Positions 1 through 64,000 of a stretch of DNA of 64,000 nucleotides are shown in pieces (the first letter of the stretch is position 1; every line of letters starts with the position of its first letter). The translations under genes were made by a program, and so were the position numbers. This DNA is from Chitinophaga pinensis (GTDB taxonomy: Bacteria > Bacteroidota > Bacteroidia > UBA7662 > JAIXUI01): contig CALSBM010000007.1 in assembly GCA_943373175.1 (NCBI GenBank), positions 2,502 through 66,501 on the forward strand, written 5' to 3'. Below the pieces are notes generated by a model. It was not told where the DNA came from. It did no database searches and saw nothing but the letters and a program-made list of their open reading frames with translations.

Positions 1-1955
1 GCAGGATCTCCAAAGGTATATCGAGCGAGGTAAGGGAAGTCAGAGCCGATGTCTTGCTGTCCGGTAACTCCATAACCTATACGTAGTTTAAGATTAGAAA
101 GCTTCGACATATTACGGAAGATGCCTTCCTCTTTCAGCCTCCATGCTAATGCAGCCGATGGGAAAAGCCCCCAACGGGTATCAGGGCTGAAACGGGAAGA
201 ACCATCTTGACGTACAGTAACCGTAAGCAGATACTTCTCATTCAAGGTATAATTCAAACGACCATAAAAAGAAACTAAGGTGTTTTGAGTTTTGAATGGA
301 AGACCCGCTTTGTTGAGGGTATCTCCACGCTGGTTAACGTTAGGATAAGCCGGAACGCTGGTGTACCAATCCTGCCAGGAGTATCCTGCGGTTAAATCAA
401 TCTTACTTTTCAGACTTGGAATTTCCTTCACATAATTTCCGTAGAAATCAAGCACTTGATTGCGCTTATAGTTATTGAAGATGTTATTAGTTCCTCGGTT
501 CAGAAACCCTGCAGCATAGTTCGAATCAACTACAATGGTACCACGTCCTCGTCCTTCATCCATACCAACGTTAAGATTGAGTCGAAGTTCAGGCAAAAAG
601 TGAAGTTTATAGTCTAATTGAACATTCCCAATAGTTCGGTAAACAGTGGACTCATCAGTGCGAGCATTCAATAAGGAAACTGGGTTACGTGGTGCAAGCA
701 CATTAGGGAGACGGGTAGAAGGGTCAAGCCACTCGAAGTAACCACTATAAGCAGTGGTATCACTTTTAACATTCTGAGTGGGGTCAAAGGTTACTGCCGA
801 TCCGATGGCTCCTTGGTCAGCGAAAAAGTTCTGCGTCATAGCAGAACGTAAATTCATATTAACCTTAAGATGATTGTTGAAGAATGTTGGGCTCAAATTG
901 AAAGCACCACTCAAACGATCCATCGTAGAACGCTTTAAAATACCATCCTGCTTCAAATAACCGATTGAAGCACGATATGGGAGATTTTTCACTCCACCGC
1001 TAAAGCTAATGTTGTTATCTGAAGACATGGCCAGTCGGTAAATTTCTTCTTGCCAATCTGTGTTTGCAGTACCTACCAGACGTTGCATGTTAGCATTGCC
1101 TTTTTCAGCAATCAACTTACGAACTTCATCTCCGGTAAGTACATCCACTTTTCCGGGAAGTTGGCTAATGGAGTTAACGGTGTTAACGTTTACTTGAAGT
1201 TTAGTCGCACCGGCTGCACCCTTTTTGGTGGTAATGATGATTACCCCGTTAGAAGCACGATTACCATAAATAGCCGCCGCAGAAGCATCTTTCAAAATGG
1301 TAATGTTCTCAATATCATTAGGGTTTATTAAGTTAAGTGGGTTTGCAGATCCGCCAATACCGCCATTGTCGATGGGCACTCCATCGATAACAATGAGTGG
1401 ATCGTTGCTGGCATTCAGCGACGAACCACCACGGATGCGAATACGGCTTCCGGCTCCGGGTGCGCCACCATTCGAGGTTATCTGAACCCCGGCAACTTTT
1501 CCCTGAATCAGCTGATCCGCAGTTTGGATATTTCCTTGAACAAAATCCTTAGAAGAAATAGTAGCAATAGAGCCGGTTAGGTCAGATTTCTTCTGAGTAC
1601 CGTAACCAATGACCACCATCTCATTCAACTGAGTGGAGCTGCTCATATCGAAAGAGAGCTTTAAATTCTCTCCTTCCTTCAGGGTTACAGCCTTGGTCTG
1701 TTTCTGAAACCCTACGAAAGAAATGGTCAGCGTATATTGGCCTGCCGACAATCCTTGAAACTGGTAATTACCGTCCAGATCGGTAATGGTGCCTTTTTTT
1801 CCGGGCTCAAGCTGCACCGTGGCTCCTGCCAGGCTCTGCTTTTTGTCGTCCCGAACTACACCACTGATGCTGGCCTTCTGTGCAAAGGCTGCGCTTGTTA
1901 GTAGGCTGAACACCATTAAGGCTAGCCACTGAACTCGCTTGTAATGTTGGCTCAT
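1..1955 (-). CDS. TonB-dependent outer-membrane receptor, SusC/RagA-like (N-terminal ~650 aa; C-terminus runs off window start)
   Basis: Minus-strand ORF starting at ATG 1955 with no stop in the window (so absent from the ORF track). Translation begins MSQHYKRVQWLALMVFSLLTSAAFAQ (signal peptide). A carboxypeptidase-regulatory-like region, a TonB-plug region (GYGTQKKSDLTGSIATI...) and a beta-barrel with GY/DW-rich motifs follow. Confidence 0.8.
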   Translation of the reverse strand, partial: MSQHYKRVQWLALMVFSLLTSAAFAQKASISGVVRDDKKQSLAGATVQLEPGKKGTITDLDGNYQFQGLSAGQYTLTISFVGFQKQTKAVTLKEGENLKLSFDMSSSTQLNEMVVIGYGTQKKSDLTGSIATISSKDFVQGNIQTADQLIQGKVAGVQITSNGGAPGAGSRIRIRGGSSLNASNDPLIVIDGVPIDNGGIGGSANPLNLINPNDIENITILKDASAAAIYGNRASNGVIIITTKKGAAGATKLQVNVNTVNSISQLPGKVDVLTGDEVRKLIAEKGNANMQRLVGTANTDWQEEIYRLAMSSDNNISFSGGVKNLPYRASIGYLKQDGILKRSTMDRLSGAFNLSPTFFNNHLKVNMNLRSAMTQNFFADQGAIGSAVTFDPTQNVKSDTTAYSGYFEWLDPSTRLPNVLAPRNPVSLLNARTDESTVYRTIGNVQLDYKLHFLPELRLNLNVGMDEGRGRGTIVVDSNYAAGFLNRGTNNIFNNYKRNQVLDFYGNYVKEIPSLKSKIDLTAGYSWQDWYTSVPAYPNVNQRGDTLNKAGLPFKTQNTLVSFYGRLNYTLNEKYLLTVTVRQDGSSRFSPDTRWGLFPSAALAWRLKEEGIFRNMSKLSNLKLRIGYGVTGQQDIGSDFPYLARYTFGDP

Positions 1956-2273
1956 GCGAATGATTTTTGATTTAGGTTAAGATTATGTTAGGAAACGCGC
2001 TTCTAAATTATTGGGTCATTAGCAATTTCCCAATTAATGGAGCAGTTTATTTATTACTCTTTTTAGAAGCTATTCGCTTTACCGCTTCATTTTTCCGAAT
2101 TCCACAACAAAAAGGGAATACTATCGGAGTTTCTTTAGTGGATAAAAAAGTAATTTTTTATATTTATCGATTTGAAGGATTGTCAATTTTAACCTTTATT
2201 CTCAAGAATCGAAAAAGTGCCAACTGTTTCATCAATTGGCACTTACACAAAAATGTTACTCTTTTGGCTGAAC

Positions 2274-2687
2274 TCAACTATTCAATGTCCAAGTAAGACT
2301 GATTTCGGTGTTCAGCAATAATGAGATAGGGCAATTAGCCTTCGCTTCGTCTGCCAGCTCCTCAAAACGCTCTTTCGTAATCTCTTTAACCTTTGCATCT
2401 AGCACTAAGGAAGAGTTAACGATTTTTCCATTTTCTAAGACAATGGTGCAGGAAGTATCCAATGCATCGGCAGTAAAACCTGCACTGCTTATTAAAAAGG
2501 TCAGCTTCATAGTAAAACATCCGGCATGTGCCGCTGCGATAAGTTCTTCCGGATTGGTGCCTGTACCTTGCTCAAAACGGGACAAATACGAATACGGCGT
2601 TTCTGCTAACACACCGCTATCGGTACTTAAATGACCACTTCCTGTTTTTCCTGATCCTGCCCAATGGGCTGTAGCTGTTCTTTTCAT
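2274..2687 (-). CDS. OsmC/Ohr family protein (organic hydroperoxide resistance-like)
   Basis: Translation MKRTATAHWAGSGKTGSGHLST...GTNPEELIAAAHAGCF resembles OsmC. The internal Met at 2687 was preferred over the track start at 2741. Confidence 0.7.
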   Translation of the reverse strand: MKRTATAHWAGSGKTGSGHLSTDSGVLAETPYSYLSRFEQGTGTNPEELIAAAHAGCFTMKLTFLISSAGFTADALDTSCTIVLENGKIVNSSLVLDAKVKEITKERFEELADEAKANCPISLLLNTEISLTWTLNS

Positions 2688-2772
2688 TAGATGTTTGGTT
2701 TTCGCTACAAAATTGCACCCCGTCAACCAGTCTCCAAACAACTATTCTATATAACACCTGCATTTCGTCGGA

Positions 2773-4026
2773 TTGGCTATCTTTCCACCTATGCGTGATT
2801 CTGTTCCGGCTTCCAGCCAACGTCCGGTTTACACCCTCATCCTAGTAGCCGCTCTGGGCTACTTTGTGGACATTTACGACCTCATCTTATTTAATGTAGT
2901 CAAAAAGGCAAGCTTAGAGTCTTTGGGAATATTTGGTGCTGAGTTAGAAGAAAAGGGAATATTCCTTTTCAATATGCAAATGATGGGTATGTTGATAGGC
3001 GGCGTTCTCTGGGGCATCCTGGGAGATAAACGCGGTCGGTTATCGGTGTTATTTGGTTCTATCATCACGTACTCTATTGCTAATATTCTGAATGGATTTG
3101 TTACTGACGTTAATATGTATGCCTTGCTACGTTTTATCGCTGGTATTGGTCTGGCAGGCGAATTGGGTGCTGGAATAACCCTCGTTTCAGAAACCATGAG
3201 TAAAGAAAAACGAGGCATTGGCACCATGATAATCGTAACCTTTGGTGCACTGGGTGCTGTACTCGCAGCCTTAGTGGGTGATATGTTTTCATGGCAGGTT
3301 TCTTATTGGATGGGTGGAGTAATGGGCTTGGCTTTACTTGCCCTTCGTTTGGGCACGTATGAGTCGGGAATGTTTCTCAAGACAAAGCAAACCTCCATCA
3401 ACAGAGGGCTGTTTTTTAGCTTGTTCACTCAAAAAGAGCGTCGGGTTAAGTACCTGGATTGTATAGCAGTAGGTTTACCAATCTGGTTTGCAGTTGGGGT
3501 GCTAATAGCGCTACTCCCACAATTTAAACCCTTTTTGAAGTTGCAGGAAGATTGCTCGGTAGGCACAGCCATAATGTATTGTTACTTGGGATTGTCAGCC
3601 GGTGATTTGCTTTCAGGCATACTTAGTCAGATGCTCAAAAGCAGGAAAAAGGTGGTCATTGGTTATTTGGTAGCCTCATTTGTTTTGATGTTATTTTACT
3701 TATTAGGCTCCGGCCATAGCAGTTGGATGTTTCGACTGCTTTGCTTCCTGATTGGAGCTTCTACTGGCTATTGGGCTTTGTTTGTTACAATAGCCTCTGA
3801 GCAGTTTGGAACCAACATGCGTTCAACTGTTACTACCACCGTTCCCAATTTTGTGCGAGGTGCTGTTGTTCCGATTACGCTAATTTTCAGCGGATTATCC
3901 CCACTGTTAGGAGTAATTGGTGCAGCAGTTTTTGTAGGAAGTGTTTGCCTGCTTTTGGCTTTCCGGTCAATCTTTAGGCTGAAAGAAACCTTTCATGAAG
4001 ATTTGGATTACTTTGAAACTCTCTGA
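2773..4026 (+). CDS. MFS transporter
   Basis: 417 aa with about 12 predicted TM helices and MFS-like motifs (GxLxDKxGRL-like 'GILGDKRGRLS'). The stop overlaps the next ATG (TGATG). Confidence 0.75.
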   Translation: MAIFPPMRDSVPASSQRPVYTLILVAALGYFVDIYDLILFNVVKKASLESLGIFGAELEEKGIFLFNMQMMGMLIGGVLWGILGDKRGRLSVLFGSIITYSIANILNGFVTDVNMYALLRFIAGIGLAGELGAGITLVSETMSKEKRGIGTMIIVTFGALGAVLAALVGDMFSWQVSYWMGGVMGLALLALRLGTYESGMFLKTKQTSINRGLFFSLFTQKERRVKYLDCIAVGLPIWFAVGVLIALLPQFKPFLKLQEDCSVGTAIMYCYLGLSAGDLLSGILSQMLKSRKKVVIGYLVASFVLMLFYLLGSGHSSWMFRLLCFLIGASTGYWALFVTIASEQFGTNMRSTVTTTVPNFVRGAVVPITLIFSGLSPLLGVIGAAVFVGSVCLLLAFRSIFRLKETFHEDLDYFETL

Positions 4027-5153
4027 TGGCGGGGCTTTACCTTCATATTCCGTTTTGCAGAAAGGCCTGCCATTATTGCGATTTTCATTTTTCTACCTCT
4101 GGACGATTAAGAAAGGAAATCTTAACGTCTATCGTCAAAGAAATGGAAGTTCACGCTCATGCAGCTAATCTATATTCCTTCAAAACAATCTATTTCGGCG
4201 GGGGAACTCCTTCTCTTTTAACTCCTGAAGAGTTGATTTTTTTGTTTGAAGCCATTTATTACCATTTTCAGATTGCGCCTGAAGCAGAAATTACTCTTGA
4301 AGCCAATCCTTCCGATCTTAATAGTGCTTACCTCCGAGAACTGAAACAAACTCCCATTAATAGACTGTCCATCGGCTTGCAAAGTTTTGATGAAGCACAG
4401 CTCCGATGGATGAACCGCGACCATTCAGAATATGAAAGTGTTCAGGCGGTGAAACTTGCTTTTGAAGCAGGTTTCGAATCCCTAAATGTTGACTTAATCT
4501 ATGGTATTCCGGGAACCGACATGGCATACTGGGAAAGGCAGTTAGCCCGTATGAATGAGCTTCCAGTCCATCATCTTTCTGCGTACTGCCTAACCGTGGA
4601 GCCAGGAACTGCTTTGGCACATTTTGTTAAGAAAGGCAATAGTAAGCCAGTGGACGAGGAAATGGCTGCTACTCACTTCGGTATGCTTAAAACATGGGCA
4701 GCGCAACGTGGATGGGAACATTACGAAATGTCTAACTTTTGCCAGCCCGGCCACCAGGCGCGGCACAACAGTGCATACTGGAACCTGCAACCTTATCTGG
4801 GACTTGGCCCTTCTGCTCATAGTTATACCGGAAAAGAACGACACGCTAATGTTGCTTCTAATCCTAAGTATGTCAAGTGCTTGTCGGATAGTTTACAGAG
4901 TTGGGAAACAGAACATCTTTCCGAAACCGACCACTATCACGACTGGCTGCTTACCGGTTTCAGAACAAAAGAGGGCATTCAATTAGTGAACATGCCGGAA
5001 CTTCCAAACATAGTCAAAACTCATTTTGATCAAGAAATCCGGAAGTTGCTTGAGGCCGATAAAATCATCAAAACGCCGGCAGGGTACGTGATACCAAGCC
5101 ACCAATGGTTTACCATGGATCAAGTATTGGAGGCTTTATTTTACGTGGAATAG
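4026..5153 (+). CDS. hemW: radical SAM heme chaperone HemW (HemN-like)
   Basis: N-terminus LYLHIPFCRKACHYCDFH carries the CxxxCxxC radical-SAM motif, and the 375-aa length is typical of HemW. Confidence 0.85.
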   Translation: MAGLYLHIPFCRKACHYCDFHFSTSGRLRKEILTSIVKEMEVHAHAANLYSFKTIYFGGGTPSLLTPEELIFLFEAIYYHFQIAPEAEITLEANPSDLNSAYLRELKQTPINRLSIGLQSFDEAQLRWMNRDHSEYESVQAVKLAFEAGFESLNVDLIYGIPGTDMAYWERQLARMNELPVHHLSAYCLTVEPGTALAHFVKKGNSKPVDEEMAATHFGMLKTWAAQRGWEHYEMSNFCQPGHQARHNSAYWNLQPYLGLGPSAHSYTGKERHANVASNPKYVKCLSDSLQSWETEHLSETDHYHDWLLTGFRTKEGIQLVNMPELPNIVKTHFDQEIRKLLEADKIIKTPAGYVIPSHQWFTMDQVLEALFYVE

Positions 5154-5211
5154 CCCTAAGTAGGGGAAAAGCTTAGCAACTAAAGGGTGGAGGAAGGAAG
5201 GTCAGAAGAAT

Positions 5212-5231
5212 TAGCCGCCCCTTCGGGGCGG
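5212..5231 (-). terminator. GC-rich hairpin downstream (minus-strand sense) of the tRNA-Leu pair
   Basis: gccgcccc-ttcg-gggcggc forms a perfect 8-bp stem. On the minus strand it is followed by TAATTCTTCT. Confidence 0.4.
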
Positions 5232-5237
5232 CATCAG

Positions 5238-5321
<84 letters not shown>

Positions 5322-5330
5322 TATCTTCTG

Positions 5331-5412
5331 TACCCAGGGCCGGGCTCGAACCGGCACGACTTGCGTCACAGGTGTTTGAGACCAGCGCGTCTACCAATTC
5401 CGCCACCTGGGC
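5331..5412 (-). tRNA. tRNA-Leu (anticodon CAA), class II
   Basis: The reverse complement has D-arm GCGGAATTGGTAGACGC, anticodon loop CTCAAAC (CAA), variable-arm hairpin GAC-gcaa-GTC and T-arm GCCGG-TTCGAGC-CCGGC. The anticodon stem has one mismatch and the acceptor stem has a G1-U72 wobble. Confidence 0.7.
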
Positions 5413-5467
5413 TAAGCGGTTGCAAAAGTAAAGGTAAAATCCGCTTCACCAAACAAAGCGATTAAAT

Positions 5468-7420
5468 TTGTGGTTCAGTTTCACAAAACCTCTCATGTCT
5501 TCCTTATACTGCCCTAGCCTTACTGATTACAAACGTTTCTCCACTCGCGTGGTACAAATTGGCGATGTTGCCATGGGAGGGTCAAACCCCATTGTAGTTC
5601 AGTCGATGACTACTACTGATACCATGGACACAGAAGCAACCGTGGCTCAGTCGATACGGTTGATAGAAGCCGGTTGCGAAATCGTTCGTATTACTGCTCC
5701 GAGCCTGAAGGAAGCTGAAAATCTAGCGAACATCAAGCGCGAGCTGAAAAACAGAGGTTACCATGTTCCGCTTGTTGCCGATATCCACTTTACTCCTAAT
5801 GCTGCTGAAGTGGCTGCCAGAATCGTGGAGAAAGTGCGCATCAATCCAGGCAATTTTGTGGATAAGAAGAAGTTCGAACAAATCGATTATACCGAATCGT
5901 CTTACGAAGCTGAACTCGCTCGCATTAGAAAGAAGTTCATCCCTTTGGTGAAAATCTGCAAGGAATACGGCACTGCCATGCGCATCGGCACTAACCACGG
6001 CTCCCTTTCCGATCGAATTATGAGCCGCTATGGCGATACGCCTCTGGGCATGGTTGAATCGGCGATGGAGTTCCTCCGCATAGCACGAGAATTGGACTAT
6101 CATCAAATTGTACTTTCCATGAAGGCCAGTAATCCTCAGGTAATGGTGCAAGCTTACCGAATGCTGGTGAGCACCATGATGCAAAACAACATGGATTATC
6201 CGTTGCACCTTGGCGTTACTGAAGCCGGCGATGGCGAAGATGGCCGCATCAAATCAGCCGTTGGAATCGGAACTTTGTTGGAAGATGGCTTAGGCGATAC
6301 CGTTCGGGTGTCCCTCACCGAAGAACCAGAATTCGAAATTCCGGTAGCCCGGGCTTTAATTGATCGTTACAGCCAGCGTAAAGCTTCAAGACCAATTCCT
6401 GAACTTAGAAACCCTCATGACTTCCTTCATTACTCAAAAAGAGCAACGCATGAAGTCCTCAACTTCGGAGGCAAACATGTTCCTCCTGTGGTTGCTGATT
6501 TAAGTGGAAGAAGTTTAGACTACAACACCCTGAATGAGATCGGCTATCATTATGATGAACCGTCCGATAAATGGCATCTGGCTGATCAAACTGCAGATTA
6601 TGTCTTCACTCGCCAATTACCTGAATTCCGCAACTGGCCAACCACGCTGGGCGTTTTAGTGCCTTTCAAAGAATGGAAGCAGGGAATCGACCGTTGTTAT
6701 CCGGTTTTAACTGCAAGTGAATACCAGTCCGCAACCAACGCGGGAGTTGCGTTTCTACAGATTAGTTTACCAGAACTAACCGAAGAGTTGATTGAAATGA
6801 TTCGCAGCGATAAAAATCTGGTGCTGGTAATTGCTACCGACAACGCACATGCGATGCCCGAAATGCGCCGACTTTATCTGGAACTGCTGCATTATGGACT
6901 AACTAATCCTTCCATTGTTCATCGTACATACCAAGAATTGAATCAGGAACTGACGCAGCTCGCAGCTTCAACCGATGCTGGAGCACTTTTCTTAGACGGA
7001 TTCGGGGAAGGAATTTGGATTGGTAACGAGGATTTACATCCTTTAAACTCGTTCAATAGCCTCGCATTTGGCATTCTTCAAGCTACTCGTCTTAGAATTT
7101 CGAAGACAGAATATATTGCTTGCCCATCTTGCGGAAGAACTCTTTTTGATTTACAGGAAACAACTGCCAAAATCCGCAAAAGAACCAGCCACCTAAAAGG
7201 AGTAAAAATTGGCATTATGGGTTGCATTGTTAACGGTCCCGGCGAAATGGCCGATGCCGATTATGGCTATGTGGGCTCCGGTCAAGGAAAAATTACCCTA
7301 TACAAAGGCAAGGAAATAGTTAAACGAAACATTCCATCGTCAGGAGCAGTTGATGCTCTGGTTGAATTAATCCGCCATCATGGAGATTGGATTGAGCCTA
7401 CAGCTAACCCTTTCGGTTAA
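5468..7420 (+). CDS. ispG: 4-hydroxy-3-methylbut-2-enyl diphosphate synthase IspG (long Bacteroidota-type form with insert domain)
   Basis: VVQIGDVAMGGSNPIVVQSMTTTDT motif is characteristic of IspG. The C-terminal Cys cluster CPSCGRT...GCIVNGPGE is also present. The true start may be the Met at 5495. Confidence 0.9.
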   Translation: MWFSFTKPLMSSLYCPSLTDYKRFSTRVVQIGDVAMGGSNPIVVQSMTTTDTMDTEATVAQSIRLIEAGCEIVRITAPSLKEAENLANIKRELKNRGYHVPLVADIHFTPNAAEVAARIVEKVRINPGNFVDKKKFEQIDYTESSYEAELARIRKKFIPLVKICKEYGTAMRIGTNHGSLSDRIMSRYGDTPLGMVESAMEFLRIARELDYHQIVLSMKASNPQVMVQAYRMLVSTMMQNNMDYPLHLGVTEAGDGEDGRIKSAVGIGTLLEDGLGDTVRVSLTEEPEFEIPVARALIDRYSQRKASRPIPELRNPHDFLHYSKRATHEVLNFGGKHVPPVVADLSGRSLDYNTLNEIGYHYDEPSDKWHLADQTADYVFTRQLPEFRNWPTTLGVLVPFKEWKQGIDRCYPVLTASEYQSATNAGVAFLQISLPELTEELIEMIRSDKNLVLVIATDNAHAMPEMRRLYLELLHYGLTNPSIVHRTYQELNQELTQLAASTDAGALFLDGFGEGIWIGNEDLHPLNSFNSLAFGILQATRLRISKTEYIACPSCGRTLFDLQETTAKIRKRTSHLKGVKIGIMGCIVNGPGEMADADYGYVGSGQGKITLYKGKEIVKRNIPSSGAVDALVELIRHHGDWIEPTANPFG

Positions 7421-7458
7421 GAGGCTACCTATTCAGGCTTTCTAACTTTTTCATTGAA

Positions 7459-8763
7459 TTGAAAAAATTGGTCAATACGCTACTGATTCAAATCTCGAAC
7501 GATGAGGTTGTGCTCTCTCCTACCTTAATTATTCCAATAACTGAAACCAATTTCCCATACCAATACTGTAACCTTAGTAATTATAAAAAAATATTCTGGG
7601 AAGTAGAATTAACTGGATATTCAGAAGACACAAGTTGTTTGAAATTAAAAGTATTGAACTATAATGCCATTTTTGATGATAGATTAAAGAAGCAAAGACC
7701 AACGAGAAAAATTGAAAAACTTGAATTCGAAAAATTTGACTGGAGAAGTCTTGAAGCACTTTTAACCTCCTATAAAGCAGCGCAGTTAGATTCCTTCGTA
7801 GAAAAAAATCCAATAGCCTTCAACCATAGAACAGCATCTGGAAGTCATGTTGAATTTATAGAACCCCTTTCTCCAAAAAAAACTGAAAGCACTTCTTCCA
7901 CTCCTTCAAATGAAATAATAGAAATTTCTAAACAATGGAGAATAAAATTTGAGGATGCTTTTTTCGAATTGGGGTATATCCGATTTATAAAAGAATTTCC
8001 AGAGATAAAAAAAGCAGTTATAATAAAAATATTCAACGATAATTTATTGCCTGAATTCGAATTGATAAAACCGTGGTTTATAAAGAAGTTAGGCAAGACT
8101 TTTCAAGTTGAAATAAAAGCAAAAATTAATTCTGAACAACTCATTGATTACGATGCGACTTCCTCAATAATTAGCGCTATCAATCCTAATTTATTGGAAA
8201 ATATTCGTCAACAACGGATATGGGGGTTACAAAAAACACCTAATAAAACCGAAATTGACCAATCGCTATTCACTTCCGATGAAATATTTGAACATGCGAT
8301 TGATAAGGGTGGCAATTTGTTTCAACAAAATGAATTAGAAGTGCTAGAAATCCTATCACAATTAAATTCAGTCCGGAATAAAAGGCAATTAACCTATTTG
8401 GCGAGTCAGCTTCAAAATAATCATTCCAAACTTAGATTCACTTTAAATCCACATTTTGGATTTGTCTTTCACGTTATTGGAAAAACTCAACACCATTTCA
8501 TTTGGGAGCTTTTAAATAGTCATGCCACTTATGTGTGGAGCAGACCCAAAAATGAAATATCAGAAATAAATTTGTTTAAAGAATTAGAAGCAATCATCAA
8601 TTATATCCGATTAGAAGGAAGAGATACCTATAAAAGTGCTTACAGACAGTTCAAGAGAGACGAAAACTGGATTTTTAATTCCATTGATCACGAAGATGCA
8701 AACTCATCATTTAAAGATGGTTTTGTAAAATGGAAATATAAACTGGAAGAAAAACTGGTTTAA
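7459..8763 (+). CDS. hypothetical protein (low-GC orphan gene, no recognisable family)
   Basis: Uninterrupted 434-aa ORF at roughly 32-35% GC, against about 45% for its neighbours. The product is K/E/N/I-rich with no signal peptide or TM segment, and no motif I can assign. Confidence 0.5.
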   Translation: MKKLVNTLLIQISNDEVVLSPTLIIPITETNFPYQYCNLSNYKKIFWEVELTGYSEDTSCLKLKVLNYNAIFDDRLKKQRPTRKIEKLEFEKFDWRSLEALLTSYKAAQLDSFVEKNPIAFNHRTASGSHVEFIEPLSPKKTESTSSTPSNEIIEISKQWRIKFEDAFFELGYIRFIKEFPEIKKAVIIKIFNDNLLPEFELIKPWFIKKLGKTFQVEIKAKINSEQLIDYDATSSIISAINPNLLENIRQQRIWGLQKTPNKTEIDQSLFTSDEIFEHAIDKGGNLFQQNELEVLEILSQLNSVRNKRQLTYLASQLQNNHSKLRFTLNPHFGFVFHVIGKTQHHFIWELLNSHATYVWSRPKNEISEINLFKELEAIINYIRLEGRDTYKSAYRQFKRDENWIFNSIDHEDANSSFKDGFVKWKYKLEEKLV

Positions 8764-8799
8764 TGTTCTTCTTGTAGAAAAAGGTTAAACCCTTCTACC

Positions 8800-9183
8800 C
8801 TAATTAAACTTATTCTGTTTGAATTCTATTCCTGAAAATAAATACAGCATGATGATTCTACTGAAACGGAGAGAAAATGGAGAGAACAGTATCAACGCTG
8901 AAATAACAATAGCTAAATAGACCCAAACATCCGGGTCGTGAAGCAAAAAAAAGGTTCCGAAACCAAAAATGATACTTATTGCTACGCTGAAAGCATAGCT
9001 AACATACATAGCTCCCCAAAACAACCCAGGTTCAACTTCGTAATGCTGTCCACATACTGGACAATCAGAATTCATAATATGTCGCTTTGAAAACTGACTC
9101 ATAGGATAAGCATACACCTTGCCTTGCCTGCAACGAGGACAACGCCCTTCCGCGAGTGCACGAAAGTAACTAACAGTAGCCAA
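8800..9183 (-). CDS. DUF983-like membrane protein (CxxC...CxxC zinc-ribbon plus two TM helices)
   Basis: N-terminal CPRCRQG...CPVCGQ zinc ribbon followed by two hydrophobic helices. This family is commonly found at the distal end of caa3 oxidase clusters. Confidence 0.6.
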   Translation of the reverse strand: MATVSYFRALAEGRCPRCRQGKVYAYPMSQFSKRHIMNSDCPVCGQHYEVEPGLFWGAMYVSYAFSVAISIIFGFGTFFLLHDPDVWVYLAIVISALILFSPFSLRFSRIIMLYLFSGIEFKQNKFN

Positions 9184-9184
9184 C

Positions 9185-9415
9185 TTAACCTTGTTTACGC
9201 TTTCGCGTTTTAAAATAGTAAACTCCGCCTACTGTTCCTACAGCCAAGTATGGCAGTGAGAGCAAGTATAGGATTCCTTTATTTAAACCGTTTCCAACGG
9301 TTTTGCTTTCCTGCTGCTTACGGGAAGCTTCCAAAGCAGTCTTACACATCGGACATTGTGCTGAAACAACCAATGAACCGACAGAAAACAACAAGAGAAA
9401 GGCGAACTTCTTCAT
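9185..9415 (-). CDS. small secreted/membrane protein with CPMC motif
   Basis: 76-aa protein with signal peptide MKKFAFLLLFSVGSLVVSAQ, then CPMCK, one C-terminal TM helix and a basic tail. It is translationally packed between the DUF420 and DUF983 genes. Confidence 0.5.
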   Translation of the reverse strand: MKKFAFLLLFSVGSLVVSAQCPMCKTALEASRKQQESKTVGNGLNKGILYLLSLPYLAVGTVGGVYYFKTRKRKQG

Positions 9416-9416
9416 T

Positions 9417-9953
9417 TTAAAATTGGTAGTAAGGTGAAATCATGAGATAAACAACTACTCCGGTTACTGTAACATATAACCAAATAGGAAAAGAAAAGCG
9501 AACGAGTTTTTTGTGTTTAGCCACTTTTCCGGTTAATCCGTAATAAAACGATATCAACACCATGGGCAACACAATCGCTGCAAGCAAAATATGAGTAAGT
9601 AAAATAATTAGATAAACAGGCCTGATGGGATTGTCTTCCGGAAATCTTGTTTCTACTCCAAAAGCATGAAAGGTGACATAAGACAAGAGAAATAAGGAAC
9701 TGAGTGCAAAGGCTATGAGATTTAGCTTCTTATGTAAATCAATGTTTTTGCTTTTTATGGCCATAAGGGAAGCTATTAACAACAAGGAAGTTGACCCATT
9801 CAGTATTGCATTAAGCTTAGGAAGAAAGCGAACGAAGTCTGGCATTACTTCCGCTTTTGGCATCATAAACAGTACTACAACCGCTACAAACACTAACATC
9901 GAAACGATGTATATCCACCTTAGTGCGACTGTTTCCTTCACTGATTGTATCAT
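9417..9953 (-). CDS. DUF420-like four-TM membrane protein of cytochrome oxidase clusters
   Basis: 178-aa protein with four TM helices. It overlaps the SCO1 gene by 4 bp, and its position after the SCO gene is typical of caa3 loci. Confidence 0.6.
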   Translation of the reverse strand: MIQSVKETVALRWIYIVSMLVFVAVVVLFMMPKAEVMPDFVRFLPKLNAILNGSTSLLLIASLMAIKSKNIDLHKKLNLIAFALSSLFLLSYVTFHAFGVETRFPEDNPIRPVYLIILLTHILLAAIVLPMVLISFYYGLTGKVAKHKKLVRFSFPIWLYVTVTGVVVYLMISPYYQF

Positions 9954-10654
9954 TTCGAAAGCTTTCTATTTTCAACTGCCGAGGCAATGTCTTTGTTTTC
10001 GTATTCCTTCTTCAATAAACGAATAGCACCCATTAAATCATCGACTTCACGGTTATTGGTGCCATCAAAAATTCCTCGAATTCTTCGGTCTGCATCGATG
10101 AGAAGCATTTTCTCAGAATGAATAAATTGACCATCCTGCTGAGCATCGGGTGAAACCTGAGAGAGGAATTGCTGCTGAATCACTGAATATAAACTATCGC
10201 GACTGCCTGTAAGAAAACTCCACTTGCCCTTTACGGCCTTGTTCTCTATGCTATAATGCTTCAGTACCGAAGGGAAGTCCGTTTCAGGATCCACAGTCAT
10301 GGAAACCATCTGTACCCTATCGTTTTTTATGAAACTATCCTGAATTCGCTTCATCTGCTTTGACATATCAATGCAGATAGTTTTACAGGAAGTAAACATG
10401 AAATTAACTACGGTAAAGCGACCATCCAGCATACGCTCAGTCTGTATCAGACTGTCCTGATCTAAAAAGGTGAACGGCCCTACTTGGTGATAAATAGTAT
10501 CAACCACCGTACGGCCGTTAACCATATTTTCAAAGGGAATTTTCTCTCCGTAAATCGGAAGCTTTACATAATGGTTTGTACCGAAACCCACATAGAGCCA
10601 ATACAGCAGAGGGGGTAAAGCCAATATCAGAAAGAGAACAAGTCCTTTTTTCAA
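9950..10654 (-). CDS. SCO1/SenC family copper chaperone
   Basis: N-terminal TM anchor plus a thioredoxin-like domain. The FMFTSCKTIC sequence carries the CxxxC copper-binding motif. Confidence 0.8.
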   Translation of the reverse strand: MKKGLVLFLILALPPLLYWLYVGFGTNHYVKLPIYGEKIPFENMVNGRTVVDTIYHQVGPFTFLDQDSLIQTERMLDGRFTVVNFMFTSCKTICIDMSKQMKRIQDSFIKNDRVQMVSMTVDPETDFPSVLKHYSIENKAVKGKWSFLTGSRDSLYSVIQQQFLSQVSPDAQQDGQFIHSEKMLLIDADRRIRGIFDGTNNREVDDLMGAIRLLKKEYENKDIASAVENRKLSK

Positions 10655-10660
10655 GCTCTT

Positions 10661-10978
10661 TTAATAGCGGATATTCAACCAGTAATTGCTTTCATAAAGC
10701 AATGCTGCTATGATTCCAAGAATGAAAACCAGTGGAACAATAATGCTGTAAATCAGATTGATGCGTTCAAACTTAAGGTGCATGAAATAGGCAACAATGT
10801 AAAATGCCTTAAGCAACGTAAGTACGATGTAAATCACATTCTTGATGGGTTGCGCCATCACACTTTCAGGAATTGCCAGTGCGATGATAAACTCAACCAC
10901 TGTAATAAGGAGAAGTACAAAAAATACTTTCCAGATGCCTTTTATATCGAAACTGCTTTCGTGTTCTGCGTTAGACAT
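10661..10978 (-). CDS. cytochrome c oxidase subunit IV (caa3-type, CoxD/CtaF-like)
   Basis: About 105-aa protein with three TM helices, immediately downstream of coxC. Start taken at MSNAEHES (ATG 10978). Confidence 0.65.
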   Translation of the reverse strand: MSNAEHESSFDIKGIWKVFFVLLLITVVEFIIALAIPESVMAQPIKNVIYIVLTLLKAFYIVAYFMHLKFERINLIYSIIVPLVFILGIIAALLYESNYWLNIRY

Positions 10979-10989
10979 GATTTTGATAA

Positions 10990-11694
10990 TTAAACGAGGT
11001 AAAAGAAGGTAAATACAAAGACCCAAACCAAATCAACAAAGTGCCAATACAGGCCTACTTTCTCGACCATCTCATAATGACCTCTCCGCTGGTAAGTTCC
11101 TTTCATGGTGTTGATAAGAATTACAACATTAATTACAACGCCGGAGAATACGTGAAATCCATGGAATCCGGTAATAGTAAAGAAAAGATTAGCAAACTGC
11201 TGCGCATAATCCCTTGAAGGAGTACCTGAGAAAAATTCTTTGAGGTGCTCAGCATTTGGAGTACTTCCCCACCAGAAGCCGTCATGATGTAAGTGCGTCC
11301 ATTCCCATGCTTGGCAGCCCAAAAAAGCTAAACCACCTACAATAGTCCATACCATCCACTTCACAACTTCATTCTTCGCTCCACGATGGCCGGCTTCTAC
11401 GGCAAGAACCATTGTAACGGAAGACATAATCAGAATGAACGTCATGATTCCAACAAATACCAGAGGTAAGTTGGCATGATCAATAAAAGGAACCCCTTTG
11501 AATACCAAATCGGGATCAGGCCAAACTGGAGCTGAGAATCTCAAAGATCCATAGGCAAGAAGCAGAGAAGAGAAAGTAAAAGCATCTGAAAGTAAGAAGA
11601 ACCACATCATCAGCTTGCCATAGCTGGCTCCGTAGGGCTCTGATCCGCCGTCCCAAATGGATTTCGACTTTACCGTGAGTTGTTGTTGCGCCAT
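10990..11694 (-). CDS. coxC: cytochrome c oxidase subunit III
   Basis: Translation ...GFHGFHVFSGVVINVVIL...HFVDLVWVFVF matches the conserved subunit III core. Confidence 0.85.
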   Translation of the reverse strand: MAQQQLTVKSKSIWDGGSEPYGASYGKLMMWFFLLSDAFTFSSLLLAYGSLRFSAPVWPDPDLVFKGVPFIDHANLPLVFVGIMTFILIMSSVTMVLAVEAGHRGAKNEVVKWMVWTIVGGLAFLGCQAWEWTHLHHDGFWWGSTPNAEHLKEFFSGTPSRDYAQQFANLFFTITGFHGFHVFSGVVINVVILINTMKGTYQRRGHYEMVEKVGLYWHFVDLVWVFVFTFFYLV

Positions 11695-11704
11695 TTATCG
11701 AAGT

Positions 11705-12283
11705 TTAAGCGTTATAGTAGAGGAAGAAAAAGTACAGGTAAATCCAGACAATATCAAGAAAATGCCAATAAGTGCCGGTCATTCGAATACCGAGAAGCGA
11801 TTTAGAATGAACTTTGTAGCGAAAAGTATTCAATAAACTAACTGAAACTGCCAGAATTGCACTTATTATATGCGCTAAGTGAATTCCGGATATAAGATAT
11901 ACAAAGGAGCTATTGGTGTTCTCTCCTACTAAGAAAAATCCATTGCTGGTAAGCTCTTGGTAACTCAACACCTGAAATAAAAGAAAGGTAAGACCAAGAA
12001 AAAGAGTTAGCCCTAGAAAGAGCTTAACCTTGTTTATTTCATTCTCTTTGGCTGATCGATAAGCTAAATGCATTGTTCCTGAACTCAAGGCAATGGCAAT
12101 GGTTGACCACATGAAATTCTGTGGCATTGTAACCAACTGCCAGGATTTATCTCCGAAAGCAACAATGAATGCACTCGTTAATCCGGCAAACAGCATACTT
12201 ACCGATCCCAAAAAGAGCCACAATAAGAGCTCCTTTGCATTAACGTTAGACTTCTGTTTTTGATCTACAACGGTTGTTGCCAT
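11705..12283 (-). CDS. heme-copper oxidase subunit III family protein (second copy)
   Basis: TM protein ending ...GTYWHFLDIVWIYLYFFFLYY, a CoxC-like C-terminus. Start taken at MATTVVDQ; the track gives 12304. Confidence 0.7.
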   Translation of the reverse strand: MATTVVDQKQKSNVNAKELLLWLFLGSVSMLFAGLTSAFIVAFGDKSWQLVTMPQNFMWSTIAIALSSGTMHLAYRSAKENEINKVKLFLGLTLFLGLTFLLFQVLSYQELTSNGFFLVGENTNSSFVYLISGIHLAHIISAILAVSVSLLNTFRYKVHSKSLLGIRMTGTYWHFLDIVWIYLYFFFLYYNA

Positions 12284-12284
12284 A

Positions 12285-13181
12285 TTATATCTTTCCGAAT
12301 ACAACTGCTAATTGAACCAAAGGCAAATAAATGAAGGAAGCAAACATGAGCTTTTTTGCCCATGTGTTATCACAATTAATATAAAGTTTCCAAGCAATCC
12401 AGCTAAACCAAACCGAAGTAAGTGTGCAAATAACTGCAGCAATAATTCCGGTGAAGCCAAAGACATAAAGCAATGGTGAAATCGGAACTAAGACTACGGT
12501 ATAAAGTAGAATCTGAATGGCAGTCTTTCTAGTAGGGTTGTCTTCGTTAGGAAGTAGTTTAATTCCTGCTCGTTTATAATCTTCATTCAATAACCAAGCA
12601 ATAGCCCAGAAATGAGGAAACTGCCAAAAAAACTGCACAGAAAACAACAATACAGCTTCAAAATCCAACACTCCTGTTGCGGCTGTATAACCAATCAAAA
12701 CAGGCAATGCACCTGGAACAGCACCAATTAAAACTGCAATTGGGCTAATTCGTTTTAAAGGAGTGTAAAGGAAAGCATAGGAACATAGTGCTATAAACCC
12801 TAACCAAGCACTAAGTGAGTTCATTATCATGGCCAGCAGTACAACACCACTAAGACCCATCAACAAGGAAAGCGTTAATCCCTCGGCAACCGACATTCGT
12901 CCTGTTGCAACCGGACGATTAGAAGTACGAACCATCAACTTGTCGGATTCACGTTCAATAATCTGGTTGAGCCCATTTGATGCCCCCGTTATTAGGAATC
13001 CTGCTAACAACAACCAACCTAATTGTGCTGGAGATGAACCATTATGATAGCCCATCATATAGCCTATACCGGCGCTAAAAACAACCAGTAACGACAACCT
13101 AAGCTTCACTAACTGAACATAATCTGTCAGTTTAGCTCTAACTATCAGTCCGTAGTTGGCGGTTCTTACTATGCTTTGCAT
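12285..13181 (-). CDS. ctaB: protoheme IX farnesyltransferase (heme O synthase)
   Basis: UbiA-family prenyltransferase, 298 aa and 8-9 TM helices, located inside the oxidase operon. Confidence 0.85.
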   Translation of the reverse strand: MQSIVRTANYGLIVRAKLTDYVQLVKLRLSLLVVFSAGIGYMMGYHNGSSPAQLGWLLLAGFLITGASNGLNQIIERESDKLMVRTSNRPVATGRMSVAEGLTLSLLMGLSGVVLLAMIMNSLSAWLGFIALCSYAFLYTPLKRISPIAVLIGAVPGALPVLIGYTAATGVLDFEAVLLFSVQFFWQFPHFWAIAWLLNEDYKRAGIKLLPNEDNPTRKTAIQILLYTVVLVPISPLLYVFGFTGIIAAVICTLTSVWFSWIAWKLYINCDNTWAKKLMFASFIYLPLVQLAVVFGKI

Positions 13182-13182
13182 G

Positions 13183-14157
13183 TCAAATGGAGTTCTGAGT
13201 TTGTTTAGCCGAATATCCGTCTGTCTTCAATAAAAGCCATAGCTCAAATGAAGCCCCGAACAAAAGGCTCGACAAAAATACATGAAGTGTTTGAGGAATC
13301 GGACTAATTCCTGCATTTGCCATCCAATATCCCATCAACATTTGCAAAAAAAGCAATGTCAACATGGCTCTTGACATCAAAAGCACCCGCTTTCCTTCAT
13401 AACCTTTTAATCTAATTAACAATAAGATGGCCCAGACAATCAGCAATTGAACAACCACCTTATGAAAAAAGTAAGCCGACCCTTTTAAATGATTAAGAAC
13501 TTTGGAAAAATCATCAATTCTCATCTCTGCTTCATCAACAGCTTCTCGAACCTGTGTTCCAATAACTATTTGAACCAATATTAGAATAGGCATTATCGCA
13601 GAAATCCACTTCAACGATAATGAAGAGGTAGATTCAAGGTTAAAATCAATATCCCTAACTCTGGCAACCATTCGAGCTTTTTGCAACAAGGCTACAACTC
13701 CAAGGGCCAACACTAAATGAATGCTAATGAGAATCGGCTTTAAGTTGGTATTCACTACTTGTCCTCCTAACCAGCCTTGAAACAATACAACAATCAAAGC
13801 AGCTATGCTCCACCATGCAACCACCCTGGCTTTTTTCCAATAAGCTTTTACTGAGAAGTAAGTAGTCAAAAGGATAAAAAAGCCTGTAAGTACTCCAAAC
13901 AATCTATTTAAATACTCCGTCCACGTCTTTACTACGTTGAAAGTAGTATCCTTATAACCCCTATCATGATAAATCTGCTGATAGTTTAGAGGCAGCTCTA
14001 ACACATCGGTTGGTGGCACCCAGCGATCGAAACACTTTGGCCAATCTGGGCAACCCATTCCTGCTCCAGAACTTCTTACAACTCCACCAATAAGTATTAA
14101 AGCAAAAACGACCCCGATGGTCAAGAGGCTGAATAAAGCAAACAGTCTCTTGTTCAT
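13183..14157 (-). CDS. ctaA: heme A synthase CtaA/COX15
   Basis: N-terminal GMGCPDWPKCF cysteine motif typical of CtaA, with multiple TM helices. Confidence 0.8.
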   Translation of the reverse strand: MNKRLFALFSLLTIGVVFALILIGGVVRSSGAGMGCPDWPKCFDRWVPPTDVLELPLNYQQIYHDRGYKDTTFNVVKTWTEYLNRLFGVLTGFFILLTTYFSVKAYWKKARVVAWWSIAALIVVLFQGWLGGQVVNTNLKPILISIHLVLALGVVALLQKARMVARVRDIDFNLESTSSLSLKWISAIMPILILVQIVIGTQVREAVDEAEMRIDDFSKVLNHLKGSAYFFHKVVVQLLIVWAILLLIRLKGYEGKRVLLMSRAMLTLLFLQMLMGYWMANAGISPIPQTLHVFLSSLLFGASFELWLLLKTDGYSAKQTQNSI

Positions 14158-14200
14158 CGGGGTCGTTCTAATGAGCTTATGAATTACTTGAGAAACTCAA

Positions 14201-16105
14201 TTATGAGCGTCTCAGGCTTAAAAACGCTAATAATCGGGAGAATAACATTGAATCAGCTCTATTCTTTTCAGAAGGAAGTTCCTGACGATTAGGGGTTTCA
14301 ATGGGTGCACCTCCGCCATGATGTTCTTCGAGGCCTTCATTAGGAATATTTTGAGGAATAAAATCCTCAGTTGCTTCCGGAAGGCTATAGTCGTAAGGCC
14401 AACGATGAACGTGAGGAATTTCTCCAGGCCAGTTACCGTGCAAGTGCTCAACCGGGGCTGTCCACTCAAGGGTAGTCGAATTCCATGGGTTTTGAGGCGC
14501 TCTTTTCCCTTTGAAAATGTTTCCGAAAAAATTGTAAAGGAAGATAAGCTGTGCAAAGGAACTTAGAATAGCCGCTAACGTGATGAACTTATTCATATTC
14601 ACCCACTCAGTCATGTATTCAAAACCGGTAAAGCTGTAGTAACGGCGAGGAACACCATCAAGACCCATGAAGTGCATCGGGAAGAATACACAATAAACGC
14701 CAGCGAAGGTCAACCAAAAGTGGAGGTATCCAAGTTTCTCATTCATCATTCGGCCAAACATCCTAGGATACCAATGATAAATTCCGGCAAACATCCCAAA
14801 CATAGCCGCAGAACCCATTACTAAGTGGAAGTGGGCTACTACGAAATAAGTGTCATGCAAGTTGATGTCGAGTGCAGCATTTCCAAGATAAATTCCGGTA
14901 AGTCCTCCAGAAATGAACAAGGAAACAAGGCCGATTGCGAACATCATGCCCGGAGTGAACTGGATATTTCCTCTCCAAAGAGTAGCCAGATAGTTAAATG
15001 TTTTTACTGCTGAAGGAACCGCAATGACCAGAGTAAGAATCATGAATACATTTCCAAGGAAAGGATTCATACCGGTTATAAACATGTGGTGACCCCAAAC
15101 AACAAACGACAAAACAGCGATGCCCAAAAGTGAACCAATCATCGCACGATAGCCGAAAATAGGCTTACGTGAGTTAGTTGCAATAATTTCAGAGGTCAAT
15201 CCCAATGCAGGCATCAAAATGATATAAACCTCCGGGTGACCGAGAAACCAGAACAAGTGTTGAAATAGAATTGGACTTCCACCAGTTTGTGAAAGTGCTT
15301 CGTTACCGATAAAGATTTCACTCAAGTAAAATGCTGTACCGAAAGAGCGGTCAAAAATCAATAGAATAGCTGCTGCAAAAAGTACAGGGAAAGACAAAAC
15401 TCCAAGGATAGCTGTGCAGAAAAATGCCCAAATGGTTAATGGCATGCGGGTCATCTTCATTCCTGTTGTACGCAGGTTGAGGATAGTAGCGATGTAGTTC
15501 AGTGCACCCATCAAAGATGAAGCAATAAACAAGGTCATAGATACTAACCACAAGGTCATTCCAAGGCCGGAACCAGGCATCGCCTTTGGCAAGGCAGATA
15601 GCGGAGGATAAACGGTCCATCCACCTGAAGCTGGGCCGGTTTCTACAAAGAGAGAAATCAGCATCACAACAGAGGAAGAGAAGAAGAACCAATAAGAAAG
15701 CATATTGATGAACGGAGACGCCATGTCTCGAGCACCAAGTTGCAACGGAATTAAAAGGTTAGAGAAAGTACCACTCAATGCAGCAGTGAGTACAAAGAAT
15801 ACCATGATGGTACCGTGGATAGTCACTAATCCAAGGTAAAAATTGGGATCAAGTTTGCCCCCTTTTCCCCATTTACCAAGAACGGTCTCCATCCAAGGGA
15901 AAATCTCGTCGGGGTATGCCAATTGAATTCGAAAAACCAGTGACAATAACATTCCAACGATTGCCATCACAATTCCTGTAATCAGAAATTGCTTCGCAAT
16001 CATTTTATGATCCTGAGAAAAAACGTATTTGGTCAGGAAAGTGTCGTGATGCTCATGGTGATCGTGATCGTGATCATGAGCGTGTTCAGTAGCGCTGTGA
16101 GCCAT
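14201..16105 (-). CDS. ctaD: cytochrome c oxidase subunit I (caa3-type) with His-rich N-terminal tail
   Basis: 634-aa protein containing classic subunit I segments (WFFGHPEVYI, HHMF, GMPRRY-like 'GVPRRYYSF'). The N-terminus reads MAHSATEHAHDHDHDHHEHHD. Confidence 0.9.
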   Translation of the reverse strand: MAHSATEHAHDHDHDHHEHHDTFLTKYVFSQDHKMIAKQFLITGIVMAIVGMLLSLVFRIQLAYPDEIFPWMETVLGKWGKGGKLDPNFYLGLVTIHGTIMVFFVLTAALSGTFSNLLIPLQLGARDMASPFINMLSYWFFFSSSVVMLISLFVETGPASGGWTVYPPLSALPKAMPGSGLGMTLWLVSMTLFIASSLMGALNYIATILNLRTTGMKMTRMPLTIWAFFCTAILGVLSFPVLFAAAILLIFDRSFGTAFYLSEIFIGNEALSQTGGSPILFQHLFWFLGHPEVYIILMPALGLTSEIIATNSRKPIFGYRAMIGSLLGIAVLSFVVWGHHMFITGMNPFLGNVFMILTLVIAVPSAVKTFNYLATLWRGNIQFTPGMMFAIGLVSLFISGGLTGIYLGNAALDINLHDTYFVVAHFHLVMGSAAMFGMFAGIYHWYPRMFGRMMNEKLGYLHFWLTFAGVYCVFFPMHFMGLDGVPRRYYSFTGFEYMTEWVNMNKFITLAAILSSFAQLIFLYNFFGNIFKGKRAPQNPWNSTTLEWTAPVEHLHGNWPGEIPHVHRWPYDYSLPEATEDFIPQNIPNEGLEEHHGGGAPIETPNRQELPSEKNRADSMLFSRLLAFLSLRRS

Positions 16106-16119
16106 TTCCTATGGATTGT

Positions 16120-17556
16120 TTAATTATTAACGTTCAATTGGGCGGTCAGGTTTTCGGCTGGCTTGAAGTAAGTTCTCTGTTCCTTCAACCATTGCTGATA
16201 TTCAGCCTCTTCCACAACTCTTATTTTCATTCTCATATTAAAATGTGCAGCTCCACAGATTTTATTACAAGCAAGCTCGTAGTTAAAATCCATGTTGTTA
16301 AGCTTCTTGCGCATCTGCTCAGTTGTAATGGTAGGCACCATATAAAACTGAGTTGGCATTCCAGGAACTACGTTCATCTGTGCGCGGAAATGAGGCATAT
16401 AGGCAGAGTGAATTACATCTCTAGCACGTAACCGGAACAAGACTCCTTTATTAACTGGAAGCACAACTTCCATCGGATATAAATCATCTTGTGCTTTAGG
16501 GTCTTTCTTATCAATACCCAAGTTGTTGTCTTGGCTAATTAATCTATAATCATGGCGGCCCAAGGCTTTATCTGCACCGGTATAGCGCGCCTTCCATCCA
16601 AACTGATAGGCAAAAAGCTCTATAGTATTCACGTTTTCTGTTGGATGTAGTTGGGTTATATCCCGCCAAACTTTAGTTCCGTACAATACCAAAGCAGTAA
16701 GTACAATAGCTGGCACAATAGTCCATAAACGCTCTAAACTATGGTTATCCGGATAGTAGTATGCCTTGTGCCCTTCCCTTGTTCTGTATATATACGGGAA
16801 GGTAAAGAGGAGGATGTGAGTAGCCACGAAAACAATCATCGTGATAACGAGGGTAATCATGAACATTTGATCCGTGATAACCCCATGTTCAGAAGCAGAT
16901 TCTGGCAAAGTGTATTTACCATAAACTGCAAACTGGTAATACACGAAGTACATTCCAACTACAAGAAACACGAAGAATAAAATACCGTTGATAGCAGCCC
17001 AGTCGAGGATACGGATTCCTTTAGTTTTAAAGAAGGTACTGATGGATTTGATTGCATAGAGGAATGCTGCAAACAACAAAACGAACATCAATAACACCAT
17101 GAAAAACTTCTGAGTACTGCTTAAAGCATCCGGGTCTGCAGCGGCAGCAGCTCCACCAGCGGTTTGAGCCGGAGCTGCAGCGGCTAATTTTCCTTCTTCA
17201 GCTTTCACATAAGCTAAAACTGCTTTCACTTCCTCATCGGAAAGATCGAATGCAGGCATCTGAACATTGTTCCATTTAGCATAAAGATCTTTAGCGTAAG
17301 CGTCTCCGGAGTTAATAACGGATTGTGAATTCTTAATCCATTTAATCAACCAGGCCTCATCTCGACGCTCAGAGATGCCTTTAAGTGCCGGACCTACAAG
17401 GTCTGCATCAATTTTATGACAGGCGACACAGTTGGCGCTGTAAATAGCAGCACCATCAGGTTGAGCCTGTGCGCTGTTCCAGAGAACCGGAAGGCTCAGC
17501 AGCATAGTTAGCACCAGTGCGCGGAGCGCTGAGAGTAAATTCTTGGGCATGTGCAA
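16120..17556 (-). CDS. coxB: cytochrome c oxidase subunit II fused to an N-terminal class I cytochrome c domain
   Basis: Signal peptide, then a CVACH heme-binding site, then TM helices. The CuA centre appears at H-x34-CNKICGAAHFNM (C-x3-C-G-x2-H-x2-M). Confidence 0.85.
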   Translation of the reverse strand: MHMPKNLLSALRALVLTMLLSLPVLWNSAQAQPDGAAIYSANCVACHKIDADLVGPALKGISERRDEAWLIKWIKNSQSVINSGDAYAKDLYAKWNNVQMPAFDLSDEEVKAVLAYVKAEEGKLAAAAPAQTAGGAAAAADPDALSSTQKFFMVLLMFVLLFAAFLYAIKSISTFFKTKGIRILDWAAINGILFFVFLVVGMYFVYYQFAVYGKYTLPESASEHGVITDQMFMITLVITMIVFVATHILLFTFPYIYRTREGHKAYYYPDNHSLERLWTIVPAIVLTALVLYGTKVWRDITQLHPTENVNTIELFAYQFGWKARYTGADKALGRHDYRLISQDNNLGIDKKDPKAQDDLYPMEVVLPVNKGVLFRLRARDVIHSAYMPHFRAQMNVVPGMPTQFYMVPTITTEQMRKKLNNMDFNYELACNKICGAAHFNMRMKIRVVEEAEYQQWLKEQRTYFKPAENLTAQLNVNN

Positions 17557-17640
17557 AGGGGTTTTCCTTAATCACCGCAAATATAGCCGCCTCTTTTCAA
17601 ATTACACGGCCAGTTTCTGCCAATTGTTATAGATAGAAAA

Positions 17641-17666
17641 TAAAAAAAGCCTGAAAATTTCAGGCT
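17641..17666 (-). terminator. intrinsic terminator ending the minus-strand cco operon (between tauE-like gene and coxB)
   Basis: gcctgaaa(a)tttcaggc forms a perfect inverted repeat. A7 on the plus strand gives a T-run after the hairpin on the minus strand. Confidence 0.5.
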
Positions 17667-17688
17667 CTAGCTTTATCTGATTGAACTA

Positions 17689-18453
17689 TCACGGTTGTGA
17701 AGGTTTCTTGCAGCACTCCATCACTTGTTCTTTTTGAGAAGCGGTTTGCTTCAATTCCGGACTTAACATTGGAATTCCTAAATCCATTCCTCGCAGTGTA
17801 AGCAGGATTCCAGTAAGAAAAAGTGCATAAGGCACTAATCGTTTCATCATAGGCCGCAATCGGTCGGAGGCCCTTAAGCCTAACCACGAGACCAACAGCA
17901 AAACCGGAACTGAACCCAATCCAAAAGCACTCATATAGGTTGCTCCCCATAGCGCATTTCCTCCAGAAAGGCTTCCTGCCAACGCAATGTAAACTAAACC
18001 ACAAGGCAATAACCCATTCGCCATTCCAGTTATCCAAAACCTTAAGATGCCCGGTGTCCTTCCGGCTTTTTCAAACATCACGTTGCGAAAGGGCAACTTT
18101 AACTTTGATAAAAAGGTTAGCTTAAGTTTTCCACTGACATATAAAGCGGCCACTATTAACAGAATACCCCAGAAAACGGAAAGGGTTTGCTGCCATCTTC
18201 CAATAGCTAGAAATCCTCCAATAATGCCGCCGATAGTGCCTAAAATGGCGTAGATGCTAATTCGCCCAAAATGATAAATCAATCGCTCTGAGAAAAACCT
18301 CCATAAAGAATTTGATTGCATAGGTAAACTCAATACCAATGGCCCACACATGCCAAGGCAATGCAAACTTCCGGCAGTTCCTATGAGCAAACCTGCTACA
18401 ATTGCTTCACTAAAGGAAGTTAATTCACCCATGTTTGTTGATGCTGATACCAC
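17689..18453 (-). CDS. TauE/SafE (DsbD_2-like) family membrane protein with HCxxMCGP motif, terminal gene of the cbb3 accessory cluster
   Basis: Multi-TM protein with the SLHCLGMCGPL motif. It occupies the position held by a TauE/SafE-family gene after ccoH in Bacteroidota cbb3 clusters. An alternative start is MGELTS at 18432. Confidence 0.55.
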   Translation of the reverse strand: MVSASTNMGELTSFSEAIVAGLLIGTAGSLHCLGMCGPLVLSLPMQSNSLWRFFSERLIYHFGRISIYAILGTIGGIIGGFLAIGRWQQTLSVFWGILLIVAALYVSGKLKLTFLSKLKLPFRNVMFEKAGRTPGILRFWITGMANGLLPCGLVYIALAGSLSGGNALWGATYMSAFGLGSVPVLLLVSWLGLRASDRLRPMMKRLVPYALFLTGILLTLRGMDLGIPMLSPELKQTASQKEQVMECCKKPSQP

Positions 18454-18848
18454 TTATTTTGATACTGAAAACGAACTCTAACTTCCCAACGACCTTTTTT
18501 AAGTCCTTTGGTTGTAATTCCGGTTTCAGGATTCAACAACTTATAGTGTTGGTCTGCACTTGGATCATCAGGACGGTACAAGTGAATATCTCCTTGCTGT
18601 GGCTGAACTCCTTGAGGGAGGGTTACCCATAACTTACCTGATTCTGTTTCTAATTTCGGCGTAAGACCTTCGTCAACCGTTCGGTTGATAGCATCAATAT
18701 CATCCTGATAGTTCAATTCTTGTTGGTAATAGTCTTTGGCTACCAACTCAACTGGCTGCGATTTCGAGTAGATAGCGAATGCTATCATGAAAGAGCAAAA
18801 GATGATAAATGCGATGATGATGCCCAGTGGCCAGGGGTGCATTTTCAT
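18420..18848 (-). CDS. ccoH: FixH/CcoH family cbb3 oxidase assembly protein
   Basis: N-terminal TM anchor and a periplasmic domain, about 140 aa, lying between ccoG and the tauE-like gene. Confidence 0.75.
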   Translation of the reverse strand: MKMHPWPLGIIIAFIIFCSFMIAFAIYSKSQPVELVAKDYYQQELNYQDDIDAINRTVDEGLTPKLETESGKLWVTLPQGVQPQQGDIHLYRPDDPSADQHYKLLNPETGITTKGLKKGRWEVRVRFQYQNKWYQHQQTWVN

Positions 18849-18851
18849 GAG

Positions 18852-20252
18852 TTACTGATTTGGCCCGGTAAAACGGGTGGTTAAGGTTTCTACTTTCTTA
18901 TCACCGACATAAACTTCAACTTGAAGCTTCATTCCTGGTGCACGATAAAGTGCTTTCGGAATATCTACGAACATGGCGCCTTGCGCCAGACCCTGAGGTT
19001 GTAAGTGCAAATCGGCTCCAACCATCCTTATTCTGGCGGCTGGCATATCTTTTACAGCGAAGCGAACATCAATAGCTTCAAAAGTTTTATTGATTGATTT
19101 CAAGGTATAAAGATTAGCATAATAGGCTCCTTGTTCCATGTAGAGCTGGCCTTTCGCTCTCAATAAGGTTGTTTCTGTATCCGGCCTGGAAAACAGCATG
19201 TAGAAAAATATGGACAACAACACGGTAAGCACAACAGAGTATGCTTTAACTCGAGTTGTAAACACCTTGCTGGTCTTCTCGACAATGTTGTTATAAGAGG
19301 TATATCGAATTAATCCCTTTGGTTTATTCAAAGCCAGCATGATTTCATCGCATGCATCGATGCAATTGGTACAATTGATACATTCTAACTGAGTACCGTT
19401 TCTGATGTCTATACCAGTTGGACAAACCGCAACGCATTTCTTGCAATCAATACAGTCGCCGGCATCAGCCGGGCGATTCTTTATTACTTTATTCCGGCTT
19501 TCGCCACGTACAAAGTCGTAAGTAATGTTGATAGAATTCTTGTCAAGTAACACTCCCTGCAAACGCCCATAAGGGCAAACGATAATACAAGCTTGCTCTC
19601 TAAACCACCAATAAACAAAGAAGAAAATTCCTGTAAACAACGTGATAGTAAAAAGTCCGCCTAAATGCTGTTGGGGATTGTCGGTAATGATTTTAAATAA
19701 GTCGTCGGTGCCAATAATATAAGCAAGAAATGTGTTGGCAATCAGAAAAGAAAGCGTAAAAAACAAGATGAATTTCACCCCTCTTTTGCGAATTTTTTCT
19801 GCATTCCAAGGCATTCCAGCAAGTTTCCGTTGTTGAGCAGCATCACCTTCAATCCAATATTCTATTTTCCTAAATACCATTTCCATGAAGATGGTTTGAG
19901 GACATACCCAACCGCAGAAAAGCCTGCCAAATACTGCTGTAAACAAGAGAATAAAAACAATAAAACTAATTACTCCAACAACTAATACGTTGAAGTCTTG
20001 TGGCCAGAATGCAAGTCCAAAAATGATAAACTTACGCTCCAACACATTGAAGAGCATGAACGGATGTCCATTTACTCTCATGAAAGGACCAGAAAACAGC
20101 AGTGCCAGAAAGAACCAACTCAGGTAAGTGCGGTATTTGTAAAAAACACCTTTAACTCTTTTGGGGAAAATCCAAATGCGGTGTCCGTCTTCATCTACCG
20201 TTGCGATGGTATCTCTGTATGAGTTTTTCTTATCTGATGCTGCTGTTTCCAT
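18852..20252 (-). CDS. ccoG: cytochrome c oxidase accessory protein CcoG (polyferredoxin)
   Basis: Two 4Fe-4S ferredoxin motifs, CIDCKKCVAVCP and CINCTNCIDAC, plus N-terminal TM helices. Confidence 0.85.
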   Translation of the reverse strand: METAASDKKNSYRDTIATVDEDGHRIWIFPKRVKGVFYKYRTYLSWFFLALLFSGPFMRVNGHPFMLFNVLERKFIIFGLAFWPQDFNVLVVGVISFIVFILLFTAVFGRLFCGWVCPQTIFMEMVFRKIEYWIEGDAAQQRKLAGMPWNAEKIRKRGVKFILFFTLSFLIANTFLAYIIGTDDLFKIITDNPQQHLGGLFTITLFTGIFFFVYWWFREQACIIVCPYGRLQGVLLDKNSINITYDFVRGESRNKVIKNRPADAGDCIDCKKCVAVCPTGIDIRNGTQLECINCTNCIDACDEIMLALNKPKGLIRYTSYNNIVEKTSKVFTTRVKAYSVVLTVLLSIFFYMLFSRPDTETTLLRAKGQLYMEQGAYYANLYTLKSINKTFEAIDVRFAVKDMPAARIRMVGADLHLQPQGLAQGAMFVDIPKALYRAPGMKLQVEVYVGDKKVETLTTRFTGPNQ

Positions 20253-20275
20253 AATCTTTAGTGAGATATGCTTAA

Positions 20276-20833
20276 CTAATTCGTAACGAGTTCCCCTTGC
20301 GCTTCTTTAGGATTAGCAGGTTTAGTTCCATGCAAGCTGTGGATGTAGCTGGCTACTTCAACTATCTGAGCTGGTTTTAAACTTGCTTCCCAAGGAATCA
20401 TGCCTTTTTCAGGTACTCCTTTAGAAATCACCCTTACTAAATCCTCTACCTTATTACCGTGGAGATAATAATCATCGGTAAGATTTGGACCTACTAAGCC
20501 TTCTCCATTCTGACCGTGGCATGCGGCACAATTAGCAGTAAAGATGACTTTTCCTTTCTCTAGCACCCCGGCCTCAGAACTGAAAGCCAGTTGAACCAAT
20601 CCTTGAGCAGCTTCTGCTTTCTTACGAACAGCTTCTCCTTCTTTCATTTCTGCCAGATACTCTTCTTCTTGCGAGAGTCCGCTTCCAATGATGTGGTAAC
20701 GGGCTATGTACACCACAGAGAAAAGAATAGTGATGTAGAAAAGGTACAGCCACCACGGTGGAAGGTCATTGTCAAACTCTTTGATGCCATCATAATCATG
20801 ATCCAGCAATTCGTCTTTTACTTTCTTTGACAT
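20276..20833 (-). CDS. ccoP: cbb3-type cytochrome c oxidase subunit CcoP-like (FixP N-terminal domain plus one CxxCH cytochrome c domain)
   Basis: DNDLPPWWLYLFY FixP N-terminal motif, a TM helix and one heme site CAACH. The gene is preceded by an AGGAGG Shine-Dalgarno-like element. Confidence 0.75.
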   Translation of the reverse strand: MSKKVKDELLDHDYDGIKEFDNDLPPWWLYLFYITILFSVVYIARYHIIGSGLSQEEEYLAEMKEGEAVRKKAEAAQGLVQLAFSSEAGVLEKGKVIFTANCAACHGQNGEGLVGPNLTDDYYLHGNKVEDLVRVISKGVPEKGMIPWEASLKPAQIVEVASYIHSLHGTKPANPKEAQGELVTN

Positions 20834-20842
20834 GGTTAGTCC

Positions 20843-20998
20843 TCCTGTTAATTCAGTCTAATGGGATGTTTCGGTAATAATCGATATCGCTTTTTTTGGT
20901 AATTATTGCCTTAACCGAGAAAGCGATAAACACGGCAAGGAACAAGCTAAGTCCGATGATGGGAAATACATCGACATCTTGTATAGACTCTAAAACAT
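20843..20998 (-). CDS. ccoQ: CcoQ/FixQ-like small membrane protein (51 aa)
   Basis: Hand-translated from the minus strand: MIRNVLESIQDVDVFPIIGLSLFLAVFIAFSVKAIITKKSDIDYYRNIPLD. It has a single TM helix and sits between ccoNO and ccoP. It is below the 60-aa cut-off of the ORF track. Confidence 0.55.
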
Positions 20999-21013
20999 TT
21001 CGAATCATATTGA

Positions 21014-23155
21014 TTAGCGTTGAGCGGTTTCTTTTTTGGTTTGGATATCGGTGCCAAGGCGTTGCAGGTAAGCAATTAAGGCCACCATTTCAGATTCAGG
21101 TTTTGCTTTTATTCCAGATAATGCCAAATCTGCGACAATTCCATCTGCTTGGACTTTCATATCTGCAAGTGCCTGATGCTCATAGTTTTCTGGATAAGGC
21201 ACTCCAAGGTTGCGCATTACCCGGATTTTATTAGGAGTAACGCTCCATTTGGCATCGCTTTCTACTAACCAAGGATAAGGAGGCATCAGTGAACCCGGAC
21301 TCATGGAACGAGGATCAACCATGTGCTTATAATGCCATGCTCTTCCAGAGCCGGAGGGATATTTAGAACCTACCCGATGCAAATCAGGACCAGTACGTTT
21401 AGACCCCCAAAGGAATGGATGATCATAAACAAACTCACCTGCTTTAGAATATTCGCCATAGCGTTCGGTTTCTGAACGGAAGGGACGAACCAATTGCGAG
21501 TGACATGAGTTACAACCTTCTTTGATGTAAACATCACGACCCGTTAATTCGAGCGGTGAATAGGGTTTTACACTGGAAATGGTGGGGATGTTGGATTTCA
21601 CCAGGAAGGCAGGGAAGAATTCAACTGCTCCGCCGATTAATATAGCAACGGTAGTAAGCACTGTAAACAACACTGGTTTACGCTCAAGGACTCGGTGGCC
21701 ATAGCCAACTTTAGGATTTTCCTCATGTTTTTCGGCTACCTGAACGATAACATTCTCATTGGCTACGAGTTTCTTACCAGCCATAGTCATGATGAGGTTG
21801 TAAACCATTACAAGTGCGCCAACGAGGTAAAGAACTCCGCCAATTCCACGAATGATGTACATCGGAATTATCTGAGTAACAGTATCAAGGAAGTTCGGAT
21901 ACATCAAGTAACCGTCTGGAGTAAACTGCTTCCACATTAATCCCTGGGTTACACCAGCCCAATACATGGCCATTACCCAGAAAACAATTCCAATTGTACC
22001 TATCCAAAAGTGAAAATTGGCCAGTTTCTCAGAATACAGCTTAGTATTGAACAGTTTAGGAATAAGATAATAAAGCATAGCAAAGGTTAGGAATCCATTC
22101 CATCCGAGCGTTCCAACATGAACGTGAGCTGGAATCCAGTCTGTGAAGTGAGACAACGCATTTACATTCTTCAATGAATGCATTGGCCCTTCGAAAGTGG
22201 CCATACCATAAGAAGTGATGGCTACGACCAAGAACTTCAGCCTTGAATCTTCTCTTACTTTATCCCAAACTCCCCTGAGGGTAAGCAATCCGTTTATCAT
22301 ACCACCCCAAGAAGGAGCTATCAACATGATAGAAAACACAACTCCGAGAGATTGAGCCCAATCGGGAAGTGCAGAATAGAGCAAGTGGTGAGGTCCTGCC
22401 CAGATATACAGGAAAATCAGTGACCAGAAGTGAATAATAGAAAGGCGGTAAGAGTAAACCGGACGATCTGCCAACTTCGGCAGAAAATAGTACATCAATC
22501 CGAGGTACGGGGTGGTTAGGAAGAAGGCTACTGCATTGTGGCCGTACCACCATTGTACGAGCGCATCCTGAACCCCTGCATACATGGAGTAACTTTTGAA
22601 CAAGTTAACCGGTATTTCAAAGGAGTTAACTATATGCAGCACTGCAACCGTTACCAAGGTGGCGATGTAGAACCAGATAGCCACATACATGTGCTTTTCG
22701 TTCCTTTTGAGGATAGTTCCTATCATGTTGATGCCAAAGACAACCCATATCAGGGTAATGGCAATGTCAATGGGCCATTCTAACTCAGCATACTCTTTCG
22801 AGGTGGTGATGCCAAGAGGTAAAGTAAGTGCAGCCGCAACGATGATTAACTGCCAACCCCAGAAATGGATGTTGCTGAGCAAATCGCTGAACATTCTGGT
22901 TTTGCAAAGTCGTTGGAGCGAGTAGTAAATGCCCATAAAAATGGCATTACCCACGAAGGCGAAAATCACTGCATTGGTATGCAGCGGTCGGATTCGGCCA
23001 TAGGTGGTGTACGGATTGCCCAGATTGAGCGAAGGTTCCACAAGTTGGAAGGCAATGACGACGCCCACCAACATGCCTACAATGCCCCAAAGCATTGTAG
23101 CGACCGCGAAGTTCTTCACGATTCGGTTGTCATAGGAAACGCTGAGTTCGGCCAT
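21014..23155 (-). CDS. ccoNO: cbb3-type cytochrome c oxidase subunits I+II fusion (CcoN-CcoO)
   Basis: 713-aa protein. The N-terminal roughly 470 aa is a heme-copper oxidase subunit I (12 TM helices, conserved His ligands). The C-terminal part is CcoO with CNSCH heme site (GCNSCHSQLVRPF). Confidence 0.9.
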   Translation of the reverse strand: MAELSVSYDNRIVKNFAVATMLWGIVGMLVGVVIAFQLVEPSLNLGNPYTTYGRIRPLHTNAVIFAFVGNAIFMGIYYSLQRLCKTRMFSDLLSNIHFWGWQLIIVAAALTLPLGITTSKEYAELEWPIDIAITLIWVVFGINMIGTILKRNEKHMYVAIWFYIATLVTVAVLHIVNSFEIPVNLFKSYSMYAGVQDALVQWWYGHNAVAFFLTTPYLGLMYYFLPKLADRPVYSYRLSIIHFWSLIFLYIWAGPHHLLYSALPDWAQSLGVVFSIMLIAPSWGGMINGLLTLRGVWDKVREDSRLKFLVVAITSYGMATFEGPMHSLKNVNALSHFTDWIPAHVHVGTLGWNGFLTFAMLYYLIPKLFNTKLYSEKLANFHFWIGTIGIVFWVMAMYWAGVTQGLMWKQFTPDGYLMYPNFLDTVTQIIPMYIIRGIGGVLYLVGALVMVYNLIMTMAGKKLVANENVIVQVAEKHEENPKVGYGHRVLERKPVLFTVLTTVAILIGGAVEFFPAFLVKSNIPTISSVKPYSPLELTGRDVYIKEGCNSCHSQLVRPFRSETERYGEYSKAGEFVYDHPFLWGSKRTGPDLHRVGSKYPSGSGRAWHYKHMVDPRSMSPGSLMPPYPWLVESDAKWSVTPNKIRVMRNLGVPYPENYEHQALADMKVQADGIVADLALSGIKAKPESEMVALIAYLQRLGTDIQTKKETAQR

Positions 23156-23175
23156 AGGTTAAAAGTTTATCAGTT

Positions 23176-23334
23176 TCAGGGGTTAGTTTCTTCAGCTTGG
23201 TCTTCGAATAGCATTCTAACCGAAGGAGTGTAATCGTCCTCATACTGGCCACTTTTCACTGACTTGATGAAAGCGTAAAGGAAAAACCCTGCTACCAGCA
23301 GGCTCACTCCCATGAGAAAAGCGATTATCTCCAT
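23176..23334 (-). CDS. ccoS: cbb3 oxidase maturation protein CcoS (52 aa)
   Basis: Hand-translated: MEIIAFLMGVSLLVAGFFLYAFIKSVKSGQYEDDYTPSVRMLFEDQAEETNP. It has a single TM helix followed by an SGQYED motif (the family signature is GQ[FY]DD). It lies between ccoI and ccoNO and is absent from the ORF track. Confidence 0.65.
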   Translation of the reverse strand: MEIIAFLMGVSLLVAGFFLYAFIKSVKSGQYEDDYTPSVRMLFEDQAEETNP

Positions 23335-23418
23335 TTGCGATTAGAATTATTTAGATACAAATATCCTATTTTAATCGGACTTAACAGCCAACTTTAGATA
23401 TATTTTTACCTGTATATC

Positions 23419-25869
23419 TTATTTTTTTCTCTTTAGCATGCTCGCATCGAGACGAGAAGCACGATAATGAGCCTGACCAACTGCCAAGCTAACTACTGTA
23501 ATAGTGCTTAAAGGCATCATAATCGCTGACACCAACGGACTTAACGAGCCGGATAATGCAAAGGATAATCCCACTGCATTGTACCCAAGCGACATCATCA
23601 AGTTGTTTCTTAAGATCTTTCTGGAATTCGTAGCATACTGCAACAATACCGGCAAAAAGGGAACTTTTGCACCTTCAAGAATGGCATCGGAAGCAGGGCT
23701 GAATTGTGAACTGTCTTCGGCAACAGCCATTCCTACTTCAGCCTTTTTCAATGCGCCGGCATCGTTCAATCCATCGCCTACCATCAAAACACGCCTACCT
23801 TGAGCCTGTAGTTCTTGGATTTTCTGAAGCTTATCGGAGGGGCTTTGATTAAAATACATTACGGTATTTGTACCAAACATTTGGCGCAAACGTGGGGCTT
23901 CGGAATCGTTGTCGCCGGAAAGAATCACAACGCGGTAGCGGGCGGCAAGCAATGAAGCTGCTTCTTCCAAGCCGCTTCTCCATGCATTAGTAAAACTAAC
24001 GTACCCCCTTACTTCATTGTTGATGGCAATATAAACTGCGGTAAGGCCTGGATTACCACTCTGTGGGAGTCCTTCCATTACAAAAGTGCGGCTTCCAATA
24101 GTCACTTCTTGCCCATCAATAATGGCTAAAATGCCTCGTCCCTTAATTTCATCAAACAGGTCAACTTTTTTGCTTCCATTCCCGGGAAGATATTGGTAGA
24201 GCAGTTTGCTTAAAGGGTGAGTAGAGTTTCTGCACGCCGACTTCACCAATTCTTTATCTTCATCGGATAGAAACAGCTTGCTGCTATCGATTGTCTGTAA
24301 ATCTGTTTGAGTTAATGTCCCAGTTTTATCCAGTACAACCGTATCAATACGGGTTAACCGATCAATGACATCCGGATTTTTCAGATAAAGATGCTGAAGT
24401 CCTAAGCGATGCATCATGGTACTGTATGTGAATGGAGCGGAAAGTGCCAAAGCGCACGGGCAAGCGATAATAAGCACAGAAACTAAAACCCTTATGGCCA
24501 ATGGAAGCGAAGAAATCGACCAAAAGGCAAACCCTCCTATGGCCAAAGCAAGAACTAATGGGGTAAAGACTTTGCTTATCCGATCCGTAATGTTCTGATA
24601 AGGCTGATCAACCAACTTTTTAAACGCTTCGTCGTTCCAAAGCTGGGTCAAATAGCTTTGAGATGCCGGTTTCAAAACTTCTGCTTCTACCGCCCCGCCG
24701 ATTACCTTTCCTCCTGCAAAAAGAATATCTCCCCGAAACTTCTCCACCGGATGGCTTTCTCCTGTTACAAACGAATAGTCCATCAAGGTTTTATCGGAAA
24801 CCAACACAGCATCAGCGGGAACAATTTCTTCATTTCTTACCAGAACATAATCACCCGGAACCAACTGGGTAATGTTGATGCTTTCTTCCTTGCCATTCAC
24901 AATTTTAATGCTCGCTAATGGGAAAAAAGAGCGGTAATCGTGCTCGAAACTTAGTCTGTTAAAGGTTTTTCGCTGAAGGTATTTCCCTAACATGAGGAAA
25001 AACAACAATCCCCCGAGCGAATCGTAATATCCCGAACCTGTAGCAGACAAGGTTTCATACAATGACTGAAAGAAGAGTGCTAATATTCCAAGGCTAATGG
25101 GAACATCGATGTTAAGAATCTTTTGTTTTAAGCCGGCAAGAGCCGAAATGTAGTAATCCTTAGAAACATAGGTTACAACTGGAACTATCAACAACACATT
25201 CAATATGCTGATAGCCCTTTCAATCATAGGACTATTCAGACCATCTTCGGCAAGATACTCCGGAAAGCCCAGTAACATTAGATTTCCGAAACAGAAGCCT
25301 GCGATACCAATTCGGTACAACATGTGCCTGCTTTCCTTGTCCACAGCCTTTTTTTGATTGACAGCCATGTTAAGCTGAGGCTCATATCCAATTGCAGTTA
25401 GTGTTTCAACAATTTTTCTAACACTGAGAATTCGTGGGTCAAAGTCGAGACGAAGCTGCCTGCGGGGAAAATCTACCCTTGCGGCCAACACGCCCTCAAC
25501 CAACCGATGAAAGTTTTCTAACAAGTAAATGCAAGCCGAACAATGCATCTGCGGCAAGTGAAAGCTTAATACTGCTTGTTCCGCAGAATCAAAAGAAAGC
25601 AAGGATTTCGCGATAGCAGGTTCATCCAGAAAACCAAATCGCAAATCGGAGCGCATCTCCGAAAAACTCTGACCTTGATTATTGTTTAAATCGTAGTACT
25701 GACAAAGCCCTTTTTCTTCCAGTAACTCATAAACCGACTTGCAGCCGGTACAGCAAAAAACTTTATCCTTAAATAAGGTAGAAACAATAGGTTGATAACT
25801 AAACTGGTTACCGCAATGGAAGCAGGACGAAGCAGCAACTTTAGAGGGAGCATCAGAATAAGCAGCCAT
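23419..25869 (-). CDS. ccoI: copper-translocating P1B-type ATPase CcoI/FixI
   Basis: 816-aa protein with N-terminal Cys motifs (CFHCGNQF, CCTGCKSVYE), the CPC metal motif (IIACPCALALS), DKTGTLT phosphorylation site and GDGLNDAGAL hinge. Confidence 0.85.
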   Translation of the reverse strand: MAAYSDAPSKVAASSCFHCGNQFSYQPIVSTLFKDKVFCCTGCKSVYELLEEKGLCQYYDLNNNQGQSFSEMRSDLRFGFLDEPAIAKSLLSFDSAEQAVLSFHLPQMHCSACIYLLENFHRLVEGVLAARVDFPRRQLRLDFDPRILSVRKIVETLTAIGYEPQLNMAVNQKKAVDKESRHMLYRIGIAGFCFGNLMLLGFPEYLAEDGLNSPMIERAISILNVLLIVPVVTYVSKDYYISALAGLKQKILNIDVPISLGILALFFQSLYETLSATGSGYYDSLGGLLFFLMLGKYLQRKTFNRLSFEHDYRSFFPLASIKIVNGKEESINITQLVPGDYVLVRNEEIVPADAVLVSDKTLMDYSFVTGESHPVEKFRGDILFAGGKVIGGAVEAEVLKPASQSYLTQLWNDEAFKKLVDQPYQNITDRISKVFTPLVLALAIGGFAFWSISSLPLAIRVLVSVLIIACPCALALSAPFTYSTMMHRLGLQHLYLKNPDVIDRLTRIDTVVLDKTGTLTQTDLQTIDSSKLFLSDEDKELVKSACRNSTHPLSKLLYQYLPGNGSKKVDLFDEIKGRGILAIIDGQEVTIGSRTFVMEGLPQSGNPGLTAVYIAINNEVRGYVSFTNAWRSGLEEAASLLAARYRVVILSGDNDSEAPRLRQMFGTNTVMYFNQSPSDKLQKIQELQAQGRRVLMVGDGLNDAGALKKAEVGMAVAEDSSQFSPASDAILEGAKVPFLPVLLQYATNSRKILRNNLMMSLGYNAVGLSFALSGSLSPLVSAIMMPLSTITVVSLAVGQAHYRASRLDASMLKRKK

Positions 25870-25980
25870 GGGGCAAATTTAGTATTTTATACTTTTATAT
25901 CTTTTTATTTGTTAATCTTTTTTTCTTTTAAAATGAACATCAAAGGGGGTTGGATTGTCATAGATTTGCAACCTAATAGT

Positions 25981-26355
25981 ATGAAAAGCATTCTGACTAC
26001 ACTTTTGATTGCGGCCAGTCTAACCGCAATGGCACAAGGCGAATGGAAAGCGCCTGCATCTGCCAAGAGTACCAAAAACCCTGTAAAAGCTGACGCTGCT
26101 TCCATTGCAAGAGGGAAGACACATTTCACTAAAAACTGTGTAAGCTGCCATGGAGCATCGGGCTTAGGTGACACTCCAACAGGAAAAGCAGTTAAAGCGG
26201 CCAATCTGAAAGTAAAACTTCCTAAACAAGTTGATGGAGAAGTTCATTGGAAACTAATGAACGGAAAAGGAGCGATGCTAAAAATTTCTTCTTACAAGCT
26301 CAGTGACAAGGATGGTTGGGACATTATCAACTACCTTCGGACATTTGCAAAATAA
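25981..26355 (+). CDS. class I c-type cytochrome (monoheme, periplasmic)
   Basis: Signal peptide MKSILTTLLIAASLTAMAQG and one CVSCH heme site. Start chosen at 25981 because the track ORF beginning at 25792 would overlap the ccoI start. Confidence 0.75.
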   Translation: MKSILTTLLIAASLTAMAQGEWKAPASAKSTKNPVKADAASIARGKTHFTKNCVSCHGASGLGDTPTGKAVKAANLKVKLPKQVDGEVHWKLMNGKGAMLKISSYKLSDKDGWDIINYLRTFAK

Positions 26356-26375
26356 TCCTTTATCGGATAATTAAA

Positions 26376-26401
26376 ACGCAGCAATCGCTGCGTTTTTTTT
26401 G
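26376..26401 (+). terminator. rho-independent terminator after the cytochrome c gene
   Basis: acgcagc-aatc-gctgcgt has a perfect 7-bp stem and is followed by T8. Confidence 0.7.
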
Positions 26402-26427
26402 TTATTTGGACATATAATTCTCAGAAA

Positions 26428-26667
26428 ATGATTGAAGCACAACCTACAGGAAACGCCCCGATTGGAGTGTCACTGGAAGCCGGTTCGTATTGGTATTGCG
26501 CCTGTGGACAGAGTAGTAAGCATCCCTTTTGCGATGGCACTCACAAAGGGACTGGACTGGCCCCTATCAAATTTGAACTTGAAGAAGCAAAAAAAGTATG
26601 GTTATGCGCATGTAAAGCCAGTAGTGGGCAACCTTTCTGCGACGGCACCCATAAAACTAAAGGCTAA
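26428..26667 (+). CDS. CDGSH iron-sulfur domain protein (two CDGSH motifs)
   Basis: 79-aa protein with two copies of the C-x-C-x10-CDGTHK pattern (CACGQSSKHPFCDGTHK and CACKASSGQPFCDGTHK). Confidence 0.8.
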   Translation: MIEAQPTGNAPIGVSLEAGSYWYCACGQSSKHPFCDGTHKGTGLAPIKFELEEAKKVWLCACKASSGQPFCDGTHKTKG

Positions 26668-26672
26668 CCGGC

Positions 26673-28316
26673 TTGAATCGCGCTGCTTTTTCTCTCCGAA
26701 TAAAGGAAGCATTAACCGGATTGGCTGTTGCGGGTAGTCTGGCCTTTACCGATCAATACTTCGAGTTATCGAAGCAATTGGAAATTTTCGCCTCCATGTA
26801 CAAGGAAGTGAACACTTACTATGTCGATGAAATTGAACCTGCTCGTTTCATGCGTACCGGAATTGACGCTATGCTTAAAAGCTTAGACCCTTATACCGAT
26901 TATATCAGCGAATCAGAAATTGAAGATTTTCGGTTTATGACTACCGGGCAATATGGAGGAATTGGCGCATTAGTTTCTAATCGTGACAGTGTAATTGTTA
27001 TAACCGACCCTTATGAAGGGTTTCCGGCACAAAAGGCCGGAATAATGGCCGGTGATTGTTTGTTAGAAGTTGACGATAAAAAAGTTGGAGGAAAATCAAC
27101 TGAAGACATTTCTAAACTGCTCAAAGGTCAACCGAAGACTTCCGTTAAACTCAAGATTAGGCGTGGAAATGAATCTCCTAAAGAGCTAACGATAACCCGA
27201 GAAGAAATTTCGGTAAAGAGTGTTCCATATTACGAAATGCTCAATCAAGAAACCGGCTACATTAAATACACCGGTTTTAAAAGCCAAAGTGGACAAGAAG
27301 TAGCCGATGCCATCAAAGCACTGAAAGCCAAGCAAATGAAGAAATTGATTCTGGATTTGCGGGACAATCCCGGTGGTTCATTAGATGAAGCCATCCGAAT
27401 TTCAGGCTTTTTCATCCCAAAAGGCAGCTTAGTAGTAGATACTAAAGGCAAATACAAGGATTGGGACAAATCCTACAAAACTTCGGAGGCTCCATTAGAC
27501 ACTCAAATCCCGTTGATTGTGTTGATTAATGAAAGCTCCGCATCCGCATCAGAAATTGTATCAGGTGTTGTACAAGACTATGACAGGGCAGTTGTGATGG
27601 GAGTAAAATCGTTTGGTAAAGGATTGGTTCAAACAGTTAGACCATTAACCTACAACACTCAGTTAAAAGTAACAACCGCCAAATACTACACCCCGAGTGG
27701 ACGGTGCGTTCAATCAATCAATTATTCCCAAAAAGGGAAAACAACCCGACCTGACTCACTCAAAGTTGCCTTCAAAACCAAAAATGGACGAACTGTTTAC
27801 GACGGCGGCGGAGTTTCACCTGATTTAGAAGTGAAAGAGCTGGAAAGCCCTTTAGTCTTGAATGCGCTTTTTGAGAAACGGCTATTGTTTGATTTTGCTA
27901 CTAATTATCGTCTTCAAAATCCAACGTTAATCGGAGGAAAAGACTTCCAAATTTCGAACGGACTTTTCCAGGAATTCAAGGCATTTCTTAAAGAACGCAA
28001 GTTCGATTACCTAACTGAAAGCGAAAAAATGTTGGAACAGTTTAAGAATAAAGCGAAAAAAGAACATTACTACGAAGCAGTTAAGGACGAATTTGAAAAA
28101 TTAACGACAACTTACCACCACGACAAAAGTCAGGACGTTGATAAAAACCGACCCGTAATTGAACAAGCATTAAGAGAAGAAATTATCTCCCGATACCTGT
28201 TTCAAAAAGGAAGGATTGAAGCCTCATTATCCACCGATGTCCAGGTTAAGAAAGCGATGGAAGTACTTGGTCAACCAGACATGTACCAAAAATATCTCAA
28301 AAGAACGCAGCCGTGA
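26673..28316 (+). CDS. S41 family C-terminal processing peptidase (PDZ domain)
   Basis: 547-aa protein with a PDZ region (GIMAGDCLLEVDDKKV) and an S41 catalytic region (LINESSASASEIVSG...GVKSFGKG). Confidence 0.85.
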   Translation: MNRAAFSLRIKEALTGLAVAGSLAFTDQYFELSKQLEIFASMYKEVNTYYVDEIEPARFMRTGIDAMLKSLDPYTDYISESEIEDFRFMTTGQYGGIGALVSNRDSVIVITDPYEGFPAQKAGIMAGDCLLEVDDKKVGGKSTEDISKLLKGQPKTSVKLKIRRGNESPKELTITREEISVKSVPYYEMLNQETGYIKYTGFKSQSGQEVADAIKALKAKQMKKLILDLRDNPGGSLDEAIRISGFFIPKGSLVVDTKGKYKDWDKSYKTSEAPLDTQIPLIVLINESSASASEIVSGVVQDYDRAVVMGVKSFGKGLVQTVRPLTYNTQLKVTTAKYYTPSGRCVQSINYSQKGKTTRPDSLKVAFKTKNGRTVYDGGGVSPDLEVKELESPLVLNALFEKRLLFDFATNYRLQNPTLIGGKDFQISNGLFQEFKAFLKERKFDYLTESEKMLEQFKNKAKKEHYYEAVKDEFEKLTTTYHHDKSQDVDKNRPVIEQALREEIISRYLFQKGRIEASLSTDVQVKKAMEVLGQPDMYQKYLKRTQP

Positions 28317-29140
28317 TTTTAACCTATGACCTGATAATCCTGCTTGTAGCAGGGCTATCTGCCGGATTTCTTGCAGGATTATTAGGCGTAGGAGGAGGAA
28401 TTATCTTTGTGCCGGTGCTTTCTTGGTATCTCGGAAAAACTGGCGTTGATAGCCACGTTGAAGTAATTATGGTAATAGCTAACTCGCTTGCTTTAGCGTG
28501 TATTATGGGCATCAGTGGAACACTCAGCCAAAAGAAAAAAGGCTATTTCTTCCCTGCTCCTACTTTAGCACTTGGATTAGGAGGTGCTGTAACCTCAGTT
28601 GCAACAGCTTATCTTATTTCTCATACCCAAGTTTACGATAAACGGCTATTCGGAATTGTTTTCTCTATTCTGTTGATACCCTTGATTGTAAAAATGTTTC
28701 GGGCTAAAGAGAGTGAAGATTCAAACGAAACTTCTACTAATAGTTCCAGCAATTTTCCTCGTTGGAGGCTGCTATTAATCGGATTACTTACCGGCGTTGT
28801 TTCCGCCTTGAGTGGGTTAGGTGGAGGCGTAATCATGATTCCGTTGCTAAATTCTTGGGCTAAATTCAGCATGCGTAAATCGGGTGCTATATCCTTATCG
28901 AGCATTGTCATACTTTCATTTTTCATGAGTTTGTATTACATGACAACCAGTGCCACGGAAGTGCCCAAGATGCCTCTCACATTGGGCTACATTCACCTTC
29001 CAGTATTACTTCCTTTAGCGTTAGGAATCACCGTATCGGCACCCTTTGGTGTTAAGATGGCACATAAAGTTAATGGGCACACCATCAAGTGGATTTTTGT
29101 AGCGCTTTTCACTGTGATACTCATCCAAATGAATTGGTGA
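28313..29140 (+). CDS. sulfite exporter TauE/SafE family membrane protein
   Basis: Duplicated four-TM halves, each with a GxGGGxxxxP-like motif (GVGGGIIFVPVL, GLGGGVIMIPLL). Confidence 0.75.
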   Translation: MILTYDLIILLVAGLSAGFLAGLLGVGGGIIFVPVLSWYLGKTGVDSHVEVIMVIANSLALACIMGISGTLSQKKKGYFFPAPTLALGLGGAVTSVATAYLISHTQVYDKRLFGIVFSILLIPLIVKMFRAKESEDSNETSTNSSSNFPRWRLLLIGLLTGVVSALSGLGGGVIMIPLLNSWAKFSMRKSGAISLSSIVILSFFMSLYYMTTSATEVPKMPLTLGYIHLPVLLPLALGITVSAPFGVKMAHKVNGHTIKWIFVALFTVILIQMNW

Positions 29141-29548
29141 TATACTGCTAACTATTCACTTCTGATAATATCCCTCCGAGCAGCCTCAGCCTCAATACTA
29201 AAAAGTCCCCAAACGACTATCTCGATGGGGACTTTTGCATTGCGTAGTGTTGGATGGTACTTGGTATTGAGTGTGAAGCTAGAGAATCTTCGTCGATGCT
29301 GACACAGGTTAATTTCTAGTTTCCTTTGATGAAATGGGTCGATTCCGTAATGCCTTACATTTCGATTTTACCCTCCTTACCCAAAATAGTTAACTCATAT
29401 TGCTGATTTTAGCCATCTTTATCACATTTTTAAAGCATCTGCTATGATTACAAATTTTGCAACTAACTAACTATTTTCTTTGTCTTTTATGCTGTAATAA
29501 TCTTTGGTCGGAGCTGTGTATTAGTTTCTATCTATTGCCATTAATTAC

Positions 29549-29911
29549 TTATTTAAAATTATCTATTATTCTAGATTTGTCTTCATTTTCTTTATCGTTC
29601 TTATGATACAATTCAATGAATGTAATTTTTTGTTCGTCAGGAAAGTACGCATAAATTAATCTTAGACCTGAATTTACTCCTCTTCCTTTTAATGCCTTAC
29701 AAGCAATTTTTTTAACCTTAATGACACACGTTTCTAAACCCAAATTATCAATACGGAAACTAAAAGGAGGACTTTCACCAGGTTCGTCATTCAGGTCTAA
29801 CTTCACCACTTCCAAATCATCGTTGAGCGTTCTGTATTTTTTTAAAAGGTTCTTCAAATCCTTTTTAAATGTTGAAAGTTCATAAAATTCAATATTGTTC
29901 ATCATCTTCAT
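29549..29911 (-). CDS. RelE/ParE-superfamily type II toxin-like protein
   Basis: 120-aa protein. The core IKVKKIACKALKGRGVNSGLRLIYAYFPDEQKITFIELYHKNDK follows the RelE/ParE pattern: basic beta-strand, G(K/R)(R)G..R, hydrophobic Y.K, then a basic C-terminal region. It overlaps the upstream antitoxin-like gene by 23 bp. Confidence 0.55.
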   Translation of the reverse strand: MKMMNNIEFYELSTFKKDLKNLLKKYRTLNDDLEVVKLDLNDEPGESPPFSFRIDNLGLETCVIKVKKIACKALKGRGVNSGLRLIYAYFPDEQKITFIELYHKNDKENEDKSRIIDNFK

Positions 29912-30689
29912 AAACTCTAATTGAATAAGGTGGTCTTCTGTAAAAAGCCAATTCGTAATTTATTTCTTCACCTTCTTTTGATGCCTTCCAAGGTTTATCA
30001 CCGTGCGAATAGTTGCTGAGCATAGCCGCACTCCAATCACTCATTTGTTCCATAACCCTGTCAATAATATCTTTCTCGCTTGCCTTTAACTCAGTTAAAT
30101 CAGCTTTCTCTAAAGGCAAATAACGAGTTTGAGGATAACCATGATATTCGGTTTTTACTCTTTGCAACTGCCCTATTTCAATCATTTGACCAATAATCAT
30201 ATCAAAATTTTGCGGAACTGGCCCATAAGGTAATTTGCGATATGTAGCACCTGTTAAATGCTCCTCATACAATTCGTAATAATTAAAATCCGAAAAATAC
30301 AGTAACTTATATAGAACCGTTTCACCGACATTAGGCTTACCTGCACAGCGTTCAAGGATATACAATAAGACATTTTTGAACTTGCCGATTTGTAGAGTAG
30401 GCACAGAAATACGTTCTTCCACTTTCTTGGCCTTATTTTCTTCTTTGCCTTCAACCTCTTGATTTGCCGAGAAATTCTTAGACATAAAATCATCCAATGA
30501 AAATTTCAAAATCATAGCCAGTTTTTGCAGTTCAAGAATATCGACGCTTCTATTTCCTAACTCTATTTGAGCCAAAGACGGTCGGGAAATTTTGACACTT
30601 TTAGCCAAATCTTCTTGCGACAACCCCTTCATTTTACGAAGTTCGGTTAGCCTCTGACCTATTTGCTTTTGCGACAATTGCATGTTCAT
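29889..30689 (-). CDS. HTH-XRE DNA-binding protein fused to a DUF4065 (Panacea/SocA-like) antitoxin-type domain
   Basis: N-terminus QKQIGQRLTELRKMKGLSQEDLAKSVKISRPSLAQIELGNRSVDILELQKLA is a Cro/C1-type HTH. The C-terminal half, LYKLLYFSDFNYYELYEEHLTGATYRKLPYGPVPQNFD, matches the conserved core of DUF4065. Confidence 0.65.
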   Translation of the reverse strand: MNMQLSQKQIGQRLTELRKMKGLSQEDLAKSVKISRPSLAQIELGNRSVDILELQKLAMILKFSLDDFMSKNFSANQEVEGKEENKAKKVEERISVPTLQIGKFKNVLLYILERCAGKPNVGETVLYKLLYFSDFNYYELYEEHLTGATYRKLPYGPVPQNFDMIIGQMIEIGQLQRVKTEYHGYPQTRYLPLEKADLTELKASEKDIIDRVMEQMSDWSAAMLSNYSHGDKPWKASKEGEEINYELAFYRRPPYSIRVYEDDEQY

Positions 30690-31197
30690 ATCAATTTAAG
30701 TTTCGCTGTTCAACGGAACAAAGATAAGCAATGTTTCAAATTCAAACATACTTCTGTTTCCATACAAAACACTGCCTACACTTGCCAAATGCAATTGAAC
30801 TCAAAGAAAAACTGTTTAAAACCCTTTCTACCGGAAGAAACAAACAAAACATCCAACATACAGCCCGGCAAAAATGGACTCAACAAATGACACAAGCAGC
30901 CTCCGTAGTAAATGATTGCAACCGACGACAGGCAAGAACACCAACCGCCAACATACCACCGAAAATCTAAAAAGCCTCAAAAGACCCTTAGACTTCTTGG
31001 AGAGGATATAAAAAAGTTGATTATTTTGGAGACAGAAACAGGTAAAGAAGAAACACTACCCCAAAATGTGGTTTTCAACCTTAGTACTCACCTCCCATGA
31101 AAGCAAACTACACGCAGTGCGTGAAATCGACTACAGGAGCATGTATCGCGCAAGACTGCGTATATTAATCGTTATGTGCAATTTATAATCCAGACAA

Positions 31198-32109
31198 ATG
31201 AGCGGAGTTGTACAACCAGACTTCAGACAAGGAAATAGGTCTGAATATTTAGCGCAATATCTTCTTTCTTACTTGGGGACAACCGTTTTTGTTCCAAGAC
31301 AAGAAGACGTTGGCATCGACTTTAATTGTGCAATTTCTGTCGCTAGCGGACACGTTGAAGAAATCAAAGAACAATTTCATGTTCAAATAAAATCTAATAT
31401 CACGGACGATATAGAATTTGGTGAGGTTGCAAAGACAGGTAAAAATCAAAAGACCAAATGGAAACAATATGAACTTGAATGGCTCTTTAATCTAGACAAT
31501 CCTCTTTTCATTGGCATTGTAAATAAAGACGAAGGTAGCCTTGAGCTTTATTCAACCTCTTTCATGTGGTATAATTACTGGAACAGAAAATTCTTAACGG
31601 TCAAATTTCTTCCAAATCATCCTAGCGGTGACATGGCAGAAATACACGTTCAAGAAGACATCGATATTTCTGAATGGGCTAGTGACTTAGAAACTACGGA
31701 GCCCAAAGTGAAAACAGTTGTACCAATGGGACCACCTATTATTAAACTGACAAAAGAAAATATAAGACAATCGGAAGTACTGCCAACTCTTAAAAACCTA
31801 TTCAGACTTGCAATACAAATAGAACAAGCTAATATCACTTATAAAAAACTTAGACTGCCCTATTTTAACTGGCTTCATAAGATCTCGACAAATAGCAGTT
31901 TCGTTGGTGGTTTTTTTTACGCAATCGATAAAGTGCTAATTGAAGAACAACGACTATATCAATCTTTAACTCCATTACTAATTTCGCTTGCACTTCTTTA
32001 TAAGCAGACCAACGACCAAAGATTCGAGATTATTATGAACGCACTCAACTTAACTCCTCCGCAGTTCATTCCTCCTGAAGTTAAAGTAGCTCTTGGACTT
32101 CCTGCTTGA
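31198..32109 (+). CDS. hypothetical protein with N-terminal PD-(D/E)xK (DUF4365-like restriction-endonuclease fold) motif
   Basis: 303-aa protein. The N-terminus NRSEYLAQYLLSYLGTTVFVPRQEDVGIDFNCAI...EEIKEQFHVQIKS contains E...D-x-GID...Q-x-K, the typical DUF4365 / PD-(D/E)xK arrangement. The C-terminal roughly 180 aa are unassigned. The gene lies at low GC and is transcribed divergently from the TA pair. Confidence 0.5.
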   Translation: MSGVVQPDFRQGNRSEYLAQYLLSYLGTTVFVPRQEDVGIDFNCAISVASGHVEEIKEQFHVQIKSNITDDIEFGEVAKTGKNQKTKWKQYELEWLFNLDNPLFIGIVNKDEGSLELYSTSFMWYNYWNRKFLTVKFLPNHPSGDMAEIHVQEDIDISEWASDLETTEPKVKTVVPMGPPIIKLTKENIRQSEVLPTLKNLFRLAIQIEQANITYKKLRLPYFNWLHKISTNSSFVGGFFYAIDKVLIEEQRLYQSLTPLLISLALLYKQTNDQRFEIIMNALNLTPPQFIPPEVKVALGLPA

Positions 32110-32264
32110 CGTTAAACTGCACATAACAGCACCTACTTGCATTTTTTTGCGGGTTAGCGCTCAAATGCGTAAATTGACATAGCAAAAAACTGCAAGTAGC
32201 TCCAAAACGTTATGTCCATTCCTAAAACGACAACTACTGCAACTTCAACAATAATGTAAAGACA

Positions 32265-32354
32265 ATGGAAAGAAGAAAATTTATCATCACTACTGGAGGG
32301 TTTGTTTCAGCAACAATGTCTCGTCCTAAAAAAAGTTTACGAGTTAATTTCTAA
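32265..32354 (+). pseudogene. decayed N-terminal fragment of a Tat-secreted Gfo/Idh/MocA-type oxidoreductase
   Basis: A 30-codon ORF encodes MERRKFIITTGGFVSATMSRPKKSLRVNF. This matches the twin-arginine signal (RRxFI) followed by the K(K)xLRVGIIG Rossmann start seen in periplasmic Gfo/Idh/MocA proteins. It stops right there, and the downstream frames are scrambled. Confidence 0.45.
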
Positions 32355-32638
32355 ATAGTGTTGGCAGCCACATGGTACAAAGGATAAAGCTCTGGAAATT
32401 CTTTGTCGGTTCTAAAGTAGCGGTTCGGGGATGTGCTAAAGGGGTCTATAAGCTCCGGATTATCCAGCGATTTTCCCACCTCAGTGAATGCGTGTGCTTC
32501 TTAATTCAATGTCCATCTTGACTATTAGCCCAAGAAGAAGTATTTACCTATTTGTTTAGCCAGGTAAAAATGCAGCCTCCACAACCACCACGTTACTCCC
32601 TCGTCCGAGAGGGCTTCGGTTCAACAAATTCTACCCAA

Positions 32639-33271
32639 CTACCTATACAATTCCGGGAAATACTCTCGAAGAATAGACAATGGATTTTGATTGGTATGAT
32701 GGACAGGAGCAGTTATCCTTAACCGCTTTGCAGCTTCGCGGTGTTGTATCGAATCTTCAATAAAAAGACAATCTTCTGGATTGAGGTTTTGTTCGTTTAA
32801 CAAAAGCTGAAAAAATGCTTCCTCCGGCTTTCTGGTTCCACATTCATAACTCAGATAAACTTTAGTGAACATTTCCTGAAAGTTGAATATTCCCCTTTTT
32901 TCTAAACCCTGATAAATAGTCTGAATGTGCAATACATTGGTGTTAGAAAAAAGAAAGCAAGGAATATCATTCGCTCTTAATGGAGCAAGAAGTGCCAGCC
33001 TTTCATCTGGTAAATCAAGCAGAATGCTATCCCATGCCTCCCTTATTTGAGCATCTGTAAGGGCAAGACCGGATAGCCTTCTTATTTCTTGATAAAACTG
33101 GTTTTCAGAAATTTTGCCTGTTTCTAATAAATCAAAAACTACCTGTTGTTCCGCCTGGCTGTAACTGTTGCCAAAATCACGGTAGCCTAACGCTTCAAAT
33201 GCCTTACGGGGTGCCTGATAATCAATATTGATTAAAACTCCTCCGAAATCAAAAATTACTGCTTTCATCAA
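32639..33271 (-). CDS. HAD family hydrolase (subfamily IA)
   Basis: Motif I VIFDFGGVL is followed by downstream HAD motifs. Overlaps the SDR gene by 4 bp. Confidence 0.8.
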   Translation of the reverse strand: MMKAVIFDFGGVLINIDYQAPRKAFEALGYRDFGNSYSQAEQQVVFDLLETGKISENQFYQEIRRLSGLALTDAQIREAWDSILLDLPDERLALLAPLRANDIPCFLFSNTNVLHIQTIYQGLEKRGIFNFQEMFTKVYLSYECGTRKPEEAFFQLLLNEQNLNPEDCLFIEDSIQHREAAKRLRITAPVHHTNQNPLSILREYFPELYR

Positions 33272-34020
33272 TCAAAATCGCCGGCAATTGGTCGTAATAA
33301 TACTTCTTCCAGCACCGCAGATGGGGATAAATTCCAAGCCTGAAAAACGACTTCCGCCACATCAGAGGGTTGCATAAAACGGGAAGCGGGCAGTTCAGTT
33401 CCCGCCCAAGAGTTGGTTAGTGTAGCTCCCGGAAGCAAAGAGGTTACTGCTACTTGGGTGTTCTTCAATTCTTCCCGCAGCACTTTGCTCATTCCCAACA
33501 AAGCAAACTTACTGATGCAATAAGAACCTCCATTAACATAAGCAGTGATGCTTGCCGTGGAGCACATGTTCACAATCAATGCTTTATCCGACTTTTTTAA
33601 TTCCTGTAGCAATGCTCGGGTGAGGTGGTAAGCCGAGGCAACATTGGTGTTCATCTGTAATTCAAAAACGCCATCCGGCTCCTCAGCAATTGATCCTGGT
33701 CGAAAAACCCCTGCATTATTTACTAATAGGTGAACGGAGTTAAACCTTCGCTGCACCTCACCTGCAAACTTGATTACTTCATCCTTCACCGACATATCGG
33801 CCACAAGTCCGGCAAAAGATTGTTGAGGATAGCGTTGCACTAACTTGTCTTGAAGTTCTTTCAAATCCGATGCAGACCGCGCATTAAAAATGACCGAAAA
33901 TCCGGCCTGGGCTAAGCGTTCAACTACTGCCTTTCCGATGCCTTTACCAGCACCGGTTACTACTGCATTCAACACAATCCTATCGTTAATTAAATCGAAG
34001 CATGAGGTCGCCCTTCTCAA
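33268..34020 (-). CDS. SDR family oxidoreductase
   Basis: TGAGKGIGKA cofactor motif and Y-x3-K catalytic residues (YCISKFAL), 250 aa. Confidence 0.8.
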   Translation of the reverse strand: MRRATSCFDLINDRIVLNAVVTGAGKGIGKAVVERLAQAGFSVIFNARSASDLKELQDKLVQRYPQQSFAGLVADMSVKDEVIKFAGEVQRRFNSVHLLVNNAGVFRPGSIAEEPDGVFELQMNTNVASAYHLTRALLQELKKSDKALIVNMCSTASITAYVNGGSYCISKFALLGMSKVLREELKNTQVAVTSLLPGATLTNSWAGTELPASRFMQPSDVAEVVFQAWNLSPSAVLEEVLLRPIAGDFD

Positions 34021-34489
34021 CGGTTTGGCCGGGGGCTACCAGAATTTTACCCAGAACACCTTGCCCCGGCGATTTAATAACGTTCTCCATTTTCATGGAT
34101 TCCAAAACCAAGAGTGGATCGTTCTTCTTTACCTCGTCACCTTCATGAACCAAAAGTCGCAGCACAAGGCCGGGCATAGGAGCTTTTAGCTCGTTGAGTT
34201 TTTTGGCTACTCCTGCATTCAAGCCCAATTTCTTGAGCCAACGGTCCGTTTCGGTTAGAACTTGAAGGGAATATTCTCTTCCTCGAAAGCGCACAAGCAT
34301 CGTTTTCTCTTCTGCTTGTTGAGAAACCACCTCTACCGTATAAGATTGCTCCCCTACTAAAAGAGAATAAGTCCGCGGCTGACCGGGAACTGGAAGAAAA
34401 GAAACTGCTACCGGCTGACCATTGAGATTCAGTTCCGGTGCCATGCCGGATACTTCGAAAGCACGGCCATCTACCAAGGACTCTAACAT
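33986..34489 (-). CDS. biotin/lipoyl-binding protein (biotin carboxyl carrier protein-like)
   Basis: C-terminal biotinyl domain with the LVLESMKMENVI sequence (biotinylation motif of E-[AS]-M-K-M type). It overlaps the SDR gene by 35 bp, suggesting one operon. Confidence 0.75.
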   Translation of the reverse strand: MLESLVDGRAFEVSGMAPELNLNGQPVAVSFLPVPGQPRTYSLLVGEQSYTVEVVSQQAEEKTMLVRFRGREYSLQVLTETDRWLKKLGLNAGVAKKLNELKAPMPGLVLRLLVHEGDEVKKNDPLLVLESMKMENVIKSPGQGVLGKILVAPGQTVEKGDLMLRFN

Positions 34490-34611
34490 GCTGCGAATTT
34501 CGGTTTTCCTTTGGAAGGCTGAAAAGTTAAATAACGAATTTTTGCCTGAGGTTAAAGTTTTTTTAATTTCCTAATCTGAGCATATCCCTTAGTTTCGGCA
34601 CGATTTCCAAC

Positions 34612-35400
34612 ATGAAGAAAACTATCCTCGCTTTGGCCTTTGGGCTAACCGTTTTGAGCATGTCTTACCAGCTAATCTCGAATCCCACTGGAGCACCTCT
34701 CGGAAGAACAGGCTCGCCAGCCGATGGAGCAACTTGTTCCTCAAGTGGTTGTCATTTTGGTGCCCCCAGTCCATTGGCAAACGTGATTACCAGTAACATT
34801 CCTGCGACCGGCTATATTCCCGGTCAATCGTACACCATCACCGTCACAGTTCCCGGTTCAGGCAACAAAGGTTTTCAGGTTTCTCCCCAAAAAACAGATG
34901 GTACTCAATTAGGTTCATTGCAGGCTGCAGCAGGCAGCCAGGTTTTTGGAAAATACATAACTCACACCACTCCTAAAACCGGAACAGCCGTTTGGTCTTT
35001 TGGTTGGACAGCACCTGCCGCAGGAACCGGAAGCGTTACCTTCTACGGTGCATTCGCTCAAAGCCGTCAGGCTACCAGAACAAGTACCCTTACGGTTAGC
35101 GAAGCCATTGGTACCAGCGTTCAGGAAGTGAGAGCTTTCAGTAAAGTCACTATTTATCCAAACCCTTCTACTACCGAAGTCAACCTTGCATTCAACCTGA
35201 CTCGTAATGGTATGACAGAGGTTCGCTTGTTGGATTTGAATGGTAAAGAAATCAGTGTACTGCACCAACAAGTTCTGGATGCCGGCAGCCAAACCTTGAA
35301 GTTGAACCTTCCCGGTGGACTTAATGGCGGACATTACTTTGTTACCATTAAAGCAGAGGGTCAAATAAAAACCCTCCCCATCTTTGTAAAAGAGCAATAA
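34612..35400 (+). CDS. secreted protein with T9SS C-terminal sorting domain (CTD type A)
   Basis: Signal peptide MKKTILALAFGLTVLSMS. The C-terminal approximately 80 aa (KVTIYPNPSTTEVNLAFNL...GHYFVTIKAEGQIKTLPIFVKEQ) match the Por secretion tail. Confidence 0.7.
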   Translation: MKKTILALAFGLTVLSMSYQLISNPTGAPLGRTGSPADGATCSSSGCHFGAPSPLANVITSNIPATGYIPGQSYTITVTVPGSGNKGFQVSPQKTDGTQLGSLQAAAGSQVFGKYITHTTPKTGTAVWSFGWTAPAAGTGSVTFYGAFAQSRQATRTSTLTVSEAIGTSVQEVRAFSKVTIYPNPSTTEVNLAFNLTRNGMTEVRLLDLNGKEISVLHQQVLDAGSQTLKLNLPGGLNGGHYFVTIKAEGQIKTLPIFVKEQ

Positions 35401-35423
35401 TCTGCATCATCTACAAAACAAAA

Positions 35424-35456
35424 AAGCCCGACATCAAACTGTCGGGCTTTTTTGTT
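35424..35456 (+). terminator. rho-independent terminator
   Basis: aaaaagcccgac-atcaaact-gtcgggcttttttg has a 7-bp GC-rich stem followed by T6. Confidence 0.7.
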
Positions 35457-35540
35457 TCCAAGCCTAAACTCACGGTTACTTGTTACATCGCGGTAAATCA
35501 ATGAGCTTAAAAAGCTAGTTTGCCGTATTTTCGCGGCGCT

Positions 35541-37310
35541 ATGATGCGAACACATAATTGCGGAGAATTGCGTCCCGAGCACGTCGGGCAATCGGTAGTA
35601 CTGGCAGGTTGGGTGCAAACCCTGCGCGATAAAGGAGCCTTACTCTGGATTGACCTTCGCGACCGCTATGGAATAACTCAGCTTACTATGGAGTCTGAAC
35701 ATTTGACCGAATCCCTTTTTGATCAAGCAAGAAGTTTCGGCAGAGAATACGTGATTCAAGTAGAAGGCATGGTGCGTTTGCGTCATTCTCCTTCTCAGAA
35801 AATCCCCACAGGGGCAGTTGAAGTTGTCCCTAGCCGATTAACCTTACTCAACGCCGCACAACTTCCTCCCTTCTTGATTGAAGACGATACCGATGGAGGC
35901 GATGACTTGCGCATGAAATTCCGATATCTTGATTTACGCAGAAATCCGGTTCGCGAAAATTTGATTCTTCGTCACAAACTGGCTCAAGCTACCCGCAGAT
36001 ACTTAGATCAGCAAGGATTTCTTGAAGTAGAAACTCCTGTACTCATTAAATCTACCCCAGAAGGTGCAAGAGACTTTGTGGTTCCCTCGCGCATGAATGC
36101 CGGGGAGTTTTACGCATTGCCACAGTCGCCTCAAACCTTTAAGCAATTGTTGATGGTTAGTGGCTTTGACAAATACTTTCAAATTGTAAAATGCTTCCGA
36201 GATGAAGATTTGAGAGCAGACCGCCAACCTGAGTTTACTCAAATTGACTGTGAAATGGCTTTCGTGGAACAAGAAGACGTGCTTCAAACTTTCGAAGGAC
36301 TTATTCGAAGCCTTTTCCGTGAAATAAAAGGCATAGAATTTCCCAAAGAGCTTCAACGCATGACCTACGCCGAGGCTATGCGTCGTTTTGGAAACGACAA
36401 GCCTGACATCCGATTTGGCCTTGAACTAAGAAACCTTAAGGTAAACGGAACTTTGGAAGCTCCTTTTGACTTCCGCAATTTCGTTGTTTTTGATGCTGCC
36501 TCAACGGTAATTGCTATTAGCATCCCGGAAGCCGCTTCTTGGACTCGTAAACAAATCGACGCACTCACGGAGTGGGTTAAACGTCCGCAAATCGGCCTTA
36601 AAGGGTTAGCTTGGTTGCGCAAAGAGGCCGATGGAAGTGTAAAATCTTCCTTCGATAAATTCTTTGAACCAGAAACTTTGCAGCAAATGGCAGAATACTG
36701 CCACGCAAACACCGGCAGTTTAACCTTTTTTCTGGCCGGAGAAGAAAAACTTACCCGTAAGGCCGCAGCAGATTTACGCCTTGAGCTTGGCGAACAACTT
36801 GGGCTTCGCAATCGAAATGAGTACTCGGCTCACTGGGTGGTTGACTTTCCTTTATTAGAAGAAGACGAAGAAAGCGGACGCTGGCATGCTATGCACCATC
36901 CATTTACTTCTCCTAAACCGGAAGATGCGGATCTCTTATTCACCAATCCAGGAAGTGTACGCGCTAATGCTTACGACCTTATTATTAATGGGGTGGAAGT
37001 AGGCGGAGGCTCTATCCGAATTCACAACAGGGAAATGCAGGCTAAAATGTTTGAACGCCTCGGATTCAGTGATGAAGAAGCACGCAAGCAATTCGGCTTT
37101 CTGATGGAAGCTTTCACGTACGGTGCGCCTCCACACGGCGGTATTGCCTTCGGCTTCGACCGGCTTTGCGCACTTTTTGGGGGCAGCGATTCTATCCGAG
37201 ATTACATCGCATTTCCGAAAAACAATTCCGGCAGAGATGTCATGATTGATGCGCCATCGAGCTTAGATCAAGCTCAGCTTAACGAGTTAAAACTCCAAAG
37301 CCGGGCTTAA
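35541..37310 (+). CDS. aspS: aspartate--tRNA ligase
   Basis: [17 protein letters not shown] start and class II aaRS motifs ([35 protein letters not shown]). The track ORF starts 21 nt earlier, at 35520. Confidence 0.9.
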
Positions 37311-37314
37311 TCTT

Positions 37315-37944
37315 ATGAGTGAAGCCATACTTGCTTATGCTGAAGCCCATAGCCGGGCTGAGCCTGAGCTTTTGGCAAGACTAAGAAGAACGACGCATCT
37401 GCAAACACTCAACGCTCGGATGCTATCGGGCTGGGCTCAGGGTCAATTATTAGGTATGTTGGTGAAAATAAGCAACGCCAAAAGGTTGCTTGAACTGGGA
37501 ACCTTCACCGGATACTCCGCTTTGTGCATGATGCTTGAAGCCGGTGAGGATGTTTTTCTCGACACTATCGAACCCAATGCGGAGTTGGAGTACATTCATA
37601 AAGAATTTTTTGAAGCCGCTGGCTTACATCATCGTATTCGGGTTCATTATGCTGAAGCCAACGAGGTGCTTCCACAGCTAAAGGATTCGTACGATCTTAT
37701 TTTCATCGATGCAGATAAAAGAAGGAACGCCGAATACTACCATCAAGGGCTTCAAGTGCTGAAAAAAGGAGGATTGATGTTGGTTGATAATGTGCTTTGG
37801 GCCCATAAAGTAGCGTACGAAGAGCATCAAGATACCGACACCCGCCTGATTCGGGAGTTCAACCTGATGATAACAAAAGATCCTTCCGTAGAGGTTTTCA
37901 TGTTGCCAATACGTGACGGGCTCTCCCTTATCAGGAAAAAGTGA
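37315..37944 (+). CDS. class I SAM-dependent O-methyltransferase (caffeoyl-CoA OMT-like)
   Basis: LELGTFTGYSAL is motif I. The DADKRRNAEYY...GGLMLVDNVLW segment is typical of the O-methyltransferase family. Confidence 0.75.
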   Translation: MSEAILAYAEAHSRAEPELLARLRRTTHLQTLNARMLSGWAQGQLLGMLVKISNAKRLLELGTFTGYSALCMMLEAGEDVFLDTIEPNAELEYIHKEFFEAAGLHHRIRVHYAEANEVLPQLKDSYDLIFIDADKRRNAEYYHQGLQVLKKGGLMLVDNVLWAHKVAYEEHQDTDTRLIREFNLMITKDPSVEVFMLPIRDGLSLIRKK

Positions 37945-37957
37945 ATCTTTGTCTTCC

Positions 37958-39496
37958 ATGAAGTCCCCCCGCTTCCTACTCATCCTGTTTCTGGCTATCA
38001 CAGTCAGAGGCTGGGCACAAGGCCCAACCAAAAAGCTTTCAAAGGCCGAATATGTAGAAACGTATAAAAACTTTGCGATTCTCAACATGCACAACACCGG
38101 CGTACCTGCCAGTATCACCCTATCACAGGGGCTGCTGGAGTCGGGTGCTGGCAATTCCATGTTGGCTGTTAATGCCAACAATCATTTTGGCATCAAATGC
38201 CACAAGGATTGGACAGGGGAAACTTACACCATGGACGATGATGCCAAAAACGAATGCTTCAGGAAATACCCGGGTGCTTATGAGTCTTTTTTAGACCATG
38301 CCACTTTTTTGAAAGGAAGACCGCGCTACGCACCGCTCTTCCAATTATCCCCAACCGACTACAAAGGCTGGGCTCGTGGACTGAAGGAAGCAGGCTATGC
38401 TACCAATCCCAAATATGCTGAATTGCTGATTAACACCATCGATGAGCTCAAGCTACATCAATACGATTTGGTCACTAAAGCAGAATTTGAGGCACTCAAT
38501 GGCAAACCAAAAGTTAGCCCTTCAACTAAGGATCAGATTTCGGTTAAACGTCCTCCACTCATTGAAGAAATTAATGGCTTAAAAGCAACGTACGTTCAGC
38601 CGGGAGAAAGCATCTTCCAACTCGCTGAACGTGTAAACATCGAAGCCTGGAGATTAGTAGAGTTTAACGAGCTAAGCAAAGATTATCACTATAAACCCGG
38701 AGACCGAATGTTTCTTGAACGCAAGAATAAAAAAGCGGCGACGGATGTTTATGAAGTTAAAGCCGAAGATAATCTTCATGACATTGCCCAGCAGTTTGGT
38801 GTAAGGTTGGAAAGCCTGCGTTACCGAAACCGCCTTGAAGCAGGTGAAGAACCTGCCGAAGGAGAAGTACTGCTCCTTATCAAGAAGAGGGAAATTAAAC
38901 CCAAAACTCGGCCTCTTTCAGATATTGAAAACCGATACAGATTGAAGGAGGAAGCTGGAAAAGTGGCTGATTCAAAAGCCTTTGACGATTCCATTCGCAT
39001 TCTCATTGATAGTAGAGCTGAAAAAGTAAGCCAGGAGTCAATTGCCAGGATAAAGGAAAAAGATGAGCAAATCGAATCGCTTACTCTGGCAAGAGACAAT
39101 ATGCTCAAGGAGATTGATCAACTCAGAAAAGCGGTAAAATCCGGCACTAAACCAAAAACTGCGAAAAGAAGCACTCGTACTGAACCTGAGGAAGAAGACG
39201 TTCCTGATGCTATTGAAGACAGTAGTGCTGTTTCCGGCTCAACAACTATAAATCCTGAGCCCGTAAGACCTGCACCAAAGGATACCGCAAGAGCAGCCGT
39301 TCCTCCTGTTCAAGAGTTAAAATCTCCTGACAATGATATACCTGCTGGTAACACTAAAAAATACAAGGTTGAAAAAGGCGATACTTTGTTTAAAGTTGCC
39401 AGAAAGTTCGGTGTTAAGGTTGATCAAATCCGTAAGTGGAATCAAATGACCAACGACAATCTTAAGGCTGGCGAAGAAATCAAGGTTGGTGAATAA
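37958..39496 (+). CDS. glucosaminidase (mannosyl-glycoprotein endo-beta-N-acetylglucosaminidase) domain protein with LysM repeats
   Basis: Signal peptide MKSPRFLLILFLAITVRGWAQ. The GH73 segment is ITLSQGLLESGAGNSMLAVNANNHFGIKC. LysM-like segments follow (YVQPGESIFQLAERVNIEAWRLVEFN, YEVKAEDNLHDIAQQFGV, YKVEKGDTLFKVARKFGVKVDQIRKWN). Confidence 0.8.
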   Translation: MKSPRFLLILFLAITVRGWAQGPTKKLSKAEYVETYKNFAILNMHNTGVPASITLSQGLLESGAGNSMLAVNANNHFGIKCHKDWTGETYTMDDDAKNECFRKYPGAYESFLDHATFLKGRPRYAPLFQLSPTDYKGWARGLKEAGYATNPKYAELLINTIDELKLHQYDLVTKAEFEALNGKPKVSPSTKDQISVKRPPLIEEINGLKATYVQPGESIFQLAERVNIEAWRLVEFNELSKDYHYKPGDRMFLERKNKKAATDVYEVKAEDNLHDIAQQFGVRLESLRYRNRLEAGEEPAEGEVLLLIKKREIKPKTRPLSDIENRYRLKEEAGKVADSKAFDDSIRILIDSRAEKVSQESIARIKEKDEQIESLTLARDNMLKEIDQLRKAVKSGTKPKTAKRSTRTEPEEEDVPDAIEDSSAVSGSTTINPEPVRPAPKDTARAAVPPVQELKSPDNDIPAGNTKKYKVEKGDTLFKVARKFGVKVDQIRKWNQMTNDNLKAGEEIKVGE

Positions 39497-40079
39497 GCAC
39501 TCAGAAATGGAAAAAACACTGTGGTGCCACGGACGCCCTTTTGTACCTCATATTAAATACGATACGATCAGCCAAAAGTGTGCAGAAATTGGCAATGTAC
39601 TTCATGCTCATTACCGAAGCCGGAATCCTGTCTTTTTGGTAGTACTCAACGGAGCATTTATGTTTGCTTCCGAGCTGTTACGGCAATATCAGGGAAATTG
39701 TGAAGTCTCGTTTGTTAAGCTGGCGAGTTATTCGGGAACAAGCACCACAGGAAAGATAAAGGAACTGATTGGCCTCAATGAATCATTAAAAGGCCGGGAT
39801 GTAATTATTGTAGAAGACATAGTAGATACCGGCCATACTGTAGCTCAGATTCTGAGTCAGTTAGCGGCTATGGAAGTAGCTTCTGCGGAAATCGCAACGT
39901 TATTATTCAAACCAAAGGCTTTAGTTCAGCCTATTCAACCTCGATATGTTGGATTTGAAGCTGAAAATCATTTCTACCTTGGCTTTGGACTCGACTACGA
40001 CGGACTCGGCAGAAACTGGCCTCATATTTACCGATTAGCAGAAGGAGAAATGCAAGCTGAATCAAGCCTTAACAGCTAA
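39486..40079 (+). CDS. hpt: hypoxanthine phosphoribosyltransferase
   Basis: VIIVEDIVDTGHTV PRPP-binding motif. The more likely start is MEKTLW at 39507. Confidence 0.85.
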   Translation: MVNKHSEMEKTLWCHGRPFVPHIKYDTISQKCAEIGNVLHAHYRSRNPVFLVVLNGAFMFASELLRQYQGNCEVSFVKLASYSGTSTTGKIKELIGLNESLKGRDVIIVEDIVDTGHTVAQILSQLAAMEVASAEIATLLFKPKALVQPIQPRYVGFEAENHFYLGFGLDYDGLGRNWPHIYRLAEGEMQAESSLNS

Positions 40080-40121
40080 AGGCTTGCTTGCACCATCAAG
40101 TAAACGTATTTTCGGGGCTTC

Positions 40122-41168
40122 ATGAAACTCAAGGCCATTTGGGGGCTGGCAATTGCAGCCCTTTTTTCAGCATGTTCTACTGATTTAGACATCAACAGCA
40201 CATGGAAAGAGATTACACTCGCTCATGCACTTTTAGATCCTAACGATACAACCCACTACATCCGCATTTCCAAAGGCTTTCTTGACCCTAGCAGATCCGC
40301 TTTGGAAGTTGCCCGAATTGGTGATTCTATCAAGTATAGCAGCCTTGAAGTTACTGTTGAGCGTTGGAAAAATGGCAATCGCCTTCAAACGTTCCAATGC
40401 ACTCCCGCTTCCAACGTCCCGAAAGACTCTGGTACATTCGCCTTCCCGGAGCAGAACATCTACAGTTTCTCACACATTCTCGATGCAGAAAGTGAATACA
40501 GGCTTAAAGTGAAAACTCCGCTTGGGAATGAGCTCACTGCCAGCACCAACATCGTTAGGCCGTTCAGAATATACTCGCCTCAATTACAAGGACGAGTTTC
40601 ACTTCTTCCTACAGGTTCAACCAGAATTGGATTTTCAGCACCAGTTGCCGGAAAAAGCTATCAGATTATTGCTCGCTTGCATTATCTCGAAGGAAACCGT
40701 CTTGACTCTAGGCTGAATTACAAAAATCGTTGGGTTGATATGACAGTTGTTAACCAAGGCAACTTTAGGGATGCCATTGGTGGAGAAAGGGTTGAACAAA
40801 ACTTATTAGGCAGATCCATTCTTAATGCACTTAACGGAAATTTAGTTAGAAACGATACCATAGGTCGTATTTTTCAGGGGGTTGAATTCATCATTTTAAG
40901 TGGCAATTCAACGCTTACCGATTACATCAACATTAATCAACCTGTACAAGCTGTAAACGACGTTCGCCCGGTTTATACCAACGTCCAAAACGGAATGGGC
41001 ATCTTTGCTTCACGAACCACCTCGCCCAATTTGCGTGATTTTATGTCGAGGCCCAATTACCCGGTTCTCCCCAATGCAGACAATACTACGCAGTTTCGTG
41101 AAGTAGATGCGGGCCCGGGATATGATACTTTGGTAATCAACTACCCCCAGCTTGGTTTCAGAAGGTAA
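40122..41168 (+). CDS. hypothetical lipoprotein
   Basis: Signal peptide with lipobox (LAIAALFSAC). 348 aa with no catalytic motif recognised. Confidence 0.5.
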   Translation: MKLKAIWGLAIAALFSACSTDLDINSTWKEITLAHALLDPNDTTHYIRISKGFLDPSRSALEVARIGDSIKYSSLEVTVERWKNGNRLQTFQCTPASNVPKDSGTFAFPEQNIYSFSHILDAESEYRLKVKTPLGNELTASTNIVRPFRIYSPQLQGRVSLLPTGSTRIGFSAPVAGKSYQIIARLHYLEGNRLDSRLNYKNRWVDMTVVNQGNFRDAIGGERVEQNLLGRSILNALNGNLVRNDTIGRIFQGVEFIILSGNSTLTDYININQPVQAVNDVRPVYTNVQNGMGIFASRTTSPNLRDFMSRPNYPVLPNADNTTQFREVDAGPGYDTLVINYPQLGFRR

Positions 41169-41200
41169 GTTCAAGCGCTTTATACTCTAATTTTTTTTTA

Positions 41201-41716
41201 GTGATGAAGTTAGGAAATGAAGCAAGGCCGATTGTAAACATTGAGCTTTCTCCTTTAGAAAAACTATTGTCTGCAATATGTTGGGCAGGAAGCTTTTTAA
41301 GCCTTTTTTGGATGATTAGGTTCTATTCATCTTGGCCTGAAATCGTTCCTATACATTTCAATGCTTCTGGAAAGGCAGACGGTTATGGCCCTAAGGCTAC
41401 TTTGTTTATTCTTCCTGTAGTGATGATTGGCCTAACAACACTTCTTCAATGGCTTTCCAGAAAACCGTATTTATATAACTACCCAATAGAAATCACTCCT
41501 GAAAATGCAATTCGGGAATACTCTTTAGCTTCAAAAATGATTCGTATTCTTAATGCGATCATTATTACTTGCCTTACTACTGTAATTGTAACCACGCATG
41601 GCAGCGAAGGTGTTGACCCTCATGGCCCTGGCTTATGGTTTCTGCCGGTTTTACTCGTTGGCGTTTTTGGAACCATCATCGGCTATTTGATTGTCAGAAG
41701 CCGGAAACAGGATTAA
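41201..41716 (+). CDS. DUF1648-like membrane protein
   Basis: Four TM helices with a conserved-looking PxHFNxxGxxDxxGxK segment (VPIHFNASGKADGYGPK). Confidence 0.55.
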   Translation: MMKLGNEARPIVNIELSPLEKLLSAICWAGSFLSLFWMIRFYSSWPEIVPIHFNASGKADGYGPKATLFILPVVMIGLTTLLQWLSRKPYLYNYPIEITPENAIREYSLASKMIRILNAIIITCLTTVIVTTHGSEGVDPHGPGLWFLPVLLVGVFGTIIGYLIVRSRKQD

Positions 41717-42067
41717 TCCCTTCTTTGTTAACTTCTTACTTTATTAAGAAGGCATTATCCCAATGCTTTACATCGCTTTTTAGTTAGGCTTCTTATAATC
41801 AATTAATTGTTGCCGAATAGCTTCAAGGTGTTTATTCTTGGCACTGCCCTTTATCGAACAGTGAAAGAGCAAAAGCTTTTCTGAAAACTAAGAACCCAAG
41901 TTGAGAAATGTGGTCGTCGGGGATAAAGTCCCTCTCACTACTTCTCAAGTAACTCAGTTTCAGAGAAGTTTTAATTTCCATTAGGCAGGTGTTAACTATC
42001 GAAAACAAGTCATTGCGATTAACACACCATCTTCTGGCTTCTTGACTATTTTCCTTGGTAGTTTTAG

Positions 42068-43126
42068 TTAGTTCATCCCAATCGGGATATGATGGACACT
42101 CAACCCTAATGGCCGAAAAAGTGCCAATACGCGACTAGCATCAGTATCAGTAATAAACACTTGACCAAACTGATTTCCAGCCACAAGAGCCATCAGGTAA
42201 CTCAATCTGCTTTGATCCAGCTTTTCAAAGATATCGTCCAAAAGCAGGATTGGCTTCCTGCATTTCACTTCCTTAATATAATCGTGCTGCGCAAGCTTTA
42301 AGGCGATGATAAAGGTCTTTTGTTGACCTTGAGATGCAAATTTTCGAATGAGTTGCCCATTCAGTAAATACAACACCTTATCACGATGTGGCCCATTCAA
42401 CGTAGTTCCCGCTTCCTTTTCTTCACTTAAACTTTTGAATGGTTGCGGCTCTATTACAAAAGAAGGTTCTTCCTTCATTCCGGCCATAGTTTGATAATGA
42501 AGCCGAAAAACCGGTAATGCCTGTTGTATGAGTTCCTGCCGCCGAGATTGTATCAACGCTTCTAAAGGAATTCTTTGCATATCAAGTACTTCAATTAGCT
42601 CTTCTTCCCAAGAGTGGTGTTCCTTGCCTTGTTTAAGCAGTGCATTTCTTTGAAGAACCAGTTTATTAACTTTCAGCAATGCGTCGAGATAATCTGAATG
42701 GCATTGCGATAGCCATCCATCGAAAAAACGTCTCCTAATTTCAGAGCCTTCGGTGACGAGCAAGGTATCGGTAGGCGCTATAAGAACTACTGGTATCTGC
42801 CCAACATGATCGGCCAATCTAGCAACCGGTTGAGCATTTCTTCTAAACAACTTCTTTCCTGCTTGCCAACCACAACTTATGGGTAAAGTAGTGCCATTAT
42901 CGTCTAAAAAATGGCCTTCCAGATAAAAAACATCGCTTCCCTGAAGTAGCAATTGGGCATCTTGAAGGCCGGAAAAACCACGAGTCAGACAGAGGTAATA
43001 GATGGCTTCAAGGCGGTTAGTTTTGCCACAACCGTTAGGCCCACTGATCAAATTCAAGTTAGTAAAACTGCTGGAGTCGCTTTCGATATTCTTAAAGTTG
43101 CTGATTTCCAGCGACGACAGCATCAT
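42068..43126 (-). CDS. recF: DNA replication/repair protein RecF
   Basis: Walker A NLISGPNGCGKTN near the N-terminus and an SMC-like signature near the C-terminus (ASQGQQKT...LLLDDIFEKLD). Confidence 0.9.
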   Translation of the reverse strand: MMLSSLEISNFKNIESDSSSFTNLNLISGPNGCGKTNRLEAIYYLCLTRGFSGLQDAQLLLQGSDVFYLEGHFLDDNGTTLPISCGWQAGKKLFRRNAQPVARLADHVGQIPVVLIAPTDTLLVTEGSEIRRRFFDGWLSQCHSDYLDALLKVNKLVLQRNALLKQGKEHHSWEEELIEVLDMQRIPLEALIQSRRQELIQQALPVFRLHYQTMAGMKEEPSFVIEPQPFKSLSEEKEAGTTLNGPHRDKVLYLLNGQLIRKFASQGQQKTFIIALKLAQHDYIKEVKCRKPILLLDDIFEKLDQSRLSYLMALVAGNQFGQVFITDTDASRVLALFRPLGLSVHHIPIGMN

Positions 43127-43185
43127 GAAAGAATCAGGTTAATGGGTTTTTGTCTATTTTAGCGCCTCGAAAAAAGCGTGCCTGA

Positions 43186-44181
43186 ATGGCCAAAACAAAG
43201 ATAACCAAAGAAACCTACATCAACTGGTACGAAAGCATGCAGTTGATGCGCAAATTCGAAGAGAAATCTGCTCAACTTTATGGTCAGCAGAAGATTAAAG
43301 GATTCTGCCATTTGTATATCGGGCAAGAAGCCATAGTAGCCGGTACATACTCCGTCATTCGAAAGGACGACAAAGCTATTACTGCCTATCGCGATCACGC
43401 ACATGCACTAGCAGCGGGGATTAGTGCCAATGCTGTAATGGCAGAACTCTTCGGTAAAGCAACCGGCTGCTCCGGCGGAAAAGGTGGGTCTATGCACATG
43501 TTCTCTAAGGAGCATAATTTTTATGGTGGCCATGGTATCGTAGGCGGGCAAATTCCGCTTGGAGCCGGGTTAGCATTCGCTGATCAATACCGCGGTGGAG
43601 ACCAGGTTACCGTTTGCTATATGGGCGACGGTGCCATACGCCAAGGTGCTGTTCATGAGACTTTCAACATGGCCATGCTATGGAAACTTCCGGTAATTTT
43701 CGTTTGCGAGAATAACTTCTATGCTATGGGAACTTCTCTGGAAAGAACTTCTAATGTATCCGATATTTACAAACTTGGGCTTGCTTACGACATGCCTTCA
43801 AGATGGGTAGATGGAATGACTTGCGAGGAAGTTCACAAAGCTATGGATGAAGCTGTAGAACGTGCTCGTAATGGCGAAGGCCCTACCTTCCTCGAAATCC
43901 GAACCTATCGCTATCGCGGACATTCTATGTCTGACCCTGCGAAATACAGAACAAAAGAGGAATTAGAAGAATATCGCTCTCAAGATCCAATCGAAAAAGT
44001 GAGAGCTACCATTCTTAGTAAAAAATACCTTACAGAAGCCCAATTGGAAGAAATTGACGCTCGCATTAAAATAGTGGTCAATGAATCCGTAGAATTTGCT
44101 GAAAATTCTCCGTGGCCTGATGAATCAGCACTATTTAGAGACGTTTACGTTCAAAGCGATTACCCGTTCATTACTGACTAA
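43186..44181 (+). CDS. pdhA: pyruvate dehydrogenase (acetyl-transferring) E1 alpha subunit
   Basis: TPP-binding region GDGAIRQG...NNFYAMGTS and a YRYRGHSMSDP phosphorylation-loop-like motif. Confidence 0.85.
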   Translation: MAKTKITKETYINWYESMQLMRKFEEKSAQLYGQQKIKGFCHLYIGQEAIVAGTYSVIRKDDKAITAYRDHAHALAAGISANAVMAELFGKATGCSGGKGGSMHMFSKEHNFYGGHGIVGGQIPLGAGLAFADQYRGGDQVTVCYMGDGAIRQGAVHETFNMAMLWKLPVIFVCENNFYAMGTSLERTSNVSDIYKLGLAYDMPSRWVDGMTCEEVHKAMDEAVERARNGEGPTFLEIRTYRYRGHSMSDPAKYRTKEELEEYRSQDPIEKVRATILSKKYLTEAQLEEIDARIKIVVNESVEFAENSPWPDESALFRDVYVQSDYPFITD

Positions 44182-44189
44182 GAAAACTC

Positions 44190-44909
44190 ATGAGTCAAAA
44201 GGAAAAAGAAGCAGGTTCAACGAAGCCTGTTCAACAAGACGAAACCTTCGCTGATACCCTCGACCATCAGTTAGAAGACACCATCTCCCGTTCGGAGGCT
44301 TTCATTGAAAAAAACAAGAACAAACTGCTTGGCGGATTAGGCATTGTGCTCTTGGTATTCGGTGTTTACTACTATGTTTGGCACGTCTATCTGCCAGGAC
44401 AAGAAACCGAAGCTCAGGAACAAGCTTATATGGCTCAACGCTGGTTCGAAAACGATTCACTTGATCTTGCTATCAAAGGAAAAGGCCAGTATGCAGGTTT
44501 TGAAGCCATTGCCGACGAGTACAGCATGACGAAAATTGGCAACCTTGCACATTACTACCTCGGTATTGCGTACTTGCGTAAAGGCAAATACCAAGAGGCT
44601 ATTGATGAGTTGGATAAATTTAGTGCTGATGATATGATGCTGGCGGCTGTTGCAGTAGGTGCTAAAGGCGATGCAATGCTGGAAATAGGCCAAAAAGAAG
44701 ACGCTTTGTCGCAGTACGAGAAAGCAGCTGGGGTAAGCGAAAACCGTTTCACAACTCCTATCTACCTTCAAAAAGCAGCAGAATTGGCTGAAAACCTTGG
44801 ACAAAAAGAAAAGGCAATTGAAATTTTCAACCGCTTAAAAGAAGAATACAAGGAAACTAATGAAGGAATGAATGCCGATAAGTTCATTGCCCGAATTCAA
44901 GCACGCTAA
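44190..44909 (+). CDS. membrane-anchored tetratricopeptide-repeat protein (YfgM-like)
   Basis: One TM helix (LLGGLGIVLLVFGVYYYVW), then TPR-like helices (YYLGIAYLRKGKYQEAI). Confidence 0.6.
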   Translation: MSQKEKEAGSTKPVQQDETFADTLDHQLEDTISRSEAFIEKNKNKLLGGLGIVLLVFGVYYYVWHVYLPGQETEAQEQAYMAQRWFENDSLDLAIKGKGQYAGFEAIADEYSMTKIGNLAHYYLGIAYLRKGKYQEAIDELDKFSADDMMLAAVAVGAKGDAMLEIGQKEDALSQYEKAAGVSENRFTTPIYLQKAAELAENLGQKEKAIEIFNRLKEEYKETNEGMNADKFIARIQAR

Positions 44910-44922
44910 TGCGTTATCAACC

Positions 44923-46071
44923 ATGAAAAAGAAAAACCCCGTTCAACAATTGGCCGGGGTTTTTCTTTTATTATTCCTGATAGGACTCCAAGCTTCTATT
45001 ATTGGGCAAACCGTATATCCTGCTCCCCTTTCTTTATTCGAACCAGATCAGGGTCCTTCATGGTTTCACCCTGAACGAACCCTTAGGCTTCATTTTTCAA
45101 TAGTGCGCAAATCCGATGGCAGCGGAAACTTCGATGACAGCTCCGGAATTGCTTATATCAAAGATTTGGTTCGAATTGCCAATGAATTGCTTCGAAACAA
45201 CCAGCGCATGAATCTCCCGGAGTTAAATCCGCCAAGAGTGCTGCCGACTCTTCTACAGTATGTGTTAGTTGCTGATTCAGGCGCTCCTGAAGGCATCAGC
45301 TTTGTCCACAACGATTCGATGTATGTTTTTGCAAGAAGAAGAAACTTTAGTTCAGTTTTCGATGATAAAGTCTTTAAGCTTTATGGCAAAAAGAAGGAAT
45401 CTGTTCTTAATATTTTTATGCTTGAAAATACTGATGAATCCGAGGAAGGGGGCGGAGTTGGAATGCCTTTATTCGTTAAAATGGGTGCCTGCTTTTATCA
45501 TTATTCCAAATATGGAAGAGGGGCTTGGTTTATGGCTGGTTTATTAAATCACGAAATCGGCCACACTCTGGGTTTGGCTCATAGTTGGCAAAATGATGGT
45601 TGCGACGATACACCAGATAACGCCAATTGCTGGAACATCGACACAACCCAGACTCAATGCAGAAGGATTTCCAACAATGTGATGGATTACAATGTTTACA
45701 TGAATGCCTGGACTCCTTGCCAAATCAGCTTGATACATTATAATTTTCATGACCCTTACTTTCCAGCACGACGATTCCTTCGCCAAGATTGGAGTACACT
45801 TCAAGAGGGCAAGGACGTTTCAATAAAGAAAGGAGACACACTCGAATTAAACCGACCGATAGACCTGAAAGGAAATTTAACCTTAGAAAAAGGCGCAGTG
45901 GTTATAGTCAATCACAGGCTTAGTTTACCTGAAAAGGGGCGCTTAGTAATCCATAAAAGAGCTTGGCTTATATTGGGGCCTCAAGGCAGTCTCAACCATT
46001 GTATTATGGGCGCTTATAAACCCATGAGTATTCTTCCCAAATACTTAAAAAGGGTTAAAAAAACACCCTGA
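44923..46071 (+). CDS. secreted zinc metalloprotease (metzincin, M43 pappalysin-like HExxHxxGxxH)
   Basis: Signal peptide after MKKKNPVQQ. Zinc site LLNHEIGHTLGLAHSW. The track ORF starts at 44872, upstream of the likely signal-peptide start. Confidence 0.7.
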   Translation: MKKKNPVQQLAGVFLLLFLIGLQASIIGQTVYPAPLSLFEPDQGPSWFHPERTLRLHFSIVRKSDGSGNFDDSSGIAYIKDLVRIANELLRNNQRMNLPELNPPRVLPTLLQYVLVADSGAPEGISFVHNDSMYVFARRRNFSSVFDDKVFKLYGKKKESVLNIFMLENTDESEEGGGVGMPLFVKMGACFYHYSKYGRGAWFMAGLLNHEIGHTLGLAHSWQNDGCDDTPDNANCWNIDTTQTQCRRISNNVMDYNVYMNAWTPCQISLIHYNFHDPYFPARRFLRQDWSTLQEGKDVSIKKGDTLELNRPIDLKGNLTLEKGAVVIVNHRLSLPEKGRLVIHKRAWLILGPQGSLNHCIMGAYKPMSILPKYLKRVKKTP

Positions 46072-46151
46072 CTACGAATGAGTTAAGAATTAGCAAGCTT
46101 TACTTATATATGGTGAGTATATTTGTAACCTTGCTCATGTAATGCATTTTC

Positions 46152-46160
46152 GGGGGGGGG
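46152..46160. repeat. G9 homopolymer in the intergenic region about 65 bp upstream of the SLT/LysM gene
   Basis: Sequence ...cattttcGGGGGGGGGtataaaagc..., read directly from the window. Confidence 0.9.
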
Positions 46161-46224
46161 TATAAAAGCACCAAATTCCGGGATGCTGCGTTAGTTAGTT
46201 AAACCTGTAATCCTCTTACTGCCC

Positions 46225-47829
46225 ATGCTGAAAAAGACGCTCTTACTGCTGGTTCTGGGACTTTCCATCTTCCTCGGAACTATTCAGGCTCAGGATGTTA
46301 CTTATCCTGAGATGAACGAAGAAAGCGAGGCCATTCTGTCAACTCTTGACAGCCTGACTAACCTTCATTACTTCGATCTTAAAAAACGCAATCAGCAGGT
46401 TAAACGTCTTAATAAATATGGTTTTCGTCCGGACGATGTTCCTACTTATGACGACTCCATTTACAATTACAGAATTGCATTTCTTGAGCGCGACATGCCA
46501 TTTACCTATAATGAGTATGTGAAAGGCTTTATAAACCTCTACGCCGTTCGAAAAAGAAATTTAACCGAAAAGATTCTTGGGTTATCTCAGTATTACTTTC
46601 CCATATTCGAAGAAGCCCTTGAAAAAGCAGGACTTCCTCACAGTCTTAAGTACCTCGCTGCCGTTGAGTCAGCTTTAAATCCCAACGCAATTTCTCCGGC
46701 TGGAGCAACTGGCATCTGGCAGTTCATGTATGGCACTGCTCGTATGTACAATGTTAAGATTAACTATTACTACGATGAGCGCCGCGATCCTTATGCTGCT
46801 ACTCAAGCTGCCGTAGCCTTCTTCAAGGATTTATATTCTATTTACAAAGATTGGATGTTGGTTTTAGCTGCATACAATTGCGGCCCGGGAAATGTTAACA
46901 AAGCAATCCGAAAATCAGGAGGAAAACGCGACTTCTGGTCAATTCGCCCCTACCTTCCTGTTGAGACTCGCGGATATGTACCGGCTTTCATTGCCGTCAG
47001 CTATGTGATGAACTTCGCTGCTGAGCACAACCTCTACCCTACTCCATTGATTACCCTGCCTACCGTTACCGATGTGGTTGCAGTAGAAGGTCCGTTGTAT
47101 ATTAAAGACATTACTCAGCACCTGGAAGTTGAAGAAGAAACTTTAACCCTTCTCAACCCCGCGCTTAAGTTGCGCTACATTCCTCAAAGTCACGATTTCT
47201 ATAACCTTCGCCTTCCGGCAAAGTTGGTTTCCGTTTTCGAGCGTAAGAGAGAAAATATTGTTGCTGGATTACGTAAACCGGAAACTAACAGCTTTGTATC
47301 GACAGAAAATCCGAATAATAATTCTGTTAGCTTAGTTTCAAACGAAGTTAAAGACCCTTCCAACTCAAATAACGCTTCCAATTCCCAGGATGAAAAGGTT
47401 GCGAATGGTCTCTATAAAACGAAATATACCGTTGAAAGAGGCGATAACCTTCGCAGAATTGCCGAGAAGTACAGTGTTACAATAGCAGAAATCAGAGATT
47501 GGAATAACCTTCCGAACAACATTATTCGAGTTGGTCAAGGATTGGAGATTTTCGTGAAGCAACTTCCTGAGAATCAAACTGCTTTGCGAGATTCTGATAA
47601 TCAGCCCGAGGAAGACCGCTCTGTCTTTTCTTCCTTCCGCAGGGGGAAAAAGCATAAACAGGAGTCAAAACGCGATAAATACAAGACCTACACAGTTCGA
47701 AATGGTGATACACTTTGGTCTATTGCTCAGAAAACTGGGCATGAGGTAAGCGAATTGAAAAGACTAAATGGCATTAGAAAAAGTGCTAACCTCAAAAAAG
47801 GTCAAAAACTGAAGCTTCCCAAGGCTTAA
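46225..47829 (+). CDS. lytic transglycosylase (SLT domain) with C-terminal LysM repeats, MltD-like
   Basis: SLT motif LAAVESALNPNAISPAGATGIWQFM...AAYNCGPGNV and two LysM segments (YTVERGDNLRRIAEKYSVTIAEIRDWNNL; YTVRNGDTLWSIAQKTGHEVSELKRLNGI). Confidence 0.8.
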   Translation: MLKKTLLLLVLGLSIFLGTIQAQDVTYPEMNEESEAILSTLDSLTNLHYFDLKKRNQQVKRLNKYGFRPDDVPTYDDSIYNYRIAFLERDMPFTYNEYVKGFINLYAVRKRNLTEKILGLSQYYFPIFEEALEKAGLPHSLKYLAAVESALNPNAISPAGATGIWQFMYGTARMYNVKINYYYDERRDPYAATQAAVAFFKDLYSIYKDWMLVLAAYNCGPGNVNKAIRKSGGKRDFWSIRPYLPVETRGYVPAFIAVSYVMNFAAEHNLYPTPLITLPTVTDVVAVEGPLYIKDITQHLEVEEETLTLLNPALKLRYIPQSHDFYNLRLPAKLVSVFERKRENIVAGLRKPETNSFVSTENPNNNSVSLVSNEVKDPSNSNNASNSQDEKVANGLYKTKYTVERGDNLRRIAEKYSVTIAEIRDWNNLPNNIIRVGQGLEIFVKQLPENQTALRDSDNQPEEDRSVFSSFRRGKKHKQESKRDKYKTYTVRNGDTLWSIAQKTGHEVSELKRLNGIRKSANLKKGQKLKLPKA

Positions 47830-47835
47830 GTAAGA

Positions 47836-49122
47836 ATGAAAAACATATTGTTGTTAGGATCGGGCGGGCGCGAGCACGCACTTTCCCTTTCACTGGCGTC
47901 CAGCAAATTATGTGGACGCCTTTTTATTGCGCCTGGAAATGCAGGCACTGCAGAAGTTGGAACTAATGTCAACCTGAATCCTATTGATTTTGAGGCAATT
48001 GCCGGATTTATAGTGGATAATGCTATTGACTTGCTGGTCTGCGGGCCAGAAGAACCGTTAGTTAAAGGATTGAGAGACCATCTTGAGCATACACCCGGTT
48101 TGGAAAACGTTGGAATCATTGGCCCAGGGAAAGCAGGTGCTCAACTCGAAGGAAGCAAGGATTTCTCCAAACGATTCATGCAACGTCATTCCATCCCCAC
48201 TGCATCATACAGAAGTTTTCAACACAACCAACTCGAAGATGCGTTGGAGTACGTTGCACAGCATCCTCTTCCTATTGTCTTGAAAGCCGATGGCTTAGCA
48301 GCCGGAAAAGGGGTAGTAATTTGTGAAGACACTCCGACTGCGATTACCACTACCCGTTTCATGTTGGAAGGTGCTTTTGGTGAAGCGTCAAACACCTTAG
48401 TCATAGAGTCTTTCCTTAAAGGCACAGAACTATCCGTTTTCGTTTTAACCGACGGCAAAGAGGCTATTGTTTTACCAGAAGCCAAAGATTATAAACGAAT
48501 CTATGATGGTGATAAAGGCCCTAATACCGGAGGAATGGGAGCTGTTTCTCCAGTTCCGTTTTTCGAAGGAGAATTCCGAGAAAAAGTTTTGCAGAAAATC
48601 ATTCATCCAACCATCCATGGGCTTAAAGCTGAAGGGATTCCCTATATCGGATTCATCTTTTTTGGACTCATCAATCAGGATGGAGAACCTTATGTGATTG
48701 AGTACAATGCCCGATTAGGAGATCCTGAAACAGAAGCAATTCTTCCAAGACTAAATGAAGACTTTCTTGATTTATGTATTGAAACGGTTTCAGGTAAACT
48801 AAAAAGCAGAGTTGCCGAAGTAAAGCCTGATGTTGCCACAACCGTGATGTTAGTAAGCGAAGGGTATCCGGGAGCTTATGAAAAAGGAAGGAAAATAGAA
48901 TTTTCTACCGCGTCTAATGTAACGAAAGACACCTCGATAAGGCTTCATTCAGGAACTTTACTTGCCCCTGAAGGAACGCTAACGAATGGAGGAAGAGTGC
49001 TGGCGATTACAGCATTGGCATCAAATGCTCATGAATCGAGGGCTATTGCCTATCGAGCGGTGGAGGAAGTTTCATTTACAGGGAAATGCTTCCGTAACGA
49101 TATCGGGCTTGACCTGATGTGA
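47836..49122 (+). CDS. purD: phosphoribosylamine--glycine ligase
   Basis: MKNILLLGSGGREHAL start, an ATP-grasp domain and 428 aa. Confidence 0.9.
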   Translation: MKNILLLGSGGREHALSLSLASSKLCGRLFIAPGNAGTAEVGTNVNLNPIDFEAIAGFIVDNAIDLLVCGPEEPLVKGLRDHLEHTPGLENVGIIGPGKAGAQLEGSKDFSKRFMQRHSIPTASYRSFQHNQLEDALEYVAQHPLPIVLKADGLAAGKGVVICEDTPTAITTTRFMLEGAFGEASNTLVIESFLKGTELSVFVLTDGKEAIVLPEAKDYKRIYDGDKGPNTGGMGAVSPVPFFEGEFREKVLQKIIHPTIHGLKAEGIPYIGFIFFGLINQDGEPYVIEYNARLGDPETEAILPRLNEDFLDLCIETVSGKLKSRVAEVKPDVATTVMLVSEGYPGAYEKGRKIEFSTASNVTKDTSIRLHSGTLLAPEGTLTNGGRVLAITALASNAHESRAIAYRAVEEVSFTGKCFRNDIGLDLM

Positions 49123-49125
49123 CGA

Positions 49126-49581
49126 TTATTGCAATTTTCGCTTACCAGCTTCAGATATTGCACGGGAAGTATCCCGTGTCATGCTTTTGATGTATTCTGC
49201 TTTCCTAAAACGCAACGCACTCCAATCTTCATCAATCGCTACTTGTCTTACTCCTTCTAGCCCTGCCTTACCTAAAGATTCCCATCCTGTATCTCGGTTG
49301 AAATCACACTTAAAGCGTTTAGAAGTTCCTTTTGGGTAGGCCATCCAAACGATAGCATCACCTTCTAATAAAGGGGCTATGCTCTCAACCCATCGTTCAA
49401 TAGCTTCCTGTTCAGTAACAAAAATCATTACCCAGTTCACTAAAGAGTCAGGAATATGTTCCTGCACCACTAAACCGGTTTGCTTCCATTCCTCTAATTG
49501 TTTATAAAATGATTCAGGTGTATCCAGAACTAGCACTTGTTCTGAACCCTTATAGTTAAGCTTTTTCAATAATGCCTCCAC
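49126..49581 (-). CDS. hypothetical protein
   Basis: 151-aa acidic soluble protein with no motif recognised. It converges on purD with a 3-bp gap. Confidence 0.45.
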   Translation of the reverse strand: MEALLKKLNYKGSEQVLVLDTPESFYKQLEEWKQTGLVVQEHIPDSLVNWVMIFVTEQEAIERWVESIAPLLEGDAIVWMAYPKGTSKRFKCDFNRDTGWESLGKAGLEGVRQVAIDEDWSALRFRKAEYIKSMTRDTSRAISEAGKRKLQ

Positions 49582-49594
49582 AGATAAGAAGCGT

Positions 49595-50497
49595 TTATAC
49601 TGAAGTGGTCTCTCCCCTTCGGGAATTTACAAGGTAAACACCAGTTAAAATTGCGAGCATACCCATTACTTGAAATATGCCTACCGGCTCATTGTCGAGC
49701 CAACCCCAAAGCAAGGCAACTACGGGAATCAAGTAAGTTACCGAAGAAGCATACAAAGCCGAAGTTGCCAGAATAAGTCGATTGAAAAGGATAAGTGAAC
49801 CGGCAGTTCCCGCCAAACCCAGAATGGCTATGCAAGCTAGTGAAGTCCATGCTTGTCCGGATTCGTGGTGCTGAAAGGTTTCAACGGGATGCGAGAACGC
49901 TAAAAGCAACATGCTTGGCACCATAACCGCAGCAATAGGCAATGCAGAAATTATTAGCGGAGGAGTATCGGCGAGCTTATTTCGTACAGTATTTACACTA
50001 ATCGCATAAAAAACAGGTGCAAGTACTACTAACAATCCATATCGCCAATCCGACTGAAATCCACCGTTGGCATTCATTAAAATCAATACCATAGCACCAG
50101 CAAGGCTCGTGACAACACCGGCAATTTTCATGATGGTTAGCTTTTGTTTGAACAACCAAACGCCAATCATTAAAGTAAACAACGGAGTTAAAGCGTTCAA
50201 CACTCCGGTAACACTACTGTTCAAATGTGTTTGAGCAATGGTAAATAGAAAAGCAGGAATTCCATTTCCCAAAAAGCCAACAATAAGAAATGCCGGCCAT
50301 TTCCTTAGCGGCTCTTTTCTGAAATGCTTAAGGGTGATAGGCAATAAAGCTAGGCCACCGAAAGTAAGCCGCATCGAAGCTACTTGTAAGGGCGAAAAAA
50401 CCTCCAATCCTCTTTTCATCAGGATAAATGAGCTTCCCCAAACCAAGGCGAGGAGGAGTAAAATCAGTACCGGGGTTACCGGATTTTTATATTGCAC
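49595..50497 (-). CDS. DMT superfamily (EamA-like) transporter
   Basis: Ten TM helices arranged as a duplicated EamA pattern. Confidence 0.75.
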   Translation of the reverse strand: MQYKNPVTPVLILLLLALVWGSSFILMKRGLEVFSPLQVASMRLTFGGLALLPITLKHFRKEPLRKWPAFLIVGFLGNGIPAFLFTIAQTHLNSSVTGVLNALTPLFTLMIGVWLFKQKLTIMKIAGVVTSLAGAMVLILMNANGGFQSDWRYGLLVVLAPVFYAISVNTVRNKLADTPPLIISALPIAAVMVPSMLLLAFSHPVETFQHHESGQAWTSLACIAILGLAGTAGSLILFNRLILATSALYASSVTYLIPVVALLWGWLDNEPVGIFQVMGMLAILTGVYLVNSRRGETTSV

Positions 50498-50560
50498 TGC
50501 ACAAAGGTAGAAGTATCAAATGGCACCACAACAAAACACATATTTTCCGAACTTTCGGGC

Positions 50561-51550
50561 ATGACAAAAGTCCTGGTTACAGGAGGTACTGGCCTAGTTG
50601 GAAGCCATTTACTTGAGCAACTTCAATCACAACCCGTAACCATACGTGTATTAGCAAGAAATCCTGATCAAGCTTTGCAAAAGCCTTGGCTTCAAAAACT
50701 GCTTAAATTCCCTATCGAGTGGGTAAAAGGCGACATCCTGGATGTTGAAAGCTTAGAAGAAGCAATGGAAGGAGTCAGCCAGGTTTATCATTGTGCAGCA
50801 TCTGTATCCTTTGACAAAAAAAACAGCCGACAGCTTTGGCAGACCAATATTGCCGGAACTGCAAATGTAGTTAATGCAAGCTTGTACGCAGGAATCAGCA
50901 AATTAGCCTACGTAAGCTCAATTGCTGCTTTGGGAAGAAGTACTTCGGCTGGAATCGTCGATGAATCAACCGATTGGAAAGACGATCCGGGAAACAGCCA
51001 GTATGCCATTTCTAAATTCAGAGCCGAATTAGAAGTTTGGAGAGGCATTGAAGAAGGCCTGAACGCTGTGATGATCAATCCGGGTATCATACTCGGTCCC
51101 GGTGATTGGTCAGCCACTTCTTCTAGGTTAATCGCACAAATTGCCAAAGGATTTCCGGTAATTAGTCCGGGAGCTAATGGCTTTGTAGATGTTCGCGACG
51201 TTGCCGACAGCCTGATTTTTTTAATGAATAGCGAAATCAGCGCTAAACGTTTTGTGCTTGTGGGCGAAAACCTGAGTTATCGGCAACTTTTCGAAGCAAT
51301 TTGCCTCAGAACAGGCGCCAAAATGCCCACTTGGACACCCTCCTACTCCATGGCGATGTTAGCGGCACGCTTGCTTTCCATTTTTGGGATATTCAGTTCT
51401 AAAGAGCCCGCTTTAACTCCGGAAAAAGTGAAAACGGCTTTTTCCAACTATTCCTTCAGTTCAGAGCGAATCCTCTCAAGCGGTTTTAAGTTCCGAACAA
51501 TGAACGATACCTTTGACTGGGTTTGCGAAGCTTATCGCACTTCTCACTAA
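50561..51550 (+). CDS. NAD-dependent epimerase/dehydratase family (extended SDR) protein
   Basis: MTKVLVTGGTGLVGSHL Rossmann start and a YxxxK motif (YAISKFRAE). The track ORF starts at 50492. Confidence 0.75.
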   Translation: MTKVLVTGGTGLVGSHLLEQLQSQPVTIRVLARNPDQALQKPWLQKLLKFPIEWVKGDILDVESLEEAMEGVSQVYHCAASVSFDKKNSRQLWQTNIAGTANVVNASLYAGISKLAYVSSIAALGRSTSAGIVDESTDWKDDPGNSQYAISKFRAELEVWRGIEEGLNAVMINPGIILGPGDWSATSSRLIAQIAKGFPVISPGANGFVDVRDVADSLIFLMNSEISAKRFVLVGENLSYRQLFEAICLRTGAKMPTWTPSYSMAMLAARLLSIFGIFSSKEPALTPEKVKTAFSNYSFSSERILSSGFKFRTMNDTFDWVCEAYRTSH

Positions 51551-51581
51551 CGTTTTTTTGCCACTTTTCTACCCTTCGTTT

Positions 51582-52967
51582 ATGCCTCATTTCAAAGAAT
51601 TTAACTCTAGCAGCCTCTCCGATTGGCAAAATCAAGTCAGTAAAGAACTAAAAGGTTTAAGTTCAGAGAGTTTGAACTTTCAAACTTCATTAGGCTTCGA
51701 AATGCCGGCATTCGTAACAGAAGAAAATGCCCGCTTTCTACCAAAATCTACTGAAAGCAAGTGGCCATATACCCATGGATATTATGCGGAAGCAAAGCCC
51801 TGGGTGATTTCGGAAAGAATTTTTATTGACGCAAGCAATATCGATTCTTGCAACAAGCAAGCACTATTAGCACTAGAACAAGGTGCCACAGGTCTTCACA
51901 TCTGCGGTGATCCAGACAATGAAGACTCGTTCAAACGCTTTATGAGTGGAATCCTCCCAGAATATATCAGCATCTGGTTTAGCGGCACTCAACAATACCG
52001 GATGGCCCGATGGCTATCTCACCTCGCGCAAGAAAGAGGCATCAACCCTTCTCACTTGCACGGTGGGTTACTTGGAGATGGCAGTCTGGCTATTGCCAAT
52101 CAAGACCTGCCACATTTTGCGCAAATCGTTGCGGCATTACCCAATTTCCGATGCCTTTGGACTGATGCTTCCTCGTTTTATGAACAAGGGCTTAGTGTGG
52201 TTGACGAAGCTGCTTTTGCATTATTATCTGGAAAAAGACTGTTACAGCATTATACTAAAGCAGGAATAAGCCCAGATGAAATTGGCAAGTATATTCAGTT
52301 TCGATTCAGCAGCCCACTTCAATACTTTATCGGCATAGCCCGCCAACGCGCATTTCGCTATTGCTGGTCACAAGTGATGAGTTCATTTAATCCGGAACAT
52401 AATTGCAGTTCAGTAGCAAGCATCTATACTCAAACTGCTTACCGCCATCTAAGTAAACGGGATGTATTCAATAATCTTTTGAGGAATACTACAGCCTCGA
52501 TGGCTATGGTAATCGGTGGAACAGATGCACTTGAAGTCCTTCCTCATGATTCGGCATTGGGCATGGGAGATTCGAATATATTCAGTAACAGAATGGCCCG
52601 AAACATTCAATTAATACTTGCGCATGAATGTGGCTTCGATCAACTGGTTGATCCAGCAGGAGGTTCCTTTTATCTTGAAACAATGACTTTTCATTTAGCT
52701 GAGGCCATCCTCTTACGGTTAGAAGCTATTGAAAATGAAATGAATTGGGAAGATTGGGTAAAAAAAGGAATTATCGAACATGCTTTATCCGAACAGCAAA
52801 AAATTAAGGAAGAAGTTAATAATGGAACTCTTCCAATAATTGGCGTTAATCTTTATCCTAACAATCAGGAATTAATAAATGACCCTATGCTTTTAGATGT
52901 TCTAAAAAAGGTGGAAAGTAAATTTAGAGAAGCTGGAGATATGGAACGTCAAACAGTTTCTCATTAA
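51582..52967 (+). CDS. methylmalonyl-CoA mutase family protein, small-subunit (MutA)-like, lacking a B12-binding domain
   Basis: N-terminus SDWQNQVSKELKG...LNFQTSLGFEMPAF follows the MCM N-terminal pattern. The internal segment AHECGFDQLVDPAGGSFYLETMT matches the MCM TIM-barrel region. At 462 aa it has no C-terminal cobalamin domain. Confidence 0.65.
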   Translation: MPHFKEFNSSSLSDWQNQVSKELKGLSSESLNFQTSLGFEMPAFVTEENARFLPKSTESKWPYTHGYYAEAKPWVISERIFIDASNIDSCNKQALLALEQGATGLHICGDPDNEDSFKRFMSGILPEYISIWFSGTQQYRMARWLSHLAQERGINPSHLHGGLLGDGSLAIANQDLPHFAQIVAALPNFRCLWTDASSFYEQGLSVVDEAAFALLSGKRLLQHYTKAGISPDEIGKYIQFRFSSPLQYFIGIARQRAFRYCWSQVMSSFNPEHNCSSVASIYTQTAYRHLSKRDVFNNLLRNTTASMAMVIGGTDALEVLPHDSALGMGDSNIFSNRMARNIQLILAHECGFDQLVDPAGGSFYLETMTFHLAEAILLRLEAIENEMNWEDWVKKGIIEHALSEQQKIKEEVNNGTLPIIGVNLYPNNQELINDPMLLDVLKKVESKFREAGDMERQTVSH

Positions 52968-53080
52968 TCTATTTTAATATTTCGAAGGGTATTGAATGTA
53001 ACAAGTAGGGTTGATTACAAGCTAAATCACAATCCAACCCTTTGGTAATAATTCTAAGCGAATTGAAGACTAACACGCAT

Positions 53081-53112
53081 AAAAAAAGCCACCTTATCTG
53101 GTGGCTTTTTTT
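53081..53112. terminator. bidirectional rho-independent terminator between the convergent mutA-like and OMP genes
   Basis: The hairpin agccacc-ttatct-ggtggct is flanked by A7 on the left and T7 on the right. Confidence 0.7.
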
Positions 53113-53128
53113 ATGGTTATAATTAAAC

Positions 53129-53785
53129 TTAGTTTCCGAAGTTGAAACGGTAAGCAGCGCGGAAACCGATAAATCCAAGTGTTGTAGTACCTGCCACATC
53201 AATTTCCTGACCAGTAACCGGATCTTCTGTAGTTTCAGTAGTTGGAAAGCCTGGAGAAAGATCGTAACGTACTGAAAGGTCTAAAGCATTATCTCCGATT
53301 GGTAACGAGTATCCAATACGTGGAGCAAAACTGAACGTAGTTTTTGAACTTCCAGGAACATCAACAGAAATTCCCAGCACGGTTTGTTTAGTAGATCCCA
53401 GTGTAAACAGGTTCAATCCTAAATCAACACCAGCATACAAGCCTAAGTTCTCAACAGGAAACCAATTTGCACCAATGCGAATAGGAATTGCCGAAATTGA
53501 AGGAGTTGTTATCTCAGATGGAGGAAATGGAGGGAGATTGATAGTCGAAGTTTTACCACCAAAAGTCAAGTAACCAACTGAACCAGTTAAGTCAAGTGTA
53601 CCTTCAATTAGATTGTAATGAAACATTGCAGAACCTCCGAAGCCAATTCCATTACCAGTAGAGAAGTCGTCCCCCATTGGAAGACCAACTTCAGCACCTA
53701 CACTAACGCCCATTTTACTTTGAGCGGATGCGCTGAATGCTCCAAATGCGAGACAAACAGCAGTCATTAAGAAGATTTTTTTCAT
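53129..53785 (-). CDS. outer-membrane beta-barrel protein (porin/OmpW-like small barrel)
   Basis: Signal peptide MKKIFLMTAVCLAFGAFSASAQ, alternating amphipathic beta-strands and a C-terminal aromatic residue (…YRFNFGN). Start taken at 53785. Confidence 0.65.
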   Translation of the reverse strand: MKKIFLMTAVCLAFGAFSASAQSKMGVSVGAEVGLPMGDDFSTGNGIGFGGSAMFHYNLIEGTLDLTGSVGYLTFGGKTSTINLPPFPPSEITTPSISAIPIRIGANWFPVENLGLYAGVDLGLNLFTLGSTKQTVLGISVDVPGSSKTTFSFAPRIGYSLPIGDNALDLSVRYDLSPGFPTTETTEDPVTGQEIDVAGTTTLGFIGFRAAYRFNFGN

Positions 53786-53927
53786 GTTTAAATGTTTAGG
53801 TTGAACTATTTTTCGTGTTTCAAATATTAGGCCAAAAATGCCTTTTATAAAATAGGAAAAAATCAAAAACAATTAAGGCTATATGTGTAACGAATTGAGG
53901 CATTGAGGACTAATCCTTAGCAGCGCA

Positions 53928-53968
53928 TATAAAAAGAAACGGGCTGATCAGATTCTAACCAGCCCGTT
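53928..53968 (-). terminator. intrinsic terminator downstream of pgk (minus strand)
   Basis: The hairpin aacgggctg-atcagattctaac-cagcccgtt is followed by a T-rich run on the minus strand. Confidence 0.55.
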
Positions 53969-53984
53969 TTCAAGTTTTACGTTG

Positions 53985-55184
53985 TTAGCTTTTCAGTGCC
54001 GCTACACCTGGAAGTACTCTGCCCTCCATGTGTTCGAGCAATGCACCGCCTCCGGTAGAAACATAGCTCACCTTGTCAGAAAAGCCGAATTGATTCACCG
54101 CTGCGGCAGAATCGCCTCCGCCAATTAAAGAGAAGGCATCATTTTCAGAAGTAGCATCAGCAACAGCCTGTGCTATTGTTCGTGTTCCATTGGCGAAGTT
54201 CGTCATCTCAAATACACCCATTGGCCCATTCCAAAGAATGGTTTTAGAATTTCTGACTGCCTCAGCAAATTGAATTGTAGCTTCCGGGCCGATGTCCAAA
54301 CCCATCCAGCCTTCAGGAATTTCCATGTTTCCACTCAAACGTGTGTTTGCGTCATTCGAAAAATTATCTGCAATCACAGAATCATTTGGAAGTAACAACT
54401 TTACTCCTTTTGCTTTAGCCTTTTCTATTAAGCTAAGGGCGAGTTCAAGCTTGTCGTCTTCACAAAGGGATTTTCCAATATTTCCACCCATCGCTTTAAA
54501 GAAGGTATAAACCATTCCACCGCCGATAATCAGGTTATCTACTTTATCGAGCAGGTTTTCAATAATGAGAATTTTATCTGAAACCTTCGCCCCTCCCATA
54601 ATGGCGGTATAAGGGCGTTCAGGATGGCTCATTACTTTATCGGCATTTTCTAGCTCAGCCATCATTAAATAACCAGCCGCTTTTCGATTGGGAAAAAACT
54701 GAGCGATAACGGCAGTAGAGGCATGAGCACGATGCGCAGTTCCGAATGCATCGTTGATGTAAAAAGTACCCAGTTTAGCGAGTTTTGAGGCAAACTCCAG
54801 GTCTCCTTTTTCTTCTTCCTTGTAAAAGCGAAGATTTTCAAGAAGAAGTACTTCACCAGCTTTGAGGTCAGCAGCGAGATGAGAAGCTTTTTCGCCGATA
54901 CAATCGGGAGCAAACTGAACCGGAATACCCAGAAGTTCGCTGGTCTTGCTTACAATATGATGGAGCGAATACTTGTCTTCAGGGCCAGTTTTAGGTCGGC
55001 CTAAGTGCGACATCAGAATTACACTTCCACCATCCTCGAGGACTTTCCTTATAGAAGGTAATGCAGCGCTGATTCTGGTATCGTCGGTGACTTCGAAAGT
55101 TTGATTGTTAAGTGGGACGTTAAAATCAACCCTCATTAACACTTTTTCACCGGCAAAGTGAAACTGGTCTATAGAAATTGCCAT
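53985..55184 (-). CDS. pgk: phosphoglycerate kinase
   Basis: RVDFNVP N-terminal motif and GGGA/GGGD nucleotide-binding motifs, 399 aa. Confidence 0.9.
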
Positions 55185-55207
55185 AGCATGAAATTGAAAT
55201 TCTACAA

Positions 55208-56248
<1,041 letters not shown>

Positions 56249-56455
56249 TTAGTAGCGCGATTCCAATAGTTAGCTCAAGCAGGAAAAGAAGTGCTTGGGA
56301 AGAAGAGCTTCAGAAAAAATCATCATGAAGTACAGGTACATTCCCAATTGAAGCCACCAAGACTAAAAAAGAACGGCGTTTAGCCCTATATAGTGATGAA
56401 AAACAAGGAGGTAACCTCAAATGAGCTAACATTCAGGTAATTTTCGAAGATTTTT

Positions 56456-56488
56456 TTTGGCAGTTTGCCTAGTGATATACTATATTTG
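56456..56488 (+). promoter_or_regulatory. Bacteroidota-type promoter (-33 TTTG ... -7 TAnnTTTG) for tRNA-Glu
   Basis: A TTTG at 56456-56459 and TATATTTG at 56481-56488 are separated by 21 bp. They lie about 18 bp upstream of the tRNA 5' end. Confidence 0.4.
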
Positions 56489-56505
56489 CACCACTTTAAC
56501 GAAAC

Positions 56506-56580
56506 GGCCCGTTCGTCTAGGGGTTAGGACGCAAGATTTTCATTCTTGTAGCAGGGGTTCGATTCCCCTACGGGCTACCA
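56506..56580 (+). tRNA. tRNA-Glu (anticodon TTC), CCA encoded
   Basis: Acceptor GGCCCGT/ACGGGCT, anticodon stem CAAGA/TCTTG with loop TTTTCAT, T-loop TTCGATT, discriminator A and a 3' CCA. Confidence 0.85.
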
Positions 56581-56620
56581 AAACCGCCTTTTAGAGAATT
56601 CTGAGGCGGTTTTTTATTTT
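56581..56620. terminator. bidirectional terminator shared by tRNA-Glu (+) and hflX (-)
   Basis: The hairpin aaccgcc-(16 nt)-ggcggtt is followed by TTTTTATTTT, and A-rich sequence precedes it. Confidence 0.65.
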
Positions 56621-56729
56621 ACTATTAGCTGTTCAGTTCCGTTCAAGAAGAACAATTTGCTTTTGTAGAATCGAATCAGATTCTATCAACTATTAAGATT
56701 TTGAACTAATTTGATTTAAATAGCGATGC

Positions 56730-57845
56730 TTAACGTCGGCTTTCGACGTAATTCAAAAGCATTTTCAAACGGCTTCTTAAATCCTCAATTCCTTCCTTTT
56801 GGATAACAGAAATAAACACTGAATCTCGGTCTTTTGCCATCCAACTTTTTCGGAGGTGCTCAACTGTCATTTCGGGGTTATGTTTAAGAAACACATCCAT
56901 CTTATTGAAAACAAGCAGGTTCGGCTTATCAAGCACTTTCAACTCTCGTAAAGTTTCCTCAACCACCACCACTTGCTCTTCAAAATTAGGATGGCTGATA
57001 TCCACAACATGTAGCAAAATGTCAGCTTCTCTTACTTCATCCAGCGTTGATTTAAAAGACTCTATTAAATGAGTAGGAATCTTTCTAATAAACCCCACCG
57101 TATCAGAAATCAGGAAAGCAGTTTGGTCAAGTACTACCTTTCTGACAGTAGAGTCAACCGTAGCAAAGAGTTTGTTTTCTGCAAAAACATCGGCTTTAGA
57201 AAGTAGATTCATCAAGCTGGATTTGCCTACGTTGGTATATCCTACAAGTGCAACCCTGGTTAATGTCCCTCTTCCCTTTCGTTGGGTTTGATTTTGACGA
57301 TCGATGGTTTGGAGTTTTTCCTTTAAAACGGCTATTCGAGTTCGAATTACCCGTCGATCAGTTTCGATTTCCTTTTCTCCAGGCCCTTTCATTCCAATAC
57401 CTCCCTTTTGTTTCTGAAGGTGAGTCCACATACGGGTTAACCGGGGAAGCAGGTATTGATTTTGGGCTAATTCCACCTGTGTTCTTGCCTGCGCTGTTTG
57501 AGCGCGGGAAGCAAAGATGTCGAGGATAAGATTGGAACGATCCAGGATTTTACAGCTTAGCGATTGTTCCAGATTTCTGATTTGAGTAGGCGTTAACTCA
57601 TCATCAAAAACGACTAAATCCGCTTCGGCATGTTTAACAAAGTCGGCGACTTCTGCCAGTTTTCCTTTGCCTATGTATGAACGAGAATCAGGCCTTTCCA
57701 GCTTTTGTAAAAACCGGCCAATAGTTTCAGCACCTGCCGTTTCTGCTAGAAAGGCCAATTCATCCAAATATTCTTCTGCTTGCTCCTTAGTTTGTAACTG
57801 ACTAATTACACCTACTAAAACGGCCTTTTCTTTCTCTTTAATCAA
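56730..57845 (-). CDS. hflX: GTPase HflX
   Basis: G1 VALVGYTNVGKSSL, G3 DTVGF and G4 NKMD motifs, plus an HflX N-terminal domain. Confidence 0.9.
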   Translation of the reverse strand: MIKEKEKAVLVGVISQLQTKEQAEEYLDELAFLAETAGAETIGRFLQKLERPDSRSYIGKGKLAEVADFVKHAEADLVVFDDELTPTQIRNLEQSLSCKILDRSNLILDIFASRAQTAQARTQVELAQNQYLLPRLTRMWTHLQKQKGGIGMKGPGEKEIETDRRVIRTRIAVLKEKLQTIDRQNQTQRKGRGTLTRVALVGYTNVGKSSLMNLLSKADVFAENKLFATVDSTVRKVVLDQTAFLISDTVGFIRKIPTHLIESFKSTLDEVREADILLHVVDISHPNFEEQVVVVEETLRELKVLDKPNLLVFNKMDVFLKHNPEMTVEHLRKSWMAKDRDSVFISVIQKEGIEDLRSRLKMLLNYVESRR

Positions 57846-57847
57846 AA

Positions 57848-58759
57848 TCAGAATAATGCGGTTTCATGAAACACTCGTACAAGCACAAAAGCTAAAAAAG
57901 CTGCAATTAAGGACGCCTTATAAATTCCTGAGGGGAGGTGATTTTTAAACAGCATTACGTCGTTAGAGGCAAATCGAACGATGCTTCTGAAAACCACTAA
58001 CCAGTTAAACAATGCGAAAATCATGATAAAGATTTCATGTTTGAATGTAAAACTTAACCAGAATCTGAAACGTGTTGGCCCAGGGACGAACGCAAGAACG
58101 GCTACGGTGAGCGTAATCAAACACGGCAATGTAATAACGTTCCAAACAAACTTTCTTCGCCGTGATTGATCTCCACTTTCTGAAAGGATAAGATCAAAAA
58201 CTGGAGCACTCTCGTAGAACGACATTAGCATTTGTCTGAAAATTAAATACGAAACAAACAATGAGCAGAATACCATGCCAATTCTAACAATGGGGCTTGC
58301 CCCGAAATTCCATAGGACATAGTAACCCATTTCTTTAAAGGTGATAGCTCCTGCAAAGGGAGCCCCAAGTGATCGAATGAAAAACCAGAACGCCAACCAC
58401 AAAAAAAGCAGCTTCAAGGTAGTATAACTCTGTAAAGTCACACGATAAAGTCCATAAAAAATAGCTCCAGAGAAGAGGCTTAGCACTGGAGAGAACAGAT
58501 ATATCTCTGTTACATTACTTACATTCCAAGCATCCTTTGTAGCCATGGTGCTAATAGAAAGCAAGTAATATGTAGGATTCATATCATTGAGATAACATGC
58601 AAACCAAGTATAGAAGCTGTTCACCGCTAAACATATCAGGTATGCAAGAACGGATGTAGCTGTGTGATTCAGCAGTTGGGTTTTGTAGCTTTTATTAAGC
58701 TCTTCCTCAGTAAGAGTTGAAACCAGTATGAGATTAGGGTCTTGAGTTAGCATAATCAA
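57848..58759 (-). CDS. hypothetical polytopic membrane protein
   Basis: 303-aa protein with about 8 TM helices. Its start is 3 bp from the hflX stop. No motif recognised. Confidence 0.5.
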   Translation of the reverse strand: MIMLTQDPNLILVSTLTEEELNKSYKTQLLNHTATSVLAYLICLAVNSFYTWFACYLNDMNPTYYLLSISTMATKDAWNVSNVTEIYLFSPVLSLFSGAIFYGLYRVTLQSYTTLKLLFLWLAFWFFIRSLGAPFAGAITFKEMGYYVLWNFGASPIVRIGMVFCSLFVSYLIFRQMLMSFYESAPVFDLILSESGDQSRRRKFVWNVITLPCLITLTVAVLAFVPGPTRFRFWLSFTFKHEIFIMIFALFNWLVVFRSIVRFASNDVMLFKNHLPSGIYKASLIAAFLAFVLVRVFHETALF

Positions 58760-58785
58760 AAAAGAAGGCCTCCTAAGAGGCCTTC
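58757..58785 (-). terminator. intrinsic terminator downstream of the large T9SS cargo gene
   Basis: gaaggcctc-ctaa-gaggccttc forms a perfect 9-bp stem. It is followed on the minus strand by T6. Confidence 0.55.
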
Positions 58786-58820
58786 AAAGTTGTAAGAATT
58801 CTTTGAGTTTTAAGTAAAGC

Positions 58821-61800
58821 TTATTTGTTCAGTACAACCTTTTCAGTATGAATGCCTGTCGCTGAACTGAAACGAACCAAATAAGCAGCATTGGCCAAAT
58901 CTGATAAATCCATAGTGAAATTGCCTTCTAAAACTTTGGAAGCAGACTTCACTACTCTGCCGTTCAAATCAACAATGTCAATGTTCGTAGCTTCTTGCTG
59001 ACGTCCGAAATTTACAATGAGGTTGGAGTTAGAAACAAAAATCTCAGGTTTTACGAAAGTAAGATTCGGGATAGAAGTAGTGATGGCATTAATGTGTAGC
59101 ACAAAACGATCCTTACGATTAGTTGAAACGTGATTAAAAGGATAAGCACCTGTACGAAGGTTATGAAATGTTCCAGTAATTCTATCTTCAAGCATTACAG
59201 TCCAAATTGGATCAATGTTCTCAAGATTAGGCTCAATAGCATAATTTCCTGTGCCGTTATACTCGTAGAAGTACTCTTCACTAATGCCGTTTGCTGTCAT
59301 TGGACGGCTGTTTTGCATGAGTTTAAAATTAACATTAGTGATGCTATAAAGGCTATGTCCATTAAAACTGCCTGGGAATTGTGAGTCGTAATCCTGGTCA
59401 AGCCCATCCGTTGCCTGGCTTGCAATTAAAGACAAGGCTGTTGCTAAAGGCTGTCCATTCTGAGCCAGCTTAAGGCGCACAATTGGAAAAACATTCTGAG
59501 TGCGCAGGTTATAAGTAGAAGAAGAGTCGCTTGTTTGGCTTGTTCTAAACGTAAAGGTTGGTACAGTCGCGGAAGAAGCCTTTACTAAGAAAGATTGGAA
59601 TGGCGCAATAAAGTTAGAACCACTTCCAGTTTTTGTATTGCTAACAGCATTGTAGCTATCCCAAGATCCATAAGTAGAATTAAACAAGTAGATGGTTGAA
59701 CTGAGGTTCGCTACATCACCTGTTCCAAACATGTTCTCCCAATCTAAGGTAGAGAGATAAGGATTTCCCATTAACATCCAACCGTTGAAGTCACTATTAC
59801 TACCTACCCTACCAGGAGCTGTTATTGGAGTAGAATTAAGAGAACCGGTTAAGTCTAATGTAACCGGAGAGGTTAGATTCGCTATCCCATCGCTTGTTCC
59901 TGCATAAGCCAAAAATCCACGACCCGCGGTCATAATTCCGGCATTGGTTGCATTGATTCCTGTATCTGCTGCAATTCTCCAGTTCGAAACAGTTTTCCAG
60001 GAAGCACCAATCCAAACTGGCATATCTCTCATTGCGATAAGGTTTGCACCATTAACTCCCTGAACACCAACATTGATACTTCCACTAATATCGCTATAGG
60101 TAGCCGCTACAGGAGCAGAAAAGCCACGCCACTGGTTATTAACACCGGAGATATAACGCTGTGCAGTTACATTTCCGCTTACCGAACCCGCAGCAGCGAA
60201 ATTGATTCTCCCCTGATAAGAAGCACCACTTCCGACGGTTAAAAATCCGCCGGTTGTTAATGCGCCAGAAGCTTGGTTTACTACGCCTCTTACCTCAACG
60301 GCATTTCCTAAAGTAGTTGCACGGTTAGAGGTGTAGTTGTTAATTGCGTTTGCGCCACTAAGGAAGAAAGGATTCCCTGTTGAAGAAGCACCAAGTGTAA
60401 GGTTAGATGAACCATTTCCGGTAAGGGCATTCGTGGCACTACCACTGAAAGCACCGTTGATAGTAAGAGCGTTTGAGCCAATGGCTAGACTTCCACTCGT
60501 AAGGGTAAGTGCACCGTTGGTGGTTACATTTCCTCCCATATTGTCCGTAGCTCCACCACTAAGCGTAAGGTTGTGGTAAGTTAACGGCGAAATAGTTTGA
60601 GCAGTGGCAGAGGTATATTCAATAGTAGAACCACTGTTAAGGGTAGTGCTTCCTGCTGATAACCCACCGAAGCTACCTGCTGAAAGACCACTTGCATGGG
60701 AGGTCTGAACTGTTCCGGTTATAGAAGCAGTAGCTCCTGCGTTAAAGGTAATTGCATTACCTGCCATATTAAACGTATTTCCTGAAGCGATGGTTAGCGC
60801 TCTGCTGGCGGCAATGCTGGTAGTTCCGGAAGCTAGGTTTTTAGTACCGCTACCAGAAATAGTAAGGTTTCCATAAGCACGCGCATCAACCGTTTGGCCT
60901 GTTCCGTTGTAGTTTACCGTTGAAGTAGAAGCAAGGGTTACAGAGGTAAAAGTACTTCTGATAGCCGTAACTGTAGAACCATAAAGCCCATCAGGATCGG
61001 CAGTAATCACTGTTCCATTGATGAAAGCCTGTCCGTTAGAACCTCCTCCTGTATTGTTGTTACAATTAATCGCTCTGCTAGCCATGTCTAAGGTAGAACC
61101 ATTGCTAACCGTAAACGAACGACAATCGAAATCGGCAGATCCAGCCAACAAGGTATTTCCAGAAAAAGTAAAATACAGTGAATTGCCCCCAAACTCTCCA
61201 AAGAATGTTCCCCCGGCATTTCTCAAAATACCCGATGCACCAGTGAACGTTACAGTTTGGATTCCTGATCCGGAACGCACCCTTGAAGTTGGAGAACCTG
61301 CGACCAAGCTTCCGCCGAGGCTAACTCCAACTTGAAAGTCGAGGTCATCTGTCGAAGCAGTATTGATAGTCATATCATGTAACGTAGTAGGATGAGTACC
61401 AATTCCAGTGTAACTATAGTTTGCTCTGGTTTCAAAACTTCTAAGCGAAGCTGCCATAGGGTTGGAGGCAGAACCCGAGGCAGTAGAAGGGACAGACTGA
61501 TAAAAGAAGAAACGAGGACTAGTTCCTGATTGCCCACCTCCAGGGTTATTTACTCCATTAGGAAATACATCGTAAAAGAAATCCTGACCGCCTGATGGGT
61601 TGTTTGGTGCAAAGGCGTAACCGTACCAGTTAAAGGAAGTAGGCCTTCCACCTCCCGAACCATTGATATCGGACCAGCGAATTCTGCACTCCCGGTTTGT
61701 CCCGCTATTAGCCCTCTCCAGAATTGAACTGGAAGCTACCTGCTGACTCCACCCCCCTGAGCCATTTCGTTCCCAATACTCAATATAGGTATTGGTCCAA

Positions 61801-62135
61801 TAAACAGAAATGTCAGTTCTGAAAGGCGATTGAGTAGTATGGTTAAAGTGAAACTGATTAGAAAGATTGCCAACACTGCTAGTACCACCGCTTACCGGCT
61901 GCATAGGGTCTAAATCTGCTGCAAAGATAGCTGGCTCACTCCCTGACCCGCCTGTTTTGCCCAAATACAGGTAAGTGTTATCCCATGCCACAAACCAACC
62001 ATTCGTTCCAATGTTCGTGTAGTTGCCATATTCCGCTGCAGTGATGTTTCCATCAATGGTGGGCGGAGTTGACAAAAACTGCGCTTGCGTCTCTATTCCT
62101 AGGAGCAACGCAACGCCAAGTAGAAATTTCTTCAT
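58821..62135 (-). CDS. large (1104 aa) cell-surface protein with T9SS C-terminal sorting domain; G/S/T/N-rich beta-helix-like repeats
   Basis: Signal peptide MKKFLLGVALLLGIETQAQ and a long low-complexity G/S/T/N repeat region (…GSGTKNLASGTTSIAASRALTIASGNTFNMAGNAITFNAG…). The C-terminal approximately 90 aa match the Por_Secre_tail (…YLVRFSSATGIHTEKVVLNK). Confidence 0.75.
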   Translation of the reverse strand: MKKFLLGVALLLGIETQAQFLSTPPTIDGNITAAEYGNYTNIGTNGWFVAWDNTYLYLGKTGGSGSEPAIFAADLDPMQPVSGGTSSVGNLSNQFHFNHTTQSPFRTDISVYWTNTYIEYWERNGSGGWSQQVASSSILERANSGTNRECRIRWSDINGSGGGRPTSFNWYGYAFAPNNPSGGQDFFYDVFPNGVNNPGGGQSGTSPRFFFYQSVPSTASGSASNPMAASLRSFETRANYSYTGIGTHPTTLHDMTINTASTDDLDFQVGVSLGGSLVAGSPTSRVRSGSGIQTVTFTGASGILRNAGGTFFGEFGGNSLYFTFSGNTLLAGSADFDCRSFTVSNGSTLDMASRAINCNNNTGGGSNGQAFINGTVITADPDGLYGSTVTAIRSTFTSVTLASTSTVNYNGTGQTVDARAYGNLTISGSGTKNLASGTTSIAASRALTIASGNTFNMAGNAITFNAGATASITGTVQTSHASGLSAGSFGGLSAGSTTLNSGSTIEYTSATAQTISPLTYHNLTLSGGATDNMGGNVTTNGALTLTSGSLAIGSNALTINGAFSGSATNALTGNGSSNLTLGASSTGNPFFLSGANAINNYTSNRATTLGNAVEVRGVVNQASGALTTGGFLTVGSGASYQGRINFAAAGSVSGNVTAQRYISGVNNQWRGFSAPVAATYSDISGSINVGVQGVNGANLIAMRDMPVWIGASWKTVSNWRIAADTGINATNAGIMTAGRGFLAYAGTSDGIANLTSPVTLDLTGSLNSTPITAPGRVGSNSDFNGWMLMGNPYLSTLDWENMFGTGDVANLSSTIYLFNSTYGSWDSYNAVSNTKTGSGSNFIAPFQSFLVKASSATVPTFTFRTSQTSDSSSTYNLRTQNVFPIVRLKLAQNGQPLATALSLIASQATDGLDQDYDSQFPGSFNGHSLYSITNVNFKLMQNSRPMTANGISEEYFYEYNGTGNYAIEPNLENIDPIWTVMLEDRITGTFHNLRTGAYPFNHVSTNRKDRFVLHINAITTSIPNLTFVKPEIFVSNSNLIVNFGRQQEATNIDIVDLNGRVVKSASKVLEGNFTMDLSDLANAAYLVRFSSATGIHTEKVVLNK

Positions 62136-62360
62136 ATTTCAGTGTTACAGATTTTTTTCGGGTCTAAATTAAATACGGAATTGTTGATTAACAAAGTGTT
62201 AAAGATGGCTTTTAGATAAGGATTACAAAAATACCCCTCGGATTCACTACGAAAGTCCAAATTGAAGCAATGAAATTCGACCTAAAACCCCCTTAGTACG
62301 AATAAACACCCTTAATGGCTGATTTACAAAGTCTTTAGTGATTCCACGTTCCGAAAGGAT

Positions 62361-62400
62361 GTGGAAAAATTTCTTTGGGCAGGAAATGGGAACATGTGGT
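62361..62400 (+). promoter_or_regulatory. candidate MraZ operator: phased (G)TGG(G) direct repeats upstream of mraZ
   Basis: GTGG at 62361, TGGG at 62376, TGGG at 62387 and GTGG at 62396, with start-to-start spacing of 14, 11 and 10 bp. They lie 40-80 bp upstream of the mraZ ATG. Confidence 0.45.
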
Positions 62401-62438
62401 AGTAACGTTTACTTTCGTATTTGTAAAAGTATCGACAC

Positions 62439-62903
62439 ATGCTTAAGGGATTTTTTATGGGTGAATATGACGGAAAGTTGGATGACCGCGGTCGTCTGGC
62501 TATTCCTGTCAATTTACTTAAGGAAATCCCTGATAATGAGCGTGATGAGCTCATTGTAGCAAAAGGATTAGACGCCTGCCTTGAGGTAATGACCCAAAGT
62601 GAATGGCAGAAAGTCCTTGACGACATCCAGACTTTAGACCAGGATGTAGAAGTGAACCGCCTTTACTTCAGCAGACGAATAAGTGGCGGCGTAGGATGCA
62701 CCATAGATAATAGTAACCGCATTAATCTCCCCCCCCGATTAATGAGTTATGCCAGCCTATCCAACAAGGATAAAGTGGTGATTGTAGGCTCAATTCGAAG
62801 GATTCAAATCTGGAAAGAAGATGCCTACGATGCGCATTTGAACAAAGGGGGGACTATGTCGGAATTGGCCGAACAGGTCTCTAAGCTAAAAAAACGTGAC
62901 TGA
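62439..62903 (+). CDS. mraZ: division/cell wall cluster transcriptional regulator MraZ
   Basis: Two MraZ/SpoVT-AbrB repeats with DxxxR motifs (LDDRGRLAIPV; CTIDNSNRINLPP). A possible start is MGEYDG at 62457. Confidence 0.85.
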   Translation: MLKGFFMGEYDGKLDDRGRLAIPVNLLKEIPDNERDELIVAKGLDACLEVMTQSEWQKVLDDIQTLDQDVEVNRLYFSRRISGGVGCTIDNSNRINLPPRLMSYASLSNKDKVVIVGSIRRIQIWKEDAYDAHLNKGGTMSELAEQVSKLKKRD

Positions 62904-63807
62904 TCAGGCATATCATATTCCGGTTCTGGCACCCTCATGCCTTGAAGCGTTGAACATTCGCCCTGATGGCATTTATGTAGATGCTACGTTCGGAGGCGGA
63001 GGGCACTCACGTCTGATTATCAGCCACTTAGGCGAGAATGGTCGATTAATCGCCTTTGATCAGGATGAAGATGCCGCCGCAAATTTGCCTTCAGATTCTA
63101 GGATTACGTTCGTTCCTGCCAATTTCTGCCACATCCGAAGGTTTCTTCGGCTTCATCAAGCCTTGCCTGTTGATGGAATACTGGCCGACTTAGGCGTTTC
63201 TTCCCATCAGATTGACGCGGCGGAGCGCGGATTCAGCTTCCGATTTAATGCTCCGTTAGATATGCGCATGGATCGGCAAAGCGGGATCGATGCGGCTACA
63301 TACCTTAATGAAGTGGATGAAAGCTCCTTGACAAGGATTTTCAGGCACTATGGAGAACTTCAAAATGCGGCTAAACTATCGAGGCTTGTGATGGTAGCCA
63401 GAAGTAAAAGTCCATTAAAAACCACCTTCGACCTAAAACAAGCCCTAGAACCTGCATTGCCACGTGACCTACAGTCAAAATTTCTGGCTAAAGTGTTTCA
63501 AGCTATCCGCATTGAGGTAAATCAGGAAATGAAGGTGCTGGAAGATTTTCTTCATCAAACTATCAGTTGCCTAAAACCAGGTGGAAGGTTAGTAGTGCTT
63601 TCGTATCATTCTTTGGAAGATCGCCCGGTGAAAAACTTCCTCAGAAGTGGTGACATTGAAGGAGAAGAAACTAAGGACTTCTTTGGCAATTTAATCAGGC
63701 CGTTTACACCATTAGCAGCAAAAGCAGGAAAGGCTGATGAGCAGGAAATTCAGTTAAACCCGAGGGCACGAAGTGCTCGTTTACGTGTAGGAGAACGGAA
63801 CGCATGA
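62896..63807 (+). CDS. rsmH: 16S rRNA (cytosine1402-N4)-methyltransferase
   Basis: YHIPVL...GIYVDATFGGGGHS SAM-binding start and RsmH motifs (DLGVSSHQID, SYHSLEDR). Confidence 0.9.
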   Translation: MTDQAYHIPVLAPSCLEALNIRPDGIYVDATFGGGGHSRLIISHLGENGRLIAFDQDEDAAANLPSDSRITFVPANFCHIRRFLRLHQALPVDGILADLGVSSHQIDAAERGFSFRFNAPLDMRMDRQSGIDAATYLNEVDESSLTRIFRHYGELQNAAKLSRLVMVARSKSPLKTTFDLKQALEPALPRDLQSKFLAKVFQAIRIEVNQEMKVLEDFLHQTISCLKPGGRLVVLSYHSLEDRPVKNFLRSGDIEGEETKDFFGNLIRPFTPLAAKAGKADEQEIQLNPRARSARLRVGERNA

Positions 63808-64000
63808 ACGCACCTCGAACTAAGCCAGCTACTCCCGAAAAGGAAGCAACAGGAAAGAAAAGAAGCACTAAGGCTCTGCCATTACACCTTTTCGACCCTT
63901 CCAACTTCCTTCAAATCGACTTTCTCAGAAAGCATATACGCTTTATCTTCTTTCTGTTCTTTTTAATGATGCTCTATATCGGCAATGCCAATATGAATGA
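63804..64000 (+). CDS. ftsL: FtsL-like cell division protein (5' part; runs off window end)
   Basis: Its ATG overlaps the rsmH stop (ATGA). Translation MNAPRTKPATPEKEATGKKRSTKALP...FLRKHIRFIFFLFFLMMLY has a basic N-terminus followed by one TM helix, and sits in the mraZ-rsmH-ftsL position. Confidence 0.5.
   Translation, partial: MNAPRTKPATPEKEATGKKRSTKALPLHLFDPSNFLQIDFLRKHIRFIFFLFFLMMLYIGNANMN

Follow-up and report, generated by a model that had tools for sequence, protein, structure and literature searches.

A dispensable, recombining gene between ispG and a cytochrome oxidase cluster represents an unnamed protein family of Bacteroidota and is a candidate for defence

Introduction

The described systems closest to the gene reported here are the single-gene anti-phage and abortive-infection (Abi) determinants, such as the lactococcal Abi proteins and the PD-T4, PD-T7 and PD-Lambda systems represented in PADLOC. 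Further points of comparison are the HEPN RNases, with their Rx4-6H motif; HamA of the Hachiman system (DUF1837), a PD-(D/E)xK nuclease with an adjacent HamB helicase; and PprA of Deinococcus radiodurans, a DNA-end-binding repair protein. Bacteroidota are under-represented in the experimental discovery of defence systems.

Our analysis concerns one gene in a stretch of 64,000 nucleotides from Chitinophaga pinensis (contig CALSBM010000007.1, positions 2,502 to 66,501), hereafter the window. Like single-gene Abi and anti-phage determinants, it encodes one cytoplasmic protein with no conserved partner, and its family is patchily distributed, lower in GC than its hosts, fast evolving, polymorphic for presence and absence, and often found near defence systems. 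Unlike them, the family has no consistent match to the 5027 PADLOC models among 88 relatives, the protein has no recognisable nuclease, NTPase, SIR2, TIR, HEPN or protease domain, and the family never occurs on phages or plasmids in the collections searched. We conclude that the ORF belongs to a new family and is an accessory gene that is dispensable and recombines; a role in defence or genetic conflict is our best guess for it, with a probability of roughly 0.4.

Results

The gene and its family

The locus comprises the following features:

5468-7420, plus strand: ispG (GcpE), the upstream flank and the anchor for synteny and rate comparisons (Pfam on the orthologous locus)
7421-7458, no strand: spacer of 38 nt from the ispG stop to the ORF start, with no predicted terminator
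7459-8763, plus strand: protein-coding gene, 434 aa plus stop, TTG start (ORF call, homologues, dN/dS 0.12)
8764-8799, no strand: spacer of 36 nt from the ORF stop to the stop of the convergent DUF983 gene
8800-9183, minus strand: DUF983 gene, the downstream flank and first gene of the convergent DUF983/DUF420/SCO1/cox cluster (Pfam on the orthologous locus)

The reading frame is intact and unbroken. The TTG start is backed by an ATG-initiated orthologue whose alignment begins at residue 1; further support comes from another sample (P0260), where the identical 434 aa were called. As the original prediction from the bare sequence had stated, the 434-aa ORF is poor in GC: its values of 0.317 and, at third positions, 0.274 (GC3) are the lowest among 52 window genes, the remaining 51 ORFs of 150 aa or more having a mean GC of 0.429 (sd 0.028; z = -4.0). 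Amino-acid composition contributes about -0.066 to this deficit and codon choice -0.048 (residual z = -2.7). The same prediction was right in describing the product as hydrophilic (GRAVY -0.45) and as lacking a transmembrane segment, since the maximum 19-aa hydropathy is 1.21; L, I, K, E, S, N and F are abundant. We take the product to be a soluble, cytoplasmic protein of three domains.

Pfam calls on the orthologous locus, which is 77-94% identical, confirm the flanks as IspG/GcpE on one side and DUF983, DUF420, SCO1, COX4, COX3, CtaB, CtaA, COX1 and COX2-cytochrome c on the other. No terminator-like site is predicted between 7200 and 9000, so that co-transcription of the ORF with ispG is possible. 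The only RNA features are two tRNA-Leu genes, both upstream of ispG, and there are no meaningful flanking repeats or mobile-element borders at the ORF.

The gene had been described as an orphan, which is incorrect: homologues number 205 among 90% clusters and 538 full-length representatives at 50% identity, typically of about 420-450 aa. Aquiflexum lacus WP_194973042 is one homologue. Shorter members, considered as alternative architectures, proved to be fragments or a probable chimera. The family occurs in at least 134 species, almost all of them Bacteroidota, with one copy per genome; the peptide WELL[ND][ST][HN]AT alone yields 139 pattern matches among 185,579 species genomes, 134 of which are true relatives. 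Its distribution across Bacteroidota is patchy, and in 79% of loci the family gene is lower in GC than its flanks. The nearest relatives of members belong to the same order in 47 of 62 cases and to a different order in 15, and the gene is kept across species in Phaeodactylibacter, Marinoscillum and Chitinophagaceae; its turnover is therefore slower than that of many defence genes, an observation that speaks against a defence role.

Searches of Pfam, NCBIfam, PHROGs, PADLOC and PDB sequences returned no significant match to the 434-aa protein. For the 88 relatives, no Pfam family was matched by more than three members (best E 0.0035); in PADLOC-DB 2.0.0, the window protein matched no model and none was matched by more than two relatives. 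PDB sequences gave nothing, whether the query was the protein, the full-length profile or that of the C-domain, nor did literature and accession searches for the family. It is also absent from IMG/VR, GenBank phages and PLSDB plasmids; together with the lack of repeats, integrase and transposase, this led us to reject the idea that the gene is mobile-element cargo. We conclude that the family is unnamed in every database checked, large, chromosomal, single-copy, stand-alone and nearly confined to Bacteroidota.

Predicted structure and comparison with known folds

The AlphaFold (AF2) model of the protein is confident (pLDDT 90) and consists of three domains:

7459-7794, plus strand: N-terminal beta-rich domain, residues 1-112 (AF2 pLDDT mostly 94-98; mean pairwise identity in the family 0.29)
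7795-7914, plus strand: disordered, poorly conserved linker, residues 113-152 (mean pairwise identity 0.10)
7915-8238, plus strand: middle alpha+beta domain, residues 153-260 (AF2; basic, pI 9.2; mean pairwise identity 0.30)
8239-8760, plus strand: C-terminal alpha+beta domain, residues 261-434, the most conserved part (AF2, family alignment; mean pairwise identity 0.40)
8434-8547, plus strand: signature motif RFTLxPxFGFLFxxEGxxxxHFxWELLNSHATYIWS, residues 326-363 (consensus of 88 sequences; three antiparallel strands)

In the N-terminal domain, strands are modelled at residues 7-12, 16-18, 24-26, 37-39, 45-55, 60-70, 87-90 and 102-105; the linker falls below pLDDT 50 at residues 120-139 and 143-146. 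The middle domain is built of strands 153-163, 168-170, 173-180 and 185-192, helix 198-211, strands 214-224 and 227-234, and helix 243-256. Twelve residues are invariant across 88 sequences, and all except I241 lie in the C-terminal domain (G334, F337, E350, A356, T357, Y358, W360, R388, Y391, H411 and W425), which gives a pTM of 0.81 when modelled alone. Position 355 is His or Asn, with Asn in 13 of the 88. Comparison of the domains with each other by hhalign revealed no internal duplication.

In Foldseek searches, neither the full model (against PDB and BFVD) nor the C-terminal domain (against PDB) found a match that had an E under 0.01 or a TMq over 0.28; for the C-terminal domain against PDB, the best E is 0.054 and the best TMq 0.28. 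PprA (PDB 6bdu, 6mc6, 9or6, 9yl4) ranks first in the latter search, with non-significant values (best E 0.054, probability 0.41, TM 0.19, rmsd about 16 Å), and in the full-length search PprA chains stand just under kinesin matches. Both proteins are alpha+beta and free of classical enzyme motifs, yet they have no sequence similarity. As the match falls short of significance for PprA-like repair proteins, we treat the likeness as a lead only.

An Rx5H-like element, RFTLNPH, had been pointed out in the original prediction. It is present, with R326 and H332 in a spacing that recalls the HEPN RNases, but it is not conserved (Arg in 58 and His in 18 of 88 sequences), and the segment is modelled as a beta-strand and loop instead of a helix of an all-alpha HEPN fold. 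No HEPN family of Pfam is matched, and the PADLOC CARF-HEPN models give only isolated, weak matches to single members (E 2e-4 and 7e-3); a HEPN assignment was rejected.

The C-terminal beta-meander followed by helices also resembles HamA, to which two of the 88 family members show weak PADLOC matches. The best E, 0.0028, is close to chance given that 88 proteins were scanned; the window protein itself does not match HamA, and an adjacent HamB helicase is absent. A PD-(D/E)xK nuclease of the HamA or Cas4 type was rejected, the invariant residues containing no D...(D/E)xK and the strands no conserved Asp or (D/E)xK. A GIY-YIG reading of the domain does not fit the residue pattern. A 2H-phosphoesterase HxT motif (H355-A-T357) was likewise dismissed on inspection, since Asn takes the place of H355 in 13 of 88 sequences and a second HxT is lacking. 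That the C-terminal domain is an enzyme at all seems doubtful to us.

Age of the locus and allelic variation

The slot between ispG and DUF983 is occupied in the related loci L006-L009, where the flanks are 77-94% identical to those of the window and the ORF 58%. In two relatives that share the slot, IspG is 82-83% identical to its window counterpart, and dS is saturated. Relative to its orthologue the ORF has a dN of 0.345, ispG one of 0.144, with dS again saturated; the ORF protein has thus evolved about 2.4 times faster. Three of the four sampled lineages of the clade carry the gene. The fourth, L171, found by a search of the protein collection, has the same synteny and a clean empty site without any ORF remnant: the whole interval from ispG to DUF983 is a spacer of 82 nt that holds a bidirectional terminator, whose hairpin has an energy of -23.3 kcal/mol (z = -3.95). 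In the IspG tree the window sequence is set apart from a group in which L171 is sister to L006 and L009. The orthologue in L009 contains an in-frame stop. From the empty site in one relative and the nonsense allele in another, we consider the gene very probably a dispensable accessory gene.

These results bear on the explanation first proposed, a foreign, recently and horizontally inserted abortive-infection gene wedged into conserved synteny. Such an event would fit a gene that has less GC and GC3 than any other in the window and stands alone between convergent housekeeping genes, as well as the relative with an empty site and, elsewhere in the family, nearest relatives from other orders. Against it, the same slot is filled where the flanks have only 82% amino-acid identity and saturated dS, and the 58% identity of the orthologues is consistent with vertical co-divergence, since constraint on the ORF is about three times weaker than on ispG. 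The L006 orthologue is low in GC as well (0.353 versus 0.42), so that low GC is a long-standing property of the gene instead of the mark of an unameliorated import. Flanking repeats, an integrase or a mobile-element signature were not found, and no Abi family is matched. By this sequence comparison, the gene has stood at the ispG/DUF983 junction since before the window lineage split from its nearest sampled relatives; recency of insertion is largely refuted, and the proposal as a whole is very improbable. What stands of it is a stand-alone, compositionally deviant and dispensable accessory gene, with an empty site in one relative and a nonsense allele in another, from a patchy family whose neighbourhoods hold far more defence-type genes than those of a housekeeping anchor. 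Orthologs at this position in most relatives had been named as evidence that would tell against it, and the three carrier lineages out of four show this in part. The conserved synteny holds for the immediate clade; in all relatives with IspG identity of 66% or less, other genes lie downstream of ispG. An IspG-anchored metagenome scan for empty sites was uninformative, because synteny is lost at IspG identities of 65% or less.

Between the alleles of two near-identical relatives (L006 and L009), a recombined block lies inside the ORF. It is sharp-edged, about 1 kb long and confined to codons ~11-342; dS between these orthologous alleles is 0.66 in the ORF versus 0.05-0.11 in the flanks, with a dN/dS of 0.12. 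Alleles thus appear to have been swapped between close relatives by homologous recombination, chimerism of the MAG or Logan assemblies being a residual possibility as the source of the mosaic. Small recombined patches occur in ispG too, so that recombination at this locus is not peculiar to the ORF, an observation that weighs against a defence role.

The low dN/dS indicates that the ORF is under purifying selection. The in-frame stop in L009 and the low GC3 might suggest that AT-rich spacer DNA holds an ORF by chance here, or a pseudogene in decay, but 538 full-length representatives, 12 invariant positions in 88 sequences, the confident model and the dN/dS of 0.12 leave this reading negligible odds; on conservation and purifying selection we regard it as refuted. 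Almost certainly, 7459-8763 is a real, functional gene.

Genomic neighbourhoods

Across 80 loci, no neighbour is conserved within ±5 genes; the tightly linked neighbours all differ, and there is no conserved operon partner. The immediate (±1) neighbours are mostly housekeeping genes, in itself a point against a defence role, and some share a 4-nt overlap with the ORF, as seen in operons of long standing. Neither integrases nor transposases occur among the recurrent neighbour families. The neighbours of family genes matched 142 PADLOC models at ±1 and 148 at ±2 (290 in total), against 15 and 6 (21 in total) for an IspG-anchored control; these figures are counts of models, not of proteins, and the control was built on one syntenic housekeeping anchor, hence a less diverse set than that of the family. 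Counted by protein, we estimate an enrichment of only about 3-4-fold. Strong matches include a Pycsar cyclase, AbiEii, PD-Lambda-2 A and B, pAgo/SIR2, a type IIG R-M system and E1-E2, and the Aquiflexum homologue adjoins an MZB protein, a UvrD-type helicase, a BrxL-like/MIT_C protein and HigB. In part, such an association would be expected of any accessory gene in variable regions.

The solitary occurrence between short spacers in numerous unrelated intergenic settings, the position in place of a terminator-containing spacer, the exchange of alleles and the patchy distribution could also mark a selfish or addictive element, that is, a stand-alone toxin-like or homing-type gene that spreads by recombination without benefit to the host. 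Such an element is improbable, however: there is a single copy per genome, with no similarity to nucleases, integrases or transposases; no partner antitoxin gene exists, nor would spacers of 38 and 36 nt leave room for one; and flanking repeats and occurrences on phages or plasmids are lacking. Target site and orientation show no preference either, the convergent arrangement being found in 23 of 70 loci, about the level of chance.

Discussion

A more serious alternative, which we consider a real though not the favoured possibility, is that the family encodes a non-defence accessory protein: a lineage-restricted cytoplasmic factor, for instance nucleic-acid-binding, regulatory or concerned with DNA damage or stress, of use in limited niches, often lost, and located in variable regions because it is dispensable. 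The predominance of housekeeping neighbours, some with 4-nt overlaps, agrees with this, as do retention in Phaeodactylibacter, Marinoscillum and Chitinophagaceae with 47 of 62 best matches in the same order, absence from the phage, viral-contig and plasmid collections, purifying selection, and the basic middle domain (pI 9.2). The top structural matches, non-significant as they are, are to a DNA-repair protein; this similarity to PprA is far below significance. An accessory protein of this kind accounts less well for the replicated excess of PADLOC models among the neighbours (290 versus 21), for a GC content persistently under that of the host, and for the combination, in a single small clade, of presence/absence polymorphism, a nonsense allele and mosaic alleles.

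The defence reading, which we prefer, starts from a gene that is dispensable, swapped between close relatives and often near phage-defence genes; on these grounds the ORF is a reasonable candidate for a new single-gene defence protein. The protein would have its part in genetic conflict, where this one polypeptide would confer immunity to phages or other mobile DNA, or exclude them. Its variable N-terminal and middle domains, swapped between alleles, may form the recognition part, and the conserved C-terminal domain, with the invariant E350, T357, Y358, R388, Y391 and H411 and with His or Asn at 355, may be the effector and possibly catalytic. As no homology or fold similarity links the protein to a known defence protein or enzyme, this division into sensor and effector is pure inference. 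The full proposal, a new immune system of Bacteroidota made of a single polypeptide whose fold or folds have no solved relative, with recombining recognition domains and an E/T/Y/R/Y/H C-terminal domain of new effector chemistry, strikes us as rather unlikely.

Several hundred sequence clusters carry no annotation in any library tested, and the predicted structure is confident and has no detectable solved relative. Within the window, the picture is corrected from a fresh insertion to a long-resident, dispensable locus. The family shows the population-genetic marks of conflict genes, being polymorphic for presence and absence, with a nonsense allele, swapping of alleles inside the gene and closeness to defence genes; a single gene of 1.3 kb makes a concrete and cheaply testable candidate. 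Should the protein prove to serve in defence, it would bring a new effector or sensor architecture; otherwise, the family still constitutes an unnamed domain family of considerable size, worthy of a Pfam entry.

Gene call and composition

The locus examined here comprises the following features of the window:

5237-5412, minus strand: two tandem tRNA-Leu genes (anticodons CAG and CAA), between a radical-SAM/HemN-like gene and ispG
5468-7420, plus strand: ispG
7459-8763, plus strand: the ORF under study
8800-9183, minus strand: DUF983 gene

The ORF spans 434 codons, starts with TTG and is free of internal stops. The TTG start is supported by the closest orthologue, which has ATG at the equivalent codon (MKPLVKTLLIQISN...), and by P0260, a database protein from an independent assembly whose gene call gives the identical 434-aa product. 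The NCBI-derived call (P0001, 417 aa) begins 17 codons downstream, at the GTG for V18 (window 7459-7512); judged from the homologues and the 434-aa call, which favour TTG at 7459, this public annotation is probably 17 codons too short.

With a GC content of 0.317 (GC3 0.274), the ORF is the window minimum (z = -4.0), the other 51 window ORFs of at least 150 aa having a mean of 0.429 (sd 0.028). Judged by the codon usage of the window itself, amino-acid content accounts for about -0.066 of the deficit and codon choice for -0.048 (residual z = -2.7). The product, hydrophilic at a GRAVY of -0.45, lacks any transmembrane-like stretch (maximum 19-aa hydropathy 1.21). On these points the original prediction, an intact low-GC ORF of 434 aa encoding a hydrophilic protein without TM segments, is confirmed. 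No significant match to the product was found in Pfam, NCBIfam, PHROGs, PDB sequences or PADLOC, the last having been proposed as a check. Next lowest in GC within the window is a patch at 29549-32109 (~0.34-0.37), which has the look of a toxin-antitoxin or defence islet:

29549-29911, minus strand: RelE/ParE-like-looking ORF, 120 aa, overlapping the 266-aa ORF
29889-30689, minus strand: 266-aa ORF, XRE-type HTH at the N-terminus followed by a long C-domain
31198-32109, plus strand: 303-aa ORF with no assigned family, next after the XRE-type HTH ORF

Domain organization and conservation

An AlphaFold2 model built from an alignment of 88 sequences (mean pLDDT 90.3, pTM 0.67) predicts three domains and a linker.

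Predicted domains of the ORF product and their mean pairwise identity
Residues 1-112: N-terminal domain, beta-rich; 0.29
Residues 113-152: linker, disordered and unconserved; 0.10
Residues 153-260: middle domain, alpha+beta, pI 9.2; 0.30
Residues 261-434: C-terminal domain, alpha+beta; 0.40

Twelve residues are invariant. All but I241 belong to the C-domain: G334, F337, E350, A356, T357, Y358, W360, R388, Y391, H411 and W425. The family signature reads RFTLxPxFGFLF..EG....HFxWELLNSHATYIWS ... GRxxYK ... FxxIxH ... FxxWK. The RFTLNPH segment, taken earlier for an Rx5H-like element, is not conserved as such: position 332 is His in only 18 of the 88 sequences. Foldseek found no neighbour of the full model in PDB (best E 0.098, TM ~0.1) or BFVD, and none of a separate C-domain model (pTM 0.81) in PDB (best E 0.054, to PprA with TM 0.19; best TMq 0.28). 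Tried as a PADLOC system, Pfam Abi family, HEPN, PD-(D/E)xK or PprA, the product was placed in none of them.

Size and distribution of the family

The ORF is one member of a large Bacteroidota family without a name, and its description as an orphan does not stand. A word-indexed search recovers 205 relatives; almost all are 420-455 aa long and align over 98-100% of the query. Searched exhaustively, 1.84 billion cluster representatives yield 538 at E <= 1e-3, of which 199 at E <= 1e-30. Across 185,579 species genomes, the peptide WELL[ND][ST][HN]AT marks at least 134 true relatives, one per genome. Carriers include Saprospiraceae, Lewinellaceae, Chitinophagaceae, Cyclobacteriaceae, Marinoscillum, Sphingobacteriaceae, Flavobacteriales, Bacteroidales and Lentimicrobium. 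A single carrier species within each of several large genera (Pedobacter, Algoriphagus and, as a MAG, Flavobacterium) marks the family as a rare, patchy accessory gene. All sources name its members "hypothetical protein", and no papers mentioning their accessions were found.

The nearest relative belongs to the same order in 47 of 62 cases and to another order in the remaining 15, such as Flavobacterium with Cyclobacteriaceae (62%) and Aquiflexum with Daejeonella (56%). This pattern fits vertical descent with much loss and occasional transfer. The family gene is lower in GC than its flanks in 79% of loci (median -0.03, extreme -0.18). A selfish element is an unlikely reading of the ORF; the family was not found in IMG/VR viral contigs, GenBank phages or PLSDB plasmids. 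Members also occur on CAZUIT010000001.1, whose label "Burkholderiales" looks like a binning or taxonomy error (local GC ~0.42), and on CAMZKL010000011.1, labelled "Chlorobi". In the cluster representative P0244 (261 aa), a signal-peptide-like N-terminus of ~95 aa is joined to the family C-domain; a chimera made in assembly or gene calling is the probable cause, rather than a true alternative architecture.

Residence at the ispG/DUF983 locus

Pfam calls at the orthologous locus (GcpE, DUF983, DUF420, SCO1-SenC, COX4_pro, COX3 x2, UbiA, COX15-CtaA, COX1, and COX2 with cytochrome-c domains) bear out the flanking gene identities first read from the sequence; the proteins are 77-94% identical to those of the window. 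In the full protein collection, the window's IspG (100%) is followed by two relatives at 82-83% identity, and all others are at <=66%; the window lineage is deep and thinly sampled. Because relatives at <=66% have no cox or DUF983 genes adjoining ispG, the claimed conserved synteny holds within the clade but not beyond it. In the nearest outgroup (L169:11582-13923, GCA_017303895.1; IspG 65% identical), UbiA/CtaB, two COX3 and COX4 lie ~3.6 kb downstream of ispG in opposite orientation, with a T9SS-tail protein and a TonB-dependent receptor in between; the ispG-cox neighbourhood is loosely ancient and is rearranged there.

The ORF is a long-standing resident of this locus, occupying exactly the same slot in the clade loci L006-L008 and L009. 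Its product is 58-59% identical between the window and these orthologues, and dN between the window and L006 is 0.345, versus 0.144 for ispG, with dS saturated for both. As dN/dS is about three times that of ispG (0.12 versus 0.04), the divergence fits vertical co-descent under weaker constraint. The L006 orthologue is likewise low in GC (0.353 versus 0.42), so that the low GC appears old and maintained, not the mark of an unameliorated import. Given the shared slot, the saturated dS and the low-GC orthologue, the single-gene insertion originally proposed finds no support as a recent event.

The ORF is also dispensable. In L171 (Logan SRR33963973 contig), gene order is that of the clade (MFS, radical-SAM, ispG, DUF983, DUF420, SCO1, COX4), but the ispG-DUF983 spacer measures only 82 nt (5603-5684) and lacks the ORF; presence or absence in close relatives thus varies despite the same synteny. 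This empty site is essentially one perfect bidirectional intrinsic terminator hairpin, AAAAAAGCCCTGCTTT-loop-AAAGCAGGGCTTTTTT (predicted; -23.3 kcal/mol, z = -3.95). We found no ORF remnant in the spacer, nor a terminator-like site between ispG and DUF983 in ORF-bearing loci. The L009 orthologue (L009:3195-4505; MAG D1_MAG_00013, contig JAIXUI010000138.1) has an in-frame stop at codon 194, replacing conserved F192 (window numbering), so that either the allele is a pseudogene or the assembly is wrong here. The ancestral state is not polarisable because outgroups lack the synteny; the IspG-based tree WIN | (L171, (L006, L009)), where WIN is the window, makes a single loss in L171, or a recombinational replacement with an empty allele, more parsimonious than gaining the gene twice at one site.

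Allele exchange between close relatives

Judged by the flanks, L006 and L009 are almost one organism (dS 0.11 for ispG, 0.05 for DUF983), whereas the ORF has a dS of 0.66. Its dN/dS of 0.12 shows purifying selection; a non-gene reading of the ORF is unlikely. Divergence is 0% from the 3' end of ispG to the first 32 nt of the ORF, rises to ~19% over L006 positions 2106-3099 (codons ~11-342, i.e. the N domain, linker, middle domain and beginning of the C-domain), and returns to 0% in the final 285 nt and beyond. This sharp mosaic is the trace that homologous recombination with a divergent allele leaves: the ORF recombines between close relatives. Two cautions apply: the sequences are metagenome assemblies, and along L006:1-3884 versus L009:1122-5005 ispG also contains short patches of 6-11% (L006 601-800, 1001-1100, 1701-1900) on a background of 0-3%. 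Together with the 1-kb ORF block, these patches suggest frequent homologous recombination in this population.

Genomic neighbourhoods and possible function

The ORF is a real, selected, stand-alone gene. Among 80 non-redundant family loci, no conserved gene was found within ±5 positions; the best neighbour cluster, response regulators, occurs at 10 loci in scattered positions, and orientation is random. No two tightly linked or 4-nt-overlapping neighbours are alike, and most are housekeeping genes (adenine deaminase, KdsB-type cytidylyltransferase, SpoU methylase, GyrI-like, met-zincin, glycoside hydrolase), and the commonest Pfam families at ±1 are ordinary as well. Such surroundings would suit a niche-specific, non-defence cytoplasmic factor that merely resides in variable regions, the main rival, which we consider only slightly less probable than a role in defence.

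The family appears, on the other hand, to be over-represented near defence systems. The 142 proteins at ±1 match 142 PADLOC models at E <= 1e-5, including PD-Lambda-2_A x2, pAgo/SIR2 x2, E1-E2 x2, type IIG R-M, ZorD/DpdE-like and a BrxL-like protein; the 140 at ±2 match 148, including Pycsar cyclase x2 at 1e-142, AbiEii x2, PD-Lambda-2_B x2 and mad2 x3. Identically processed neighbours of IspG (80 Bacteroidota metagenome loci), a single and partly syntenic housekeeping anchor, match 15 models at ±1 and 6 at ±2. Because real defence proteins match many redundant models, the excess over this one control is only an estimated ~3-4-fold when counted as proteins. In Aquiflexum lacus (JABFHF010000003.1, L001:3157-11328), the homologue is in a defence-island-like stretch, with an MZB (DUF1998) protein, a UvrD-type helicase and a small MIT_C/BrxL-like protein upstream, and a HigB-like toxin and an HTH gene downstream.

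In its genomics the family resembles single-gene defence or Abi determinants. We tentatively infer, at a probability of roughly 40%, that the product takes part in conflicts with phages or other mobile DNA; the variable N and middle domains of the swapped block would then serve recognition and the invariant C-domain would act as effector. The ORF is a candidate defence-island-associated single gene, not a categorically new one. It lends itself to clean tests in a phylum that has been little explored, but its family is one of many uncharacterised ones with such a profile.

Follow-up and report, generated by a model that had tools for sequence, protein, structure and literature searches.

A predicted Panacea-class toxin-antitoxin operon and a lone nuclease-family gene in a probable composite insertion of Chitinophaga pinensis

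Genes and boundaries of the inserted block

We identified a block of approximately 3.5 kb (29141–32638) between the 3' ends of the convergent core genes TauE and HAD in a 64,000-nucleotide stretch of Chitinophaga pinensis DNA (the window). The block contains three open reading frames (ORFs), which a preliminary description of this DNA had placed correctly: two overlapping genes on the minus strand that encode a predicted antitoxin and toxin, and a divergent gene on the plus strand that encodes a protein of 303 amino acids (Table 1). Pfam matches also agree with that description on the flanking genes, TauE/SafE (28313–29140) on the left and a HAD-SDR-biotinyl (biotin-carrier) operon on the right. 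No integrase was found in or adjoining the block, as had been reported, nor was any tRNA or Rfam element, and we found no direct repeats flanking the block as a whole.

Table 1. Features of the block, with positions counted from the first nucleotide of the window
Feature	Position	Strand	Remarks
Terminator-like hairpin of the TauE gene	29205..29236	+	GTCCCCA...TGGGGAC then TTTT, read from sequence
Toxin-antitoxin block, apparently acquired	29306..30794	-	promoter region, antitoxin, toxin, third-gene remnant
DUF2188 pseudogene	29332..29541	-	decayed third gene of the module (tblastn)
Toxin, 120 aa	29549..29911	-	RelE/ParE superfamily, nearest HigB-2
Antitoxin, 266 aa	29889..30689	-	PanA type: N-terminal XRE-type HTH and C-terminal Panacea
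Promoter/operator region of the toxin-antitoxin operon	30690..30794	-	conserved with L023/L024/L026
Non-coding segment in A+C-rich spacer	30838..30946	.	76.6% identical to L023 2438–2547
Upstream repeat arm GTTATGTGCAATTTA	31171..31185	+	14/15 match to downstream arm
303-aa protein	31198..32109	+	N-terminal DUF4365/DREN-type PD-(D/E)xK (approximately residues 1–130)
Downstream repeat arm TAAACTGCACATAAC	32113..32127	+	3 nt past stop codon
Strong imperfect hairpin	32133..32199	+	two 18-nt arms, one mismatch, 31-nt loop; RNA fold z -3.8
29-aa ORF (MERRKFIITTGG...)	32265..32354	+	previously taken for a Tat-signal stump

The boundaries of the block were mapped by comparison with orthologous loci, a check that the preliminary description had proposed. 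Two related lineages lack the block; there, the convergent TauE and HAD genes adjoin each other with a spacer of 3 bp or 363–371 bp. Homology between the window and these relatives breaks exactly at 29140 and 32639, that is, at both stop codons. The block also has a lower GC content than the window (0.370 compared with 0.424), and the earlier claim that an AT-richer segment has been inserted here is upheld. However, the accompanying figure, a drop from 45% to 28–36% GC, is overstated; the lowest local GC content in the block is 0.297, and a stretch near position 7500 of the window is lower still. The block might instead be ancestral and have been deleted in the relatives, as just two related lineages were examined, each with approximately 72% DNA identity. 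This is very improbable, since both lineages lack the block despite their differing spacers, its GC content is lower, and its toxin-antitoxin portion is far closer to distant genomes than the flanking genes are to those of the relatives.

The insertion had been proposed to lie where an oxidoreductase gene decayed, with a Gfo/Idh/MocA stump carrying a Tat signal at the right border. The sequence in question is a 29-aa ORF that has no Pfam match even at E ≤ 10, read-through included, and the relatives examined have no gene at this position. This ORF is unlikely to be what remains of a gene at the insertion site, and the decay scenario is supported by no test and by no relative. At the left border, the terminator-like hairpin that follows TauE is either host sequence or the left edge of the insertion, the homology of the relatives having stopped at 29140.

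The toxin-antitoxin operon

The 266-residue protein contains a helix-turn-helix (HTH_3, E = 1.8e-12, residues 16–68) and a SocA_Panacea domain (DUF4065, PF13274; E = 6.4e-22, residues 126–235). The latter match covers the entire profile (positions 1–113 of 113) and scores 79.1 bits, where the cut-off is 25.7, in agreement with the HTH-DUF4065 assignment made previously. The antitoxin gene precedes the toxin gene, and the two overlap by 23 nt, which suggests translational coupling. This overlap is preserved in the related loci L023 and L032.

The sequence of the 120-residue protein falls below the curated thresholds of its nearest profiles (14.6 compared with 27 bits for PF06296; 13.8 compared with 27.9 for TIGR02385). 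However, its AF2 model (pLDDT 78.7) has the RelE/ParE (BECR) fold, and in a profile search of PDB sequences the protein matches HigB-2 at E = 0.009. More than 4,300 homologues of the protein were found. Three residues that are invariant in the family (R84, Y102 and K104) align with the catalytic R64, Y82 and K84 of Vibrio cholerae HigB2 (VcHigB2), which have been validated by mutation (PMC5416850); the counterpart of VcHigB2 R51 falls outside the alignment. VcHigB2 (PF06296; PDB 5JA8, 5MJE) is a ribosome-dependent RelE-like mRNase with approximately 15% identity to the toxin. The earlier RelE-like assignment therefore stands on structural and family evidence, the sequence match alone being sub-threshold, and these residues and the model suggest that the protein is probably a ribosome-dependent mRNA endonuclease. 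That it poisons gyrase in the manner of ParE is unlikely, given that HigB-2 is its best match by sequence as well as by structure and that the arginine, tyrosine and lysine of the HigB2/RelE active site are invariant.

The operon differs from higBA operons, in which the toxin gene lies upstream, and its HTH-Panacea antitoxin is unlike HigA2, the partner of VcHigB2. The closest resemblance in architecture is to the PanA-PanT complexes catalogued by Kurata et al. (2022, PMC8832971), who list 343 HTH-bearing PanAs as well as HigB-2/RelE-like PanT groups; the PanT toxins that HHpred relates to HigB-2, RelE or ParE fall in groups T14, T28, T58 and T59. Like these systems, the operon is bicistronic, with the antitoxin first and a small overlapping toxin gene, and like the 343 PanAs, the antitoxin combines a complete Panacea domain with an N-terminal HTH. 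In contrast, the HigB-2/RelE-like examples in the portion of that catalogue considered here have PanAs without an N-terminal domain, and the particular family of this pair was not found in the same part of the dataset. The locus had been described as not assignable to any characterized system. However, the pair fits the Panacea class, in which its components are catalogued, and from its sequence we classify it as a type II toxin-antitoxin (TA) pair of this already described class.

On 11 contigs, which represent three independent contexts, the antitoxin and toxin genes recur together. Values of dN/dS are 0.056 for the toxin compared with L023, 0.083 for the antitoxin, and 0.06–0.09 for the pair. 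At the nucleotide level the TA block is 86–89% identical to loci L023, L024, L026 and L027, and 78–79% identical to L028–L033, whereas the flanking core genes are only 70–73% identical to those of the nearest relatives. Its GC content (0.341) matches that of the loci with close copies (0.342–0.348). These comparisons of sequence indicate that the TA block was acquired horizontally. A -7 box of the Bacteroidota type (TATCTTTG, 30719–30726), read from the alignment of the conserved region that precedes the antitoxin gene, may function as the promoter box.

We also observed a decayed third gene that is absent from the preliminary description. An intact 78-aa DUF2188 protein encoded in L023 (Pfam E = 3.1e-21) aligns next to the toxin gene, where a frameshift near 29408 and several in-frame stop codons interrupt the reading frame. 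A DUF2188 gene travels with the module in its closest relatives but has decayed here, which suggests that the third gene is dispensable. This accessory gene is not discussed in the portion of PMC8832971 considered.

The 303-residue protein and its flanking repeats

The 303-residue protein matches DUF4365 (PF14280) at E = 0.0075 with 16.8 bits, below the threshold of 24.3. However, 14 of 64 members of its family match this domain at E ≤ 0.01 (best 3.8e-6). The structural model is moderately confident (pLDDT 69.5, from a 10-sequence alignment) and shows the PD-(D/E)xK fold, in which the catalytic residues form a D...Q-x-K motif. Foldseek places the DREN-APAZ chains of SPARDA at the top of its matches (probability 0.92–1.0, covering approximately 110–129 columns). 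E16 and D41 do not vary within the family, which also retains the VQxKS motif (Q63, K65). As with the toxin, the DUF4365-type assignment in the preliminary description holds because of the structural and family evidence, while the protein's own Pfam score remains sub-threshold. The C-terminal half has no recognized domain and no match. The family, with at least 1130 clusters at E ≤ 1e-3, almost all of approximately 300 aa, is uncharacterized.

The N-terminal region shares its fold with the DUF4365 (DREN) domain of SPARDA proteins such as TmuRE and NbaSPARDA (PMC10810196, PMC12205087), and Q63 and K65 occupy the position of the catalytic Q62 and K64 of TmuRE (PMC10810196). Unlike the SPARDA proteins, which are approximately 410–450 aa in length, the 303-residue protein lacks an APAZ domain, has an unrelated C-terminal half, and is encoded by a stand-alone gene; no Argonaute gene adjoins it or occurs in the loci of its homologues. 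A second comparison is with Divona, an anti-phage gene carried in the chromosomal integron of V. cholerae (bioRxiv 10.1101/2024.07.02.601686), which likewise is a single gene that fuses an N-terminal DUF4365-type domain to another. Like Divona, the gene described here is a small one that resembles a cassette and moves from one context to another. However, there is no integron at this locus, and the C-terminal crr6 domain of Divona (PF08847) occurs in 0 of the 64 family members, which sets the family apart from Divona by domain description.

Homologues of the 303-residue protein often lie beside defense genes, as judged from a few short metagenomic contigs; their neighbors include a GmrSD/SspE-like protein, a type I specificity subunit, Lamassu-like LmuB/LmuC with SIR2, and a PIN TA pair. 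The search of defense-system profiles that had been proposed for the island gave no match in PADLOC-DB v2 for the toxin or the 303-residue protein, and the antitoxin matched through its HTH only. Two of the 64 family members weakly match the PADLOC candidate PDC-M02A.

The gene for the 303-residue protein is bracketed by 15-nt inverted repeat arms. In shuffled sequences a perfect run of at least 10 nt arises 9 times in 2000. The bracket, with co-varying bases, is also present in L002 and L043; in all three examples the outer GTT/AAC is invariant and an A-versus-G asymmetry at position 11 is shared. It is absent from more distant family members. The strong hairpin past the downstream arm is probably the terminator of the gene, or else the inner stem of an attC-like site. 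Folded as single-stranded DNA, 32117–32218 has z-scores of -3.4 (top strand) and -5.5 (bottom strand), and 0 of 200 shuffles are as stable. This stem is closed by two fully complementary 7-mers, ACATAAC (32121–32127) and GTTATGT (32208–32214), the second of which is a third, partial copy of the repeat in direct orientation.

These features invite the interpretation that the gene is an integron-type (or comparable site-specific) cassette, bounded by GTTATGT at 31171 and an attC-like site at 32121–32214 and moved by a tyrosine recombinase acting in trans. As in attC/CALIN arrangements, an imperfect palindrome of approximately 95 nt directly follows the ORF between complementary ...AAC/GTT... 7-mers, and GTT... 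recurs at the gene's 5' boundary, where only 12 nt separate the arm from the ATG. The arms in L002 read perfect GTTRRRY/RYYYAAC (GTTGGGT/ACCCAAC), a further spacer of L002 contains a long AAC...GTT palindrome, and the homologues in L002 and L005 are found among small, unrelated genes that are arrayed on one strand. Divona provides a precedent for single-gene DUF4365 defense cassettes in the V. cholerae integron. Our scan for attC sites is crude and yields many false positives. With attC taken as RYYYAAC and GTTRRRY boxes closing a 57–141-nt imperfect palindrome directly 3' of an ORF, each of the two 7-mers in the window violates the consensus once. The complementarity also runs outward for 15 nt, a property that does not define attC sites. 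The candidate upstream site (31095–31180) is unstructured (z -0.4), leaving no second convincing site, and the hairpins of L002 have no clear closing GTTGGGT. In addition, the Rfam scan is empty, the flanks are syntenic core genes without an integrase, the bracket is missing from more distant relatives, and Bacteroidota are among the clades previously found without integrons (bioRxiv 10.1101/2024.07.02.601686). A cassette origin is thus possible but doubtful.

The arms could also be the terminal inverted repeats of a minimal IS-like element whose transposase or homing nuclease is the 303-residue protein. They lie close against the ORF, vary in step with the lineage of the protein and have consistently different left and right ends, and the gene stands alone in contexts that are unrelated. 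However, the gene was never seen in more than one copy (1–5 contigs per cluster), the arms have no other copy in the 64 kb, no target-site duplication is visible, and bracket-free members dominate the wider family, all of which makes an IS-like element most implausible.

Two neighboring units and their proposed functions

The antitoxin gene and the gene for the 303-residue protein diverge from a 508-bp spacer (30690–31197). Among 1270 segments of equal size across the 64 kb, none has an A+C fraction more extreme than the 0.628 of this spacer. The length and strand bias of this "leader" had been noted correctly. However, it is not one element, as the conserved promoter region of the TA pair takes up the first 105 nt and the repeat arm of the 303-residue protein gene lies within the last 27 nt. 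The non-coding segment between them contains ORFs without a Pfam match, and an Rfam scan of it gave no match.

The preliminary description viewed the three genes as a three-component arrangement with an antitoxin-with-effector architecture, in which the nuclease would be an extra effector under the control of the HTH antitoxin, forming a single defense or addiction system. The genes are adjacent and share the spacer from which they are transcribed, and both units are of kinds that occur in defense islands. However, none of the three independent contexts of the TA pair carries the 303-residue protein gene. Conversely, no Panacea gene occurs at 14 further distinct loci of the 303-residue family as far as the contigs reach, six of these loci ending at a contig edge or being truncated. 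The two units match non-overlapping sets of related loci and are found side by side in one genome only, and the conserved TA promoter block stops 400 bp short of the 303-residue protein gene. Each unit occurs without the other, so that they are two neighbors rather than a new three-part system, and a joint system is highly unlikely. We favor the reading, with a probability of roughly three in four, that the block is a small composite insertion in which a Panacea TA operon and a lone nuclease gene, unrelated and separately mobile, have come to lie together.

In the TA operon, the antitoxin would probably repress its own operon through the XRE helix-turn-helix and neutralize the toxin by direct binding through the Panacea domain. 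Toxin released, for example by loss or degradation of the antitoxin, would most likely cleave mRNA in the ribosomal A site, causing growth to stop. The second unit would consist of the single gene for the 303-residue protein, on the plus strand from 31171 to 32127 (or to 32214). The encoded protein retains the catalytic residues of its nuclease domain, and its C-terminal half probably serves in sensing or regulation. Judging from the analogous SPARDA and from Divona, which is also a single gene, the 303-residue protein would most likely be a stand-alone, activation-dependent nuclease that defends against phages or plasmids.

The inserted block and its site

The block at 29141–32638 is a composite insertion made up of a PanA/PanT-type toxin-antitoxin module and, as a second unit, an independent gene for a predicted nuclease. 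We examined the same site in the closest TauE relatives (82–84% protein identity), which represent two uncultured Bacteroidota lineages. In the first (L011 and L034–L039; L numbers denote homologous loci on other contigs) the TauE and HAD genes are convergent neighbours separated by 363–371 bp, and in the second (L040–L042) the gap is 3 bp. Both lineages are syntenic with the window on either side of the site, sharing the cbb3 oxidase genes, an S41 peptidase and AspRS. The site is thus empty in both, and DNA homology to the window ends precisely at the stop codons of TauE (29140) and HAD (32639), which bears out the insertion proposed in the preliminary description. The TauE–HAD spacers of the relatives share no homology with the block when aligned to it, so the ends of the insertion are placed no more finely than 29141–32638.

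Features of the block and its flanks (window coordinates)
Feature	Position	Strand	Remarks
TauE gene	28313–29140	+	left flank of the block
DUF2188 pseudogene	29332–29541	-	immediately follows the toxin gene; interrupted by several in-frame stops and a frameshift
Toxin ORF	29549–29911	-	120 aa
Antitoxin ORF	29889–30689	-	266 aa; 23-nt overlap with the toxin ORF
Spacer	30690–31197		508 bp, between the divergent antitoxin and 303-aa genes
TATCTTTG box	30719–30726		matches the Bacteroidota -7 consensus; putative promoter element
Inverted repeat, upstream arm	31171–31185		GTTATGTGCAATTTA; 15 nt; 12 nt before the ATG of the 303-aa ORF
303-aa ORF	31198–32109	+	
Inverted repeat, downstream arm	32113–32127		TAAACTGCACATAAC; 15 nt; 3 nt after the stop of the 303-aa ORF
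Strong hairpin	32133–32199		after the downstream arm
GTTATGT	32208–32214		third copy, in direct orientation, after the hairpin
29-aa ORF	32265–32354	+	taken in the preliminary description for a Tat-signal Gfo/Idh/MocA stump
HAD-SDR-biotinyl-carrier operon		-	right flank of the block

The insertion had been thought to occupy the place of a decayed oxidoreductase gene, and this view finds no support. The 29-aa ORF and its read-through frames have no Pfam match even at E≤10, and neither an oxidoreductase nor any other gene lies between TauE and HAD in the relatives examined from the two lineages. The drop in GC was likewise overstated in size, although the block is indeed richer in AT than its surroundings (GC 0.370 versus 0.424 in the whole window, with a 400-nt minimum of 0.297 across the toxin gene). 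The lowest-GC 3.5-kb stretch of the window lies outside the block, near 7500. In that region a 434-aa ORF with no Pfam match (7459–8763, plus strand) stands between an ispG-like gene and a small membrane-protein gene, with a GC of 0.31–0.32 over 1 kb, below that of the block; it may represent a further orphan gene that was inserted.

No tRNA, Rfam family or integrase was found within or adjoining the block, and Rfam returned no block match either at the gathering threshold (whole window) or at E≤1 (29100–32700). A sigma-70 promoter and terminator scan, whose models do not cover Bacteroidota promoters, gave the same counts as shuffled sequence. Elsewhere in the window, at 5237–5412 on the minus strand, there is a tandem pair of tRNA-Leu genes with anticodons CAG and CAA, separated by 8 nt.

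The Panacea toxin-antitoxin module

The three ORFs of the preliminary description are present where it had placed them. The 266-aa protein consists of an XRE-type HTH (HTH_3, 1.8e-12, residues 16–68) and a complete SocA_Panacea/DUF4065 domain (6.4e-22, residues 126–235, profile positions 1–113 of 113) in Pfam searches. Panacea has been defined as an antitoxin domain that partners toxins of dozens of unrelated folds and binds them directly to neutralise them (PMC8832971). Kurata et al. describe 343 PanAs with HTH N-terminal domains, and their dataset includes partner-toxin groups with HHpred matches to HigB-2, RelE, YoeB or ParE (PMC8832971). Because HTH-PanAs and HigB-2/RelE-like partner toxins are already catalogued (PMC8832971), the pair appears to fit the described PanA/PanT class; we did not find its exact family in the part of their table that was searched (PMC8832971). 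The antitoxin gene precedes the toxin gene, and the pair is therefore not a classical higBA operon.

Residues R84, Y102 and K104 of the 120-aa toxin align to R64, Y82 and K84 of HigB-2 and are invariant in 25 homologues. In Vibrio cholerae HigB2, alanine at any of four residues, these three among them, lowers activity 350- to 3000-fold (PMC5416850). On the basis of this conservation and alignment, we infer that the toxin is probably a ribosome-dependent mRNA endonuclease rather than a ParE-type gyrase poison. The family to which it belongs is sizeable: a search at E≤1e-3 yields more than 4,300 proteins, many of them 80–93% identical. It carries the JGI annotation RelE; distant genes annotated as RelE/ParE on Leptospira plasmids also match it by tblastn. 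Comparison with close copies gives dN/dS values of 0.056 for the toxin and 0.083–0.089 for the antitoxin, so purifying selection acts on both genes.

Together the two genes make up a module that is conserved and mobile. The HTH-Panacea gene lies upstream of the toxin gene in three independent contexts: beside Kiwa KwaAB and a type I restriction-modification system (L023–L027, including a Flavobacteriales MAG), beside a PLD-helicase-DUF3427 protein (L028–L031), and beside AbiEii, Fic and an nSTAND3 NTPase (L032–L033). The 23-nt overlap of the window is retained in L023 and L032. The DNA at 29306–30794 is 86–89% identical to L023, L024, L026 and L027, whereas the core genes flanking the block are only 70–73% identical to their nearest relatives, and its GC (0.341) is the same as that of the loci holding close copies. 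The closest copies adjoin the Kiwa (KwaA/KwaB) and type I restriction-modification genes at L023 4689–9847, and likewise in L024, L025 and L027.

The shared module DNA continues for about 245 nt past the toxin stop. In L023–L025 and L027 an intact 78-aa DUF2188 protein (Pfam 3.1e-21) is encoded 7 nt after the toxin gene, and the window holds its decayed counterpart, so the module came in with three genes, the third of which has since been lost. This pseudogene had been missed in the preliminary description.

The strand bias of the spacer between the two units is real: its A+C content of 0.628 is the most extreme value among 1270 windows of the same size in the 64 kb. About 105 nt upstream of the antitoxin gene, the TATCTTTG box among them, are conserved among the module copies, and a 109-nt segment (30838–30946) shares 77% identity with non-coding DNA that precedes the same module in L023. 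That segment shows no protein-level conservation and no Rfam or Pfam match, and protein-level conservation is also lacking for the small ORFs of the spacer and for a 43-aa ORF that precedes the pair in L024 and L026.

The 303-aa protein and its relatives

A word-indexed search recovered 12 relatives of the 303-aa protein, and an HMM search with their alignment matched 1130 clusters at E≤1e-3 (636 of them at E≤1e-10). Almost all have a length of about 300 aa and align end to end, and the protein belongs to a real, sizeable and unnamed family. DUF4365 is the sole Pfam domain matched; among 64 diverse members, 14 hit it, the best at 3.8e-6, and the match of the window protein itself lies below the Pfam threshold. 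None of the PADLOC, NCBIfam, PHROGs or PDB-sequence searches of the protein gave anything usable, and no relatives were found in a viral-contig scan or by plasmid tblastn.

The predicted model (pLDDT 69.5) has an N-terminal PD-(D/E)xK fold, for which nine of the ten top Foldseek matches in the PDB are DREN-APAZ chains of SPARDA, a short-Argonaute system (probability 0.92–1.0, approximately 110–129 columns). DUF4365 is the effector nuclease of SPARDA, with catalytic residues Q62 and K64 in the nuclease protein TmuRE (PMC10810196). In the 303-aa protein, Q63 and K65 form part of a VQIKS motif; E16 and D41 do not vary within its family. The C-terminal 170 residues match nothing in our searches. 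The protein shares the nuclease fold of SPARDA, but it is not a SPARDA component because APAZ and Argonaute are absent. An N-terminal DUF4365 is also present in Divona, a validated single-gene defence cassette of the V. cholerae integron, where it is fused to crr6 (bioRxiv 10.1101/2024.07.02.601686); crr6 was undetected in all 64 family members. Judged from sequence and model, the 303-aa protein is a predicted stand-alone DREN/DUF4365 nuclease of an uncharacterised family, and this family is a reasonable candidate for single-gene defence with an unrecognised second domain.

The gene neighbourhoods of the family are diverse. A Ferruginibacter homologue (81% identity) stands alone between the rpsF-rpsR-rplI operon and a glycosyltransferase gene. 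In L002–L004 the homologue lies upstream of a PIN toxin-antitoxin pair, and in L005–L009 it heads a tight set of four genes, the other three encoding proteins with no Pfam or PADLOC match. More distant members adjoin a GmrSD/SspE-like protein, a type I specificity subunit or a DUF4379 zinc-finger protein, and in L022 (40–4970) a truncated 48-aa remnant directly follows a SIR2/LmuC-like/LmuB-like (Lamassu-type) set. This distribution favours a gene that resides in defence islands and acts by itself or with changing partners.

The preliminary description had joined the pair and the 303-aa gene into a single three-component system. A Panacea gene is beside none of the family loci examined, which points away from such a system, and no relative of the 303-aa gene occurs at any of the module loci L023–L033. 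Most of the preliminary observation holds, and the parts were recognised correctly, but they form two separate units rather than one whole.

Two of these neighbourhoods hold further genes. The four-gene set of L005 (6466–10832; also L006–L009) encodes proteins of 301, 278, 195 and 661 aa with 1–48 nt between genes, the first being 70% identical to the window protein, and may be an unrecognised multi-gene system. After the L022 remnant there are 87-aa and 100-aa ORFs that by eye resemble an AbrB/RelE-type toxin-antitoxin pair.

The repeat bracket around the predicted nuclease gene

A 15-nt inverted repeat encloses the 303-aa ORF, and this bracket is the one lead in the block that we consider worth following. 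When the two flanks were shuffled 2000 times, a perfect run of at least 10 nt arose in only 9 cases, and only the two arms match when the pattern is sought through the window. The same bracket takes the form of GTTGGGTGCAATTAA and TTAACTGCACCCAAC in L002 (7949–7963 and 8922–8936, around a 62%-identical homologue) and GTTAGGGGCAAGGCA and TGCCCTGCCCCTAAC in L043 (at about 56–70 and 988–1002, around a 45%-identical homologue). Across the three loci the inner bases co-vary, the outer GTT and AAC are constant, and the same A-versus-G asymmetry occurs at position 11. The upstream arm is present in L014 and degenerate versions in L013 and L001; distant family members have no bracket.

Single-stranded DNA of 32117–32218 folds with an ACATAAC/GTTATGT closing stem (z -3.4 for the top strand and -5.5 for the bottom strand), and the layout of 32121–32214 recalls an integron attC site (RYYYAAC ... 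GTTRRRY). Together with the co-varying arms, this folded site would suit a self-contained integron-like cassette. We nevertheless consider that reading unlikely: there is no integrase, each 7-mer departs once from the attC consensus, the putative upstream attC-like site is unstructured and was rejected on folding energy, L002 has no clear closing box, Rfam has no match, and Bacteroidota were previously found to lack integrons, as a preprint on integron defence implies (bioRxiv 10.1101/2024.07.02.601686). A home-made attC-like scan was too unspecific to count as evidence. Toxin-antitoxin pairs play a cassette-stabilising role in Vibrio integrons. On a further reading, which we consider improbable, the 303-aa gene would be a cassette moved in trans by a recombinase of integron-like or other site-specific type, would carry a new single-gene defence system of the DREN-nuclease kind in Bacteroidota, and would be stabilised by the adjoining pair. 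An IS-like element is less probable than a cassette, and long-range pairing of the 5' and 3' ends of the mRNA, or a regulatory site, is a possible role for the bracket. Long imperfect palindromes in L002 (10725–10853 and 9817–10150) fill the spacers of small same-strand genes downstream of the homologue; one is closed by CCGCTAAC...GTTAGCGG, and the layout is like that of a cassette array.

Resolving an apparent three-part system into two explainable units avoids a false call of a new defence system. The pair is a clean natural example of a Panacea antitoxin with a HigB-2/RelE-fold toxin; its copies are distributed over Bacteroidota with about 90% protein identity and land in defence islands. 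In at least 1,100 clusters of proteins of about 300 aa, the DREN nuclease known from SPARDA appears to be encoded by a gene of its own, joined to an unrecognised partner domain. Should the bracket turn out to be a site of recombination, this would point to cassette-type gene mobility in Bacteroidota, a phylum where none has been described.

Follow-up and report, generated by a model that had tools for sequence, protein, structure and literature searches.

A chromosomal HTH-Panacea antitoxin gene paired with a gene for a predicted HigB2-like toxin in a Bacteroidota genome

In the 64 kb window, that is the whole stretch of DNA analysed here, two overlapping genes very probably form a PanAT-type cassette, a chromosomal toxin-antitoxin system of type II. 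Within a single operon they would encode an HTH-Panacea antitoxin, expected to repress transcription and neutralise the toxin, and a RelE/HigB2-like toxin with predicted mRNase activity. It is an ordinary two-gene cassette, and its pairing as well as its toxin fold had already been predicted in a published catalogue. Both open reading frames of the original prediction, coding for 266 and 120 amino acids, were found exactly where it had placed them on the minus strand, and the three peptide strings quoted in it occur in the translations. The panA-type antitoxin gene (ORF list and Pfam) spans 29889–30689 (−) including its stop codon at 29889–29891, and the panT-type, RelE/HigB2-like toxin gene spans 29549–29911 (−). 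The 3′ end of the former and the 5′ end of the latter overlap at 29889–29911 (−), and the 23 bp given for this overlap hold for the first ATG of the toxin gene. Two other ATGs, at 29905 and 29902, would shorten it to 17 and 14 bp, respectively, the last of them giving a protein of 117 aa. Toxin homologues of 117–118 aa begin at the equivalent of M4, and residues 1–3 are unstructured in the AF2 model. For the antitoxin, the database gene call starts at M3 (264 aa). In homologous loci the two genes either overlap or are separated by 2–30 nt, and are thus always tightly packed. An Rfam scan of 28500–33000 found no non-coding RNA, no tRNA lies near the cassette, and a terminator scan revealed no convincing intrinsic terminator 3′ of the toxin gene.

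The 266-aa protein had been read as an XRE-type HTH fused to a Panacea domain, an architecture borne out by two Pfam models that both scored above their cut-offs. HTH_3 (PF01381) matched residues 16–68 with 47.6 bits (cut-off 23, E=1.8e-12). The DUF4065 similarity, singled out for checking, is present: SocA_Panacea/DUF4065 (PF13274) matched residues 126–235 over the full model (1–113 of 113) with 79.1 bits (cut-off 25.7, E=6.4e-22). The protein divides into a Cro/C1 (XRE) helix-turn-helix (residues 1–70, 30480–30689 (−), by HTH_3 and AF2), a variable charged linker (residues 71–100, 30390–30479 (−), by conservation and AF2) and the Panacea (DUF4065) domain followed by a conserved tail at the C-terminus (residues 101–266, 29892–30389 (−), by PF13274 and an HTH-less relative). 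AF2 modelled residues 11–70 of the HTH with pLDDT values of 82–91 and residues 78–101 with values below 50. The linker is also the least conserved region (mean column identity 0.63 versus 0.85–0.94 in the domains) and is probably disordered. As a whole, the antitoxin model (pLDDT 58.5, from an alignment of 36 close homologues) is usable for the HTH and the disordered linker only. The closest solved relatives of the HTH domain are the restriction-modification controller proteins C.AhdI and C.BclI (E=7e-6). The antitoxin is under purifying selection (dN/dS ~0.09).

The RelE/ParE-like reading of the 120-aa protein is supported as well: a family profile and structure prediction agree with it, whereas single-sequence models remained below their cut-offs. 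PF06296 ('RelE', HigB-2 family; Pfam) scored 14.6 bits against a cut-off of 27, TIGR02385 (NCBIfam) scored 13.8 bits against 27.9, and only two of the 85 toxin homologues reached E<0.01 with PF06296. The profile of these 85 homologues, however, matched HigB-2 with E=4.8e-5. AF2 predicted with high confidence (pLDDT 92.7) a β-α-α-β4-α topology, with strands at residues 8–11, 51–53, 62–66, 83–90 and 95–103 and helices at 13–23, 29–42 and 112–119. Two N-terminal helices lie on a four-stranded antiparallel sheet, as in the RelE/ParE superfamily (BECR fold). Vibrio cholerae HigB2 was the best Foldseek match of this model in the PDB (8a0x_D, E=4.5e-4), and the best 49 matches were all RelE-superfamily toxins of toxin-antitoxin systems (HigB2, RelE, YoeB, YafQ, HigB), with TM-scores of only 0.5–0.65 and, for the HigB2 chains, 16–20% identity over the structural alignments. 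Profile and structure comparison (AF2/Foldseek) thereby settle the question whether the protein is RelE-type or a novel fold: it falls within the RelE fold, closest to HigB2. Since the PF06296 cut-off was missed, we file the toxin as HigB2-like and not as a member of PF06296; at the sequence level it is HigB2-like by remote homology, seen only with a family profile.

Mutational data on HigB2 allowed us to assess the putative active site. Substitutions R51A, R64A, Y82A or K84A raise the amount of HigB2 needed to inhibit translation 170- to 3000-fold (PMC5416850). The profile alignment places R64, Y82 and K84 opposite R84, Y102 and K104 of the toxin, which are kept in 80, 79 and 76 of the 85 homologues. 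R51 corresponds to A70; an arginine occupies this position in 19 of the 85 homologues, and K65, K67 and K68 are nearby. Since the motifs GxGxxSGxR-I-I-Y and I-Y-x-K align between the two proteins, three of the four catalytic residues of HigB2 appear to be shared by the toxin. Its β2-β3 loop (KALKGRGVNSG) is basic and glycine-rich, like the ribosome-contacting loop of HigB2. Judged from the alignment, the conservation of R84, Y102 and K104 favours a ribosome-dependent mRNase rather than a new fold. The toxin gene is under purifying selection as well (dN/dS ~0.10), with dS at 0.5–1.0 for the closest loci and synonymous sites near saturation. In addition, a filamentous-haemagglutinin-type protein of 3334 aa ends in the same domain, an arrangement known from polymorphic toxins that may be taken as an independent sign of toxicity.

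A search with a 14-sequence alignment was used to gather related loci. In 83 of the 84 loci the HTH-Panacea gene lies directly upstream of the toxin gene, the exception (L041) being a toxin gene without an antitoxin gene. The toxin occurs in the genomes of at least 582 species, which are almost exclusively Bacteroidota, and its homologues, annotated as 'hypothetical protein' at NCBI, form 4371 clusters at 90% identity. The genes around the cassette vary: upstream flanking genes belong to 65 different clusters among 71 loci, downstream ones to 67 among 73. In the window, the GC content dips locally at the cassette, which adjoins a rare accessory gene within a low-GC stretch; the flanking genes have housekeeping rather than defence functions. 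A neighbouring 303-aa ORF was considered as a third component and rejected, because its homologues, which are rare, do not accompany PanAT genes at other loci. We likewise rejected a plasmid- or phage-borne origin of this toxin subfamily, because no homologue was found among PLSDB plasmids or INPHARED phages and the toxin was present on one of the 2.9 million viral contigs of IMG/VR.

Upstream of the antitoxin gene we found a promoter and putative operators. The box TATCTTTG at 30719–30726 (−) matches TAnnTTTG, the −7 consensus of Bacteroidetes sigma-A promoters. Among the 74 loci examined, 49 have this consensus 36–38 nt upstream of the ATG, and it is near-invariant in the information-content profile. 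Two operator-like palindromes accompany it. O2, TGTTTCAAATTCAAACA at 30732–30748, is located at −59 from the ATG, where it adjoins the −7 box and lies over the −33 region, and O1, TGTTTCCATACAAAACA at 30755–30771, is located at −82, 23 bp from O2 (centre to centre). Their motif TGTTT-N7-AAACA occurs three times in the window versus 0.17 times expected by chance, and two of the three occurrences are at this promoter. At least one palindrome was detected at fixed positions in 71 of the 74 loci (chance expectation 0.0016 per sequence); most of the 74 have the O2 site no more than a few bases away from −59, 28 of them exactly there, and 23 have the O1 site conserved at −82. The half-sites of the palindromes are the peaks of information content, and conservation collapses upstream of −92. 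Upstream of HTH-less Panacea antitoxin genes, the palindromes are absent. These two conserved palindromes on a Bacteroidetes-type promoter are, from their sequence pattern, probably operators of the HTH.

The inverted repeats that the original prediction had named as HTH targets (30705–30749) were confirmed in part. They include one conserved palindrome, at 30732–30748, whereas the other (30707–30720, GTTC-N4-GAAC) is mostly specific to the window, and the second conserved palindrome (30755–30771) falls just outside that range. Across loci only the GTTaAACA part of GTTC-N4-GAAC is conserved, at about −24 to −17. In the window this putatively functional 5′-UTR element reads GTTGAACA (30707–30714, (−)) and resembles the operator right half-site TTGAAACA. 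C.AhdI and C.BclI bind paired palindromic operators that overlap a promoter. The layout in the window, with its two palindromes 23 bp apart, is similar; however, these controllers are small stand-alone regulators of restriction genes that have no toxin-binding domain.

Which part of the antitoxin might contact the toxin was approached through distant relatives. Toxin relatives with 34–49% identity pair with standalone, HTH-less Panacea proteins that align to antitoxin residues 103–263. One such protein of 180 aa is 39% identical to these residues, the tail YE.xFYR.P.S.R.Y.DD included, and its partner toxin is 34% identical to the 120-aa toxin. Because HTH-less relatives still pair and a domain search of the antitoxin found no ZBD, PAD1 or Phd-C domain, the Panacea domain with the C-terminal tail (about residues 103–266) is the likely neutralising determinant, the toxin-antitoxin interface being placed by this comparison. 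Standalone Panacea is reported to neutralise toxins directly, although in PanAs with several domains it may instead serve as a sensor (Ernits et al. 2023, PMC10440598). We tentatively suggest, while considering it somewhat doubtful, that a globular Panacea domain and its tail, not a disordered peptide, neutralise a RelE-fold mRNase through a three-dimensional epitope, and might also sense a cue such as a phage protein, releasing the toxin.

Dataset S1 of Kurata et al. 2022 (PNAS 119:e2102212119) had already listed this very pairing, under PanAT toxin cluster T14 (pT15), and the pair type is widespread in Bacteroidota. As listed there, T14 has the same architecture, with an HTH-Panacea antitoxin upstream and a toxin of ~115 aa downstream (order A|T). 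Its entry from Pedobacter ginsenosidimutans KACC 14530 is our locus L090 (GCA_001442625.1), where the 2-nt gap between the genes matches the table. The L090 toxin and antitoxin are both 69% identical to those of the window (E=2e-56 and E=2e-144, respectively). Dataset S1 also reports HigB-2 at 99.7% in HHpred for a T14 member, and HTH-less PanAs from archaea are among its T14 entries, in agreement with the standalone Panacea proteins that partner distant toxin relatives. T14 is a prediction there, with rows marked 'notest' (Kurata et al. 2022). Compared to T14, the window pair does not differ in kind; it is another sequence and comes from a Flavobacteriales-like genome. The promoter and operator layout and how large the family is (at least 582 species) do not appear to be described in the text or Dataset S1 of that study.

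Two characterised systems resemble the cassette in part. HigB2-HigA2 of Vibrio cholerae (PDB 5JA8, 5JA9, 5JAA, 8A0X; Hadzi et al. 2017) has the toxin fold in common and, to judge from the alignment, three of the four catalytic residues, R51 being the one not conserved, and HigA2 carries an XRE-type HTH for operator binding, as the window antitoxin would. However, the gene order is reversed, with higB2 first there and the antitoxin first here. In HigA2 a disordered segment at the N-terminus neutralises the toxin and the HTH is C-terminal, whereas the window antitoxin has an N-terminal HTH and a globular Panacea partner domain. MqsR:PanA of Bartonella fungorum (ZBD-HTH-Panacea; Ernits et al. 2023, PMC10440598) likewise joins an antitoxin with HTH and Panacea domains to a RelE-related mRNase, MqsR being counted in the RelE family (Hadzi et al. 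2017, PMC5416850). The HTH of this PanA mediates homodimerisation and is taken as a DNA-binding autoregulatory domain (PMC10440598). In contrast to the window antitoxin, which has no ZBD, MqsR:PanA neutralises via a dedicated zinc-binding domain, and its HTH-Panacea part alone does not.

We propose that the cassette would be transcribed as a single minus-strand operon from the Bacteroidetes-type promoter, the antitoxin first and then the toxin. An HTH dimer would bind the two TGTTT-N7-AAACA palindromes, 23 bp apart, and since they overlap the −33 region of the promoter the operon would be repressed. The Panacea domain and tail (residues about 103–266) would bind the toxin and neutralise it directly. 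Free toxin would enter the ribosomal A site and cleave translated mRNA, using a RelE/HigB2-like basic active site composed of R84, Y102, K104, K65/K67 on strand β2 and possibly E100.

Other readings of the same two genes have to be weighed against this proposal. RelE and ParE toxins share a common fold and are not cleanly separated by Pfam (PMC11980606), ParE is listed among the known PanT domains (Kurata et al. 2022), and one of the 85 toxin homologues weakly matched PF05016 (ParE_toxin), so that the toxin could be a ParE-like DNA gyrase poison and not an mRNase. We regard this as very unlikely: both sequence and structure match best to mRNases (HigB2, RelE, YoeB and YafQ), a ParE label occurs only once among the best 50 Foldseek matches (YoeB/ParE chain 6n90, rank 43), the equivalents of HigB2 R64, Y82 and K84 are nearly invariant, and the HigB2-like basic loop between β2 and β3 counts against it. 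A different kind of alternative is about biological function and can hold alongside the proposed molecular mechanism. Rather than serving simple addiction or stress control, the cassette might mainly be an anti-phage abortive-infection module, with Panacea detecting a cue from a phage and then releasing or activating the RelE-like toxin. A sensor role of Panacea has been hypothesised and toxin-antitoxin networks have been tied to phage defence (Ernits et al. 2023, PMC10440598); the low-GC stretch beside a rare accessory gene would fit, as would surroundings that change from species to species as in defence islands. However, PADLOC gave no match for the toxin and only generic HTH matches for the antitoxin, the neighbouring genes in the window are not defence genes, and the toxin was found neither in the plasmid and phage collections nor, with one exception, on the viral contigs. 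We therefore consider a mainly anti-phage role unlikely, if well within reason.

SocA of Caulobacter is the founding DUF4065 member, and its partner SocB is a replication-clamp inhibitor that is degraded through ClpXP. By analogy (type VI), the Panacea protein would serve as an adaptor through which the toxin reaches a protease such as ClpXP, with no inhibition by binding. The domain, named after SocA, is common to both systems, NCBI labels the antitoxin homologues 'antitoxin SocA domain-containing protein', and the NCBIfam model SocA_antitoxin (NF047745, type VI) is weakly matched (E=0.019). This match, however, amounts to 14.6 bits against the equivalog cut-off of 190, the toxin is a RelE-fold protein and not SocB, and tested PanA-PanT pairs form stable complexes with direct neutralisation (Kurata et al. 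2022; Ernits et al. 2023, PMC10440598), which leaves the adaptor reading hardly credible. Barely conceivable is a reading in which the 266-aa protein is only a transcription factor and the ORF downstream of its gene a remnant, decayed or non-toxic. The 120-aa protein goes unrecognised by Pfam and NCBIfam, its homologues carry no functional annotation, and at locus L041 the toxin gene stands without an antitoxin gene; but the strong purifying selection on the toxin at near-saturated synonymous sites, the conserved residues of its putative active site, the 4371 clusters of homologues and the nearly universal pairing all oppose such decay.

As a type II PanAT cassette, the locus matters little alone, adding one more sequence to a catalogued pairing. 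A dedicated toxin model would mend many of the 'hypothetical protein' annotations in a family that Pfam and NCBIfam miss. The putative double operator on a Bacteroidetes −33/−7 promoter represents a testable autoregulatory element in a phylum with few characterised promoters and repressors. With both HTH-bearing and HTH-less partners, the family lends itself well to asking how a RelE-fold toxin is neutralised by Panacea, or how Panacea senses a cue for it. If the domain does act through a three-dimensional epitope, this would, as far as the literature shows, apparently be the first RelE-type toxin under conformational neutralisation through Panacea, and the family would offer a very abundant Bacteroidota model for the proposed sensor role of Panacea.

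The original prediction described a 266-aa protein with an HTH and a Panacea (DUF4065) domain, overlapped by 23 bp by a RelE/ParE-like 120-aa ORF. We recovered both on the minus strand, the antitoxin at 29889..30689 and the toxin at 29549..29911; they share the 23 bp described, and every peptide string quoted from them was found in the ORF translations. The toxin gene carries extra in-frame ATGs at 29905 and 29902. Since the start of 117-118-aa toxin homologues coincides with the third ATG (29902) and residues 1-3 had no structure in the AlphaFold2 model, the true overlap is 14-23 bp. ORFs on the opposite strand were short (49-79 aa) and without support.

In the antitoxin, residues 16-68 matched Pfam HTH_3 (E 1.8e-12, 47.6 bits versus a cut-off of 23) and residues 126-235 the whole SocA_Panacea/DUF4065 model (E 6.4e-22, 79.1 bits versus 25.7), so the predicted domain architecture was borne out by two models above cut-off. 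The score against the NCBIfam SocA equivalog stayed far below its cut-off (14.6 bits versus 190). Among solved proteins, the restriction-modification controllers C.AhdI and C.BclI are closest to the HTH. Across 74 distinct homologues from other genomes, mean column identity was 0.85-0.94 in the HTH, segment 101-125 and the Panacea domain, 0.63 in a variable charged linker (residues 71-100) and a moderate 0.75 in the C-terminal tail (INYELaFYR..P.SvR.Y). AlphaFold2, run with close homologues, gave a poor model (pLDDT 58.5) that is reliable only for the HTH and for disorder in the linker.

As a single sequence, the toxin remained sub-threshold against PF06296 ‘RelE’ (E 0.038, 14.6 bits versus a cut-off of 27), which rules out formal membership, as well as against TIGR02385 (E 0.064) and HigB-2 in the PDB (E 0.058). 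A profile of 85 diverse family members matched V. cholerae HigB-2 (E 4.8e-5). The AlphaFold2 model on the same 85-member alignment was confident (pLDDT 92.7, pTM 0.86) and displayed RelE topology: a beta strand, two helices, four strands and a C-terminal helix. In a Foldseek search of this model against the PDB, the top match was HigB2 (8a0x_D, E 4.5e-4, TM 0.57/0.62), and the next 48 were RelE-superfamily toxins throughout, for example RelE, YoeB, YafQ and HigB. The fold is thus not new: the choice between a novel fold and a RelE-type toxin, left to structure prediction, falls to the RelE superfamily, and the RelE/ParE-like reading is upheld. Judged by its model and family profile, the toxin is a RelE-superfamily protein with HigB2 as closest relative. 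The family is large, with 4371 clusters at 90% identity (552 representatives at 50%); it is labelled ‘hypothetical protein’ by NCBI and RelE by IMG. It is an annotation gap, being very abundant yet not captured by Pfam or NCBIfam.

For the activity of the toxin, we weighed a ribosome-dependent mRNase against a ParE-type gyrase poison. In HigB2, translation was inhibited only at 170- to 3000-fold higher toxin doses once R51, R64, Y82 or K84 had been replaced by alanine (Hadzi et al., PMC5416850). Profile alignment placed GSRIIY of HigB2 on SGLRLIY of the toxin, and TIYGKN on ELYHKN, so that R64, Y82 and K84 correspond to toxin R84, Y102 and K104, which are kept in 80/85, 79/85 and 76/85 homologues. 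HigB2 R51 aligns to A70, a position occupied by R in only 19 of the 85. Also conserved are E100 (71/85) and, on strand beta2, K65 (76/85) and K67 (K or R in 71/85); these lysines presumably recall the K52/K54 pair of E. coli RelE. This residue pattern favours the mRNase over the gyrase poison. The toxin is very probably an mRNase and would work like HigB2 or RelE. A homologous domain (40% identity, E 1.3e-14) occupies the extreme C-terminus (residues 3215-3325) of P0225, a 3334-aa protein with filamentous-haemagglutinin repeats (Fil_haemagg_2). P0225 resembles CdiA-type polymorphic toxins and seems to reuse this RelE-like domain, which lends independent support to toxicity.

Toxin homologues at 34-49% identity also have a Panacea gene upstream. 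One partner carries an HTH (264 aa) and two partner types lack it (191 and 180 aa); the 180-aa protein is 39% identical to residues 103-263 of the window antitoxin, up to the C-terminal tail. Pairing therefore does not require the HTH or the linker, and we expect the part that binds and, by prediction, neutralises the toxin to be Panacea plus tail. Such a placement agrees with earlier work, in which standalone Panacea neutralises toxins directly and PAD1, ZBD or Phd-C, when present, take over this function (Ernits et al. 2023, PMC10440598); a domain search of the window antitoxin detected none of these three.

When one genome per species was searched, at least 582 species genomes encoded the toxin, the best 80 loci being nearly all from Bacteroidota. 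Among 84 loci compared (these 80 plus 4 from another search), an HTH-Panacea gene lay immediately upstream of the toxin gene in 83. The sole exception is L041 (1-842, a Bacteroidetes MAG contig), where the toxin gene (498-842) lacks an upstream antitoxin gene and an IstB-like (IS21 helper) ORF fragment occupies its position; here, either an IS insertion has left an orphan toxin or the assembly is wrong. Purifying selection on both genes is strong (median dN/dS 0.09 for the antitoxin and 0.10 for the toxin; dS 0.5-1.0 for the closest loci), and their flanking genes are nearly all different (65 clusters among 71 upstream flanks, 67 among 73 downstream). Plasmid and phage collections contained no toxin homologues; one IMG/VR contig carried one. 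The pair is a mobile two-gene chromosomal cassette.

In the window, it lies in a low-GC stretch of about 3.5 kb (29141-32638; 31-37% versus 40-48% in the flanks), bounded by a TauE-family gene and a HAD hydrolase gene, with cbb3-oxidase assembly and other housekeeping genes as wider neighbours. Besides the pair and a 303-aa ORF, the stretch has three long non-coding gaps (29141-29548, 30690-31197 and 32110-32638); it yielded no tRNA, no integrase and no match to Rfam. The 303-aa ORF (31198-32109, plus strand) is divergent from the TA operon and belongs to a very rare family (12 proteins with E <= 0.001 among 5.8 billion), with only a faint DUF4365 (PD-(D/E)xK-like) match at its N-terminus (E 0.0075). 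Its homologues in Ferruginibacter and on two metagenome contigs have no adjoining PanAT pair; one homologue lies near a PIN_3 pair.

The region before the antitoxin ATG contains two exact TGTTT-N7-AAACA palindromes, O2 (30732-30748, -59) and O1 (30755-30771, -82), 23 bp apart centre to centre. Bacteroidetes promoters have the -7 consensus TAnnTTTG, which TATCTTTG (30719-30726, minus strand, -37) fits. The palindrome occurs three times in the 64 kb window versus 0.17 expected; the only other match (57173-57189, inside ORF 56730..57845) is probably chance. At least one exact palindrome stood at the same positions in 71 of 74 upstream regions (chance 0.0016 per sequence), with information content highest on the half-sites and -7 box and at background level upstream of -92. 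It was absent upstream of HTH-less Panacea antitoxins (two distinct regions, three loci). O2 directly adjoins the -7 box and spans the -33 region, so a protein bound at this site would shut out RNA polymerase. The layout, which resembles the paired operators of C-proteins, is a classic autorepression arrangement of predicted operators whose binding we infer.

The 5'-UTR contains a conserved element, GTTaAACA (30707-30714, minus strand), also present in homologous loci, that resembles the operators' right half-site TTGAAACA and sits past the -7 box, roughly where transcription should start; it could be an additional repressor contact or a translation signal. At four Pedobacter loci (L063, L064, L067 and L090), a single palindrome lies just upstream of a -7 box (TATATTTG or TATGTTTG) that ends about 4 nt before the annotated ATG, so the antitoxin mRNA would be leaderless or nearly so, in contrast to the leader of about 25 nt that we infer for the window.

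The Panacea antitoxin domain has dozens of toxin types as partners; 343 PanAs have HTH extensions, and MqsR and ParE are among the partner toxin domains (Kurata et al. 2022). The entries drawn on from Dataset S1 of that study include at least 16 pairs of cluster T14 (pT15), one with an HHpred match to HigB-2 at 99.7%; among them, HTH-PanAs from Pedobacter, Flexibacter, Brumimicrobium, Paludibacter and Hydrotalea have A|T order and are all marked ‘notest’. We traced the entry of P. ginsenosidimutans KACC 14530 to a contig in GCA_001442625.1, where the antitoxin gene, a 2 nt gap and a 114-aa gene match Dataset S1 exactly. Both proteins are 69% identical to their window counterparts, which assigns the window pair to this catalogued, predicted cluster. 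Compared with HigBA2, it differs in gene order and antitoxin architecture, and probably in neutralisation mode. While the pair type was thus already known as T14 (Kurata et al. 2022), our analysis adds the size of the family, its range across Bacteroidota and its absence from curated HMM libraries, a promoter with a conserved, predicted double operator, and a comparative argument that Panacea and tail would form the neutralising part.
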